From positions 20,452-84,451 of the forward strand of contig CANQFS010000001.1 in the NCBI GenBank assembly GCA_947599825.1: a stretch of 64,000 nt of DNA, in the 5' to 3' direction. The translations under genes and the position numbers were made by a program. How positions within the stretch are numbered: the first letter of the stretch is position 1; every line of letters begins with the position of its first letter. The notes beneath the pieces are model-generated. The model worked only from the letters and a program-made list of their open reading frames with translations. It ran no database searches and was not told the DNA's origin. This document shows positions 1 through 64,000 of the stretch, one piece after another. This stretch comes from an uncultured Clostridia bacterium (GTDB taxonomy: Bacteria > Bacillota > Clostridia > TANB77 > CAG-508).

Positions 1-2099
1 CTATAATAGTTTTCTTTTACTTTTTCATACATAATTCTTTCGTGTGCTGCATGTTGGTCTATAATGTATAACTCTTTTCCAAGTTCAATAAGAATATATG
101 TTGAAAAGGCAATTCCTATAAATTTATATGCAGGTATTTTATATTCTTCTTGTCCTTCAAATACAGATAAATTTTCTCCTGTTGCATACTCTGGCTCTGG
201 CACTTTATATTCTTCTGGTTCTTCTTTTACAATAGTTTCTTTGATAGGTGCACTTCCAAAAACAGAAGTATACATTTCGTCAAATTGCTCTTCTGTTTTT
301 CCTTGTTCTAGACTTTGTGAATTTTCTATTTCCTCTTGATTTTGTTCTTGTTCTATGATTTGTTTTATATTCATTACTTGTGTTTCTTCGTTTTCCATAG
401 CCTGAGAAATTTCTTGTTTCATTTCTTCTGTTATTACTTTGGTTTCTTGCATTTCATCAAAAGGAGTTTGCATTTGAATAGTTTGACTATAATCTTCTGG
501 TAACTCAATTTTGCTTGTATCTTGAGTTTCTTTTGCTAATTCAGTTCTGCTTGTACCTTGTTCTCCTACTAATTCATTTTTATTTATTTCTTGTCCTTCT
601 AGTAATTCAGTTTTGTTTATTTTTTGTGCTTCTTCTAACTCATTTATGTTTGTGTATTGTGTTTTTTCTAACTCATTTTTGCTTGTATCTTGTTCTTCTT
701 TAAATTCAACTTTTGTTTCATATTGTATTTCTTCTGCTTCTATATTTGATATTCCTTCATTTTGTATTTGCTTTGAGTCATCAATACTTTCTGTATTTTT
801 TACTTCTTTCTTTGGCAAAATTTCTGTTATACCTGTACTTACTTTGTAATCATCTATTGTCTTTTTCATTTCTGCCATTTTTCCCATAATTTCATTAAAG
901 TTGCTAGCATAATCTTCTTTAGTTGGAATGTTTAATTTTCTCGTTTCATATAGTTGTTCTACAATGTTTGGTTCCTCTTGCGTTTCTTTTTTCTCTTCTT
1001 TTCGTGCTATAATTTTTTGGAATAAACTTTTTTGTTCTTGTTTTCCTAGTATTTCTGATGTTTCTTGATTTTCTTCTATATAATGTTCCTTTTCTTGGTT
1101 TGCTACTAAGTCATTTTTTAGAAGTGTGTCTTTAATAGCATGATAAACTGCCTTAAATACTTTAGATTCTTCTTCAAAACGAACCTCTAATTTTGCTGGG
1201 TGAACGTTTACATCTACTTTTTGAGGATTCATTTCAATATTTAAAATAAGGAATCCAAATTTTCCAATGGTAATCATACCTTTAAAACCTTGCTCTGCAC
1301 TGCTAGATAAGGTTTTATCTTTAACATATCTTTTGTTTACAAAGAAGATTTGATTAGCACGATTTGAACGAGAAATAGATGGTCTTCCAATAACTCCTGT
1401 TACTTTAACATCTTCATATTCGTAAGAAACATCTAAAATATTTTCTGCTATTTCTTTTCCATAAATATGATATACTACATCTTTTAATTGACCATTCCCT
1501 GCAGTTTGAATAATGGTTTTTCCTGAGCTAATAAACTTAATTGCAATTTCTGGGTGAATTAGTGCAATTCTTGTCATAACATCTTCAATATAGCCTGCTT
1601 CTGTAAAATCTTTTTTTAAGAATTTATAACGTACTGGCGTATTATAAAATAAATTTTCAATAGTTATAGTAGTTCCGTTTGGGCAACCTGCTTCTTCTTT
1701 TTGAAGAACATCTCCTCCTTCTACTATAATTTCATAACCTATATCATTATCCATTGTTTTTGACTTCATGGAAACTTTACTAATAGCTGCAATACTAGCT
1801 AAAGCCTCACCTCTAAAGCCCATAGACTTTACTGTTTCTAGGTCTTCCGCTACACGAATTTTGCTTGTAGCATGGCGTTCAAAAGCAATTTCCATATCAT
1901 CTGGCATAATTCCTTTTCCGTTATCTGTAACACGAATATAGGAAATACCTCCATTTTTAATTTCTACATTGATGTTAGTTGCTCCAGCATCAATAGAGTT
2001 TTCTACTAATTCTTTTACAACAGATGCAGGTCTTTCAATTACCTCTCCTGCTGCAATTTTGTTAATTGTTAAATCATCTAATAATACAATATTTCCCAC
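1..2099 (-). CDS. mutL: DNA mismatch repair protein MutL (3' end lies beyond window start)
   Basis: The minus frame is open from GTG at 2099 (ggagg SD just upstream) to position 1. N-terminus VGNIVLLDDLTINKIAAGEVIERPASVVKELVENSIDAG is the MutL GHKL ATPase signature. It is missing from the ORF track only because it has no stop in the window. Confidence 0.9.
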   Translation of the reverse strand, partial: MGNIVLLDDLTINKIAAGEVIERPASVVKELVENSIDAGATNINVEIKNGGISYIRVTDNGKGIMPDDMEIAFERHATSKIRVAEDLETVKSMGFRGEALASIAAISKVSMKSKTMDNDIGYEIIVEGGDVLQKEEAGCPNGTTITIENLFYNTPVRYKFLKKDFTEAGYIEDVMTRIALIHPEIAIKFISSGKTIIQTAGNGQLKDVVYHIYGKEIAENILDVSYEYEDVKVTGVIGRPSISRSNRANQIFFVNKRYVKDKTLSSSAEQGFKGMITIGKFGFLILNIEMNPQKVDVNVHPAKLEVRFEEESKVFKAVYHAIKDTLLKNDLVANQEKEHYIEENQETSEILGKQEQKSLFQKIIARKEEKKETQEEPNIVEQLYETRKLNIPTKEDYASNFNEIMGKMAEMKKTIDDYKVSTGITEILPKKEVKNTESIDDSKQIQNEGISNIEAEEIQYETKVEFKEEQDTSKNELEKTQYTNINELEEAQKINKTELLEGQEINKNELVGEQGTSRTELAKETQDTSKIELPEDYSQTIQMQTPFDEMQETKVITEEMKQEISQAMENEETQVMNIKQIIEQEQNQEEIENSQSLEQGKTEEQFDEMYTSVFGSAPIKETIVKEEPEEYKVPEPEYATGENLSVFEGQEEYKIPAYKFIGIAFSTYILIELGKELYIIDQHAAHERIMYEKVKENYY
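509..708 (-). repeat. About six tandem ~33-bp (11-codon) repeats inside the MutL linker
   Basis: Recurring units end in ctaattca/ctaactca and translate to acidic E/Q/T/N-rich 11-mers between the ATPase and dimerisation domains. Confidence 0.55.
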
Positions 2100-2299
2100 G
2101 TTTCTTCCTCCGACTTTTTCTCTTTCTTTCAAATTATATCATTATTTGTTTGACTTTGTATAGTTTTTTTGTTAAAAAAATCTAATTTTATTGTATAATA
2201 TGTAAACTTATGATATAATATAAGTATGCTACTAATAAACCAATCCTTTAGTACGTGCGTAAAGGAAGAACAACACTATATTATAGGAGGATTAAATTT

Positions 2300-2683
2300 A
2301 TGGCAAAGCGGGTATTTTTTACTGTTCTTTTAGTTTTTGGAGGCTCTTTTTTATTAATTATGATGTGTAATTTAATTCCTTCTACCTTTTTAGCACCAGT
2401 ATCAACGGCAGAAGGAATAGGATTTGCATTGGCAGCCTCTCTCTTGTATTTAATATTTCTATTTGTTTATACAAGAGAAAATTTTATATGGACATTTATT
2501 TTTATTATTGTATTGATTTTATTGTTTTTATCATTATTAGCAATTGCTGCTACTAATAATATTACCTTTAGTCTTTCTACTTATTTTTCGGGCTTTATTA
2601 TAAGTTGTGTAATATCTAAAATTGCCCAATATCAAGTGGAAGAATATGAAGAAATGAAGTCAATGTGGACAATTATTAAATAA
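2300..2683 (+). CDS. Hypothetical multi-pass membrane protein
   Basis: ATG at 2300 lies 9 nt after aggagg (2285-2290). Hydrophobic segments run throughout. The upstream part of track ORF 2255.. has no RBS. Confidence 0.6.
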   Translation: MAKRVFFTVLLVFGGSFLLIMMCNLIPSTFLAPVSTAEGIGFALAASLLYLIFLFVYTRENFIWTFIFIIVLILLFLSLLAIAATNNITFSLSTYFSGFIISCVISKIAQYQVEEYEEMKSMWTIIK

Positions 2684-2688
2684 AGTCC

Positions 2689-2730
2689 AAACGAAAAATG
2701 AGTGAAAAAGTTTTCACTCATTTTTCGTTT
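2689..2730 (+). terminator. Rho-independent terminator hairpin
   Basis: aaacgaaaaatgagtgaaa / tttcactcatttttcgttt is a perfect long stem followed by a T-rich tract. Confidence 0.7.
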
Positions 2731-2814
2731 GACTTTTTTATATAGTAGGAAAATTCTCCTTTAAAGAGGAATTTCCGTAGACGATAAATATTGCGAGCCT
2801 TACATTTTTTTGAA

Positions 2815-4491
<1,677 letters not shown>

Positions 4492-4507
4492 CTATTTTAG
4501 TTTTATA

Positions 4508-4536
4508 GTACCAAAAAGAAACGTCCCTAATGGTAC
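4508..4536 (-). repeat. GGTAC/GGGAC-box element, half copy, in the groES-groEL spacer
   Basis: gtaccaaaaagaaacgtccctaatggtac begins 1 nt after the groES stop codon and matches the GGGACGTTTC half of the family consensus. Confidence 0.8.
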
Positions 4537-4537
4537 A

Positions 4538-4813
<276 letters not shown>

Positions 4814-4883
4814 TTACCTCCTTATTTTTTAGAAAAACTATTATCATTAAATAGTTAGTCTTGATTGATTTTTTGTTATATAA

Positions 4884-4910
4884 TTAGCAGTCTTTATTCG
4901 AGACTGCTAA
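4884..4910. promoter_or_regulatory. CIRCE operator (HrcA binding site) upstream of groES
   Basis: ttagcagtc-tttattcga-gactgctaa fits TTAGCACTC-N9-GAGTGCTAA with symmetric substitutions. Confidence 0.85.
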
Positions 4911-5034
4911 TAATGTATACCCATTTCTAAAAAATGTCAATACTATTTTGTAAAATTCACATAGTTTTCACAAAATAGCTCTTTCTATTTTTATGCTTTC
5001 TATTTTGATTTCATACTTATTATTTTTTCAATCT

Positions 5035-5060
5035 AAAAAGAGGCCAATTGACCTCTTTTT
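5035..5060 (-). terminator. Rho-independent terminator after ORF 5067..5774
   Basis: aaaaagaggccaattgacctcttttt is a GC-centred stem flanked by A and T runs. Confidence 0.7.
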
Positions 5061-5066
5061 AGTTTC

Positions 5067-5774
5067 TTACTGTGCATCAAATTCAAATATTTCTTGAATA
5101 GAACCTTCTGGAACATACAATACATAACTTGTTTTTTTATATTCCTCACATTTAGTTGCAGGAATATGGTTTGTGTTTAAGCTATAGTACGTTTTAGTTG
5201 TAATTTCAAGATAAGGTTGCTCTCCTTCACTTAGATAGGATATTTCTGTATTTTTTGCCGGTATCGTGTTTAAAACAAAATTGCCTTTTTCATTTTTCGT
5301 ATAATAGGCATATACAAATTCCCCATGTACCTCTCCACCAAATATAGAAAAACTTCCTTTTACAGATAAATTGTCTTTTGCATTTACTAATTCAACTTTT
5401 TCTACACTGATGTCTGGATTTTCGCATTCTTGAATATTATGCCAATAACATATACCTCCAATGATATAGGAAATTATGACAACAATTATGCCAGCATATA
5501 TGCAAATAACACAGTCATCTTCATCGTTAGAAAAGTATGATTTTACTATGATACAAATAGCAAGCAATAACAATATTTTTGGAATAGCAAATACTGTCCG
5601 ATGCGTCGTGACTTGTACAACACCAAATGCAAAAACAAGCAATACTCCAATAATATTCAATGCAATATTTAATTTTGATCGTTCTTCCGAATAATAATAT
5701 TCAGAACCTGTAATTCCTGCCATAAAAAATGCTACAACTGCTAAAATGAATAATATAATTCTTAATGCTAACAT
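5067..5774 (-). CDS. Hypothetical membrane protein (4-5 TM N-terminal half, soluble C-terminal half)
   Basis: 235-aa ORF with no family recognised. It contains an in-frame CGG (5598-5600). Confidence 0.55.
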   Translation of the reverse strand: MLALRIILFILAVVAFFMAGITGSEYYYSEERSKLNIALNIIGVLLVFAFGVVQVTTHRTVFAIPKILLLLAICIIVKSYFSNDEDDCVICIYAGIIVVIISYIIGGICYWHNIQECENPDISVEKVELVNAKDNLSVKGSFSIFGGEVHGEFVYAYYTKNEKGNFVLNTIPAKNTEISYLSEGEQPYLEITTKTYYSLNTNHIPATKCEEYKKTSYVLYVPEGSIQEIFEFDAQ

Positions 5775-5943
5775 ATTTTTTCTCCTTTCAAAAATTATTT
5801 TGAGTTGCCTAAAATATAATGAACTAGCTATGCTAGGTTACCAAAGGAATATATTATAATTTATGTATGAATTATAATACAATCTACATAAAAAATCAAT
5901 GTTTTATATTATTTTTTAATATTTTATTACATCTCCTTAAACG

Positions 5944-5965
5944 TTATATAATTAGCAGTCTTTAA
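5944..5965. repeat. 22-bp duplicate of the groES promoter/CIRCE left half
   Basis: gttatataattagcagtcttta is identical to 4875-4896. Confidence 0.8.
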
Positions 5966-6023
5966 TTGAAAAAGAGGCTTCTAATTAGAAACCTCTTTTC
6001 AATCATTCATTAACGTTTGGAAA

Positions 6024-6767
6024 CTATCTAATTCTTATGTCTCCGCTCATAGTAGAAATTTGAACATTAGCAACATAGCCATTTTCTGTCTTATGGTAAT
6101 TTACGACATCACCACTCTTAGACCTTGTAGAAATATTCATATGTCTGATATGGTTAAACTTTGCTGATACATCTCCACTCATTGTATTAATTTGAACCTT
6201 AATATTTTTTGTAGCATCAATGTAAAAATCTACATCTCCACTCAATGTAGTAATGGAGGCTTGTGTGAATGTAGCCTGTGTTTCTAATTTACCGGCCTTT
6301 GTTGTTACTTCTAACGAATCTGTTACAACACCTTTGTGTAATGTAATATCTGCTGTGCCACTTTCTACAGTAATGGATTCAAAAAGTTTTTTCGGTATTA
6401 TAACATCTAAGTTCAAATTGCAATTATAGCAACCTTCTAGCGATTTCACACTAATCTGAAGTTGTTTGTTTACCAACCGAAAATCAAACTTAATATCTCC
6501 ACTTGCATATCCATAAAGGTGTGCTTCAACATTTTGCGAATCTGAAACGGAAACATCAACTTTCACAAATGTAGAGTTAATTATTATACTTTCTACTTTT
6601 CTAGCATCTTCTAATTTTCTCTCATTTATTTTTTTATTTTGCCCTTTTTGCATGTTATTCAAATTATCAATGAATGCTTCATTAACAACTTGTCCGTTGC
6701 CGATTGTAATATTGTTGATTGTTACGTTGTTTCCAATTTGGACATTAATCATGATTTTTTCCTCCAA
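6024..6767 (-). CDS. Hypothetical beta-strand repeat protein (DUF4097-like putative adhesin fold)
   Basis: Repeated SGD(V/I) strand motifs: SGDVDFY, MSGDVSAKF, SGDVVNY, MSGDIRIR. The family call is from memory, not a search. Confidence 0.5.
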   Translation of the reverse strand: MEEKIMINVQIGNNVTINNITIGNGQVVNEAFIDNLNNMQKGQNKKINERKLEDARKVESIIINSTFVKVDVSVSDSQNVEAHLYGYASGDIKFDFRLVNKQLQISVKSLEGCYNCNLNLDVIIPKKLFESITVESGTADITLHKGVVTDSLEVTTKAGKLETQATFTQASITTLSGDVDFYIDATKNIKVQINTMSGDVSAKFNHIRHMNISTRSKSGDVVNYHKTENGYVANVQISTMSGDIRIR

Positions 6768-6923
6768 AGTTTTTAAGATGTTTACTTGTTATATATGTTA
6801 AACCAAAAAGTTTGAGGAATTCCTCTCACTAATTAGTGATAATTAGGTAATTGTATATGAACTATATTACTTATTATTATTATATCATATTTCACATAAA
6901 TATGCAAATAGGTCTTTTTGTTA

Positions 6924-8597
6924 TTAAAATATTCCTACAATATTTTCATTTTCATCTATGTCTATTTGCTCTGCAGCAGGTTTTTTAGGAAGTCCTGGCA
7001 TCGTCATAATTTTGCCTGTTAATACTACAATAAACTCTGCTCCTGCTTTTAATTGTACTTCTTTTACGTGAATGTTGAAAGGCTCTGTACATTCTAAATT
7101 TTTACTATCATCAGAGAAAGAATATTGTGTTTTAGCAATACAAATTGGTAGGTTATTGTATCCTAGTTGTGTTATTTGTTCTATTTGTTCTTCTGCCTCT
7201 TTGGTATATTCTACCCCCTCTGCTCCATAAATATTTTTTGTTACTTTTTCAATTTTTGTTTTAATGTTATCTTCTAATGTATAAAGCATTTCAAAATGAT
7301 GTTTCTTTTCACACAATTCTACTACTTTTTTTGCAATATCTATTGCTCCTTCTGAACCCTTTCCCCATGCTTCTACTAGACTTAAACTAACTTGTTTTTC
7401 TTGTAATATTTCTTGCAAAGTGCTAATTTCTTCTTCGGTATCTTGGTTAAATTTATTGATAGCCACAATTACATTTAAGCCAAATTTTTCTTTGATGTTT
7501 TCAATATGTTTTAATAAATTTTTGCTTCCTTTTTTTAATGCTTCAATATTTTCGTTTGCTAGTTCTTCTTTTGGCATACCACTATGATATTTTAATGCTT
7601 TAATGGTTGCTACAATAACTACAGCATCTGGTTCTTTTTCTAATTTTCTTGTTTTAATATCTAGGAATTTCTCTGCTCCTAAGTCTGCTCCAAAGCCTGC
7701 TTCGGTTACAGTATAGTCTGCTAATTTTAAGGCAAGTTTGGTGGCTATAATGCTATTGCAACCATGTGCAATATTTGCAAATGGCCCTCCATGAATGATG
7801 GCTGGTGTATGTTCTAAAGTTTGTACTAAATTAGGGCAGAAAGCATCTTTTAATAGAACGCACATGGCCCCTTCTGCTTTTAAATCATGAGCTGTAACAG
7901 GCTTTCCTTCTTTGTTGTAGCCAATGATAATATTGCCAAGTCTTCTTTTTAAATCTTCTAAACTAGTTGCAAGGCAAAAAATTGCCATAACCTCAGATGC
8001 AACGGTAATATCAAAACCATCTTCTCTTGGCACAATATTTTTTTCATTGGATAGACCAGTATTTACCACTCTTAGTTGTCTATCATTTAAATCTACACAT
8101 CTTTTCCATGTTACTTTTTCTATGTTTAGTTCATTTCCATTATAAATATGGTTATCAATCATAGCAGATAATAGGTTATTGGCAGAAGTAATAGCATGTA
8201 AATCTCCTGTAAAGTGCAAGTTAATGTCTTCCATTGGCGCTACTTGTGAGTAGCCTCCTCCTGTGGCACCACCTTTTATACCAAATACAGGGCCTAAAGA
8301 TGGCTCTCTTAATGCTAAAATAACCTTTTTTCCTATTCTTTTTAAGCCATCAGCAAGTCCAATGGAAATGGTTGTTTTTCCTTCTCCTAGTGGAGTTGGG
8401 TTAATGGCGGTTACCAAAATCAATTTTCCATTTTCTTTATTTTTTAATTCTTGCATTTCGTTTAAAGAAATTTTTGCTTTATATTTTCCGTAAGGCTCTA
8501 TATTTTCTTCTTTTATTCCTAAGTCTTTTGCAACTTTTGTGATTTCTTCTAATTTTACTTTTCTTGCTATTTCAATATCTTCCATTTTAATCACCAT
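6924..8597 (-). CDS. fhs: Formate--tetrahydrofolate ligase
   Basis: 557 aa with the PTPLGEGKTT P-loop and full-length FTHFS-like sequence. The true start may be the MEDIEIA Met at 8585. Confidence 0.95.
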   Translation of the reverse strand: MVIKMEDIEIARKVKLEEITKVAKDLGIKEENIEPYGKYKAKISLNEMQELKNKENGKLILVTAINPTPLGEGKTTISIGLADGLKRIGKKVILALREPSLGPVFGIKGGATGGGYSQVAPMEDINLHFTGDLHAITSANNLLSAMIDNHIYNGNELNIEKVTWKRCVDLNDRQLRVVNTGLSNEKNIVPREDGFDITVASEVMAIFCLATSLEDLKRRLGNIIIGYNKEGKPVTAHDLKAEGAMCVLLKDAFCPNLVQTLEHTPAIIHGGPFANIAHGCNSIIATKLALKLADYTVTEAGFGADLGAEKFLDIKTRKLEKEPDAVVIVATIKALKYHSGMPKEELANENIEALKKGSKNLLKHIENIKEKFGLNVIVAINKFNQDTEEEISTLQEILQEKQVSLSLVEAWGKGSEGAIDIAKKVVELCEKKHHFEMLYTLEDNIKTKIEKVTKNIYGAEGVEYTKEAEEQIEQITQLGYNNLPICIAKTQYSFSDDSKNLECTEPFNIHVKEVQLKAGAEFIVVLTGKIMTMPGLPKKPAAEQIDIDENENIVGIF

Positions 8598-8677
8598 TTC
8601 TTTCTAAAGGTACATATTTATTTTGTTATACTATATCTTATTTTGTATTTTTTTACAAGATATATTACGAAATAATA

Positions 8678-8726
8678 GAGGGGTGTCCCCAGTGTTCCAA
8701 AATGGAACAAAAGAAAACGTCCCTCC
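8678..8726 (-). repeat. GGGAC-box element, GTTCC/GGAAC variant subfamily
   Basis: gaggggtgtccccagtgttccaaaatggaacaaaagaaaacgtccctcc is the inverted match of 29501-29552. It ends 3 nt before the stop of the PAP2-like gene. Confidence 0.8.
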
Positions 8727-8729
8727 TGC

Positions 8730-9164
8730 TTACCCAAAAATTATTCCTACTACTACACCAATAAGTGCTCCTACAAATACTTGCACTGGTGTATGTCCTA
8801 ATACTTCTACCAATTTTTCTTGCACTTGCAAATTGCTTAAGCCCGGTGTTTCAATTAGTTTATTTAGTAATTTTGCCTGTTTTCCTGCTGCCCTTCTTAT
8901 TCCTGCTGCATCATACATAACTACGCAGGCAAAAATAACAGATAAAGCAAAAATAGGAGAAGTAAGACCTTGCGTTTTTCCTATCATAGTAGCAAGTGAA
9001 GTAACTACAGCAGAGTGAGAACTTGGCATTCCACCTGCTCCTAAAATACGTTTAAAATTAAATTTATGTGTTACTACTAAGTCCCAAATTACTTTAAATA
9101 ATTGAATAAAAAACCATGTTGAAAATGGTATTATTAAAAATTTGTATTGTTCAAAAAACTCCAT
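8730..9164 (-). CDS. Divergent PAP2-family (DUF212/YuiD-like) membrane protein
   Basis: 144 aa with GGMPSSHSA and GHTP motifs typical of the acid phosphatase/vanadium haloperoxidase-related family. Confidence 0.75.
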   Translation of the reverse strand: MEFFEQYKFLIIPFSTWFFIQLFKVIWDLVVTHKFNFKRILGAGGMPSSHSAVVTSLATMIGKTQGLTSPIFALSVIFACVVMYDAAGIRRAAGKQAKLLNKLIETPGLSNLQVQEKLVEVLGHTPVQVFVGALIGVVVGIIFG

Positions 9165-9185
9165 AAAAATCCCCTTTTGCCTTTC

Positions 9186-9410
9186 CTATTCTTCTACTGT
9201 AAAGTTTTCTTCTTCAATTTTACCCTCTTTTTGCAAAAGAATAGTAATTTTCTTTTCTGCTTTTTCTATAATTTCATTACATTGTTTTGAAAGTTCCATT
9301 CCTTCTTCAAACTTTGCTACTGATTCTTCTAGGTTTAAGTCTCCTTTTTCTAATTCTGTAGCAATTGCTTCTAGTTGTTTCATTGCTTCTTCAAATTTTA
9401 CTTCCTTCAT
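9186..9410 (-). CDS. xseB: Exodeoxyribonuclease VII small subunit
   Basis: 74 aa starting FEEAMKQLEAIATELEKGDLNLEESVAKFEEGMELSKQC, near xseA. Confidence 0.9.
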   Translation of the reverse strand: MKEVKFEEAMKQLEAIATELEKGDLNLEESVAKFEEGMELSKQCNEIIEKAEKKITILLQKEGKIEEENFTVEE

Positions 9411-9543
9411 GATTTATTCCTTGTTTAATATATTTAGGTTTTTCATAAGGTTTTACCTATAAACCTTTTTCCATTTTATTGGCATAGAATTTAAATTTTT
9501 GAATAAATTCTTTGCAATAATATTTTTTTATCTATGCTTTATT

Positions 9544-10011
9544 TTAATTCATTTCGCGTTTTGTAAATGTTTCGTCGTTAGTGTTTACAGTGTAAAACGC
9601 TAATGCTTCTGTTGTTTGGCTGTTTCGTACTGTTACAATATAATTACCATTTTCATCAATAGCATCTACTGCAAATTCTACATTGTTGCTTTCTCCCCAA
9701 TCTTTTTTCACAATGTCAAGTGCTTTTTCTTTTGCTGTTTTTGGACTTTCTTCAAAGGTTTCTGTAGGACCTACATTTTCTACTGTGCTTTCATTTTCTG
9801 TTGCATTTTCTATTACATTTTCTACTATATTTTGTTTTTGCTCATTTTGTGTTTCTGTATTTTCTACTTTGCTATTTGTTTCTTCTACTGATGTATTTTT
9901 TGCATTGCTATTTTCTTTATTTTCTACATTTTTGCTACCTGTTGATGCGAAGATAACAATAGCAACAAGCATTAATACAATTATAATAATTATTAACGTT
10001 GATTTCTTCAT
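9544..10011 (-). CDS. Hypothetical secreted/membrane-anchored protein with N/E-rich low-complexity region
   Basis: N-terminal TM/signal MKKSTLIIIIIVLMLVAIVIFAS; no family recognised. Confidence 0.5.
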   Translation of the reverse strand: MKKSTLIIIIIVLMLVAIVIFASTGSKNVENKENSNAKNTSVEETNSKVENTETQNEQKQNIVENVIENATENESTVENVGPTETFEESPKTAKEKALDIVKKDWGESNNVEFAVDAIDENGNYIVTVRNSQTTEALAFYTVNTNDETFTKREMN

Positions 10012-10113
10012 TTTTAGGATTCCTTTCTTTTATATATTATAGATTATAAAAAAATGATAGAATATGTTTTTTATAAATCATAACATTATTTTTTATTAAT
10101 TTTACTTTTTGCA

Positions 10114-11301
10114 TTATAAAATTTCTGCCTGCTTTTTACCATCTATAAAACGCAAATCAATTTTATCTCCTGTTTTTGCATCTTTGATACTATGAATTGT
10201 TTTATCTTCCTTAGTTGCAATGCAATAGCCTCTTGTTAGTGTTTTTAAGGGGCTCAAAGTGTCTAATTTTGAAATCCATTCTACCATGTAAGTTTTCTTT
10301 TCTTTTACTTTCAGTTGTACGCTATTTTGCATACGCTTTATTTGCTTATCTAACAACATATAATTTTCATTTACTTTTTGCATTGGATTGGTAAATGCAG
10401 AAGATTTTATGCATTTTTCATAACGTAGTCTCATTAGTTCTACTTTTTTACGAAGTGAATTTTGAAATCTATTTTCATAGCCTTTTAATTTTAATATTAA
10501 ATCTTCAATATTCGGTACAGCAAGCTCTGCTGCGGCAGATGGTGTAGGTGCTCGTAAGTCTGCTACAAAATCTGATATTGTAAAATCTGTTTCATGCCCT
10601 ACTGCTGAAATAATTGGAAGATTAGATGCATAAATTGCTCTTGCTACAATTTCTTCGTTAAATGGCCATAAATCTTCTAATGAGCCTCCTCCTCTTGCTA
10701 AAATTAATACATCTGCTAAATTTTCTTTATTCATGGTTTCAATTGCTTTTGCTATTTTTTCGGCAGCTCCTTGACCTTGCACTGGAACTGGAAATAGCCT
10801 TATATGTACGTTTGGATTTCTTCTAGTTGAAACATTTATAATATCTCTAATAACTGCTCCTGTATTTGAAGTTAAAACTCCTATACATTTTGGCATAAAT
10901 GGAATTGGTTTTTTATGTGCTTTGTCAAATAAGCCTTCTAATTCTAATTTTGCCTTTAGCTTTTCATATTCGGCATGCAAGTCTCCAACTCCTTCTTGTT
11001 TCATAGCTTTGGCATAAATTTGATAAACGCCATCTCTTTCAAATACAGATACTGTTCCTAGTAGCATAACCTTCATACCATCTTTTGGAACAAAGTCTAA
11101 ATGTGGCGTATAAGTTTTAAACATTACGCATTTAATAAGAGAGTTTTCATCTTTTAACGTGAAGTACAGATGCCCTGTATAATGGTGTTTAAAGTTTGAA
11201 ATCTCTCCTTTTACTAATACATTATTCAAATATTCGTCTTCTTGAAATTTGCCCTTTATGTAATTATTTAATTCTGTTACACTAATTGGGTTATAGGTCA
11301 T
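10114..11301 (-). CDS. xseA: Exodeoxyribonuclease VII large subunit
   Basis: 395 aa with an OB-fold N-terminus and the GRGGGS(L/I)EDLW motif (ARGGGSLEDLW). Confidence 0.95.
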   Translation of the reverse strand: MTYNPISVTELNNYIKGKFQEDEYLNNVLVKGEISNFKHHYTGHLYFTLKDENSLIKCVMFKTYTPHLDFVPKDGMKVMLLGTVSVFERDGVYQIYAKAMKQEGVGDLHAEYEKLKAKLELEGLFDKAHKKPIPFMPKCIGVLTSNTGAVIRDIINVSTRRNPNVHIRLFPVPVQGQGAAEKIAKAIETMNKENLADVLILARGGGSLEDLWPFNEEIVARAIYASNLPIISAVGHETDFTISDFVADLRAPTPSAAAELAVPNIEDLILKLKGYENRFQNSLRKKVELMRLRYEKCIKSSAFTNPMQKVNENYMLLDKQIKRMQNSVQLKVKEKKTYMVEWISKLDTLSPLKTLTRGYCIATKEDKTIHSIKDAKTGDKIDLRFIDGKKQAEIL

Positions 11302-11307
11302 TTTGCG

Positions 11308-11727
11308 TTACTCCTCTTGATTTAAGTTTTTTTCCTTTACAATACTTGCTAAAATTCCGTTTACAAAAGCTTTAGAAGAATCGTCTCCATATTTTTTTGC
11401 AAGTTCTACCGCTTCATTTATTACTACTTTATATGGTAATTTTGCATAAACTAACTCAAAAATGGCAAGTTTTAAAATAGCACGATTTATTTTAGAAATT
11501 CGCTCCATCGTCCATTTTTCTTTTAAGTTACTTGCAATTAACCCTTCTATTTCTCCTTTATGTTCTTTTATTCCGCCATATACTTGATTAATATATTCTA
11601 CTTCTGCTTTTTGCTTAATTTCATTTTCTTGTAAGTATAATTCTACCTGTTCTTGCTCCATCTCTTTTTGGACTTCGCTACTATAAATTAGCCTGAATGC
11701 TAATTCGCGAGTTTCTGTTCGTTTCAT
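11308..11727 (-). CDS. nusB: Transcription antitermination factor NusB
   Basis: 139 aa with RELAFRLIY and AILKLAIFEL motifs. Confidence 0.93.
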   Translation of the reverse strand: MKRTETRELAFRLIYSSEVQKEMEQEQVELYLQENEIKQKAEVEYINQVYGGIKEHKGEIEGLIASNLKEKWTMERISKINRAILKLAIFELVYAKLPYKVVINEAVELAKKYGDDSSKAFVNGILASIVKEKNLNQEE

Positions 11728-11741
11728 TAAATGTTCCCCTT

Positions 11742-11945
11742 TTATAATTTGTCAATAAATTTTTTTATTTTATCTTTTACTTCTTCTTTATTTAATTGAA
11801 TATAGTTTCCTACATATAGACCTAGTGCTACTAAAATAATTCCTATAATTAGCTTGTAAAAACCTGTGCATAGGATTAAAATAGCCACTAACGCCCCAAT
11901 TATTGCCCCTCTATATTTTATGAAAAAGTTTTTTATATCATTCAT
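11742..11945 (-). CDS. Small membrane protein (DUF2273-like) of the Asp23 cluster
   Basis: 67 aa with two TM segments, in the conserved position downstream of amaP/asp23. Confidence 0.6.
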   Translation of the reverse strand: MNDIKNFFIKYRGAIIGALVAILILCTGFYKLIIGIILVALGLYVGNYIQLNKEEVKDKIKKFIDKL

Positions 11946-12085
11946 TTTTGTTTTTCTTCCTTTCTTGTAGCCATTTTGCTTAAGTTCTTTTTTAATATTT
12001 TTTAGTTTTTGTTTCTATAATTTTTGTAATTTTATTATTTTTAGCGTCTTAATCTTTTTTGCTCTTATGTTTATATTGTTTTAAT

Positions 12086-12149
12086 CTTTATTGTTTCTAC
12101 TATTTTATTGTTCTAACCTTTATTGTTTTTACTGTTTTATTGTTCTAAC
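12086..12149. repeat. 2 x 32-bp tandem duplication spanning the amaP stop
   Basis: ctttattgtttctactattttattgttctaac is followed by ctttattgtttttactgttttattgttctaac. Confidence 0.7.
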
Positions 12150-12697
12150 CCTTGTGGTTGTTGTGCATGTAATTCTTTTATGCTAATATTTACTTCTTTT
12201 ATTTCTAAGTCTGCTGTTTTCTTAATTGCGCTTTTTATTTTATTTTGAAGATTATTGGATAATTCTTTGATAACTGCATTTTCTTTTACACTTAGTAAAA
12301 CATAAACAACCAATTTATTTTCTTCATCTAATACAATTTTAGAGCTTACATCTTGTGCACTATCAAAGCCTCTTGCAACGTTGTTGACCAATTCTTCTAA
12401 TGTAGTTTTTGAAATAACTAATTTTCCATCTGAATTTTGTAATAGAATGCCATCTTTGATTCCAGATATTTCATCTTTATCTGTACTAAAGAAAATGCAA
12501 CGAATTGCAAGTATAATACATATAATGCTAATAGCTAAGGCTATATTTGTAGTTACTGAATCATTTAATGCTATTTTTGTTACTTCATATATGGTTTCTG
12601 GTGTTAGCCAGCCAAAAATAAGTAAACATAGTATGATAGAGATAATTAAAATAAAATTTGAAAAAATAACTAACCCTATTCTATCTAATAATTTCAT
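12137..12697 (-). CDS. amaP: Alkaline shock response membrane anchor protein AmaP-like
   Basis: 186 aa with an N-terminal TM pair, directly downstream of asp23. Confidence 0.7.
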   Translation of the reverse strand: MKLLDRIGLVIFSNFILIISIILCLLIFGWLTPETIYEVTKIALNDSVTTNIALAISIICIILAIRCIFFSTDKDEISGIKDGILLQNSDGKLVISKTTLEELVNNVARGFDSAQDVSSKIVLDEENKLVVYVLLSVKENAVIKELSNNLQNKIKSAIKKTADLEIKEVNISIKELHAQQPQGLEQ

Positions 12698-12760
12698 TGT
12701 TTTTTCCTCCCGTTATCTTTTGCAAAGGGTGCGTTCTATGTGTGCGCACCCTTTTTTGCT

Positions 12761-13192
12761 TTATTCTTCTGTTTTTACTTCTGTAATATCTTTTCCTTCT
12801 GTATTAACACCTTGAACATGTACATTTACTTCTACAACATTTAAACCTGTCATAGTTTCTACTGCTTTTTTTACTCTGTTTTGAATTTCAAATGCTACAT
12901 CTGGAATTCTAACACCATATTCTACAATAATGTTAACATCTATTTTTGTATCTTTTTCTCCTACTTCTACTTTAATTCCTTTTGCTAAGTTTTTCTTTCC
13001 GCTTAAAACTTCGGTAATTCCACCTGCAAATCCTCCTGCCATTTCTGCAACACCTGGTACTTCTGCTACAGCAACACCTGCAATTACAGCAACTACATCA
13101 TCTGCTATTTTAATTTCGTTTGTATCCGTAGATAATGCAATTTCTCCGTTTTCTACTACTTCTTCTTTTACTTCTTTGTTTTCTTCCATCAC
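12761..13192 (-). CDS. asp23: Asp23/Gls24 family envelope stress protein
   Basis: 143 aa with IKIADDVVAVIAGVAVAEVPGV and VNVHVQGV motifs. Confidence 0.9.
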   Translation of the reverse strand: MMEENKEVKEEVVENGEIALSTDTNEIKIADDVVAVIAGVAVAEVPGVAEMAGGFAGGITEVLSGKKNLAKGIKVEVGEKDTKIDVNIIVEYGVRIPDVAFEIQNRVKKAVETMTGLNVVEVNVHVQGVNTEGKDITEVKTEE

Positions 13193-13392
13193 AAAAACCT
13201 CCTTATATTTTTCTTTTTTGTGTACTTTTTTTGATATTATAAGTATACCAATATCTTTTTGTTTTTACAACACTTTTTTGTAATTTTTTCGTTAAATTTA
13301 TTTGCTGTTTTGTTATTGATTATTTTATGTTATTATGATATAATTTTAAACGTAACTTAAAATAGTTTCTTTTTTTACAAGGAGGATTGCAA

Positions 13393-13914
13393 ATGCAGGA
13401 ACGGACCTTGGAAAATTTAATATTGGAAGACGAGGATTATATCTTTGGTGGCAACCTTACCATTAACGGCAATATTAACATCAAAAACGGAAATTTGATT
13501 GTTTCCGGCACAATTACTTTTGCATGTGATGATGCTTCTATTTCCATTGAAGGCGGAGACATTGTTTGTGAAAATCTTGGAAGTAGGGCGGATATTTTCA
13601 TACGCGATGGCGACATTTGGGTTAAGTCTTTGGATGCACAAGACATTGACTCAGATGGAAATATCGAAGTATATGGAGATTCTTCTGTATGTAGTATCCA
13701 TGCTTTAAACTATTTGGTTGCGGGGGACAATGACTCTTCAAGTATCACTACCATACAAGACTTCTATGTGCTTGGTGATAATGATTCTTGTACTGTTAAG
13801 GCGCGTGATGTTTTAGTTGTTGGTGATTGCCATTTTACTTGTTGCAGTATTACTGCTAAAACATTCTATTACGGTGGCAAACTTTTCAATTGTACTTCTG
13901 AAAATATTGGATGA
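13393..13914 (+). CDS. Hypothetical Cys/Asp/Gly-rich beta-helix-like repeat protein, paralogue A
   Basis: ATG at 13393 lies 6 nt after aggagga. The N-terminal ~120 aa are near-identical to 15747..16412. No signal peptide and no family recognised. Confidence 0.6.
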   Translation: MQERTLENLILEDEDYIFGGNLTINGNINIKNGNLIVSGTITFACDDASISIEGGDIVCENLGSRADIFIRDGDIWVKSLDAQDIDSDGNIEVYGDSSVCSIHALNYLVAGDNDSSSITTIQDFYVLGDNDSCTVKARDVLVVGDCHFTCCSITAKTFYYGGKLFNCTSENIG

Positions 13915-13924
13915 AATGCAACAA

Positions 13925-13950
13925 CCCCACTATGTTATTACATAGTGGGG
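13925..13950 (+). terminator. Terminator hairpin after paralogue A
   Basis: ccccactatg ttatta catagtgggg followed by a T-rich run; duplicated at 16423-16448. Confidence 0.75.
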
Positions 13951-13990
13951 TGTTGTTGTTTCTATTTTTAGATTTTTTACATTTTTTCGT

Positions 13991-15633
13991 GGTGAGTTGT
14001 AAAAGTAACTTCCAAAAGAAAAAGTAAATTCCAAATGTAAGAGAAACGTCAACTTTTAGGCGTTTCTTTTTGAATAAATATTGATTTTTTTTGAAAAAAA
14101 GTGTAAAATTAACTTACAGAAACGAGAAATTGAGCATGACAAACAAGCAAAAAGAAATAAATTTATTTTTTATGTAAGATTAACTTCCGTTTGCTTAAAG
14201 GTCTTATTCAGTTATAGATGTTTCTAAGGTTGTTCGATTTTTTATCGAATAAAGTTAAATGTTTATTTTATGTTTAAAAGATATGGTTGTAACGTAACCA
14301 TATCTTTTTCTATCCTTTGTATATTAAGCTTCTTTAGTATTTCACTACCATACAAAAATTCAAATGCTTCATATGGTGTTTTTCCATTTAAAGATTTTCG
14401 TGGTGCAGAATTAATATGTGAAAACATTAAATCTAAATCTTGTTGTGTAAGCTTTTTCAAAGATTTACCATTAGGCAAAATATCTCTAACATAATTATGA
14501 TTGTTTTCTACATGAGGCTTTTGACTTGGAGTTTGTGGGTCACAATAAAATATGTTAGTTCGTATTTCGCCAGTTTCCGTATTTACTTCAAATAGTTGAT
14601 ATTTTTCAAATTCCGTTCCTCTGTCAGTTAAAAGAAGTGAAAACAGTTTGTAATAATCATCTTTTAAAATTTCTTGTAATTTATCAAGTGTACTTGCCAT
14701 TGATTCTGATGTTTTTTCTGTATGTATAAATCCTATCATTAATCCTGTATTCTGAAAGATAAATGTTTGAATATATGGACCATCTTGATGGTTGTATACA
14801 GTATCCATTTGAGTAGTTGATATGGTTGGATTATCTTGAATAAATTTTAGATAATCTGTATATCTTCTTCCTTCATAATTTACAGGTTCTTTACGTTTCT
14901 TTAATTTTTTTCTTTTTCTCATTGAAACCTGTCTACGTAAAGAAAAATTATTAATGCCATAATCTTGAAAAATACCACTTTCAATATACATATACAATGT
15001 TTTAGAACACATATTAAGTTCTGGATGATTTTTTAATATTTGATAGACAGATTGACCTTTATTTAAAAGAGGTTTAATGATATCTACAATCTCTAACATT
15101 TCTTTAGTATTTAAATTAACTCCTTCTCTAGAATCTTTTAGGGTATATGTATAGTCATTATGAGCTTGTCTAGCACGATAAAAATATTTATCTAATCTAC
15201 ATTTAGAAATATCAGGACAAAGATTACAAACACCGACTTTTCTATCTCTTCTAGCACATTTTATTTCTTCATATTCAGAACATTTACCATGACATATACC
15301 ACATTGTTTAAATTTAGTACAAGTAATAGGATTATTAAAGGGATTTCTAGGATTTAATTTTCTTCTGTTTTTTATTTCTTTTGCAACAGTTGAAATATCC
15401 TTATTAATATTTTTGGCTATTTCAGTTCTAGACAAACCTTTTTCAAGTCCTTCTTGAATAGCTTGTCTATCTTCTAGAGTTAAATGTGAATTTTTCATAA
15501 TTACCTCCATCTAACCTTAGAAACATCTAAGTTCTATTATATCATTTAGAACTTAATCTTACAAATTTTACTTTGTGTAAATTTTACTTCTAATTTTATA
15601 TATTACTTTTGGAATTTACTTTTAAAATTTACG
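13991..15633 (-). mobile_element. IS30-family insertion sequence
   Basis: Flanked by the 13-bp direct repeat tacattttttcgt (13978-13990 and 15634-15646). Imperfect terminal IRs contain taaaagtaa(c/a)ttccaaaag. It holds an IS30-type DDE transposase ORF and subterminal gtaa..acttcc repeats. Confidence 0.85.
14263..15498 (-). CDS. IS30-family transposase
   Basis: N-terminal HTH (LTLEDRQAIQEGLEKGLSRTEIAKNINKDISTVAKEIKNRR) and a C-terminal DDE region (LTDRGTEF ... HVENNHNYVRD). The start is moved to the ATG at 15498, preceded by ggagg. Confidence 0.9.
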   Translation of the reverse strand: MKNSHLTLEDRQAIQEGLEKGLSRTEIAKNINKDISTVAKEIKNRRKLNPRNPFNNPITCTKFKQCGICHGKCSEYEEIKCARRDRKVGVCNLCPDISKCRLDKYFYRARQAHNDYTYTLKDSREGVNLNTKEMLEIVDIIKPLLNKGQSVYQILKNHPELNMCSKTLYMYIESGIFQDYGINNFSLRRQVSMRKRKKLKKRKEPVNYEGRRYTDYLKFIQDNPTISTTQMDTVYNHQDGPYIQTFIFQNTGLMIGFIHTEKTSESMASTLDKLQEILKDDYYKLFSLLLTDRGTEFEKYQLFEVNTETGEIRTNIFYCDPQTPSQKPHVENNHNYVRDILPNGKSLKKLTQQDLDLMFSHINSAPRKSLNGKTPYEAFEFLYGSEILKKLNIQRIEKDMVTLQPYLLNIK

Positions 15634-15746
15634 TACATTTTTTCGTTAAATTTATTTGCGTTTTGTTATTGATTATTTTATGTTATTATGATATAATTTT
15701 AAACGTAACTTAAAATAGTTTGTTTTTTAAACAAGGAGGATTGCAA

Positions 15747-16412
15747 ATGCAGAAACGGACCTTGGAAAATTTAATATTGAAAGACGAAGATTATATCTTC
15801 GGTGGCGACCTTACCATTAACGGCGATGTCAAAATTAAAAACGGAAATCTGATTGTTTCCGGCACAATTACTTTTGCAAGTGATGATGCTTCTATTTCCA
15901 TTGAAGGTGGAGACATTGTTTGTGAAAATCTTGGAAGTAGGGCGGATATTCTCATACGTGATGGCGACATTTGTGTTAAGTCTTTGAGTGCGTACGACAT
16001 CGACTCAGATGGAAATGTTGAAGTAAATGGAGATTCCTCTGTATGTGATATCTATGCCTTAAACTATTTGGTTGTTGGGGACAATCGCTCTTATGATATT
16101 ACTACTATTCAGGATTTCTATGTGCTTGGCCGCAATAATTCTCATAATATTAAGGCACGTGATGTTTTGATTGGAAATAACAATTCGTCCGCTGAAATTC
16201 AAGCAGATAATATTTTTATTGAAGGAAATAATGATTCTCATGAAATCAAAGCACACAGTGTTTCCATTTTAGAAAATAATGATTCTTTACAAATCGAAGC
16301 AAATTATGTTCGTATTGATGGTAATCGTTGTGACCTTAACAACTATAGTATTATTGCTAAAAAGTTTGTTTTCGATGGAGAAATTATCAATGGGCACGTG
16401 TATGTTGCATAA
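15747..16412 (+). CDS. Hypothetical beta-helix-like repeat protein, paralogue B
   Basis: The upstream leader, RBS and first ~120 codons are the same as paralogue A; the C-terminus is divergent and longer. Confidence 0.6.
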   Translation: MQKRTLENLILKDEDYIFGGDLTINGDVKIKNGNLIVSGTITFASDDASISIEGGDIVCENLGSRADILIRDGDICVKSLSAYDIDSDGNVEVNGDSSVCDIYALNYLVVGDNRSYDITTIQDFYVLGRNNSHNIKARDVLIGNNNSSAEIQADNIFIEGNNDSHEIKAHSVSILENNDSLQIEANYVRIDGNRCDLNNYSIIAKKFVFDGEIINGHVYVA

Positions 16413-16422
16413 AATGCAACAA

Positions 16423-16448
16423 CCCCACTATGTTATTACATAGTGGGG
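16423..16448. terminator. Terminator hairpin shared by paralogue B and convergent fmt
   Basis: Same ccccactatg...catagtgggg stem as 13925-13950. Confidence 0.7.
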
Positions 16449-16456
16449 CTTTTGTT

Positions 16457-17443
16457 TTACTCTAATATTTCTCCTGCCATAATGTTATTTCCTCGCAAGA
16501 AGTCTTTTACTTGCATTCTTTTTGCATTTTCGCCTTGTATTTCTTCTACCTCAATAATTCCTTCTTTTGCTTTAATAAATAAGCCTTTCTTATCACTTGC
16601 AAATAAAATAACTCCTTCGGCTACATCTTGTAATTTATATAAATATTCTTCTAGTTCTGGAAATAGGGAAACTAGCTCTTGCTCTGTTTTTACTTTTACT
16701 TTCCATAGTTTTAATTTCTTTCCATTTAAGAAAGTATAGGCTCCCATAATAGGGTTTAAACCTCTTACTAAATTATGAATTTCTTCTGCTGTTTGTTCTT
16801 CCCAATTTATTTTCGCCATTTCTTTCTTTAACATTGGCGCTAAACTAAAATTTTCTCCTTGTTTTGTTCTTATAACGGTTCCTGCTTCTATTTGTTTTAA
16901 GGTCTCTACTAAAAGTTTTCCCCCCATTTTAGAAAGTCTATCCCAAAGCTCTCCTGTTGTTTCTTCCCTTCCTATTTCAGTTTCTTCTTTTAGAATAATA
17001 TCTCCTGTATCCATGCCAATATCCATATACATAGTAGTAACACCAGTTGTTTTATCACCATTTAGCACAGCCCATTGAATTGGCGCTGCCCCTCTATATT
17101 TTGGAAGAAGAGATGCATGTACATTAATACAGCCATATTTTGGAATATCTAAAATCTCTTTTGGTAAAATCTTTCCATAAGCAACTACACAAATAACATC
17201 TGGATTTAATTCTTTCACAGTTTGTAAAAATTCCATATTGTTTTTTACTTTTTCTGGTTGATAAATAGGAATGTTTCGTTCTATGGCATATTCTTTTACC
17301 GGAGAAAATACCATTTTCATTCCTCTTCCTTTTGGTTTATCTTGATTAGTTACAACTCCGATTACATCATAATTTGCTTCTATTAAACTTTTTAAAGACT
17401 CTTGTGCGAAGTCTGGCGTTCCCATAAACAAAACTCTAAGCAT
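16457..17443 (-). CDS. fmt: Methionyl-tRNA formyltransferase
   Basis: MLRVLFMGTPDFA start at 17443 with aaggag SD, plus the HASLLPKYRGAAPI motif. The 32 extra N-terminal residues in the track ORF are read-through of the repeat element. Confidence 0.93.
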   Translation of the reverse strand: MLRVLFMGTPDFAQESLKSLIEANYDVIGVVTNQDKPKGRGMKMVFSPVKEYAIERNIPIYQPEKVKNNMEFLQTVKELNPDVICVVAYGKILPKEILDIPKYGCINVHASLLPKYRGAAPIQWAVLNGDKTTGVTTMYMDIGMDTGDIILKEETEIGREETTGELWDRLSKMGGKLLVETLKQIEAGTVIRTKQGENFSLAPMLKKEMAKINWEEQTAEEIHNLVRGLNPIMGAYTFLNGKKLKLWKVKVKTEQELVSLFPELEEYLYKLQDVAEGVILFASDKKGLFIKAKEGIIEVEEIQGENAKRMQVKDFLRGNNIMAGEILE

Positions 17444-17537
17444 ATTACACTCCTTTTTTATTAAACCCTGTCCCAAATTGTCCCATTTGTACCAATTTGG
17501 GACTGTTCCCAATTGTCCCAAATTGTCCCTAATTGTC
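17444..17537. repeat. GGGACAAT-variant repeat block filling the def-fmt spacer
   Basis: The coding-strand reading is gacaattagggacaatttgggacaattgggaacagtcccaaattggtacaaatgggacaatttgggacaggg. This holds several GGGACAAT(T)T units plus an internal inverted pair, and overlaps the def stop. Confidence 0.75.
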
Positions 17538-18008
17538 ATTTGGCTCTACATATTCTAACGTTCCTGGTATCATTTTTTCTACAAAAGTAATACCATTTAG
17601 ATGGTCTATTTCATGACATAAAGCTTGTGCTAGTAAATCTTTAGCATCAATTTTTATTTTTTTACCATTTTCATCTAAAGCTTCTACTTTCACTTCTTTT
17701 GGTCTTATTATTTTGGCATATTTATTAGGAAAACTTAAGCAACCTTCTTCTACTTCTTGTTCTCCCTTTTCTTTTAAAATAACTGGATTAACTAACTTTA
17801 TTGGTCCTTTTTCATCATATAAATCTATAACAATTAGCCTTTTTAAAATACCTACTTGCACAGCAGCTAATCCTACTCCATTGTATTTATGCATAGTTTC
17901 TACCATATCTTCTAATAATTCTCTTATTTTATCATCTATGGTTTCTACTTCTCTTGACTTCTTTTTTAATATTTCGTCTCCTTCTTCTCTAATACTTCGA
18001 ATTGCCAC
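17529..18008 (-). CDS. def: Peptide deformylase
   Basis: 159 aa with EGCLSFP and HEIDHLNG metal-binding motifs. GTG start is preceded by agggggg. Confidence 0.95.
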   Translation of the reverse strand: MAIRSIREEGDEILKKKSREVETIDDKIRELLEDMVETMHKYNGVGLAAVQVGILKRLIVIDLYDEKGPIKLVNPVILKEKGEQEVEEGCLSFPNKYAKIIRPKEVKVEALDENGKKIKIDAKDLLAQALCHEIDHLNGITFVEKMIPGTLEYVEPNDN

Positions 18009-18045
18009 TTTTGTTTTTCCCCCCTTTTTTTCAATGTCTCATTAA

Positions 18046-18350
18046 GTACCATTAGGGACGTTTCCTTTTGGTACATCTGTCCCTAATGGATATTCGTTTT
18101 ATAATGATAATATAAAACTTTCAAAAATGCTCGTTCAAGTTGATTTATCGCAGAAATTCTAAATAAATTTTACGGCACCCTTCCATTTAAAATGAACTCT
18201 TTCCGTAAAATTTATTAAGAATTTCTAAGCTCAATCACTTTCAATACGCTTTTTTCAAATTTTATATTATCATTATAAATATTTATCAATGTACCAAAAG
18301 GGACAGATGTACCAAAAGAAAACGTCCCCAATGGTACCCCAAATGGTAAC
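18046..18350. repeat. 305-bp composite palindromic element: two inverted full GGGAC-box copies around an AT-rich core with nested inverted repeats
   Basis: The left copy is 18046-18089, gtaccattagggacgtttccttttggtacatctgtccctaatgg. The right copy is 18291-18350, inverted. Nested IRs are tataatgataatataaaa/ttttatattatcattata and agaaattctaaataaattttacgg/ccgtaaaatttattaagaatttct. Confidence 0.85.
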
Positions 18351-20591
18351 TTACATCATATTTGATGGATTTATTTCTATGGTTTGTGAAATGCTTTTTT
18401 TGCACTCGTTTTGCTCTATTGCTTGGTGCAATAGTGTGTTGATTTGTTCATTATAAATGCATTTTATAATCATACGCCAACGATATTTATTTTTTATTTT
18501 ATCTATTGGTGCTGGCACTGGGCTATATAATAGAATGCCTATTTTTTCTGTTATAATTCGATTTTTTAAATATTCATATACTTTTTTTGCTTGTTTTATT
18601 ACTTCTTGCTCTTTTTCTGAACTAAAACCAATTACTATTATATCGCAAAAAGGTGGATATTTCAACTGTTTTCTTATTGGTATTTCACTTTCATAGAATT
18701 CTTTATAGTCTTGCTGTTTTGCTTGCTCAATTGCTAAACTATCCGGGTTATATGTTTGTATTAATACTTTTCCTTGTAGTTTTTCTCTTCCTGCTCTTCC
18801 TGCTACTTGTGTTAGGATTTGGAAGGTTCTTTCATTTGCTCTAAAGTCTTCAATGTTTAAACTACTGTCTGCTGCAATTACCCCTACTAATGTTACTTTT
18901 GGAAAGTGATGTCCTTTTACAACCATTTGCGTTCCTATTAAAATGTCTATGTTTTCTTCTTTGAAGCGATTTAGTATTTCTTCATGCGAATTTTTTTTGC
19001 TTACTGTATCTACGTCCATACGAATTGTAGTTGCATTTGGAAATAGTTTTTGTACTTCTTGCTCTAGTTTTTGCGTACCAGTTCCAAAGTAACGAATGTT
19101 AGTACTTTTACATGCTGGGCATACTGTTACTTTTTTTTCTTCATAGCCACAATAATGGCATTTTAGTTTATCTTGTTTTAAGTGATAAGTCATTGTAATA
19201 TTGCAATTTTTGCATTTTACTGTATAGCCACAATCTCTACACATTACAAAGGTAGAATATCCTCTTCTGTTTAAAAATAAAATTGTTTGCTGTTTTTTTT
19301 CTAAATTTTCTTTTATGGCTTCTTGTAATTTTACACTTAGCATAGAGCGGTTTCCATTTTGCAGTTCTTCTCTTAGGTCAATTATTTCTACTGCTGGAAG
19401 ACTAGAGTTATTAGCTCTTTTCTTTAATTCTAATAGCTCTATTTCTCCTTTATTTGTCTTATAAAAAGTTCCTATTTCTGGGGTTGCACTTCCTAAAATA
19501 AGTGGACATAAATTTTCTTTGGCTAATATTTGTGCTACTTCTTTTGCATGATATTTTGGCGTCATTTCAGATTGGTAAGAAGAATCATGTTCTTCGTCTA
19601 TAATAATTACTCCTATGTTTTGAATTGGTGCAAATATTGCAGACCTAGCACCAATAACAATATTTATTTTGCCAGATGCTATTTTTTGCCATGCATCATA
19701 ACGCTCCCCAATAGATAATTTGCTATGTAAAACTGCTATTTTTTCTTTTCCAAATCTTGACATGAAACGTTCTACCATTTGAGGTGTTAGTGAAATTTCT
19801 GGTACAAGCATTATGCTTGTCTTGCCTTTACTTATTGCTTTTTCAATTGCTTGCATATAAATTTCTGTTTTTCCAGAGCCTGTCACTCCAAATAGCAAAA
19901 ATTGGCTATTTTTTTGCTTTTCTATTGCTTGTTCAATTTTTTCATAGGCTTTTTCTTGCTCATCATTTAATTTTAATTTTTCTGTTTTTTCTACTTCTTT
20001 ATAAAGAAACGGATTTCTTTCTACTTGCTTTTCTACTATTTCAATATAGCCATTTTTTTCTAAGGTTTTTATTATTGCTCTTGAGGTATCGGTAAATATT
20101 TCTAAGTCGCCAGTAGTAATTGCATCGTTTTCCATTAAGAAACGTAAAATACGTATTTGCTTTTCTGATTTTATTTTTTCATTTTCTATTTCCCACTCAA
20201 TTTCGTCTTCTTCTTTTTTCAAATATACAAAATTGTTGGTTTTCTCTTTAATTCTATTTTCTACTTTATTTGTTTTAGTTCCTGGCGGTAACATGAGTTT
20301 CATGCTATCTGATAAATTACAAAAATATCTTTTGGAAATCCATTTTGCTAGTTTGATTCTTTTTCCATTTAAGAATGGATTGTCCGACATACTTGCAATT
20401 TCTTTTGTTTCAAAAGTTGATGTTTCTTTTAAACCTACTACAAAACCTTCTTCTAAAACTTTTCTTCTTCCAAAAGGAACAAAAACACGATTACCTATTT
20501 TTATTTGTTTTTCCATGTCTTTTGGCACTTTATAGTCAAAGGTTCTATCTAAATCTTTTGCATTGGAATTTAAAATAATTTCTGCAATCAT
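18351..20591 (-). CDS. priA: Primosomal protein N' (replication restart helicase PriA)
   Basis: 746 aa with Walker A GVTGSGKT, DEEH box IIIDEEHD and a Cys-rich zinc-binding insert. Confidence 0.95.
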   Translation of the reverse strand: MIAEIILNSNAKDLDRTFDYKVPKDMEKQIKIGNRVFVPFGRRKVLEEGFVVGLKETSTFETKEIASMSDNPFLNGKRIKLAKWISKRYFCNLSDSMKLMLPPGTKTNKVENRIKEKTNNFVYLKKEEDEIEWEIENEKIKSEKQIRILRFLMENDAITTGDLEIFTDTSRAIIKTLEKNGYIEIVEKQVERNPFLYKEVEKTEKLKLNDEQEKAYEKIEQAIEKQKNSQFLLFGVTGSGKTEIYMQAIEKAISKGKTSIMLVPEISLTPQMVERFMSRFGKEKIAVLHSKLSIGERYDAWQKIASGKINIVIGARSAIFAPIQNIGVIIIDEEHDSSYQSEMTPKYHAKEVAQILAKENLCPLILGSATPEIGTFYKTNKGEIELLELKKRANNSSLPAVEIIDLREELQNGNRSMLSVKLQEAIKENLEKKQQTILFLNRRGYSTFVMCRDCGYTVKCKNCNITMTYHLKQDKLKCHYCGYEEKKVTVCPACKSTNIRYFGTGTQKLEQEVQKLFPNATTIRMDVDTVSKKNSHEEILNRFKEENIDILIGTQMVVKGHHFPKVTLVGVIAADSSLNIEDFRANERTFQILTQVAGRAGREKLQGKVLIQTYNPDSLAIEQAKQQDYKEFYESEIPIRKQLKYPPFCDIIVIGFSSEKEQEVIKQAKKVYEYLKNRIITEKIGILLYSPVPAPIDKIKNKYRWRMIIKCIYNEQINTLLHQAIEQNECKKSISQTIEINPSNMM

Positions 20592-20814
20592 GTTTTTCCT
20601 CCTTTCTATTTTTTAAGAAATACTTGACTTTTTATAGTTAGTTTTCCATAATTTTTACTCTTTTTTATATAATAATTTTTCAAATAACAATTATTATATA
20701 AATTTTATTTGCTATAGTATATCAAAAATTTTATTTGAAAACAATAAAAAATTAATAAGAAAAAATAGAAAATACCTAAAATCTTACTATCAGATTTTAG
20801 GTATTTTCTACGAG

Positions 20815-21195
20815 CTATTCATGCCAGTAAAGAACAAGGTTTTTCCCTTCTAAATCAAACCGCCTACGAATTCTAATTAGTTCATTTGTAGTAGTGATTT
20901 CCTGTTCTTCCCCGTCCTCTTTGTAGTACACCAGTTCCCCAGAATATATCATGTTATAAGCTTCATCAAAGTTCATACTTATTGACTTTTCTGAAACTTT
21001 ACTACTTTCCTGTTGGATTGAGTAAATGATACATTCTTGTGTTCCTTCCTTGCTTAAGTTATACAAATACTTAAGCCTTTCAGAAGTGCGGACCACCTCA
21101 TTGTCTTCACGTCTACTACTTAGCTGGCATTCTACTGCCTGTCCCCGAGCAAGCATATTTAACGCCTGCTCATAGCTTAGCTTTTTTTCCTTCAT
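20815..21195 (-). CDS. Hypothetical protein with two tandem ~60-aa domains
   Basis: The repeated signature is LSYEQALNMLARGQAV / MNFDEAYNMIYSGELV, which recalls small phage-associated DUF2829-type domains (from memory only). It is less AT-rich and has two in-frame CGG codons. The start is set at the second ATG after ggaggga. Confidence 0.45.
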   Translation of the reverse strand: MKEKKLSYEQALNMLARGQAVECQLSSRREDNEVVRTSERLKYLYNLSKEGTQECIIYSIQQESSKVSEKSISMNFDEAYNMIYSGELVYYKEDGEEQEITTTNELIRIRRRFDLEGKNLVLYWHE

Positions 21196-21266
21196 GTGCT
21201 TTCCCTCCATTCGGTTAGGAATTTTTTACGTTGCTACATTGTTATTATAACACTTTTTCCATTTTA

Positions 21267-21320
21267 TGTCAATTGTTGTTGTAAAAATTTTTTGTCAATT
21301 GATGTTTGCAAAATTTTTTT
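21267..21320. promoter_or_regulatory. Two tandem 27-bp imperfect direct repeats in a divergent promoter region
   Basis: tgtcaattgttgttgtaaaaatttttt is followed by tgtcaattgatgtttgcaaaattttttt, between divergent ORFs 20815.. and 21381..; a possible operator. Confidence 0.4.
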
Positions 21321-21380
21321 GACTTTTATGTTAATATATGTTATAATTTATTTATACTAAAATTTTAGGAGGTAGACTCT

Positions 21381-40728: not shown

Positions 40729-43449
40729 TCATTTTCTAGAACTTATTCTTGGATTATCATACGGGTTCGGAGTATTAAGATTTTGTTCTTTTCCTTCTAG
40801 TATAAACCTTGCACGATATCCTTTATGGGAAATATTAAGAATTTGGTTTTTAAAAAGGTACTCAAACTTAACCCACTTAACCTTTCGAGCCCATTCTTCA
40901 TTTGTATTTTGAATCACTTCACGCCAACTATTGTAGTAAGTGGTTCTTGCAGGTTCATTCATACCAATCGAAATTCCTGTTATGATATTATTGCAATTTT
41001 TTTGGTCAATTAAGGCCCGCCTAATTGCTTCTAATACCTCTATACTTTCGTTTTCTGCTTTTACACCACCCATTATATCTGCAAATAACTCACCTTCATC
41101 AAATAAGTTCAGTATAACTATGGCAATACGTTTATTTTCGCCATCTACAATTTCTATTGCATGGCTATTACTTGATAAAAATACGTTTTCTGCTTCTACA
41201 CCATAAAAGTTGACCTTTTTGGATTTTTCTTTTGAGTAGAATGATTTTGCAAATACTAAATAAGTTTCTAATGCTCCTATATCAAAAAACCGATAGTGCA
41301 TTGTAGAACTCTTGTCTTTGTCTACAGTTGTAATAATATTTTTGTCTAAAGTACCTCCTAATTTTCTTTGCACAACATTGTACAAATCAAGAATTTTTTC
41401 AGCAACTTTCCCTTCAATATTCTGTTCTGCTTCAAACAGTTCTTTCACAAAATCTGTTATAACATCGACTTTTTTGTGGAATATATACTGTGGAGCAGTT
41501 TTCATAATAAATTCTGGTGAAAGAGCAACATTTGCCTTTTTTGCCTCCGTTTGGAATATTTTATTTCCTTCTAAGAAGGCAAAAATATAAGGTAAAAATT
41601 CCTGATTGTTGATATTCTCTTTGACCAAATTAACGGCTGATGTTGGAACATAAAACATAGGATCTTGATTCATTTCTACTTCTTTGAAACTGCGCTCCAA
41701 CCTTGAACGGTACATTTTACTGACATTTAACCTTGAAATTAACCACTCTGCCTGTGCATGACAATAGTCTCCATTTAACGCACCAAGAGCGATGTATAAA
41801 CGAATGACTCTTGTTCTTGCTTTTTCATCACTTGCTAAGAAGACATTGTCAAAATTTGTTTTGTCTAGTTTAAGCCATTTCTTGATGAATTCAGTCGAAG
41901 TAGGGAAATACCTCATCAGTTCAGGATAAGGAAGTTTTTTGGCTACCTGTGCCCATGCATGAATTTGTAACTGGTAATTTTTCCAGTCTGAATATGAATA
42001 TGAACTCCACAAACTACTTAATTCTTCAAGTTCATTCATACTTTTGACACCACTTAACTTGCATAGTTTTTTGCTATCATAAACATATACACCTTTCGCA
42101 TCAACAAGTGCAAACGTATGATCTGAAAATAATGGCTCGCCGCTTACGCAAATATAATCGCCTTTTTTGATGATGATTTCAACATCAATTTTTGAAATAT
42201 CTACTACTTGTTGTTGTTTGTCAAAAGTAAAAATAAGATATTTTAATGCACCTTCATGTGGCAATTTTATTTTAGTATCGGTGTTTATAAGGTGAGCTGG
42301 AATGGAAATAGAATGAATATTCCTTAACCAATATAGAGCATAGTATCCAATCTTCTCTATGTTGGGAGGACAGATAAAGTTTCCTTCATACTGTTCTGCT
42401 TGCCACATTGACTCTATTCCATCTAAAACAGTTTTTCCTGTTTCATCTTTTTCATATTTGCACCTCTCCTGCCAAAACTTTTCGCGTAACTCTTGCAAAT
42501 TTAGGTTAAGAACTTGTTTGCAGTTTTCTACTCGGCTTTTACACTCATCAAGAGTAATTTCTTCCATATCATATGATTTTCTCGAGTTTAACACATTGAT
42601 TAATCCAATTTTAATTTTACGTGCAGACGCCGTCTCTTGTATCCACTGTATGTCTGATAAAAGTTTTATCACCTCATTTTTGTGTGCTTCACAAGCAGAA
42701 TTTAACTCTTCATCGTTTGTAAATTCCCAAGTTTTATCTAATAAATCAAATTCAGTTATAGAATTAACTCTGTCACGAAAACCATTCATTAAATTGTGAA
42801 TCTTCTTCGTTAACATTCTAGTTTCTTCCATATAATGAGCCTCTTTTAATGACTTTGGTGTTTCGTTACCTTTTCTTATTAGTTCGTTTACTACTTTTTT
42901 TGCCTGCCTAAAGTTTTCCTCTAAACCGGTAATTTGTTTTTTCTTTGCTACTGCAACAATCTCTTGAATTTTTTTAATACAATCTTGCTGTTCTTCAAGT
43001 ATTAATTCATGATATTCCAGATATTCTTCCTCAGAAAATGTATAATTCATTGCACCGGTAGCAAGCTCAGCAAACATTTCCAGTATTTCATTTTTGTGTT
43101 GAAATTCTACATCTAGAAACTGTAAAATAGCTTTGCGCTGTTTTTCTTTTTCTATTTCTACATTTGTTTTCTCCTTACCATTTTCTTCTTTGTTTTGCTT
43201 TTTAGCATAATATTCATAAACATTTGTAGAAACCGGATTTTGTGCATCATACATAGCCCGTTTCTTTGGATTAATTAATGTAGCATATGCCTCATTAATC
43301 TTTTGCATTTCCTTCTTTGCAAATTCCTCTTCTTCACCTCTGGCTTGAGCTGTATCCGGGTGCCATTTCTTTGAAAGCTTTCTATGTGCTGCTTTTATAG
43401 CTTTTTCATTTGCGTCTCGGTCAACACCTAAAACTTCATAATACGTCAT
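40729..43449 (-). CDS. 906-aa J-domain protein of unknown function
   Basis: The N-terminal 70 aa are a canonical J domain (YYEVLGV...KKWHPD...KKRAMYD). The remaining ~830 aa (helical/coiled-coil, then unassigned domains) match no family I can name. It has an AGGAGG SD and three in-frame CGG codons. Confidence 0.8.
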   Translation of the reverse strand: MTYYEVLGVDRDANEKAIKAAHRKLSKKWHPDTAQARGEEEEFAKKEMQKINEAYATLINPKKRAMYDAQNPVSTNVYEYYAKKQNKEENGKEKTNVEIEKEKQRKAILQFLDVEFQHKNEILEMFAELATGAMNYTFSEEEYLEYHELILEEQQDCIKKIQEIVAVAKKKQITGLEENFRQAKKVVNELIRKGNETPKSLKEAHYMEETRMLTKKIHNLMNGFRDRVNSITEFDLLDKTWEFTNDEELNSACEAHKNEVIKLLSDIQWIQETASARKIKIGLINVLNSRKSYDMEEITLDECKSRVENCKQVLNLNLQELREKFWQERCKYEKDETGKTVLDGIESMWQAEQYEGNFICPPNIEKIGYYALYWLRNIHSISIPAHLINTDTKIKLPHEGALKYLIFTFDKQQQVVDISKIDVEIIIKKGDYICVSGEPLFSDHTFALVDAKGVYVYDSKKLCKLSGVKSMNELEELSSLWSSYSYSDWKNYQLQIHAWAQVAKKLPYPELMRYFPTSTEFIKKWLKLDKTNFDNVFLASDEKARTRVIRLYIALGALNGDYCHAQAEWLISRLNVSKMYRSRLERSFKEVEMNQDPMFYVPTSAVNLVKENINNQEFLPYIFAFLEGNKIFQTEAKKANVALSPEFIMKTAPQYIFHKKVDVITDFVKELFEAEQNIEGKVAEKILDLYNVVQRKLGGTLDKNIITTVDKDKSSTMHYRFFDIGALETYLVFAKSFYSKEKSKKVNFYGVEAENVFLSSNSHAIEIVDGENKRIAIVILNLFDEGELFADIMGGVKAENESIEVLEAIRRALIDQKNCNNIITGISIGMNEPARTTYYNSWREVIQNTNEEWARKVKWVKFEYLFKNQILNISHKGYRARFILEGKEQNLNTPNPYDNPRISSRK

Positions 43450-43477
43450 TCTTTTTTCCTCCTATTGGCTATTTTTT

Positions 43478-43519
43478 GAGTAGAGCACTGTAAAAATAAT
43501 TGTTTACAGCGTTCTACTC
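43478..43519. other. Intercistronic 17-bp stem-loop between the vWA and J-domain genes
   Basis: gagtagagcactgtaaa...tttacagcgttctactc with no U-run, so it is not a terminator. Confidence 0.5.
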
Positions 43520-43528
43520 AACAACTAA

Positions 43529-44335
43529 TTATTCCAAGTACAATGTTTCTCTTGCTTTAATGCCAAGTGGATTGGCTGCATGTGCTGTGATTGCTTTTGC
43601 CCAATCTTCAGGAACTGTTCCTTTTGTACGAAGTCCATCTAATAAATCTTCAATTGTTTGAAAAATGATTTTGATTCCATCTCCATTACGATTGAAGTTC
43701 ACGGCATTATTAGATTTTATTCCAAGTTCTAATGCGTACTCTTTAGCACCACTTTCATACTCATTATTGTACAATAAGAAAATATGCTCACCACTTTGTA
43801 TCCTACTTGTAATTAATTGATATACTTCTTCTTGTGTGTGTCTACTTTCTCCATTTTGTCCATCTGTTATTAGTAAGTGTAGTTTGTGGTTAGCATCTGT
43901 TTTAAGAACTGGAGTGATAGCGCTAAATAATGCATCATAAATGTTGGTTCCTCCATTGCAACGCCATGGTTGAATAGGTACGAATTGTTTTACATCTTGT
44001 TTACCGAATTTTTGATAAACCCAATCGTCAAATACAGTAAGAGAAATCTTTGTTGTGTAAATTTTGGCTGCCTGCCTTATAGCAAATCTATTGATTTCCC
44101 GTGCAATTACTTGCGATGTTCCTTCCATAGAACCACTACAATCAATAATCAAATTTACAATAGATGAATTCCGTGCAATTTCTTCTATTAATGTTTGACT
44201 ATCAATTGAGGAAACATAGCCATCAATTGCTTTTTCTATGTTGACTTCTTGTTTCTGGATACTTCTATTTTGGCGTAATAACGCTAATTTAGATGTACCA
44301 TTATCAGGTTTACCCATTGTGCCTTCTTTGTTCAT
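43529..44335 (-). CDS. von Willebrand factor type A (vWA) domain protein
   Basis: MIDAS residues DCSGSM, GGT and TDG. The start is set at ATG 44335 (MNKEGTMGK), 9 nt after aaggagg. It has two in-frame CGG codons. Confidence 0.8.
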   Translation of the reverse strand: MNKEGTMGKPDNGTSKLALLRQNRSIQKQEVNIEKAIDGYVSSIDSQTLIEEIARNSSIVNLIIDCSGSMEGTSQVIAREINRFAIRQAAKIYTTKISLTVFDDWVYQKFGKQDVKQFVPIQPWRCNGGTNIYDALFSAITPVLKTDANHKLHLLITDGQNGESRHTQEEVYQLITSRIQSGEHIFLLYNNEYESGAKEYALELGIKSNNAVNFNRNGDGIKIIFQTIEDLLDGLRTKGTVPEDWAKAITAHAANPLGIKARETLYLE

Positions 44336-44404
44336 ACTGAAAATCCTCCTTAATATAGGTTGATATGAAAGCAAATGCTTCTTCAAATACTTTGTTACGT
44401 GTGT

Positions 44405-44433
44405 ATTATATCATAGTGTACATAAATATTCAA
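44405..44433 (-). promoter_or_regulatory. Putative promoter of the vWA/J-domain operon
   Basis: The minus strand reads TTGAAT-17 nt-TATAAT about 70 nt upstream of the vWA start. Confidence 0.45.
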
Positions 44434-44495
44434 TAGTATTGTTATGATTTTTCTTTTTGTTTTTCTTTTTGTTTAGTAAAAATAGACATAAAATA

Positions 44496-44741
44496 AAAAG
44501 GCTATATAGCCTTTTTTTCTAAATATAATAATTCTCCCCACCTTAGCCGTATATCGAAAAGAAATTTTTATACCTGTTTTCACAGGTGGGTGTCTTGTTG
44601 AAGGCTCCTGGGTTTCTTACTATTATAAAAATGTAAGCATACACGCCACCTCCAAAGGCGGACTCCCTTATTTTATTTGTTGGTAATAAAATTTCAGTCT
44701 ACACGCACCACGCAGGGAAAAGAAATAACTTATCTTTTTGT
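44496..44741 (-). ncRNA. Candidate ~245-nt structured RNA of unknown class with its own promoter and terminator
   Basis: A G+C-enriched island in an AT-rich spacer, with a closing helix UUUUCCC (44715-44721) / GGGGAGA (44533-44539). Hairpins are CCGCC-UUUGGA-GGUGG (44646-44661), ACCUGU-GAAA-ACAGGU (44572-44587) and CUUAC...GUAAG. A possible long-range pair is GGUGCGUGU/ACACCCACC. It ends in the palindromic terminator aaaaaggctatatagccttttt (44496-44517). Confidence 0.45.
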
Positions 44742-44747
44742 ATCTTT

Positions 44748-44776
44748 ATATTAGCATACTGTTATTTATTTTTCAA
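44748..44776 (-). promoter_or_regulatory. Putative promoter of the candidate RNA
   Basis: The minus strand reads TTGAAA-17 nt-TAATAT. Confidence 0.4.
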
Positions 44777-44933
44777 TTCTACTTTTCTTTAAATTTTATT
44801 CTTTCTTTTTGTTTTTTACTGCTTTTCTTATTTTTTCTTCTTTTCTACTATTTCTTTCTCTTTTTTTAGTATTTGCTTTTTTTCTTATTCTATGCTAAAA
44901 TAAATAAAATTGTGTTATTTAAAATAATTTTTT

Positions 44934-45797
44934 CTATAATATAATGTCTCTTTTCAATTCTTTTTGTCTTACAATTCCCAAACCTATGTAGTTTTCTGAA
45001 TAAATATTATATATTCCATCTTCTTTATCTTCAAAAATTGAAACTCCATTTAAAAACTTTTCTAACTTTGTTTTATCTAACTTAATATTAGGAAAATCTT
45101 TAAAAAGTTCTTCCATAGTAATAATTTTTTCTTCTACTTTCTTTGGCTCTTTTTCAATTTCGTCTAACGTAATTGCCTCTTGCAAAGTGAACTTTCCTAC
45201 TTTTGTTCTATTTAATTCTTTCATATAACCAATTGTGCCTAATTTTTTTGCTATATCTTCGCATAAACTTCTAATATAAGTTCCCTTTGAGCAATGAACT
45301 TTAAATTCTATTTCATTTTCTTGCTGATTTACATTTTTTAATTCCATACTATAAATTTCAATTTCTCTAGGCTTAATATCTACTGTTTGACCTTTTCTTG
45401 CATATTCATATAATTTTTTTCCATTTACTTTTATTGCTGAGTACATTGGTGGAGTTTGTTTTTGTTTTCCTACAAAAGATAGTAAAGTTTCTTCTATTTT
45501 TTGAATTGTATTTGCGTTCCAATCTACTTTTCTTTCTTCTAAAATATTTCCTTCTTCATCTAATGTATCTGTTTTTATTCCTAGTTTTAAGGTTACTTCA
45601 TATTCTTTATCATGTTCAATTAAATATTTTGAAAGTTTTGTTCCTTGGTTTAACAAAAGTGGCAAAACCCCTGTTGCGTTAGGGTCTAATGTTCCAGTAT
45701 GTCCTACTTTTTTAACATTTAACTTCTTTTTTACAATTGCTACTACATTATGTGATGTGTAACCTTTTGGCTTATTGATAATTATTATTCCATTCAT
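44934..45797 (-). CDS. truB: tRNA pseudouridine(55) synthase
   Basis: 287 aa with the GHTGTLDPNATG catalytic Asp motif. Confidence 0.95.
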   Translation of the reverse strand: MNGIIIINKPKGYTSHNVVAIVKKKLNVKKVGHTGTLDPNATGVLPLLLNQGTKLSKYLIEHDKEYEVTLKLGIKTDTLDEEGNILEERKVDWNANTIQKIEETLLSFVGKQKQTPPMYSAIKVNGKKLYEYARKGQTVDIKPREIEIYSMELKNVNQQENEIEFKVHCSKGTYIRSLCEDIAKKLGTIGYMKELNRTKVGKFTLQEAITLDEIEKEPKKVEEKIITMEELFKDFPNIKLDKTKLEKFLNGVSIFEDKEDGIYNIYSENYIGLGIVRQKELKRDIIL

Positions 45798-45998
45798 CTA
45801 TTATTCCTCTATTTTATACTTTTATAATTTTTATTTTGCTCTATTTTTTCGTTCATGTTCTTTCAAGATTTTTATGACTTTCCTAGAGTATAAAAAAATT
45901 ATATCCTTTTTTAGAAAAAGATATAATTTTTTTCTTATTAAAAGATTTAACTTTCTACTTACGAATTTTTTTACTTATAAAAATATATAATTCTTTGC

Positions 45999-46949
45999 TT
46001 ATTTTAAGTACAATTTTACTTGATTTATAATCTTTTCTTTAACTTGCTCTAGGCTTTGCGCTATAGTGCAACCTGCAGCATGGTAGTGACCTCCACCACC
46101 AAACATTAAGCAGACATCAGATACATTTAAGTAACTATTTGAACGTAAAGAAGCTTTGTAACCTTTGCTCGTTTCTCTTATAAAGATTGATACCTCTACT
46201 CCTTCAATTGCTCTTCCTTCTTCTACAATTCCTTCATAGTCTCCACTTTCTGCATTGGTTTCTTCTTCATCTTTTTTTGTTATGTATGTAATGGCTATTT
46301 TGCCATCTTCTAAAAACTGCATTCTATCAATTGCTCTTTTTCTTAATTCAAAATTAGCTCTTGATTTTGTGTTCATTACTTTTTTATATATGTCAGAAAC
46401 ATTTACGCCTCTTTTTAGTAAGTCAGACGCAAATTCAAATGTTTCTGGTGTGGTACTTTGATATTGGAAACCACCTGTATCTGTAATAATTCCTGTTAAA
46501 ATGCAAGTTCCAGTTTCTTTGTCTATTTCTATTCCATAATATTCTATAATTTGAATTAAAATTTGTGCGCATGCTGGTGCATCTGGATTTACATAGTTGT
46601 AGTCTCCGTACATAGTGTTGGTTCCATGATGGTCTATTACAATTTTTACTTTCGCTGTTTCAAAATAGTTTGCCCAACCGTTTAGCATTTTTATAGTTGC
46701 AGTATCTACTGCTATTGCTAAATCATAAGGCTCATTTTTTCCTTCTTTTTTGATTTTTTCAGCAGATGGTAAAAATTTATATACTCTTGGAAGTTCTGGA
46801 ATAATAAGGTCTACTTTTTTACCCATTTTTTCCAAAATCATAAGCATTGCTAAACTGCTTCCAACTGCATCTCCATCTGGATTTTCATGTGTTAATAAAA
46901 CAATATTATCTGCTCTTTTTATTTCTTCTAATATATTATCTAATGTCAT
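45999..46949 (-). CDS. nrnA: DHH/DHHA1 family nanoRNase / pAp phosphatase NrnA
   Basis: 316 aa with HENPDGDAVGS, DHH (VIDHHGTN) and GGGH motifs. Confidence 0.9.
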   Translation of the reverse strand: MTLDNILEEIKRADNIVLLTHENPDGDAVGSSLAMLMILEKMGKKVDLIIPELPRVYKFLPSAEKIKKEGKNEPYDLAIAVDTATIKMLNGWANYFETAKVKIVIDHHGTNTMYGDYNYVNPDAPACAQILIQIIEYYGIEIDKETGTCILTGIITDTGGFQYQSTTPETFEFASDLLKRGVNVSDIYKKVMNTKSRANFELRKRAIDRMQFLEDGKIAITYITKKDEEETNAESGDYEGIVEEGRAIEGVEVSIFIRETSKGYKASLRSNSYLNVSDVCLMFGGGGHYHAAGCTIAQSLEQVKEKIINQVKLYLK

Positions 46950-47033
46950 GCTTTTCTCCTTTTTTAATGTCTATTTAGAATAAGATAGCTGTTTGAGTAA
47001 GGCAATTACAGGTATCTTATTTAGAGAGACATT

Positions 47034-47390
47034 TTATTTTTCGTCTTTCTTTAAGTCTTTTAAAATTGAATCTATTTTCATACCATATTCCATAGAATCA
47101 TCTTTTTCAAAGACTAGCTCTGGTGTTATTCTTAAATTAATTCTTTTTGCAATTAAACTACGAATATAACCGCTAGAGTTTTTTAATGCATCTATTGTTT
47201 TTTCTTCATTTTTTGAATTTAATAGGCTTACATATACTTTCGCATATTTTAAGTCTGGCGTTATTTTTACTTTTGTCACACTAATTAAACCTGTTGCATC
47301 AGGGTTTTTAAGTTCAAATGAAATTATTTGACTGATTTCTTTTTTTAATTCCTCGTTAATGCGGTTTAGTCTATTTTCATTTTTTGGCAT
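47034..47390 (-). CDS. rbfA: 30S ribosome-binding factor RbfA
   Basis: 118 aa with ISVTKVKITPDLKYAKVYVS. Confidence 0.92.
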   Translation of the reverse strand: MPKNENRLNRINEELKKEISQIISFELKNPDATGLISVTKVKITPDLKYAKVYVSLLNSKNEEKTIDALKNSSGYIRSLIAKRINLRITPELVFEKDDSMEYGMKIDSILKDLKKDEK

Positions 47391-47403
47391 AATTTGCCTC
47401 CTT

Positions 47404-47760
47404 TTATTTTTCTTCTTGTTCTTCTATTTTGTTCATAGCCTTTAATAAATCTTCTCTTCTTTTTTCTTCTACTTCTTGTGCATCTCTTCTTGCATTATAA
47501 TTTTGCAATTTCTTTTTATTAGCTGGCTCTCTTTTGTGTGTAGATTTTTGTTTATTTTCTGCTTTTAGTCTTTCTATAAACTTTTGTCTTGGGTCTAATT
47601 CTTCATATTCTTGTTCTTCTTTTTCTTGCTTAATTCTTTCTAGTTTTTCTTGCTCTTTTCTTTCTTCTTCTTCAATTTTTGCTAATCTTCTTTCTTCTCT
47701 TTCTATCATTTGTTCAATATCTAATCCTTTTGGTATTTTATTTCTTTTCAATTTTAACAC
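47404..47760 (-). CDS. Hypothetical highly charged coiled-coil protein between infB and rbfA
   Basis: 118 aa rich in E/K/R; no family recognised. Confidence 0.45.
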   Translation of the reverse strand: MLKLKRNKIPKGLDIEQMIEREERRLAKIEEEERKEQEKLERIKQEKEEQEYEELDPRQKFIERLKAENKQKSTHKREPANKKKLQNYNARRDAQEVEEKRREDLLKAMNKIEEQEEK

Positions 47761-47770
47761 CTCTTCTATT

Positions 47771-50743
47771 TTAACGTTTTACTTCTTCCATTACATATAC
47801 TTCAATGATGTCGCCTTCTTTTAAGTCATTATAGTCTTCAATTTGCATACCACATTCGTAACCTTTGGCAACTTCTTTTACGTCATCTTTGAAACGTTTT
47901 AATGATACTAGTTTGCCTTCATGAATAACAACATCTTCACGAATTACACGAACGCCTGCATTTCTTTCAATTTTTCCGTCTAAAACATAAGCACCTGCAA
48001 CAGTTCCTACATTTGATACTTTAAATACTTGTCTTACTTCTACATTTCCAATTACTTTTTCTTCAAAGATTGGGTCTAACATTCCCTTCATTGCTGCTTT
48101 TACATCATCAATGGCTTGGTAAATAACAGAGTATTGTTTTATTTCTACTTCGTCTTTTTCTGCTACTTGTTTTGCAGTGGCTACTGGACGAACATTAAAT
48201 GCTATAATAATTGCATTTGCTACTTTTGCTAAAGTAACATCAGACTCTGTAACAGCTCCTGCTGCAGCATGAATGACTCTTACTTTTACTTCTTCATCAG
48301 ATAGTTTTTCTAAAGATTGTTTTAATGCTTCTGCAGAACCTTGAACATCGGCTTTTACTATTATACTTAATTGTTTTAGTTTTCCTTCTTCCATTTGGCT
48401 AAATAAGTTGTCTAAAGTGACTGGTGCCATTTGGTTAATAGATTTTTCTCTTTGAGTACGTTTTCTTCTTTCAATTAAGTGTTTTGCCATTTTTTCATCT
48501 TTTACTTCGTAGAAAATATCTCCTGATTCAGGAACTTCTGTAAGTCCCATAACCTCTACTGGAGTAGATGGTCCGGCTTTTTTTACTTTTTGTCCTTTAT
48601 CATTTTTCATTGCTCTAATTCTACCAATAGATGAGCCTACGACAATTGTATCTCCTACATCTAAGGTTCCTCTTTGTACTAAGATAGAGGCGATTGGTCC
48701 TCTTGCTTTATCAAGGCGTGCTTCAATAACAGCACCTTTAGCTTGTTTTTTAGGGTTTGCTTTTAGTTCTAGTACATCTGCTTGCAATAGTACCATTTCT
48801 AATAGTTCATCTATGTTTTGATGTTGTTTTGCAGAAATAGGAACATAAATTGTATCTCCACCCCATTCTTCTGGTACTAATTCATATTTCATTAGTTCTT
48901 GTTTTACTTTATCAACATTTGCTTCTGGTAAGTCAATTTTATTTACTGCTACAATTATTGGAATTCCTGCTGCTTTTGCATGGTTTATTGCCTCTACTGT
49001 TTGAGGCATAACACCGTCGTTAGCTGCAACTACTAAAATTGCAATATCTGTAATTTGTGCACCTCTTGCACGCATGCTTGTAAATGCTTCATGTCCTGGT
49101 GTATCTAGGAAGGTAATATCTCTTCCATTGATATTTACCATATAAGCACCAATTGCTTGGGTAATTCCTCCTGCTTCTCCTTCAATGACATTTGTTTTAC
49201 GAATTGCGTCTAAAAGTGAAGTTTTTCCATGGTCTACGTGTCCCATAACAACAACAACTGGTGGTCTTGTTTGTAATTCTTCTTCAGTATCTTCTGATTC
49301 GTCAAATAAAATGTCTTCTTCTTTGACTTCTTCTTTCTTTTTAGCTGTTACGCCAAATTCTTCTGCTACTAAGAAAGCTGTGTCAAAGTCTAAGTCGTTA
49401 TTGATTGTTGCCATTATACCAAAGCCAAATAGTACTTTTATAACTTCTGCTGAAGTTTTCTTAAGTTCCATTGCTAAATCTTTTACTGTTATTGATTCTG
49501 GAATTGTAATTTCAGTAAGTTGGAAGATTTTTTGTGTTCTTTCTTCTTGTACTTTTACAGATTTTTTCTTGTTTTTCTTTCCTCTTGCTGTGCTTAAGTC
49601 GTAATAGTCAAGCATTCCACCTTCTTGGTCATCAAACATATTTGATAGACGGTCTACTTGTTTTAAGTCTTTTAGTTTTCCACCATCAAATTCTTCACTA
49701 AATCTTGAGCCTTTTTTGTTCTTATTTGTTTTTTGTGTTCTTTCTTCTTTTCTTTCGAATTTTGCCTTATCTATAGCTTTACTTGTAAAGTCTCTTTGAT
49801 TTTCTTTTTCTACAATGTCTGTAGCCATAATGTCTTTGATATTTCTATCAATTCCACGTTCGTCTAATGGTCTTCTTTCACGATTAAAGTTTCCACCATT
49901 ATTACGATTTTGCCCATTTTTGAAATTATTATCACGTTTTTGGAATCCATTTCTATTATCTCTATTGTTGTAGTTATTTCTATTTTGACCATTTTCTCTA
50001 CTGCTATAGTTTTCTCCTCTATTGCCATATCCATTTTTATTTCCTCTATTTTGATTATTACGATTTTGGAAATTTCCTTGGTTATAATTTTTGTTTTCGT
50101 AATTGTTTCCGTTTGTAGATGTTTGGTTATGGCTTTCAGAATTTCTATCTTGTTTGTTAGTTTCTACTACTTTTGGTTGTTCTTGTTTAACTTTTTGTAC
50201 TTTTTCTACTGTTTCTTCTTTTGATTCTACTTTTAAGTTAGTTTCTTGTTTTTTCTCTTCTTTCTTTGGTTCTTCTTTTTTGCCTATGCCAAATAATTCA
50301 CTTACTGTCATTGGTTTAGTAGGCTTATTACGGTATACAATATTATAATCGGCATTTTTGTTTCTCTCTACAAATCCGACTTGTCTATTTTTTTGCTCTG
50401 CTTGTTTTTGCATTTTTTCTTTTTCTTCTTCATCAGTTATAATCACTTCTCTTCTAATTATGACTGGTGTTTCATTTTTCTTTTCTTCTTTTCCTTGTTC
50501 TTTTTTAGATTGTTGTTTTTTGCTTTCTTGTTTCTTATTTTCTTGCTTTTTATCTTCTTTACTTTTGTTTTCTTGTTTTTTTCCGCTCGCCAATAAAGCA
50601 TTTTTTATTTTTAATGCTTCTTGTTCGTCTACACCGCTCATATGTGATGTTGCTTCTATTCCAAGTTCTTTTGCCTTTTCAATGATTTCTTTACTACTCA
50701 AGCCTGTTTCTTTTGCTATTTCGTGTATTTTGATTTTACCCAA
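47771..50743 (-). CDS. infB: Translation initiation factor IF-2
   Basis: 990 aa. The G domain has [17 protein letters not shown] and NKID. The long N-terminal N/Q/R/G-rich region is low-complexity. Confidence 0.97.
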
Positions 50744-51068
50744 TCAATTCACCCCCATCAATTCTCTTTAATATTTCCTTTGCAAAATTTTCTTCTTTAA
50801 TGATAATAATAGCTTTATTTTCTTGACCAATACTTTGACTTAAATCTTCTATGGTACCAACTATTCGAACTGGCACTTGATACATTTTTGCTAATTCTTC
50901 CATATTTTTTTGCGTTTTTTTACTACAGTCTTCTGCAATTAGCACTAATTTCGCTTTTCCTTTTTTTATTTCTTCTTTTGAGCTTTCTGTTCCAAAGCTT
51001 ACTTTTCCTGCTCTTCGTGCTAGTCCTATTAAACCATATATTTTAAGATTTTTCTCCAAGTATTTCAC
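50736..51068 (-). CDS. ylxQ: L7Ae-family RNA-binding protein YlxQ
   Basis: 110 aa with GLARRAGKV and LVLIAEDCS. It overlaps the infB start by 8 nt. Confidence 0.8.
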
Positions 51069-51111
51069 CTCTTATAAATTTTTCTTTATTTTATATATGT
51101 CCTCTTCATTT

Positions 51112-51375
51112 TTACTTTAGCACTTGTTTTAATTCTTCGTATATTTTTGTGTCTATTGACGTTTCAAATGTTCTTTCTAATTTTTTAGTTTTAATTGCTT
51201 TTTCTAAACATTCTTTGTTATCACAAAGATAGGCTCCTCTTCCATTTGCTTTTCCTGTTTTGTCTACAAAAATGTCTCCTTCTTTGTTTTTTACAATACG
51301 AATTAATTCTTTTTTCTCTTTTGTTTCGTTGCAACCTATGCAAGTACGTTTTGGTATTTTTTTCAAACTTCTCAC
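51112..51375 (-). CDS. ylxR: YlxR/DUF448 RNA-binding protein
   Basis: 87 aa with RTCIGC...KKELIRIV...GRGAYLC. Confidence 0.85.
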   Translation of the reverse strand: MRSLKKIPKRTCIGCNETKEKKELIRIVKNKEGDIFVDKTGKANGRGAYLCDNKECLEKAIKTKKLERTFETSIDTKIYEELKQVLK

Positions 51376-51503
51376 ACCTTTATTCTATTGTATTTACGTG
51401 AACTTTGCTTTATTCTTCGGATTGTACTACTTTTTTTATTTCTTATACTTTTCATTTTGCCTTGATTGTTTTTATATATTTTTTGTCTTTATTTTGATTA
51501 TTG

Positions 51504-52682
51504 TTATTCTTCTATATTTTCCTCTATTTGTGCGTCATCTATTTCTTTTTCCACACCTTCTGCCTGTTCTGCTTGCATTTTTTGTATCATTTCTCTAAAT
51601 TGACTTTCGCTCTTAATATCAATTTTCCAATTTGTTAGCCTTGCTGCTAAACGAGCATTTTGCCCTGCTTTTCCTATTGCTAAAGATAATTGGTCGTCTG
51701 GAACAATTACTTGTGCAAAATGTTCTTCTTCTTTGATGTCTACTGCCATAACTTGTGCTGGAAGTAAAGCAGAAGAAATGTATATAGCTGGATCTTCATT
51801 CCATTCAATAACGTCAATTTTTTCGCCACTTAATTCATTTATAATATTTTGAATTCTAATTCCTTTTTGTCCTACGCAAGAACCAACTGGATCTATATTT
51901 GGATTTTGAGAATATACTGCTACTTTGCATCTATTTCCTGGGTCTCTTGAAACACTTTTTATTTCAATTAAGCCTTCATAAATTTCTGGAATTTCAAGTT
52001 CAAATAGTTTTCTTACGAAATCGTTATGGGCTCTTGATATCATAACTTGTGTGCTTCCTTTTAAGCCTCTTTCTACGTCTATAATGCATGCCCTTATTTT
52101 GTCGTTTACATGATAATGTTCGCTTGGAATTTGCTCTTTTACTGTCATAATTCCTTCTAGCTTTCCTAAGTCTACTACAACAACTCCACCGTCTGCTTTT
52201 TGTACTATACCAGAAACGATTTCGCCTTTTCTTTCATTGAATTCATTGTATAAAAATTCTCTAGAAGCTTCTCTTATTTTTTGAATGATTACTTGTTTTG
52301 CTGTTCCTGCTGCAATTCTTCCAAAGTTTTTTGGTATTAATTCTTTTTCGTAAATGTCGCCTACTTTATATTTTTTGTCGATTGATTTTGCTTCTTCTAA
52401 AGACATTTGTGTTTTTTCGTTTTCTACTTCTTCAACGATTTCTTTTTGCATATAAATGTGAATTTCACCAGTTTCTTTATCCATTGTAATTTTTACATTT
52501 TCATCTTCGCATTCAAAATTCTTTTTATATGCAGTTACAAGTGCTGTTTCAATAGATTCTAGTAAGTAGTCTTTTTGAATTCCACTTTCTTTTTCTAATT
52601 CCTCCATTGATTCAATTAATTCTGTGCTATTAATGGCTGGCTCAATTCCTTTTTTTTCTTTTTTCTTCATTTTTTTAATCAT
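51504..52682 (-). CDS. nusA: Transcription termination/antitermination factor NusA
   Basis: 392 aa with N-terminal, S1 and two KH domains (GQKGIRIQNI, AIGKAGQNARLAARL). Confidence 0.96.
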   Translation of the reverse strand: MIKKMKKKEKKGIEPAINSTELIESMEELEKESGIQKDYLLESIETALVTAYKKNFECEDENVKITMDKETGEIHIYMQKEIVEEVENEKTQMSLEEAKSIDKKYKVGDIYEKELIPKNFGRIAAGTAKQVIIQKIREASREFLYNEFNERKGEIVSGIVQKADGGVVVVDLGKLEGIMTVKEQIPSEHYHVNDKIRACIIDVERGLKGSTQVMISRAHNDFVRKLFELEIPEIYEGLIEIKSVSRDPGNRCKVAVYSQNPNIDPVGSCVGQKGIRIQNIINELSGEKIDVIEWNEDPAIYISSALLPAQVMAVDIKEEEHFAQVIVPDDQLSLAIGKAGQNARLAARLTNWKIDIKSESQFREMIQKMQAEQAEGVEKEIDDAQIEENIEE

Positions 52683-52869
52683 TCCTTTCCTAATTTATTG
52701 AGTTTATTATTTTATACATTTATCACTGCCTTGCTAGGCAATAAACTTTGCTTAGAGCTTTGTTAATTTTCAAGTATGAATTTAATGTAATCTTTGAAAA
52801 TTTAATGTTTGCAGGTATATTTTATTTATAAAACACTACCTTGCCAAGGCAACGGCTTTTGCTTTTTTC

Positions 52870-53328
52870 TTAGTCCCAATGAAATTTTAATTTCATAAGT
52901 GAAATATTTTTTCTTTCAATTTGGATTTGTTCTTCTTCTATTTTTAGAAAAATGTTATTTTCATTCCATTTTTCTAAAATTCCACTATATTGTTTTTGCT
53001 TTTCTACTGGTTTAAATAAGTTTACTTCTACTTCTTTTCCCTGTGCTTGTTTTAAGTGCTCTTCTTTTCTTAAAATTCTTTCTACTCCTGGAGAAGAAAC
53101 TTCTAAGAAATACATTTCTTTTATTAAATCTTTTTCATCTAGTAGAGGGTTTATTTCATTGCTTACTTTTTCACAATCGTTTAAGTCAATTCCTGTTTCT
53201 TTATCTATAAAAACTCGTAAAAAGTAATCTTTTCCTTCTTTTACATATTGTACGTCGTATAGTTTATAGCCTAAGTCTTCTACTGGCTTTTTTATAAAAT
53301 TTTCTACTTTTTCTTCTATACTTGCCAA
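52870..53328 (-). CDS. rimP: Ribosome maturation factor RimP
   Basis: 152 aa with LEVSSPGVERIL. Confidence 0.92.
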   Translation of the reverse strand: MASIEEKVENFIKKPVEDLGYKLYDVQYVKEGKDYFLRVFIDKETGIDLNDCEKVSNEINPLLDEKDLIKEMYFLEVSSPGVERILRKEEHLKQAQGKEVEVNLFKPVEKQKQYSGILEKWNENNIFLKIEEEQIQIERKNISLMKLKFHWD

Positions 53329-53681
53329 AATTGTTCTCCTTTACACTAATTAAGAGCGGAATTTGTTTCCGCTCTTCTGTCATTCTTTTTGTTTACTTTG
53401 CTTATTATACCCTATTTTGGAAGAAATTACAAGTGTTTTTGTAAAATTTGTTGATTTTTTATTACACGTCAAGTAACAATTTACGGTTTGGCACTAAGCA
53501 CTACTGGACGAAAGAAGTTTCATATACTGCATCTCCATATTATTGATTTATTAAATACTGACAATGATGTCTCAGTTTGGATTGAAGATACAAATAATAT
53601 CAATAATGGTTACAAATTTTAAAAAAAATAAATCAGTCTAGATTAAAAACTACACTGATTTTAAGTTATATACTAATATTT

Positions 53682-54005
53682 TTACGCTACTTTTATTCCA
53701 GTATTTTTTACTTCTACTACAAAAGGATTTTCATCATTTTCATAGTCTGAAACAGTAATAATATGTGGCTCTATTCTTAAATCTATATCCCATCTTAATT
53801 GCATTAAATTAATTTCTTCATCAAATCTATCAGTTTTTATATCATCAGTAATTACTGCAATATCAATATCACTATCTTCGTGTTCTGTTCCTTTAGCATA
53901 TGATCCAAATAAAATTATTGCTTTTATTTGATATTTTTCACAAACTTTTTCTACATATTTTTGAACTATTTCCATTATTCTATCATCAACAGATTTTTTA
54001 ACCAT
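53682..54005 (-). CDS. Nucleotidyltransferase-domain (MNT-type) antitoxin
   Basis: The GSYAKGTEHEDSDIDIAV motif (GS...D.D). It overlaps the upstream HEPN gene by 31 nt. Confidence 0.85.
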   Translation of the reverse strand: MVKKSVDDRIMEIVQKYVEKVCEKYQIKAIILFGSYAKGTEHEDSDIDIAVITDDIKTDRFDEEINLMQLRWDIDLRIEPHIITVSDYENDENPFVVEVKNTGIKVA

Positions 54006-54376
54006 TCTCGTACCTCCTTTATATTCTTTATTTGTTTTGCAGTATATTCATTAGTACAATTTTGTCTAAAACTTTCTTTATAATCATCATATCTTGCTTC
54101 TAAATTAAATCTTGTAATTGTATCTAATGAAATTCTTTGTTCTTCAGTAAGTTCCATTTTCATTTTTTCTGCTAAATACAATAAATCGTGGGTTTTCGGA
54201 GCATATGGAGCTCCTTTATTGTTTTTAGCATAAAGCGCTTTTAATAATTTTTCTATTATCAACTGTCCTATATATAAACACCAAGTATTTTGTTTATTTT
54301 TATATAAGATTTCCATTGTTACAAAATCTTCATCAGCACTTTTTATCCAATAATTCATTAAATCTATATTATTCAT
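53975..54376 (-). CDS. HEPN-domain protein (toxin partner of MNT)
   Basis: 133 aa, helical, with H-DL..L and ...EARYDDY region typical of HEPN. The start is set at ATG 54376 after gaggaag. Confidence 0.75.
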   Translation of the reverse strand: MNNIDLMNYWIKSADEDFVTMEILYKNKQNTWCLYIGQLIIEKLLKALYAKNNKGAPYAPKTHDLLYLAEKMKMELTEEQRISLDTITRFNLEARYDDYKESFRQNCTNEYTAKQIKNIKEVREWLKNLLMIE

Positions 54377-54620
54377 AAACTTCCTCACTTTTAATTATTA
54401 TATCACTAAAATTAACTCTTTACCACATTTTATTCAATTTTTTATAAATTTATCTATTTTTTGTAATCCATCATATACTTCATCTTTAGTTAGTTTGCCT
54501 TTTTTCATTTGATTTAATTTCTCTTTAGCCTCTTTTTTCCATTTTTCAAAATTCTTTATTCCCTTTATCTTTTCCAGTTTGCATAAATTTTTGTTGATAT
54601 ATTTTCTTATACTTTCCCAT

Positions 54621-54684
54621 GAGAAGAAACTTCTAAGAAATACATTTCTTTTATTAAATCTTTTATATGTTGCACGTCGTATAA
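54621..54684 (-). pseudogene. rimP-derived fragment (internally deleted copy)
   Basis: The 44 bp gagaagaaacttctaagaaatacatttcttttattaaatctttt are identical to rimP 53091-53134. They are followed by atatgttgcacgtcgtataa, which resembles rimP 53244-53263. Confidence 0.8.
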
Positions 54685-54811
54685 TTAAAAGAATTTATAA
54701 ATAAATTAATATGTATTAAAATTAAGCAAAACTTTTCTTGGTATTAGTAGATTTTTCCTATTTTTATGGTATAATAGATTGTAAAAATAGAAACTAATTA
54801 TGAGGAATGAA

Positions 54812-57394
54812 ATGAATTTACACGATTTAGAAGTATTAGAATATAATCAAATATTAGAGAAACTTTCCCTATTTTGCACCACTTATATAGGGAAGAATTT
54901 TGCTATGCAATTAAAACCAAGTTTCAAAAAAGAGCAAGTAGAAAAATTATTAGAAGAAACACTAGAAGCTTCTATTTTAAATGTGCAAAAAGGTTCTCTT
55001 CCTATGCTTGAAATTGCAGATATTTCTGTTAGTTTAAAAAAGTTAGAGAGCAATCTTTCTATTTCTGCAAAAGCACTTTTAGATATTGCTTTGGTTTTAA
55101 GGCTTTCAAGAGAATTAAAAGAATATTTTTATGAAGATGAAAATTTTGATAGAACTTCTTTTGTTTTATTAGAAGATATGTTTTCTAAATTATATAGTAA
55201 TGTAGATATAGAAAATTCTATTTTTTCTTCTATTTTAGATGAAAATACTATTGCAGATACTGCATCTCATACTCTTGCAACTATTCGCAAAAATAGGAAA
55301 AAGTTAGAAGCGCAAATAAAAGATAGTTTGAATCATATTCTTCATTCTAGCCAATTTTCTAAGGCTATTATGGAGCCTATTGTAACTATTCGTAATGACC
55401 GCTATGTTATTCCTGTAAAAGAGGAATTTCGCGGGCTTATTAAAGGTTTCATTCATGATATGTCTGCTAGTGGTTCAACTGTGTTTGTAGAGCCTTTGCA
55501 AGTGTTTGAGTTAAATAATCAAATTCAATCTTTAAAAGTAGAAGAAAATGCAGAGATAGAGCGCATTTTAACAAATTTATCTAACAAACTAATTCCTTAT
55601 TTGAAGGAATTAGAAAATGATGTTTATTTAATTGGAAAGTTTGATTTTATATTTGCAAAAGCAAGTTTAGCCAAAAGTATGGAAGCAGTTTTTCCTATTT
55701 TAACAGAAGAAAAGCAAATTGATTTAAAAAAGGCACGCCACCCTCTTATTGATAAAAATAAGGTGGTTCCTATTGATATTCATATTGGTAAGGAATATTC
55801 TTCTTTAATTATTACTGGTCCTAATACTGGTGGAAAAACTGTTACTTTAAAAACAACCGGACTTTTATGTTTGATGTCTTATAGCGGTTTATTTATTCCT
55901 GTAGAGGAGAAAAGTAGTCTATATGTATTTGATTCTGTTTTTGCAGATATTGGTGATGAGCAAAGCATTGAAGAGTCTTTAAGCACTTTTTCTGCTCATA
56001 TGACCAATATTATTTCTATTACGGAGCAAGCAACTTCCGATAGTTTAATTTTAATTGACGAACTTGGCTCTGGAACAGACCCAATTGAAGGCTCTAGCCT
56101 TGCAATTAGCATTTTAGAATATTTTTATAAATTAGGTGCTATTACCTTAACAACAACACATTATTCTGACATAAAAAATTATGCCTTAATTACAGATGGC
56201 TTTGAGAATGCTAGCTCTGCTTTTGATGTTGAAAATTTAAAACCAACATACAAGTTATTAATTGGTGTTCCTGGAAAAAGTAATGCTTTTGCTATTAGCA
56301 AGAAATTAGGTCTTTCTAATGATATTTTAGAAAAGGCACAAAGCCTTTTAAAAGAAGATCATACTCGTGTAGAAGATTTATTAAAAAATATTTATGATGA
56401 TAAAATTGCTATTGAAAATGAAAAGGAAGAAATTCAAAAGAATTTATCACAGGTAGAAAATTTAAGGAAAAGTTTAGAACATGAAAAAGACGCCCAAAAC
56501 GAAGTTAAGCAAAATCAACTTGAAAAAGCTAAGTTAGAGGCCAAGAATCTTCTGCTTTCTGCAAAAGATACAGCAAATGATACTATTAAAAAATTAAATG
56601 CTTTGTATGAAAATAATAAACAATTAGAGGAAATGGATTTAGAAAACTGGAGTGACTCTCAAATTGCTAATTTTGTAAAATCTCATTTTAAAAAAGGTTC
56701 TTTAAAAAGAGCAAATGAATTAAGGCAAAATTTAAATAATTCTTTTGATTTAGTTGGTACTTTTTCAGATGAGGTAAAAAATGATGTTGAAAATCAAATG
56801 AAAGACTTGAAAAAAGAAGATTTAAAAGTTGGTATGCAATTAAAACTAAAGAACTTTTCTGAGGTTGCAGTAATTACTTCTTTATCTGGAAAGAAAGATA
56901 GTTTGCAAGTTCAAATAGGAAATGCAAAAATGAATGTTCATTTAGCTGATGTAGCAGAAGTTCTGGAAAATAAAGATAATCTTAGCCTTTCTCTTGGTTC
57001 TTCTAATACTTCTTCTAGTGCTTCTTCTAATGTTCATTTTAATGCTTCTTCTAATGCTTCAAGTTTAAAATCATCTTCTAAAGTAACATCTAATTCTTAT
57101 AAAGCTTCTTCTTTAAATTCTTCTAGCGGTTCTTCTTTAAAAGCAAAGAATGTTTCAACAGAAATTAATGTTATTGGCCAAAATGTAGATGAAGCCTGCT
57201 TTGTAATTGATAAGTATTTAGACGACTGTTATTTAGCTAAAGTAAGCCCTATTCGCATTGTTCATGGTAAAGGAACAGGAAAATTGCGAGAAGGAATTCA
57301 TATATTTTTACGAAAGCACCCACATGTTAAAAGTTTCCGCTTAGGTACTTTTGGTGAAGGCGAAATGGGTGTAACAATAGTAGAATTAAAATGA
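54812..57394 (+). CDS. mutS2: Endonuclease MutS2 (recombination inhibitor, Smr domain)
   Basis: Walker A GPNTGGKT, DELGSGTDP and a C-terminal Smr domain (IRIVHGKGTGKLR). A Ser-rich low-complexity insert precedes Smr. The start is moved to ATG 54812 after gagga. Confidence 0.95.
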   Translation: MNLHDLEVLEYNQILEKLSLFCTTYIGKNFAMQLKPSFKKEQVEKLLEETLEASILNVQKGSLPMLEIADISVSLKKLESNLSISAKALLDIALVLRLSRELKEYFYEDENFDRTSFVLLEDMFSKLYSNVDIENSIFSSILDENTIADTASHTLATIRKNRKKLEAQIKDSLNHILHSSQFSKAIMEPIVTIRNDRYVIPVKEEFRGLIKGFIHDMSASGSTVFVEPLQVFELNNQIQSLKVEENAEIERILTNLSNKLIPYLKELENDVYLIGKFDFIFAKASLAKSMEAVFPILTEEKQIDLKKARHPLIDKNKVVPIDIHIGKEYSSLIITGPNTGGKTVTLKTTGLLCLMSYSGLFIPVEEKSSLYVFDSVFADIGDEQSIEESLSTFSAHMTNIISITEQATSDSLILIDELGSGTDPIEGSSLAISILEYFYKLGAITLTTTHYSDIKNYALITDGFENASSAFDVENLKPTYKLLIGVPGKSNAFAISKKLGLSNDILEKAQSLLKEDHTRVEDLLKNIYDDKIAIENEKEEIQKNLSQVENLRKSLEHEKDAQNEVKQNQLEKAKLEAKNLLLSAKDTANDTIKKLNALYENNKQLEEMDLENWSDSQIANFVKSHFKKGSLKRANELRQNLNNSFDLVGTFSDEVKNDVENQMKDLKKEDLKVGMQLKLKNFSEVAVITSLSGKKDSLQVQIGNAKMNVHLADVAEVLENKDNLSLSLGSSNTSSSASSNVHFNASSNASSLKSSSKVTSNSYKASSLNSSSGSSLKAKNVSTEINVIGQNVDEACFVIDKYLDDCYLAKVSPIRIVHGKGTGKLREGIHIFLRKHPHVKSFRLGTFGEGEMGVTIVELK

Positions 57395-57496
57395 CGCATT
57401 GGGAACGTTTCCTTTTGCGTCATCTGTCCCATTTGCGTCATTTTTCCCTTTTGCATCATTTTTCTCCTTTTGCATCATTTTTCTCCTTTTGCATCA
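57394..57496 (+). repeat. GCGTCA-variant GGGAC-box element plus three ~19-bp tandem repeats filling the mutS2/comEB convergent spacer
   Basis: acgcattgggaacgtttccttttgcgtcatctgtcccatttgcgtca is followed by tttttc(c/t)c(c)ttttgcatca x3. Both stop codons overlap the block. Confidence 0.75.
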
Positions 57497-58003
57497 TTTT
57501 AAATTAATCTTAATTTCTTTTTCTTGATCTAATTCTATTTTTTTATAAACTATTTTACATTCATCAAATAATTTCCTTGAAGCAATATTATTTTCTGAGT
57601 CAGCATATTTATCAGATAAGTAAATTACTTCTTTGATTCCTGATTGAATAATAATTTTAGCACATTCATTGCAAGGAAATAAATCAACATATATTTTAGA
57701 ATTTTCTAAATCTTTTTTACTTCCTCTATAATTTAAAATTGCATTCATTTCTGCATGGCAAACGTAAGGATATTTTGTGTTTAAGTTTTCTCCTTCTCTT
57801 GCCCATGGGAATCTTTCATCGTCAAAACCATTTGGTGCTCCATTATAGCCAATAGATAAAATGCGGTTATCATTACTTACAATACACGCCCCTACTTGTG
57901 TAGATGGATCTTTACTTCTCATAGCTGATAATTTTGCAACAGCCATAAAATATTCGTCCCAACTAATGTAGTCTGCTCTTTTTTTGTTCTTGTTCTGTTC
58001 CAT
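57494..58003 (-). CDS. comEB: dCMP deaminase (ComEB family)
   Basis: 169 aa with HAEMNAI and PCNECAK zinc motifs. Confidence 0.93.
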
Positions 58004-58167
58004 ATATATTTTCCTCCTTTTTATATTTATTATTAAAGTATGCTACTTTTTTTACTATTTTCTATTTGTATCTTTTTCTTTGCATAGATTTTTTTGCAAA
58101 CTATTTAATTTCATAATAGCAAAAAAGAGACAGTATTTTATTATCGTTTTGTCTCTTTTGTTTTATC

Positions 58168-58983
58168 TTATTCACTTAAACTAGAACCATATAATTGCAT
58201 TAAATAATTATAGTAGTTAAATGGTTCTACTGTGTCTGGCATGCCATAATCTACGCCAAAAGTTTCTACTGTAATTTTAGTAATAACTGGCTTATTAATT
58301 GGCATATCTGCTGTTAAGGCATTTCCTTCTTCATCTTTTGGAGCCTCAGCACCTTCTTCTAATTCTGAACTTCTGTAAGTAACCTCTACATTAGCAATAG
58401 CATCTACTACGTCCATTCCTTCTATTACCTTGCCAAAGCCTGTATATAAGCCATTTAAAGAAGTGTTGTCTTCATGCATAATAAAGAATTGAGAGCCTGC
58501 TGAATTATAGCTTTCTTCTGTTAAACTACTGCTAATGCTCGTATAGTCAGAACGAGCCATAGCAATAACTCCTTCTTGCATTTTTATTTTATTTTTTGTG
58601 TAATTGTTTGCTAGCATTTCGCCTTCAATACTATAGTCTGAAGTATCTCCATTTCCAAGTAAATCGTCTATTGTAGGAGAACCTGTACCATCTCCATTTT
58701 TATCTCCACCTTGAATCATAAAACCTGGAATGGTTCTATGGAATGTTAAGCCATCATAAAATCCACGATTTGCTAACGCAATAAAATTTGTTACTGTGTT
58801 TGGCGCTTGATTTGGATATAATTCCACCTTAATTGTTCCATAACCCTCTACTTCAATTGTTGCAATTGGATTTTGCGCTTTGCTTGTTAGTTTTTTTACA
58901 ATTCCATAGCTTGTAAAACATATTCCTATAATTACTAATATAATTGCTATTATCATTATTATTTTCATTATTCGTTTTTCCAT
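58168..58983 (-). CDS. Membrane-anchored cyclophilin-type peptidyl-prolyl cis-trans isomerase
   Basis: FHRTIPGFMIQGGD and SAGSQFFI motifs with an N-terminal TM. The start is set at ATG 58983 after gggagga. Confidence 0.9.
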   Translation of the reverse strand: MEKRIMKIIMIIAIILVIIGICFTSYGIVKKLTSKAQNPIATIEVEGYGTIKVELYPNQAPNTVTNFIALANRGFYDGLTFHRTIPGFMIQGGDKNGDGTGSPTIDDLLGNGDTSDYSIEGEMLANNYTKNKIKMQEGVIAMARSDYTSISSSLTEESYNSAGSQFFIMHEDNTSLNGLYTGFGKVIEGMDVVDAIANVEVTYRSSELEEGAEAPKDEEGNALTADMPINKPVITKITVETFGVDYGMPDTVEPFNYYNYLMQLYGSSLSE

Positions 58984-59096
58984 TTTTCTACTTTCCTCCC
59001 TCTTACTATAAATGAATAGATTATCTCTCGATATCTTCATTCTTCTTTGTTTTTTATTTAATCTATAAAAAATACTTTTATTGTTCTATATTAATA

Positions 59097-60194
59097 TTAT
59101 AGAATTAAATTGTCAAATACAAATTGCTCTTGCATTCTTCTTAAAGACTGCTTAATAGTTCTTGCTCTTACTTCACCAATTCCTTCTACATCGTCTAAGT
59201 CTGGAATATCTGCTGCTAAGATGTGTTGAAAGGATTTGAAGGATTTTATTAAATTATCCACAATATTACTTGGCATTCTTGGTATTTTGTTTAATACACG
59301 ATATCCTCTTGTATATACTGCGACTTCTTCGTAATTGTCAAATCCTTCGTATCCAAGAAGACGTGCCATAATTTCTGGCTTCATTAGGTCTTCATGTGTT
59401 AGACTTTCAATTTCTTTTAATACCTTTTCCGAAGTTCTTTTCTTTCCTGGCGCAATATAATCTTTTATAATAAGTAATTCTTCTTTTTCAAGGCCACCTA
59501 CCAATTCTTCTAATTGCATTTCTAGCAATCTTCCTTCTGCTCCTAATTCATAAATTGATTTTTGAACTTCGTCAACCATTTTCATTACCATTTCAGCTCT
59601 TTGAATGGCAGTAATGACATTTTCTAAAGTGACAATATCATTAAATTCATATTCGTTTAATATGTTTAGTTTGCTATCAAATACTTTTTTATATTTTTCA
59701 ATAGTTTGAAGTGCTTGATTGGCTTTTGAAATTACCTTTGACGTATCTTCTAGCACGTAGCGCGAGTAACCTTTGAAAATAGTAATAATATTTCTTCTTT
59801 GTGAAATACTAATAACTATTTCCCCTGTTTGCTTTGCAGTACGTTCTGCTGTTCTATGTCTTGTTCCTGTTTCTGTAGTAGCAATTGCAGATGATGGAAT
59901 TAGTTGAGTATTTGCATACAATATTTTTTTGAAATCTGAACTCAAAATAATAGCACCGTCCATTTTGGCAAGTTCGTATAAACGAGATGGCGTATAGTCA
60001 ATGTTTAGGCTAAAACCTCCATCAACAAGGTCTAACACCTCTTTACTGTCTCCTATAACAATTAAAGCACCTGTCTTTGCCTTTAATATATTTTCTAACC
60101 CGTCACGAATTGGTGTGCCCGGAGAGATTAACTTTAATACATCAGTAATGCTATCTTCTTTAAATGTGCCCATTTTTTCAACTCCCATTACCAT
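59097..60194 (-). CDS. disA: DNA integrity scanning protein DisA (diadenylate cyclase)
   Basis: DAC domain (GALIVIG, DGAII, RHRTAER) and a C-terminal HhH (VEGIGEVRARTI). The annotated start lies inside a repeat copy, so the true start may be a downstream Met. Confidence 0.93.
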   Translation of the reverse strand: MVMGVEKMGTFKEDSITDVLKLISPGTPIRDGLENILKAKTGALIVIGDSKEVLDLVDGGFSLNIDYTPSRLYELAKMDGAIILSSDFKKILYANTQLIPSSAIATTETGTRHRTAERTAKQTGEIVISISQRRNIITIFKGYSRYVLEDTSKVISKANQALQTIEKYKKVFDSKLNILNEYEFNDIVTLENVITAIQRAEMVMKMVDEVQKSIYELGAEGRLLEMQLEELVGGLEKEELLIIKDYIAPGKKRTSEKVLKEIESLTHEDLMKPEIMARLLGYEGFDNYEEVAVYTRGYRVLNKIPRMPSNIVDNLIKSFKSFQHILAADIPDLDDVEGIGEVRARTIKQSLRRMQEQFVFDNLIL

Positions 60195-60298
60195 TGGGGA
60201 CGTTTCCTAAAGGTATATCTGTCCCTTTTGGTGCATAATCGAATATAAAATTACCATTAGGGACAGATGTACCTTTAGGAAACGTCCCCGATGGTAAC
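60188..60298. repeat. REPIN-like doublet: two inverted full GGGAC-box copies separated by 16 bp
   Basis: 60188-60234 is ttaccattggggacgtttcctaaaggtatatctgtcccttttggtgc. 60251-60298 is ttaccattagggacagatgtacctttaggaaacgtccccgatggtaac. The doublet spans the entire radA-disA spacer. Confidence 0.85.

Positions 60299-64000: not shown

Follow-up and report, generated by a model that had tools for sequence, protein, structure and literature searches.

REPIN-RAYT systems, or REPtrons, have been described in detail (Bertels & Rainey 2011, PMC3116915; Quentin et al. 2018, PMC6006769). They combine short palindromic repeats (REPs), mostly arranged as head-to-head doublets, with a single-copy Y1 HUH transposase gene (the RAYT; TnpArep, 4ER8) that lies between its own inverted REPs; each RAYT paralogue has a REP type of its own, repeat and gene are found in the same genomes, and insertion leaves no target duplication. 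The locus described here shares all of these traits. Descriptions of the doublets, or REPINs, mostly present them as minimal pairs of hairpins whose short spacers measure a few tens of bases. Here, the host belongs to a low-GC uncultured gut Clostridia lineage and the spacer of its doublet is a 200-bp independent foldback element. RAYTs have been reported from Clostridia, although without strong REP association (PMC5581495).

REPs with a CGTC tag are another point of reference (Di Nocera et al. 2013, PMC3733652): the tag is terminal and unpaired, stems are 8-9 bp and loops 4-5 nt long, and these repeats have been linked to no transposase. The TIRYT/TIRtron (PMC3733652) resembles the present case in that a tyrosine transposase lies between inverted repeats of which further copies are scattered through the genome. 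The motif found here has CGTC on one strand (GGAAACGTCCCC), but at the loop-stem junction, and the repeats flank a Y1 gene. E. coli BIMEs consist of REP pairs around conserved internal motifs, for example of the IHF-binding RIP/RIB type. Our element resembles them as an inverted REP pair around a conserved internal module, placed between the genes of an operon; in contrast to the BIMEs, its internal module is a long palindrome that is dispersed on its own. IS1397 and ISKpn1 are autonomous IS elements with a transposase that target the hairpin loops of REPs, and they offer the parallel of one element central in another palindromic element, that is, of nested palindromes; our core, unlike them, has no gene, and no insertion of it into an empty carrier was found.

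The window (the whole stretch of DNA that was analysed, 64,000 nucleotides) comes from a 1.53-Mb metagenome-assembled genome (MAG) with 28.7% G+C, the source genome, G000, which stems from a rabbit gut community. Its positions 18046-18350 are a non-coding composite palindrome of 305 bp between priA and def. From the priA stop to the def start there are 342 nt, taken up nearly entirely by the palindrome, which reaches from the priA stop to the ribosome-binding site of def (ribosome-binding site and GTG start lie 37 nt past the element edge). The genes follow one another on the minus strand as priA, def and then fmt. We read the palindrome as a nested, non-autonomous mobile element, a REPIN shell around an independent dispersed foldback core, and put the probability of that reading at roughly 0.68. 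Its parts and neighbours are as follows.

17529-18008, minus strand: def, the downstream gene (Pfam Pep_deformylase, 1e-49).
18032-18045, no strand: 3' arm of an older GAGAC-type REP hairpin remnant (reverse complement TTAATGAGACATTG), outside the composite.
18046-18089, plus strand: left terminal REP, long form, 44 nt (GTACCATTAGGGACGTTTCCTTTTGGTACATCTGTCCCTAATGG), with the motif GGGACGTTTCC on the plus strand.
18098-18117, no strand: layer 3 left arm, a 20-bp AT-rich inverted repeat (TTTATAATGATAATATAAAA), from inverted-repeat comparison.
18118-18151, no strand: layer 2 left arm, an imperfect core arm (CTTTCAAAAATGCTCGTTCAAGTTGATTTATCGC) kept in window-type core copies.
18152-18226, minus strand the more stable one (GGAAAGAG...GGGTG): apical hairpin module, about 75-76 nt, defined by covarying stems and a covariance model.
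18176-18202, minus strand: apex, a covarying mini-stem of 4 bp enclosed by the invariant internal loop (on the plus strand, CACCCTT / ACTCTTT).
18227-18259, no strand: layer 2 right imperfect core arm, from inverted-repeat comparison.
18260-18279, no strand: layer 3 right arm, the matching 20-bp AT-rich inverted repeat, from inverted-repeat comparison.
18291-18337, minus strand: right terminal REP, long form, an inverted copy of the left one, from inverted-repeat comparison.
18338-18350, minus strand: extra partial REP arm (CCCAAATGGTAAC), 13 nt, a direct repeat that abuts the priA stop codon.
18351-20591, minus strand: priA (Pfam PriA domains), the upstream gene, whose stop codon abuts the element.

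The preliminary description of this DNA had placed two full elements in inverted orientation at the ends of the palindrome. The left one stands as drawn (18046-18089); the right one ends at 18337, and what had been taken as its last 13 nt (18338-18350) is the partial arm. The outermost pairing, of 18046-18111 with 18272-18337, runs over 66 nt at 79% identity. The two further nested inverted repeats that had been noticed around the centre are there, as 18098-18127/18250-18279 (30 nt, 90%) and 18115-18188/18190-18263 (74 nt, 73%), and the centre itself (18176-18202) is asymmetric. The long imperfect hairpin that had been proposed is also what computed folding yields: each single strand forms one long hairpin, at -143.1 kcal/mol (minus) and -121.2 kcal/mol (plus), when shuffled sequences fold at about -62 and -47 (z = -17.2 and -22.5), and none of 100 shuffles folds as well. 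Layer 3 varies in sequence among core copies, yet is self-complementary within each copy. The layer 2 left arm is conserved in the window-type cores of G000, G004, G006, G013, G018 and G019. Two neighbouring frames may be mentioned in passing: the 360-aa call of the fmt ORF (window 16457-17539) includes extra N-terminal sequence overlapping the end of def, and a 415-aa ORF with an HTH_38 domain near the palindrome (window 14263-15510) is probably an IS30-family transposase.

The outer shell of the palindrome is a REPIN made of two inverted copies of the genome's main REP, and its cognate enzyme would be a RAYT-like HUH/Tyr transposase. The REP motif, GGGGACGTTTCC with at most two changes, has 87 copies in the 1.53-Mb genome, in short palindromic repeats that are mostly intergenic; the two terminal hairpins of the palindrome measure ~45 nt each. 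The window holds 10 copies, with 0.02 expected by chance. Neighbouring REPs of the genome form 19 head-to-head, no tail-to-tail and 8 tandem pairs. The doublets span 51-198 nt from motif to motif, the exceptions being two composites at 275 and 276 nt, and 17 of the 19 head-to-head doublets have no core. The preliminary description had suggested that the composite could be the mobilisable unit of the family. Since most REP doublets lack the cargo, the composite is not the family's basic mobile unit; the core, for its part, thrives without REPs and without a Y1 transposase. Hairpin arms covary among REP subtypes (GTACCA/TGGTAC, GACGCA/TGCGTC, GATGCA/TGCATC); the variable 6-mers around the motif, once considered as target duplications, were rejected as such because they are these covarying arms. 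In contrast to classical RAYT-associated REPs, these have no GTAG tag: the tetranucleotide is not found at the hairpin foot (REP consensus GGTACCATTGGGGACGTTTCCTTTTGGTACATCTGTCCC). A further family of perfect palindromes, GGAAAGATTTGGGACGTGTCCAAATCTTTCC, shares the GGGACG core; it occurs at G000:C8:1205-1266, C20:5560-5679, C25:5136-5204 and elsewhere, mostly as inverted pairs. Separately, a GH15-like ORF of 355 aa has REPs in frame, at window 63300-63370 (translated ...VPLGLPLGTFPFGKSVPFGT...) and, C-terminally, at 62666-62700.

The presumed mobiliser of the terminal REPs is encoded in the same window, by a single-copy gene 43 kb from the palindrome, with these features.

61632-62486, minus strand: RAYT-like Y1 HUH transposase gene (PF01797, 2e-13).
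61673-61719, plus strand: REP of the long form at the gene's 3' end, facing the opposite way to the upstream REP (a REPtron arrangement).
62666-62694, minus strand: short-form REP hairpin upstream of the RAYT-like gene, from reading of its flank.

The gene and its inverted REPs are a REPtron-type system. The source genome has three Y1 genes, one a plain IS200 TnpA and the other two longer (284 and 254 aa), and both of the longer proteins fit the REP_Tyr_transpos model (NF047646) better than the IS200 model. The 284-aa protein of the window scores 67.1 bits and its paralogue 77.3; neither reaches the NCBIfam equivalog cut-off of 80 bits. That shortfall and a C-terminal helix-turn-helix extension of ~150 residues distinguish the enzyme from those of described REPtrons. 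A profile of the RAYT-like protein and its paralogues, run against the PDB, has E. coli TnpArep (4ER8) as its only match, with the HUH motif and the tyrosine aligned; H63 and H65 (HUH, here HAH) and Y122-x-H-x-N-P (YIHKNP) are invariant in the RAYT-like proteins. The gene sits between the GH15-like gene and radA, and its frame continues through the downstream REP.

Repeat and gene go together. Among 41 genomes, 10 or more REPs are present in 12 of the 14 that have an orthologue of this gene (RAYT-1) versus 2 of the 27 that do not (Fisher p = 9e-7). The RAYT-1 orthologues of G003, G004 and G006 are flanked by inverted REPs and that of G011 also has the downstream one; where both flanks could be read, the orthologue lies at the same genomic place in relatives. 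Most of the RAYT paralogues examined (seven REP types) are flanked by a distinct REP type of their own, and the type GGGGACGGGTCAC, which flanks a third RAYT paralogue, also encloses the core composites of G013, G018 and G019, where the same core recurs inside this different REP at many loci. Systems of this REP-RAYT kind are known; what is unusual is the host. The lineage should be useful for testing RAYT specificity because it is Gram-positive, has a small genome and holds several RAYT-REP pairs side by side. On either side of the second RAYT-like gene of the source genome (G000:C10:31675-32478, L083) lies a different repeat, GGAGGGACGCCCC...GTTCCAAAATGGAAC...GGGGACACCCC; related repeats occur in the window at ~8713 and ~29503, one of the places being the grpE-dnaK spacer.

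We infer the enzymatic steps by which such an element would move. The RAYT would recognise and cut the terminal REP hairpins in single-stranded DNA and would rejoin them at sites that usually already hold a REP, and the sequence between two REPs would hitch-hike. The composite itself probably arose once and then spread as a unit to several loci, among them the priA-def spacer.

That spacer was compared across 77 related loci, a comparison that the preliminary description had proposed and that separates empty from filled sites. In L001 (PriA 95% identical) it is an empty site of 24 nt, which comprise the stop codon and the ribosome-binding site only. In L002 (PriA also 95%) it holds one 45-nt REP of a different stem subtype. 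In L003, the closest relative (PriA 97%), the composite is present too, with orientation and outer flanks as in the window but with ~100 nt of its centre deleted, and the spacer retains both arms of the GAGAC-type hairpin (GTGTCTCTTTGG ... TTAATAAGACATTG), of which the window has a remnant. The composite therefore entered the priA-def spacer once the lineages of L001 and L002 had split off. Intact GAGAC-type hairpins are present at the same position in L040 and L045, and remoter species have other members of the REP family there or nothing, so that the spacer is evidently a recurrent landing place. Long priA-def spacers, of 225-440 nt, are also seen in more distant species (L049-L053, L070-L073).

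The full composite is present at four non-orthologous loci in three species, as listed here.

Locus 1: the priA-def spacer, in the source genome G000.
Locus 2: upstream of uvrA, in G000 and G006.
Locus 3: a G006 locus that matches C1:86.9 kb.
Locus 4: a G004 locus that matches C7:16.7 kb.

The order of parts is REP, spacer, AT-rich repeat, core, AT-rich repeat, spacer, REP, and the asymmetry between left and right spacers is identical at all four. The composite spreads as a unit, to judge from these same asymmetric spacers at four different places. Neither the junctions at the four composite loci nor the surroundings of core-only copies have a target-site duplication, and at the composite junctions that is what is expected for Y1 enzymes. 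At each composite locus that was compared, the precise position of the composite is taken in relatives by a different member of the family, be it a GAGAC-type or GGTAC-type hairpin of 29 nt or an element of the GGGACAAT type, which is why sites that hold a REP seem to be the targets. Instead of true transposition, gene conversion among REPs already resident, with one copy replacing another, may account for the spread. Just outside the window, at G000:C1:86880-86950, a repeat of the GGGACAAT/GGGACTGTCCC type lies exactly where G006 has the full composite; this type of repeat also flanks the RAYT homologues of G001, G008 and G018.

These comparisons bear on two quite different accounts of the palindrome. 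It might be ordinary spacer DNA that received two REP insertions independently, or an artefact of assembly; priA-def and other sites are indeed hot spots for REPs, and the REP forms there differ by species. The preliminary description had tied the former account to a core unique to this locus and present in relatives without the terminal elements. The core is instead multi-copy and missing from the empty site, and independent MAGs hold the same composite at orthologous positions (L003, and G006 at uvrA), so that we give neither version any appreciable credence. The palindrome might also have been built in place, a small hairpin having grown outward through template switching, or arm copying, of its flanks including the REP, with no insertion at all. 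Template switching at quasi-palindromes is an established mutational route, the core-only copies C28, C6:21498, L087 and L101 are flanked by near-perfect inverted repeats that are specific to each copy, and some copies have private substitutions common to both arms. Growth in place would nevertheless have to produce the same composite with the same asymmetric spacers at four unrelated loci, the priA-def site of L001 is empty with no trace of a seed hairpin, and inner asymmetries have been kept rather than erased. We consider it very unlikely as an account of the whole, although outward growth by template switching is an alternative route by which the core may have reached the centres of its carriers.

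On the preferred reading, a REPIN with a nested core, further changes would follow insertion: the long inverted arms would recombine, flipping the centre and spreading private substitutions to both arms, and slippage would delete parts. Changes of each kind are found. At two orthologous loci (uvrA and C28), G000 and G006 have the core in opposite orientations. Private substitutions common to both arms number 11 in the second composite type, with 3.95 expected (reached in 1 of 2000 permutations), and L085 has three in both arms; in the five window-type copies taken alone, arm co-variation is not significant (4 versus 1.8 expected). C4:4353 is a composite minus its core, the deletion ending at short direct repeats, and deletions with such ends are also seen in L003, in G006 and G004 at the C28 site, and in short forms of the G016 element described below. 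Flips, shared arm substitutions and deletions are all expected of long inverted repeats, which recombine and slip. All genomes used are MAGs, in which long palindromes can be mis-assembled, and the flips and the L003 deletion could in part be assembly effects.

The core, that is, the ~190-200-bp foldback interior between the two terminal REPs, belongs to a dispersed repeat family of its own. At the heart of this repeat is an apical hairpin of 76 nt, which is conserved throughout the bacterial family. The search for other copies that the preliminary description had called for finds, in the source genome, a full composite with both REPs at C6:15131-15422 (91% identity over 292 nt), core copies without REPs at C6:21498 and C28:5685, and partial copies on C26 and C29. 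These copies, the REP termini, the RAYT-like gene, the empty site and the several occupied loci support the earlier comparison to a MITE or a REPIN with cargo. Of 25 genomes of the genus, 15 contain the core by BLAST, in many cases at the end of a contig; phage and plasmid collections gave no match to it. The core family is abundant in genomes that have no Y1 gene at all (G005, G010 and G012), and thrives in genomes without REPs. Its own spread is therefore independent of the RAYT, as its presence within the G016 MITE also implies. A recurrent gene near the core was sought by clustering the ORFs within 2 kb of 80 loci; unrelated housekeeping genes alone were found, with no transposase.

Only the innermost 76 nt are common to all core subfamilies. 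Six stem pairs of this apical hairpin covary, and even diverged subfamilies have an identical 7+7-nt internal loop, CACCCTT/ACTCTTT. The covariance model built from the hairpin (R1) has matches in 24 of the order's 151 genomes, which represent 9 of 28 genera, with 1-29 copies per genome. At least 119 MAG stretches from gut Clostridia (human, rabbit, ruminant, mouse and chicken) contain the exact apex motif. Of the two strands, the one with GGAAAGAG...GGGTG gives the better fold in 45 of 47 copies in one set and in 74 of 74 in the other, by ~9 kcal/mol on average. Because one strand folds better in nearly all copies, the apical fold must be selected on one particular strand, as RNA or single-stranded DNA; together, covariation and strand polarity show selection on a single-stranded fold of one or the other kind. 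The new element in the nested cargo is this widely conserved, strand-specific apical hairpin.

Could the core, or its 76-nt hairpin, simply be a functional structured RNA (an sRNA, or a cis element in the priA-def-fmt transcript), the REPs being incidental? The covarying stems and the internal loop that stays invariant as subfamilies diverge speak for an RNA, the strand preference is the signature of strand-selected G-U (or G-T) pairs, and at this site the better-folding strand is the sense strand of priA and def. However, a G-T-tolerant hairpin of single-stranded DNA accounts for the polarity equally well. A search of Rfam 15 with the window region and six diverse copies gave nothing relevant, even at E <= 1. 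Conservation between subfamilies stops at the edges of the 76-nt module, so that they have no promoter or terminator in common. Scored against the longest flanking ORFs, hairpin orientation with respect to co-directional flanking genes is 29 antisense versus 19 sense (p = 0.19), and in G016 it is 12 antisense versus 2 sense. Copy number varies from 0 to 29 per genome, the module is missing from most genomes of the order, and its orientation flips at orthologous loci. On balance a structured RNA seems to us rather unlikely as the explanation of the locus. A scan for intrinsic terminators at the element finds none, and on the minus strand no U-run follows it. One weak promoter-like match in the core points toward def (TTGAAC, 18 nt, TATATT), but no promoter is claimed, as such hits number 2 in the region with 3.7 expected from shuffled sequence.

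The apical hairpin lies at the centre of at least three kinds of carrier that differ in mechanism: the G016 MITE, the REPINs of two RAYT systems, and terminator-like hairpins. Given these three carrier types, and its persistence in genomes without a Y1 transposase, we suggest tentatively that it may be a functional single-stranded module, either an undescribed passenger element or an RNA/ssDNA signal for a host factor. As a passenger it could invade the loops of other palindromes or be captured by them. The repeat that flanks the C28 copy resembles a terminator stem, and other species have ordinary terminators at that site, which suggests insertion into hairpin loops.

REPINs are not usually described with cargo of this size; this one appears to have an unrelated palindromic element of 200 bp as a cargo that it spreads. 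With the same cargo in the REPINs of two RAYT systems and in a DDE-type MITE, the elements would be modular and mutually hitch-hiking. In practical terms, the element accounts for an unusually long gap in the essential priA-def-fmt cluster, and annotators of such MAGs may be warned that gaps of this sort are mobile hairpins and not regulatory regions. The conserved apical hairpin adds an uncharacterised motif present in those 119 or more MAG contig stretches.

The MITE just referred to, in G016, is of the classical foldback kind: the 76-nt hairpin is central in an element of ~255 nt with 18-bp terminal inverted repeats (GTTACTAGATAATGGTTT), and 8 of 12 copies have 8-bp target duplications (chance expectation ~0.4% per copy). 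The window composite differs from classical foldback MITEs in its REP termini and in having no target duplication. A pattern search of the terminal repeats for an autonomous G016 parent gave MITE-sized pairs only, none at IS-like spacing; with the neighbour genes of the 80 loci, this means that no parent autonomous IS with the same ends was found. Versions of ~130 nt, considered as empty carriers, were rejected as slippage-deletion derivatives of the long form, and for that reason they cannot prove that a core was inserted into a carrier. Copies of the MITE are listed as L207-L225 (L216:1400-1700 is an example), and one 1.5-Mb genome holds 54 copies of the terminal repeat. Finally, ~20 otherwise near-identical G016 copies (L163-L180) have a nearly copy-specific patch of 4-6 nt in the 3' arm of the inner hairpin, CCATAAAAT[NNNNN]AGAATTTCT, in which TGCAC, TACAA, CAAAA, GTCAT, GGCAT and others appear while the opposite arm is constant.

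Follow-up and report, generated by a model that had tools for sequence, protein, structure and literature searches.

The window, that is, the whole 64,000-nt stretch of uncultured Clostridia DNA that was analysed, carries two neighbouring genes, one for a vWA/MIDAS protein (here V) and one for a much larger J-domain protein (here J), within a compact cassette that includes its own expression signals. The cassette and a flanking gene comprise the following features:

44531-44721, minus strand: flanking 6S RNA gene (ssrS), just downstream of truB (Rfam RF00013, 96.9 bits)
~40639-44509, minus strand: inserted cassette of 3.87 kb with promoter, leader, V gene, hairpin, J gene and terminator (empty-site comparison)
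44405-44433, minus strand: sigma-70-type promoter, TTGAAT-17 nt-TATAAT, with an extended -10 TG (consensus scan)
44357-44387, minus strand: 5' leader, TTTGAAGAG-loop-CTCAATATCAACCT (alignment and RNAalifold fold of 12 lineages)
43529-44335, minus strand: V, vWA/MIDAS protein, 268 aa (ORF, Pfam, homologue alignment)
43476-43522, minus strand: intercistronic hairpin, ~17-22 bp, directly 3' of the V stop codon (folding and covariation)
40729-43449, minus strand: J, multidomain J-domain protein, 906 aa (ORF)
40714-40731, minus strand: premature TGA followed by in-frame RSWW-TAA (comparison with L008 and L009)
40648-40691, minus strand: intrinsic terminator, 17-bp stem and T run (terminator scan)

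Insertion and expression signals of the cassette

The pair was identified as a 3.87-kb insertion because the site is empty in related genomes. Specifically, positions 8374-8864 and 8866-8923 of the relative L033 correspond to window positions 44998-44510 and 40638-40583, respectively, and both flanks abut there, giving exact junctions; the site was likewise empty in L035 and L036. The cassette went into the 6S RNA terminator, with truB/ssrS on one side and prmC on the other, which agrees with the location between prmC and truB given in the first-pass annotation, except that the immediate neighbours are the 6S RNA gene and prmC. Comparison of the junctions with L033 revealed that the cassette split the original ssrS terminator, leaving an orphaned 3' arm at 40608-40621, and that the replacement terminator (44495-44516) is partly insert DNA. 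No mobility gene was present in the cassette. Five in-frame CGG Arg codons, as previously reported, were counted in the pair (3 + 2), against five in the other 32 long ORFs. The two genes had also been described as less AT-rich, but here the difference was marginal (GC of 0.33/0.34 versus a gene mean of 0.308, sd 0.030; GC3 of 0.26/0.22 versus 0.185, sd 0.042), and base composition is a weak argument for transfer.

The promoter and terminator first attributed to the pair were both recovered by scans, and these promoter-like and terminator-like sites both fell within the inserted segment. The -35 element, spacer (TTTATGTA) and -10 element were kept across 12 lineages with J proteins only ~50% identical. 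Downstream, the leader folds into a 5-bp hairpin at 44367-44381, with a few compensatory changes across the 12 lineages, and its CAACCU could base-pair with the Shine-Dalgarno sequence, a predicted pairing that was conserved with zero covariation in these lineages. The leader had no match in Rfam. A strong hairpin and T run were found 3' of the J gene in every lineage, with a differing sequence in each.

Between the genes, the first-pass annotation had placed a 17-bp stem-loop. The hairpin itself was recovered, but the intergenic gap measures 79 nt, not 17. The folding energy of the hairpin was -23 kcal/mol (z = -5.4), and among 14 sequences 94% of cells were paired, compared with 25-52% in slid controls, with both-side changes in nine of ten pairs and the observed covariation score reached in 0 of 500 shuffles. 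The hairpin was present in most lineages and missing in L025, L027 and L040, where the two genes are just 12-32 nt apart; on its 3' side comes an A-rich tract in place of a U tract, and then the GGAGG of the J gene.

Domain architecture of the two proteins

The start codon of V is most likely the ATG at 44335, since an AAGGAGG lies 8 nt upstream and homologues begin there; a TTG at 44386, from a mechanical ORF call, was unsupported. Three parts of V were delineated:

44264-44302, minus strand: N-terminal conserved peptide SKLALLRQNR
43691-44167, minus strand: vWA core
43532-43690, minus strand: conserved C-terminal extension

The best Pfam match of V was VWA_CoxE, a MoxR-associated family, and it was below threshold (VWA_CoxE 20.6 bits, VWA_2 20.9 bits, E ~3e-4; gathering cutoffs of 26.4 and 27). 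V matched phrog_7371 at E = 1e-19, and several homologues carried precomputed PF00092 or PF05762 assignments. Among 67 homologous clusters, 61 (all of the full-length ones) were at least 56% identical. The MIDAS motif, D65-x-S67-x-S69...T130...D158, was complete as first described: D65, S67, T130 and D158 were invariant in 23 homologues, S69 was conserved in at least 90% of them, and the motif was retained in the V partner of L040, which is 49% identical. No transmembrane segment was found in V, which is predicted to be a vWA protein of the cytoplasm whose MIDAS site is intact.

J belonged to a family of 55 homologous clusters that were 48-100% identical and all ~850-940 aa long, apart from one 605-aa fragment; the most divergent member was 39% identical and colinear. 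Its AlphaFold2 model had a mean pLDDT of 86.3 and, as modelled, J consists in order of a J domain, a helical stalk, a short BspA-LRR-like region, an all-alpha domain, a GNAT-like domain and a basic/aromatic tail:

43240-43449, minus strand: J domain, residues 1-70, HPD at 30-32 (Pfam, PDB, Foldseek)
42622-43164, minus strand: long-helix stalk or bundle, residues 96-276 (AlphaFold2 secondary structure and pLDDT)
42076-42621, minus strand: beta-rich domain, residues 277-458, with a BspA-type LRR-like segment at ~330-440 (profile search)
41350-42075, minus strand: all-alpha domain, residues 459-700 (AlphaFold2)
40780-41349, minus strand: GNAT-like alpha/beta domain, residues 701-890, fold match at ~718-886 (Foldseek)

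The N-terminal J domain with its intact HPD motif was confirmed. Pfam DnaJ (PF00226) matched residues 2-68 at E = 8e-20 (71.1 bits versus a 27.8-bit cutoff) and was present in all 53 aligned sequences (the window copy and 52 homologues), in which H30 and D32 were invariant and P31 was at least 90% conserved. PDB J domains matched by sequence at E = 1e-19, and 6rzy_A by Foldseek with a TM of 0.89 and an rmsd of 1.5. Neither DnaJ_C nor DnaJ_CXXCXGXG had a Pfam match among the 53 members, J lacks a G/F region, a zinc finger and the DnaJ C-terminal domains, which is the mark of class III, and NCBIfam TopJ and DnaJ matches covered residues 1-70 only, with scores far below cutoffs. No transmembrane segment or signal peptide was found. 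J is accordingly classed, from its sequence, as a predicted cytoplasmic class-III J-domain protein, and its J domain should recruit host DnaK. The first-pass annotation had stated that its proposal would be refuted if profile searches assigned the large protein to a characterised family with a housekeeping role; searches of profile collections returned no such family.

The remaining ~830 residues, initially left unassigned, could be assigned in two parts, the LRR-like segment (~330-440) and the GNAT-like fold (~718-886), while the rest stayed unmatched. The linker (residues 71-95) is disordered and K/E-rich, and the helical stalk matched no family. For the LRR-like segment, a profile without the J domain picked up more than 140 of the 150 multi-repeat proteins listed, and only at profile positions ~235-345; the best LRR_5 protein in this reverse search had an E of 4e-18, and five of five sampled proteins were Pfam LRR_5. 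Searched directly, Pfam LRR_5 matched 2 of 53 family members (E = 0.14), and the TpLRR structure 6mlx was matched by Foldseek with a probability of 0.95, but with E = 0.2. The segment holds only two to three repeat units and lies in the most variable domain, with a mean pairwise identity of 43% versus 55-58% for the other domains.

The all-alpha domain carries invariant motifs, including HxWAQ and MYRSRLER, and was modelled together with the beta-rich domain (residues 277-700) with a pLDDT of 87.6 and a pTM of 0.78. It matched nothing in the PDB by Foldseek at E <= 1e-3, and a search of 1.84 billion representatives brought up no sequence relatives beyond the family. For the GNAT-like domain, Foldseek against PDB and BFVD retrieved SpeG, Gcn5, HP0935 and phage acetyltransferases (probability 1.0, target-normalised TM ~0.5, E ~1e-3), and its strand and helix order in the AlphaFold2 model is that of GNAT proteins (beta1-alpha1-alpha2-beta2-4-alpha3-beta5-alpha4-beta6-7). 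None of the 53 members had an Acetyltransf_* Pfam match at E <= 1, and a PDB sequence search gave no match for this domain either. By inspection, the Q/R-x-x-G-x-G/A acetyl-CoA pyrophosphate loop was absent from the beta4-alpha3 segment (DIMGGVKAENES in the window copy, DIMSCENKSI as consensus), where no Gly motif is conserved. Because the acetyl-CoA motif and a sequence-level GNAT signal are both missing, this domain may not be an enzyme.

Distribution, exchange and possible roles of the pair

The cassette was restricted to a few uncultured gut Clostridia, being present in 15 of 185,579 species genomes, with about 60 protein clusters in the family. The J gene followed V on the same strand in every locus that held V and its downstream DNA, so that non-co-occurrence, the second outcome set against the original proposal, did not materialise and the pair stands as a conserved two-gene unit. 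The flanks represented at least eight differing, unrelated annotated contexts, mostly of housekeeping genes, across which no third gene was conserved beside the pair. One locus had a RhuM/PDC-S05 gene 6 kb from the cassette. A defence role, raised by the first-pass annotation, was not borne out by database or context: no PADLOC-DB v2 family matched V or J at E <= 1, no prophage or defence-island neighbourhood recurred across loci, and viral, phage and plasmid collections held no copies of the family.

In the same genome pairs, dS was 0.025-0.056 for V and 0.089-0.124 for J versus 0.21-0.78 for flanking genes, a synonymous divergence 4-10 times lower for the cassette. Lateral exchange of the cassette has been recent, and a relative with 81% identical PrmC was cassette-free while one at 73% was a carrier. 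The horizontal acquisition first proposed for the window copy was upheld by the empty sites with exact junctions, the low cassette dS, the differing contexts elsewhere and the atypical Arg codons; the cassette is an autonomous two-gene expression unit that has been exchanged horizontally between genomes. It is also under functional constraint, with HPD and MIDAS residues (nearly) invariant and an overall omega of 0.2-0.5 for the cassette genes, below 1. By domain, omega was 0.55 for the LRR-like and 0.86-1.35 for the GNAT-like domain versus 0.03-0.25 for the flanks, with each single-domain estimate based on 5-30 substitutions. The V gene was better conserved than the J gene.

Our best reading, which we hold tentatively, is a mobile two-gene cassette encoding a two-protein machine that would depend on host Hsp70 and would likely function in genetic conflict. 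V and J would form a complex in which the MIDAS site of V probably coordinates an acidic group, either of J itself or of a captured target. The HPD-bearing J domain would dock DnaK-ATP and trigger hydrolysis, upon which DnaK would clamp a nearby segment and the V/J complex would be remodelled or released; a candidate for the clamped segment, picked out by pattern recognition only, is the invariant Leu-rich, basic-flanked SKLALLRQNR of V. Host dnaK and grpE are full length and located in the window, 13 kb from the cassette. The pair would represent an Hsp70-powered analogue of MoxR(AAA+)-vWA pairs, one whose ATPase comes in trans from the host. In favour of this reading, the logic of vWA adaptors is established (Kaur et al. 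2020) and VWA_CoxE is the best match of V. The LRR-like domain is the likely surface for target recognition and the GNAT-like domain a likely effector or ligand-binding output, and it is in these candidate domains that evolution was faster, the LRR-like domain having the lowest identity and both having omega above the flanks. The intercistronic hairpin probably raises V over J stoichiometry, via protection or processing of an mRNA 3' end. The role is likely one in conflict, either phage/mobile-element defence or addiction, given the mobility, the patchy and narrow distribution, the self-contained signals, and the evolution of the proteins at a faster rate than the flanks.

Alternatively, the pair could be a specialised co-chaperone or adaptor for a particular host client, outside any conflict system, in which V would bind the client (for example a metalloenzyme or large assembly) and J would supply DnaK, so that the client is folded, activated or assembled. 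CoxE, NorD, CbbO and ViaA are client-binding vWA adaptors of MoxR ATPases, and the top match of V to VWA_CoxE, an architecture resembling chaperone-adaptor pairs, an apparently constitutive promoter, mostly housekeeping neighbours and zero defence-family matches would all suit such a role. We nevertheless regard it as unlikely, given that a candidate client gene was conserved beside the pair in none of the at least eight contexts, that so few species genomes (15 of 185,579) carry a pair that is missing from close relatives, and that the cassette is laterally exchanged with omega above that of flanking genes.

A selfish addiction module akin to toxin-antitoxin systems appears improbable. The GNAT-like domain of J would then be the toxin, held in check by an excess of V that the hairpin favours, with DnaK controlling release or turnover. 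A 906-aa 'toxin' with a 268-aa vWA 'antitoxin' that has no DNA-binding domain is unlike any toxin-antitoxin family, GNAT motif A is absent, neither Pfam nor PADLOC gave a match, and no plasmid was found to carry the cassette, against which may be set a fold recalling the TacT/AtaT acetyltransferase toxins, a mobile two-gene cassette with no cargo, the better conservation of the upstream than the downstream gene, and a hairpin that could favour upstream-gene expression.

The window copy may nonetheless be impaired, since its J tail is lost and the canonical dnaJ is frameshifted. The J C-terminus reads SSRK*RSWW* in the window, SSREERSWW* in L008 and SSRRERSWW* in L009, such that the window J is without the last five residues, the basic/aromatic tail of the family (ERSWW), of which the terminal residue is W, Y or F in 47 of 53 members. 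The interruption of canonical dnaJ noted at first pass traced to one 1-nt frameshift, with the same truncated 235-aa product in three further independent assemblies (four in total). That the cassette is a decaying passenger in this strain, with little or no current function even if the family works elsewhere, is very improbable: the premature TGA that removes ERSWW, the dnaJ frameshift in four assemblies and an omega of ~1 for the GNAT-like domain among close relatives are outweighed by ORFs that are both intact apart from the J tail, intact HPD and MIDAS motifs, an overall omega of 0.2-0.5, and a preserved promoter, leader and hairpin.

Comparison with known systems

The cassette matches no described system, and the searchable literature contained no vWA/J-domain pair of such architecture, in agreement with the first-pass annotation. 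The TerY-P triad combines a TerY-like vWA protein with a PP2C phosphatase and a Ser/Thr kinase, and like V its vWA component is a stand-alone MIDAS protein encoded first in a small mobile cassette, in that case one linked to defence (PMC11090510). The cassette differs in that the partner of V is a J-domain protein; genes for a PP2C phosphatase and Ser/Thr kinase were absent from all V neighbourhoods, and PADLOC gave no match. The GAP1-N2 GTPase conflict systems described by Kaur et al. 2020 (PMC7159879) include HSP70/GrpE and an FNIII-DnaJ protein, and occur in actinobacteria and multicellular firmicutes with their own HSP70, GrpE and GTPases. There, a J domain likewise sits on a non-chaperone protein of a predicted conflict system, and vWA proteins occur in sister themes; the cassette differs in having no HSP70, GrpE or GTPases.

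With GNAT acetyltransferases (SpeG, Gcn5, RimI/RimL) and toxins (TacT/AtaT), residues ~718-886 of J share the fold and the strand and helix order, whereas J has no sequence-level match or recognisable Q/RxxGxG/A loop and carries the domain embedded C-terminally within its 906 aa. Type II TacAT/AtaRT modules pair a small RHH/DNA-binding antitoxin with a ~170-aa GNAT toxin, in contrast to proteins of 268 aa (vWA) and 906 aa, and neither V nor J matched families of this type. BspA/TpLRR proteins (LRR_5) resemble J at ~330-440 by profile, and weakly TpLRR by structure, but J is predicted to be cytoplasmic, with no signal peptide and only two to three repeat units.

Class III J proteins with a dedicated partner gene include CbpA-CbpM, DjlC/DjlB-HscC, HscB-HscA and Mycoplasma TopJ, and the large T antigen of polyomavirus is analogous in function to specialised J-domain proteins. 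These resemble J in that an N-terminal HPD J domain is joined to unrelated domains and targets Hsp70 to one job; in cbpAM, moreover, the partner encoded in the operon acts as a modulator of the J protein. They have no similarity to J outside the J domain, and their partners are a MerR-like modulator or an Hsp70 paralogue rather than a vWA protein.

Finally, the MoxR(AAA+)-vWA chaperone/adaptor pairs include RavA-ViaA, CoxD-CoxE, NorQ-NorD and CbbQ-CbbO, and Kaur et al. 2020 (PMC7159879) describe MoxR-vWA conflict systems. As in the cassette, a MIDAS vWA protein is encoded beside an ATP-driven chaperone component, its presumed partner; that vWA domains serve chaperone ATPases as adaptors, in conflict systems too, is established (Kaur et al. 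2020). Neither the cassette nor the flanks of any locus contained a MoxR-type AAA+ ATPase gene; unlike in the MoxR pairs, the chaperone link of the cassette would be a J domain that borrows host DnaK, and the putative effector and sensor domains reside on the J protein instead of its vWA partner.

The V-J cassette and its insertion at a 6S RNA terminator

The interval in which the first-pass annotation had placed a vWA protein and a J-domain protein held both genes, termed V and J, as minus-strand ORFs:

40729-43449, minus strand: J gene, an ORF encoding 906 aa
44335 (start ATG), minus strand: V gene, encoding 268 aa

For V, the ATG at 44335 was preferred because AAGGAGG lies 8 nt upstream of it and the same start was present in all homologues.

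Searches with PrmC homologues exposed three relatives with an empty site, L033 (PrmC 81% identical to that of the window), L035 (66%), and L036 (67%), in each of which truB, the 6S region, and prmC were contiguous. Specifically, blastn aligned positions 8374-8864 of L033 to window 44998-44510 and positions 8866-8923 to window 40638-40583, and these abutting flanks indicate that the window holds a 3.87-kb insert at approximately 40639-44509. The following features were located at its edges:

44531-44721, minus strand: 6S RNA gene (Rfam, 96.9 bits), separating truB from the cassette
44495-44516: replacement 6S terminator, in which the old 5' arm pairs with the first bases of the insert
40608-40621: orphaned 3' arm of the 6S terminator, surviving 3.9 kb away, upstream of prmC

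The insertion had cut in two a terminator hairpin that is unbroken in L033. Neither an integrase nor a transposase was present, and a search of the junctions for target-site duplications or terminal repeats returned nothing convincing.

The cassette was found at identical junctions in two other genomes, L008 (PrmC 92% identical) and L009 (73%), yet was missing from L033, the PrmC of which is nearer to that of the window than is the L009 version. Between the window and L009, dS was 0.056 (V) and 0.124 (J), as against 0.46-0.78 for five flanking genes, while the comparison with L008 gave 0.025, 0.089, and 0.21-0.34, respectively. The low dS relative to the flanks indicates that the cassette is far younger than the genomes that host it. 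Together with the exact junctions of the empty sites, these values bear out the horizontal acquisition that had been proposed from the sequence alone, and the cassette is an autonomous mobile expression unit. It provides a clean case of gene transfer without a mobility gene, with exact junctions within a small-RNA terminator. The compositional argument fared differently: the five CGG codons were recovered (the 32 remaining long ORFs having five in all), but the lower AT content was marginal, the GC content being within about one standard deviation of that of the window genes, and base composition was set aside as an argument for foreign origin, the difference being not significant.

Distribution, gene pairing, and non-coding elements

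Searches with J minus its J domain recovered 55 clusters among 5.8 billion proteins (48-100% identity), all but one of which were ~850-940 aa in length with an N-terminal J domain, the exception being a 605-aa fragment. V recovered 67 clusters, often on contigs shared with J clusters, and 61 of these, including every full-length one, were at least 56% identical. One divergent full-length J member, P0124 (39% identity), was added when 1.84 billion representatives were searched exhaustively with a HMMER profile. Fifteen loci were present in 185,579 species genomes, all in MAGs of uncultured Clostridia, Eubacteriales, or Bacillota, and a metagenome collection contributed four more. Isolate names of the cassette-bearing MAGs suggest animal guts, for example those of chicken, goat (rectum), and rabbit ('Lapin'). 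With some 15 species of uncultured Clostridia from the gut, the family is very narrow, and its general importance is uncertain.

Pairing of the two genes is obligate: at every locus that retained V and downstream DNA, J followed V on the same strand, in agreement with the anticipated co-occurrence. The flanking genes were wholly different from lineage to lineage, and no third gene was conserved.

Genes flanking the cassette, one lineage per line
aldehyde dehydrogenase / hisZ
resolvase/IS / HTH
prfA / Bro-N
rsmB / lonC
yjbR / HTH-rluA
cdd / rpiA
glmS / (contig end)
ssrS / prmC

Among the flanking genes of 13 loci, we did not see recurrent phage or defence families, and the only strong PADLOC match nearby was a RhuM/PDC-S05 gene, 6 kb off at one locus. 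No family members were detected in IMG/VR viral contigs, GenBank phages, or PLSDB plasmids. For phage vWA genes with 24-28% identity, the two annotated records examined showed no annotated J-domain neighbour. Nor did a J-domain ORF lie 6 kb or less from any of 72 remote vWA relatives from JGI metagenomes (L045-L116, 25-35% identity). Of these 72, 37 were analysable and represented vWA domains of ~713-aa proteins, whose genes sit in a different conserved operon, unrelated to the cassette, beside neighbours of ~197, 357, 381, and 355 aa.

A promoter-like site (44433-44405) and a terminator-like site (40691-40652) flanked the pair, as the first-pass annotation had described, the former within a longer conserved region:

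44357-44433, minus strand: promoter and leader, with equivalent regions in the related loci L001-L027

The promoter with its spacer TTTATGTA and some 30 nt of leader, TTTGAAGAG-loop-CTCAATATCAACCT, were retained across 12 lineages, the J proteins of which are only ~50% identical. Within the leader, a 5-bp hairpin shows a few compensatory changes, and a CAACCU could pair with the Shine-Dalgarno sequence, a pairing without covariation. The intercistronic stem-loop was confirmed as a hairpin of ~17-22 bp, the previously noted 17 bp describing this hairpin and not the gap itself, which is 79 nt. Most lineages carried it, their sequences being for the most part different, and it was absent where the gap between V and J was 12-32 nt. 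In an alignment of 14 sequences, 94% of cells were paired and nine of the ten pairs had changed on both sides; the covariation score was reached by none of 500 shuffles, and slid controls paired at 25-52%. Neither the leader nor this hairpin matched an Rfam family, even at a permissive threshold. An A-rich tract, not a U tract, follows the hairpin, so it is no canonical terminator, and we infer that it acts on the stability or processing of the mRNA and thereby raises the stoichiometry of V over that of J. A CIRCE-like reading, based on AGCACT/AGTGCT half-sites in some lineages, was rejected, since the spacing differs and the stems of other lineages are unrelated. The leader and intercistronic hairpin represent two conserved non-coding elements that are directly testable.

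Domain architecture of V and J

J has a genuine J domain (Pfam DnaJ, residues 2-68, 71 bits against a cutoff of 27.8), and in the HPD motif H30 and D32 were invariant, and P31 nearly so, across 53 aligned sequences (the window J and 52 homologues). The vWA assignment of V was weak in Pfam (~21 bits, under thresholds), and phrog_7371 matched V at 1e-19. Its MIDAS residues, D65-x-S67-x-S69...T130...D158, were complete, as originally noted, and, across 23 diverse homologues, invariant or almost invariant. At the domain level, J belongs to the class III J-domain proteins and V, going by its metal-site motif, to the MIDAS-vWA superfamily. Transmembrane segments were found in neither V nor J, and both are cytoplasmic.

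An AlphaFold2 model of J, built with the family alignment (mean pLDDT 86.3), delimited the remainder of the protein:

Residues 1-70: J domain (Pfam DnaJ; Foldseek J-domain matches)
Residues 74-95: disordered K/E-rich linker (pLDDT <50)
Residues 96-276: long helices (secondary structure)
Residues 284-457: beta-rich domain, with a probable relation to BspA-type LRRs
Residues 459-697: all-alpha domain, modelled separately
Residues 718-886: alpha/beta domain, GNAT-like
C-terminus: short basic tail, the final residue being W, Y, or F in 47 of 53 members

A profile without the J domain matched more than 140 of 150 listed multi-repeat proteins, solely at profile positions 235-345, and five sampled matches were Pfam LRR_5 proteins. 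These profile matches point to a kinship of the beta domain with BspA-type LRRs, and Foldseek also matched it weakly to TpLRR, PcpA, and EUBVEN_01088. The C-terminal domain resembled SpeG, Gcn5, HP0935, and phage acetyltransferases (Foldseek, PDB and BFVD; probability 1.0, target-normalised TM ~0.5, E ~1e-3), and its secondary-structure elements followed the GNAT order. This similarity was invisible to sequence profiles (Pfam on 53 sequences; PDB sequence-profile searches), and inspection of the beta4-alpha3 segment revealed no Q/RxxGxG/A motif. Conserved positions of this domain include E787, D791, K861, Y878, and R879. The alpha domain, remodelled separately, reached a pLDDT of 87.6 and pTM of 0.78, and a Foldseek search with residues 277-700 returned no PDB match at E <= 1e-3. 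Moreover, when the profile without the J domain was run exhaustively with HMMER against 1.84 billion representatives, the helical, alpha, and GNAT-like domains had no distant relatives outside the family. J contributes an alpha domain of ~240 residues, predicted with confidence and without a structural relative in the PDB, and a GNAT-like domain without a cofactor motif.

Pfam, NCBIfam, PHROGs, and PADLOC searches of V and J, and Pfam searches of the 53 sequences, returned only the J domain, the weak vWA, and PHROGs of unknown function (J-domain-only families for J, phrog_7371 for V). No profile search, whether with Pfam, NCBIfam, PDB, or HMMER, assigned J to a characterised housekeeping family. 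Foldseek of the full model against PDB and BFVD yielded J domains and GNATs alone. Several other matches of J were discarded: PDB profile matches to myoglobin and the gamma-tubulin complex, in searches with and without the J domain, were due to chance (E >= 0.01), the rest being J domains only; those to ICL2 aligned badly overall (rmsd 24) and owed their score to the GNAT-like C-terminal domain of ICL2; those to PcfJ-like and polyvalent proteins had a probability of at most 0.13; and those of residues 277-700 to designed helical bundles and RNA polymerase I were noise.

In the window copy, the J tail (40714-40731, minus strand) reads ...SSRK-TGA-RSWW-TAA, as compared with ...SSREERSWW and ...SSRRERSWW in the nearest relatives, such that a GAA-to-TGA change drops the last five residues (ERSWW) of a basic/aromatic tail conserved in those relatives. 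The canonical dnaJ, in the hrcA-grpE-dnaK-dnaJ operon, was interrupted as reported, by one 1-nt frameshift that falls within the fourth CxxCxGxG motif:

26324-27482, minus strand: frameshifted dnaJ (1-nt insertion, TGT AAA C GGA AAA GGA)

The product is 235 aa and the remainder of the gene is intact in the +1 frame, the extra base creating a rare CGG codon. An identical 235-aa product was called in three other independent assemblies, so the truncation is probably real in the population; given the rare codon, +1 recoding is possible. The cassette-free L033 has an intact dnaJ (385 aa). At 18343-18840 of the cassette-free L035, the dnaJ region was called as a 124-aa ORF without a Pfam match, then a DnaJ ORF. 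Elsewhere in the window, a tRNA-like gene (35144-35218, minus strand; Rfam tRNA, 52.8 bits) adjoins a normal tRNA-Glu(CTC); its anticodon arm looks irregular and ARAGORN assigns it no anticodon.

Candidate functions and comparison with known systems

V was better conserved than J family-wide, with 60-75% identity for the V core and C-terminal extension against 43-58% for the J domains, the LRR-like domain being the most variable (43%). Among the three closest genomes, omega was 0.22-0.44 for V, 0.34-0.48 for J, and 0.03-0.25 for the flanks; within J, it was 0.55 for the LRR-like and 0.86-1.35 for the GNAT-like domain, both values deriving from few substitutions. Tentatively, we regard a role in conflict as the most likely, favoured by the mobility and patchiness of the cassette and by protein evolution faster than that of the flanking genes.

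Mechanistically, V and J would form a complex via the MIDAS face, and the J domain would recruit DnaK-ATP, whereupon Hsp70 would clamp and remodel a nearby segment; dnaK and grpE are present in the host. DnaK-binding peptides typically have a Leu-rich core and basic flanks, which makes the invariant N-terminal SKLALLRQNR of V a candidate for the clamped segment. The LRR-like domain would recognise the target, and the GNAT-like domain would provide the output. A more doubtful proposal is that the cassette belongs to a hitherto unrecognised class of conflict or immune modules that depend on Hsp70, comprising a MIDAS-vWA gatekeeper and an NLR-like sensor-effector with its own J domain. J would then combine LRR-like recognition with GNAT-like output, and activation or reset would be powered by host DnaK, not by a dedicated AAA+ or STAND ATPase.

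The pair might instead act as a client-specific assembly co-chaperone, a reading to which we give limited credence. An addiction or toxin-antitoxin-like module is unlikely, and V and J lack the defining features of GNAT toxin-antitoxin modules, as they do those of MoxR-vWA systems, TerY-P, and any PADLOC system. Functional decay in the window strain, where the J tail is shortened, is very improbable; the intact MIDAS motif and the intact HPD J domain are both under constraint.

Full-text literature searches found no described vWA/J-domain pair, in keeping with the initial impression, and no description of vWA with a J domain or of DnaJ with defence, the nearest papers concerning different systems. 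We place the pair with vWA adaptors tied to chaperone systems, with a putative function and a very narrow host range. If the proposed mechanism is right, the cassette would be a bacterial module that borrows its ATPase from the housekeeping Hsp70 by way of an integral J domain, and a compact, genetically tractable mobile element that plugs into host proteostasis. Compared with MoxR-vWA pairs, it would follow the same logic with Hsp70 in place of the AAA+ ATPase, and the theme of a vWA adaptor joined to a chaperone ATPase would extend to the DnaK system.
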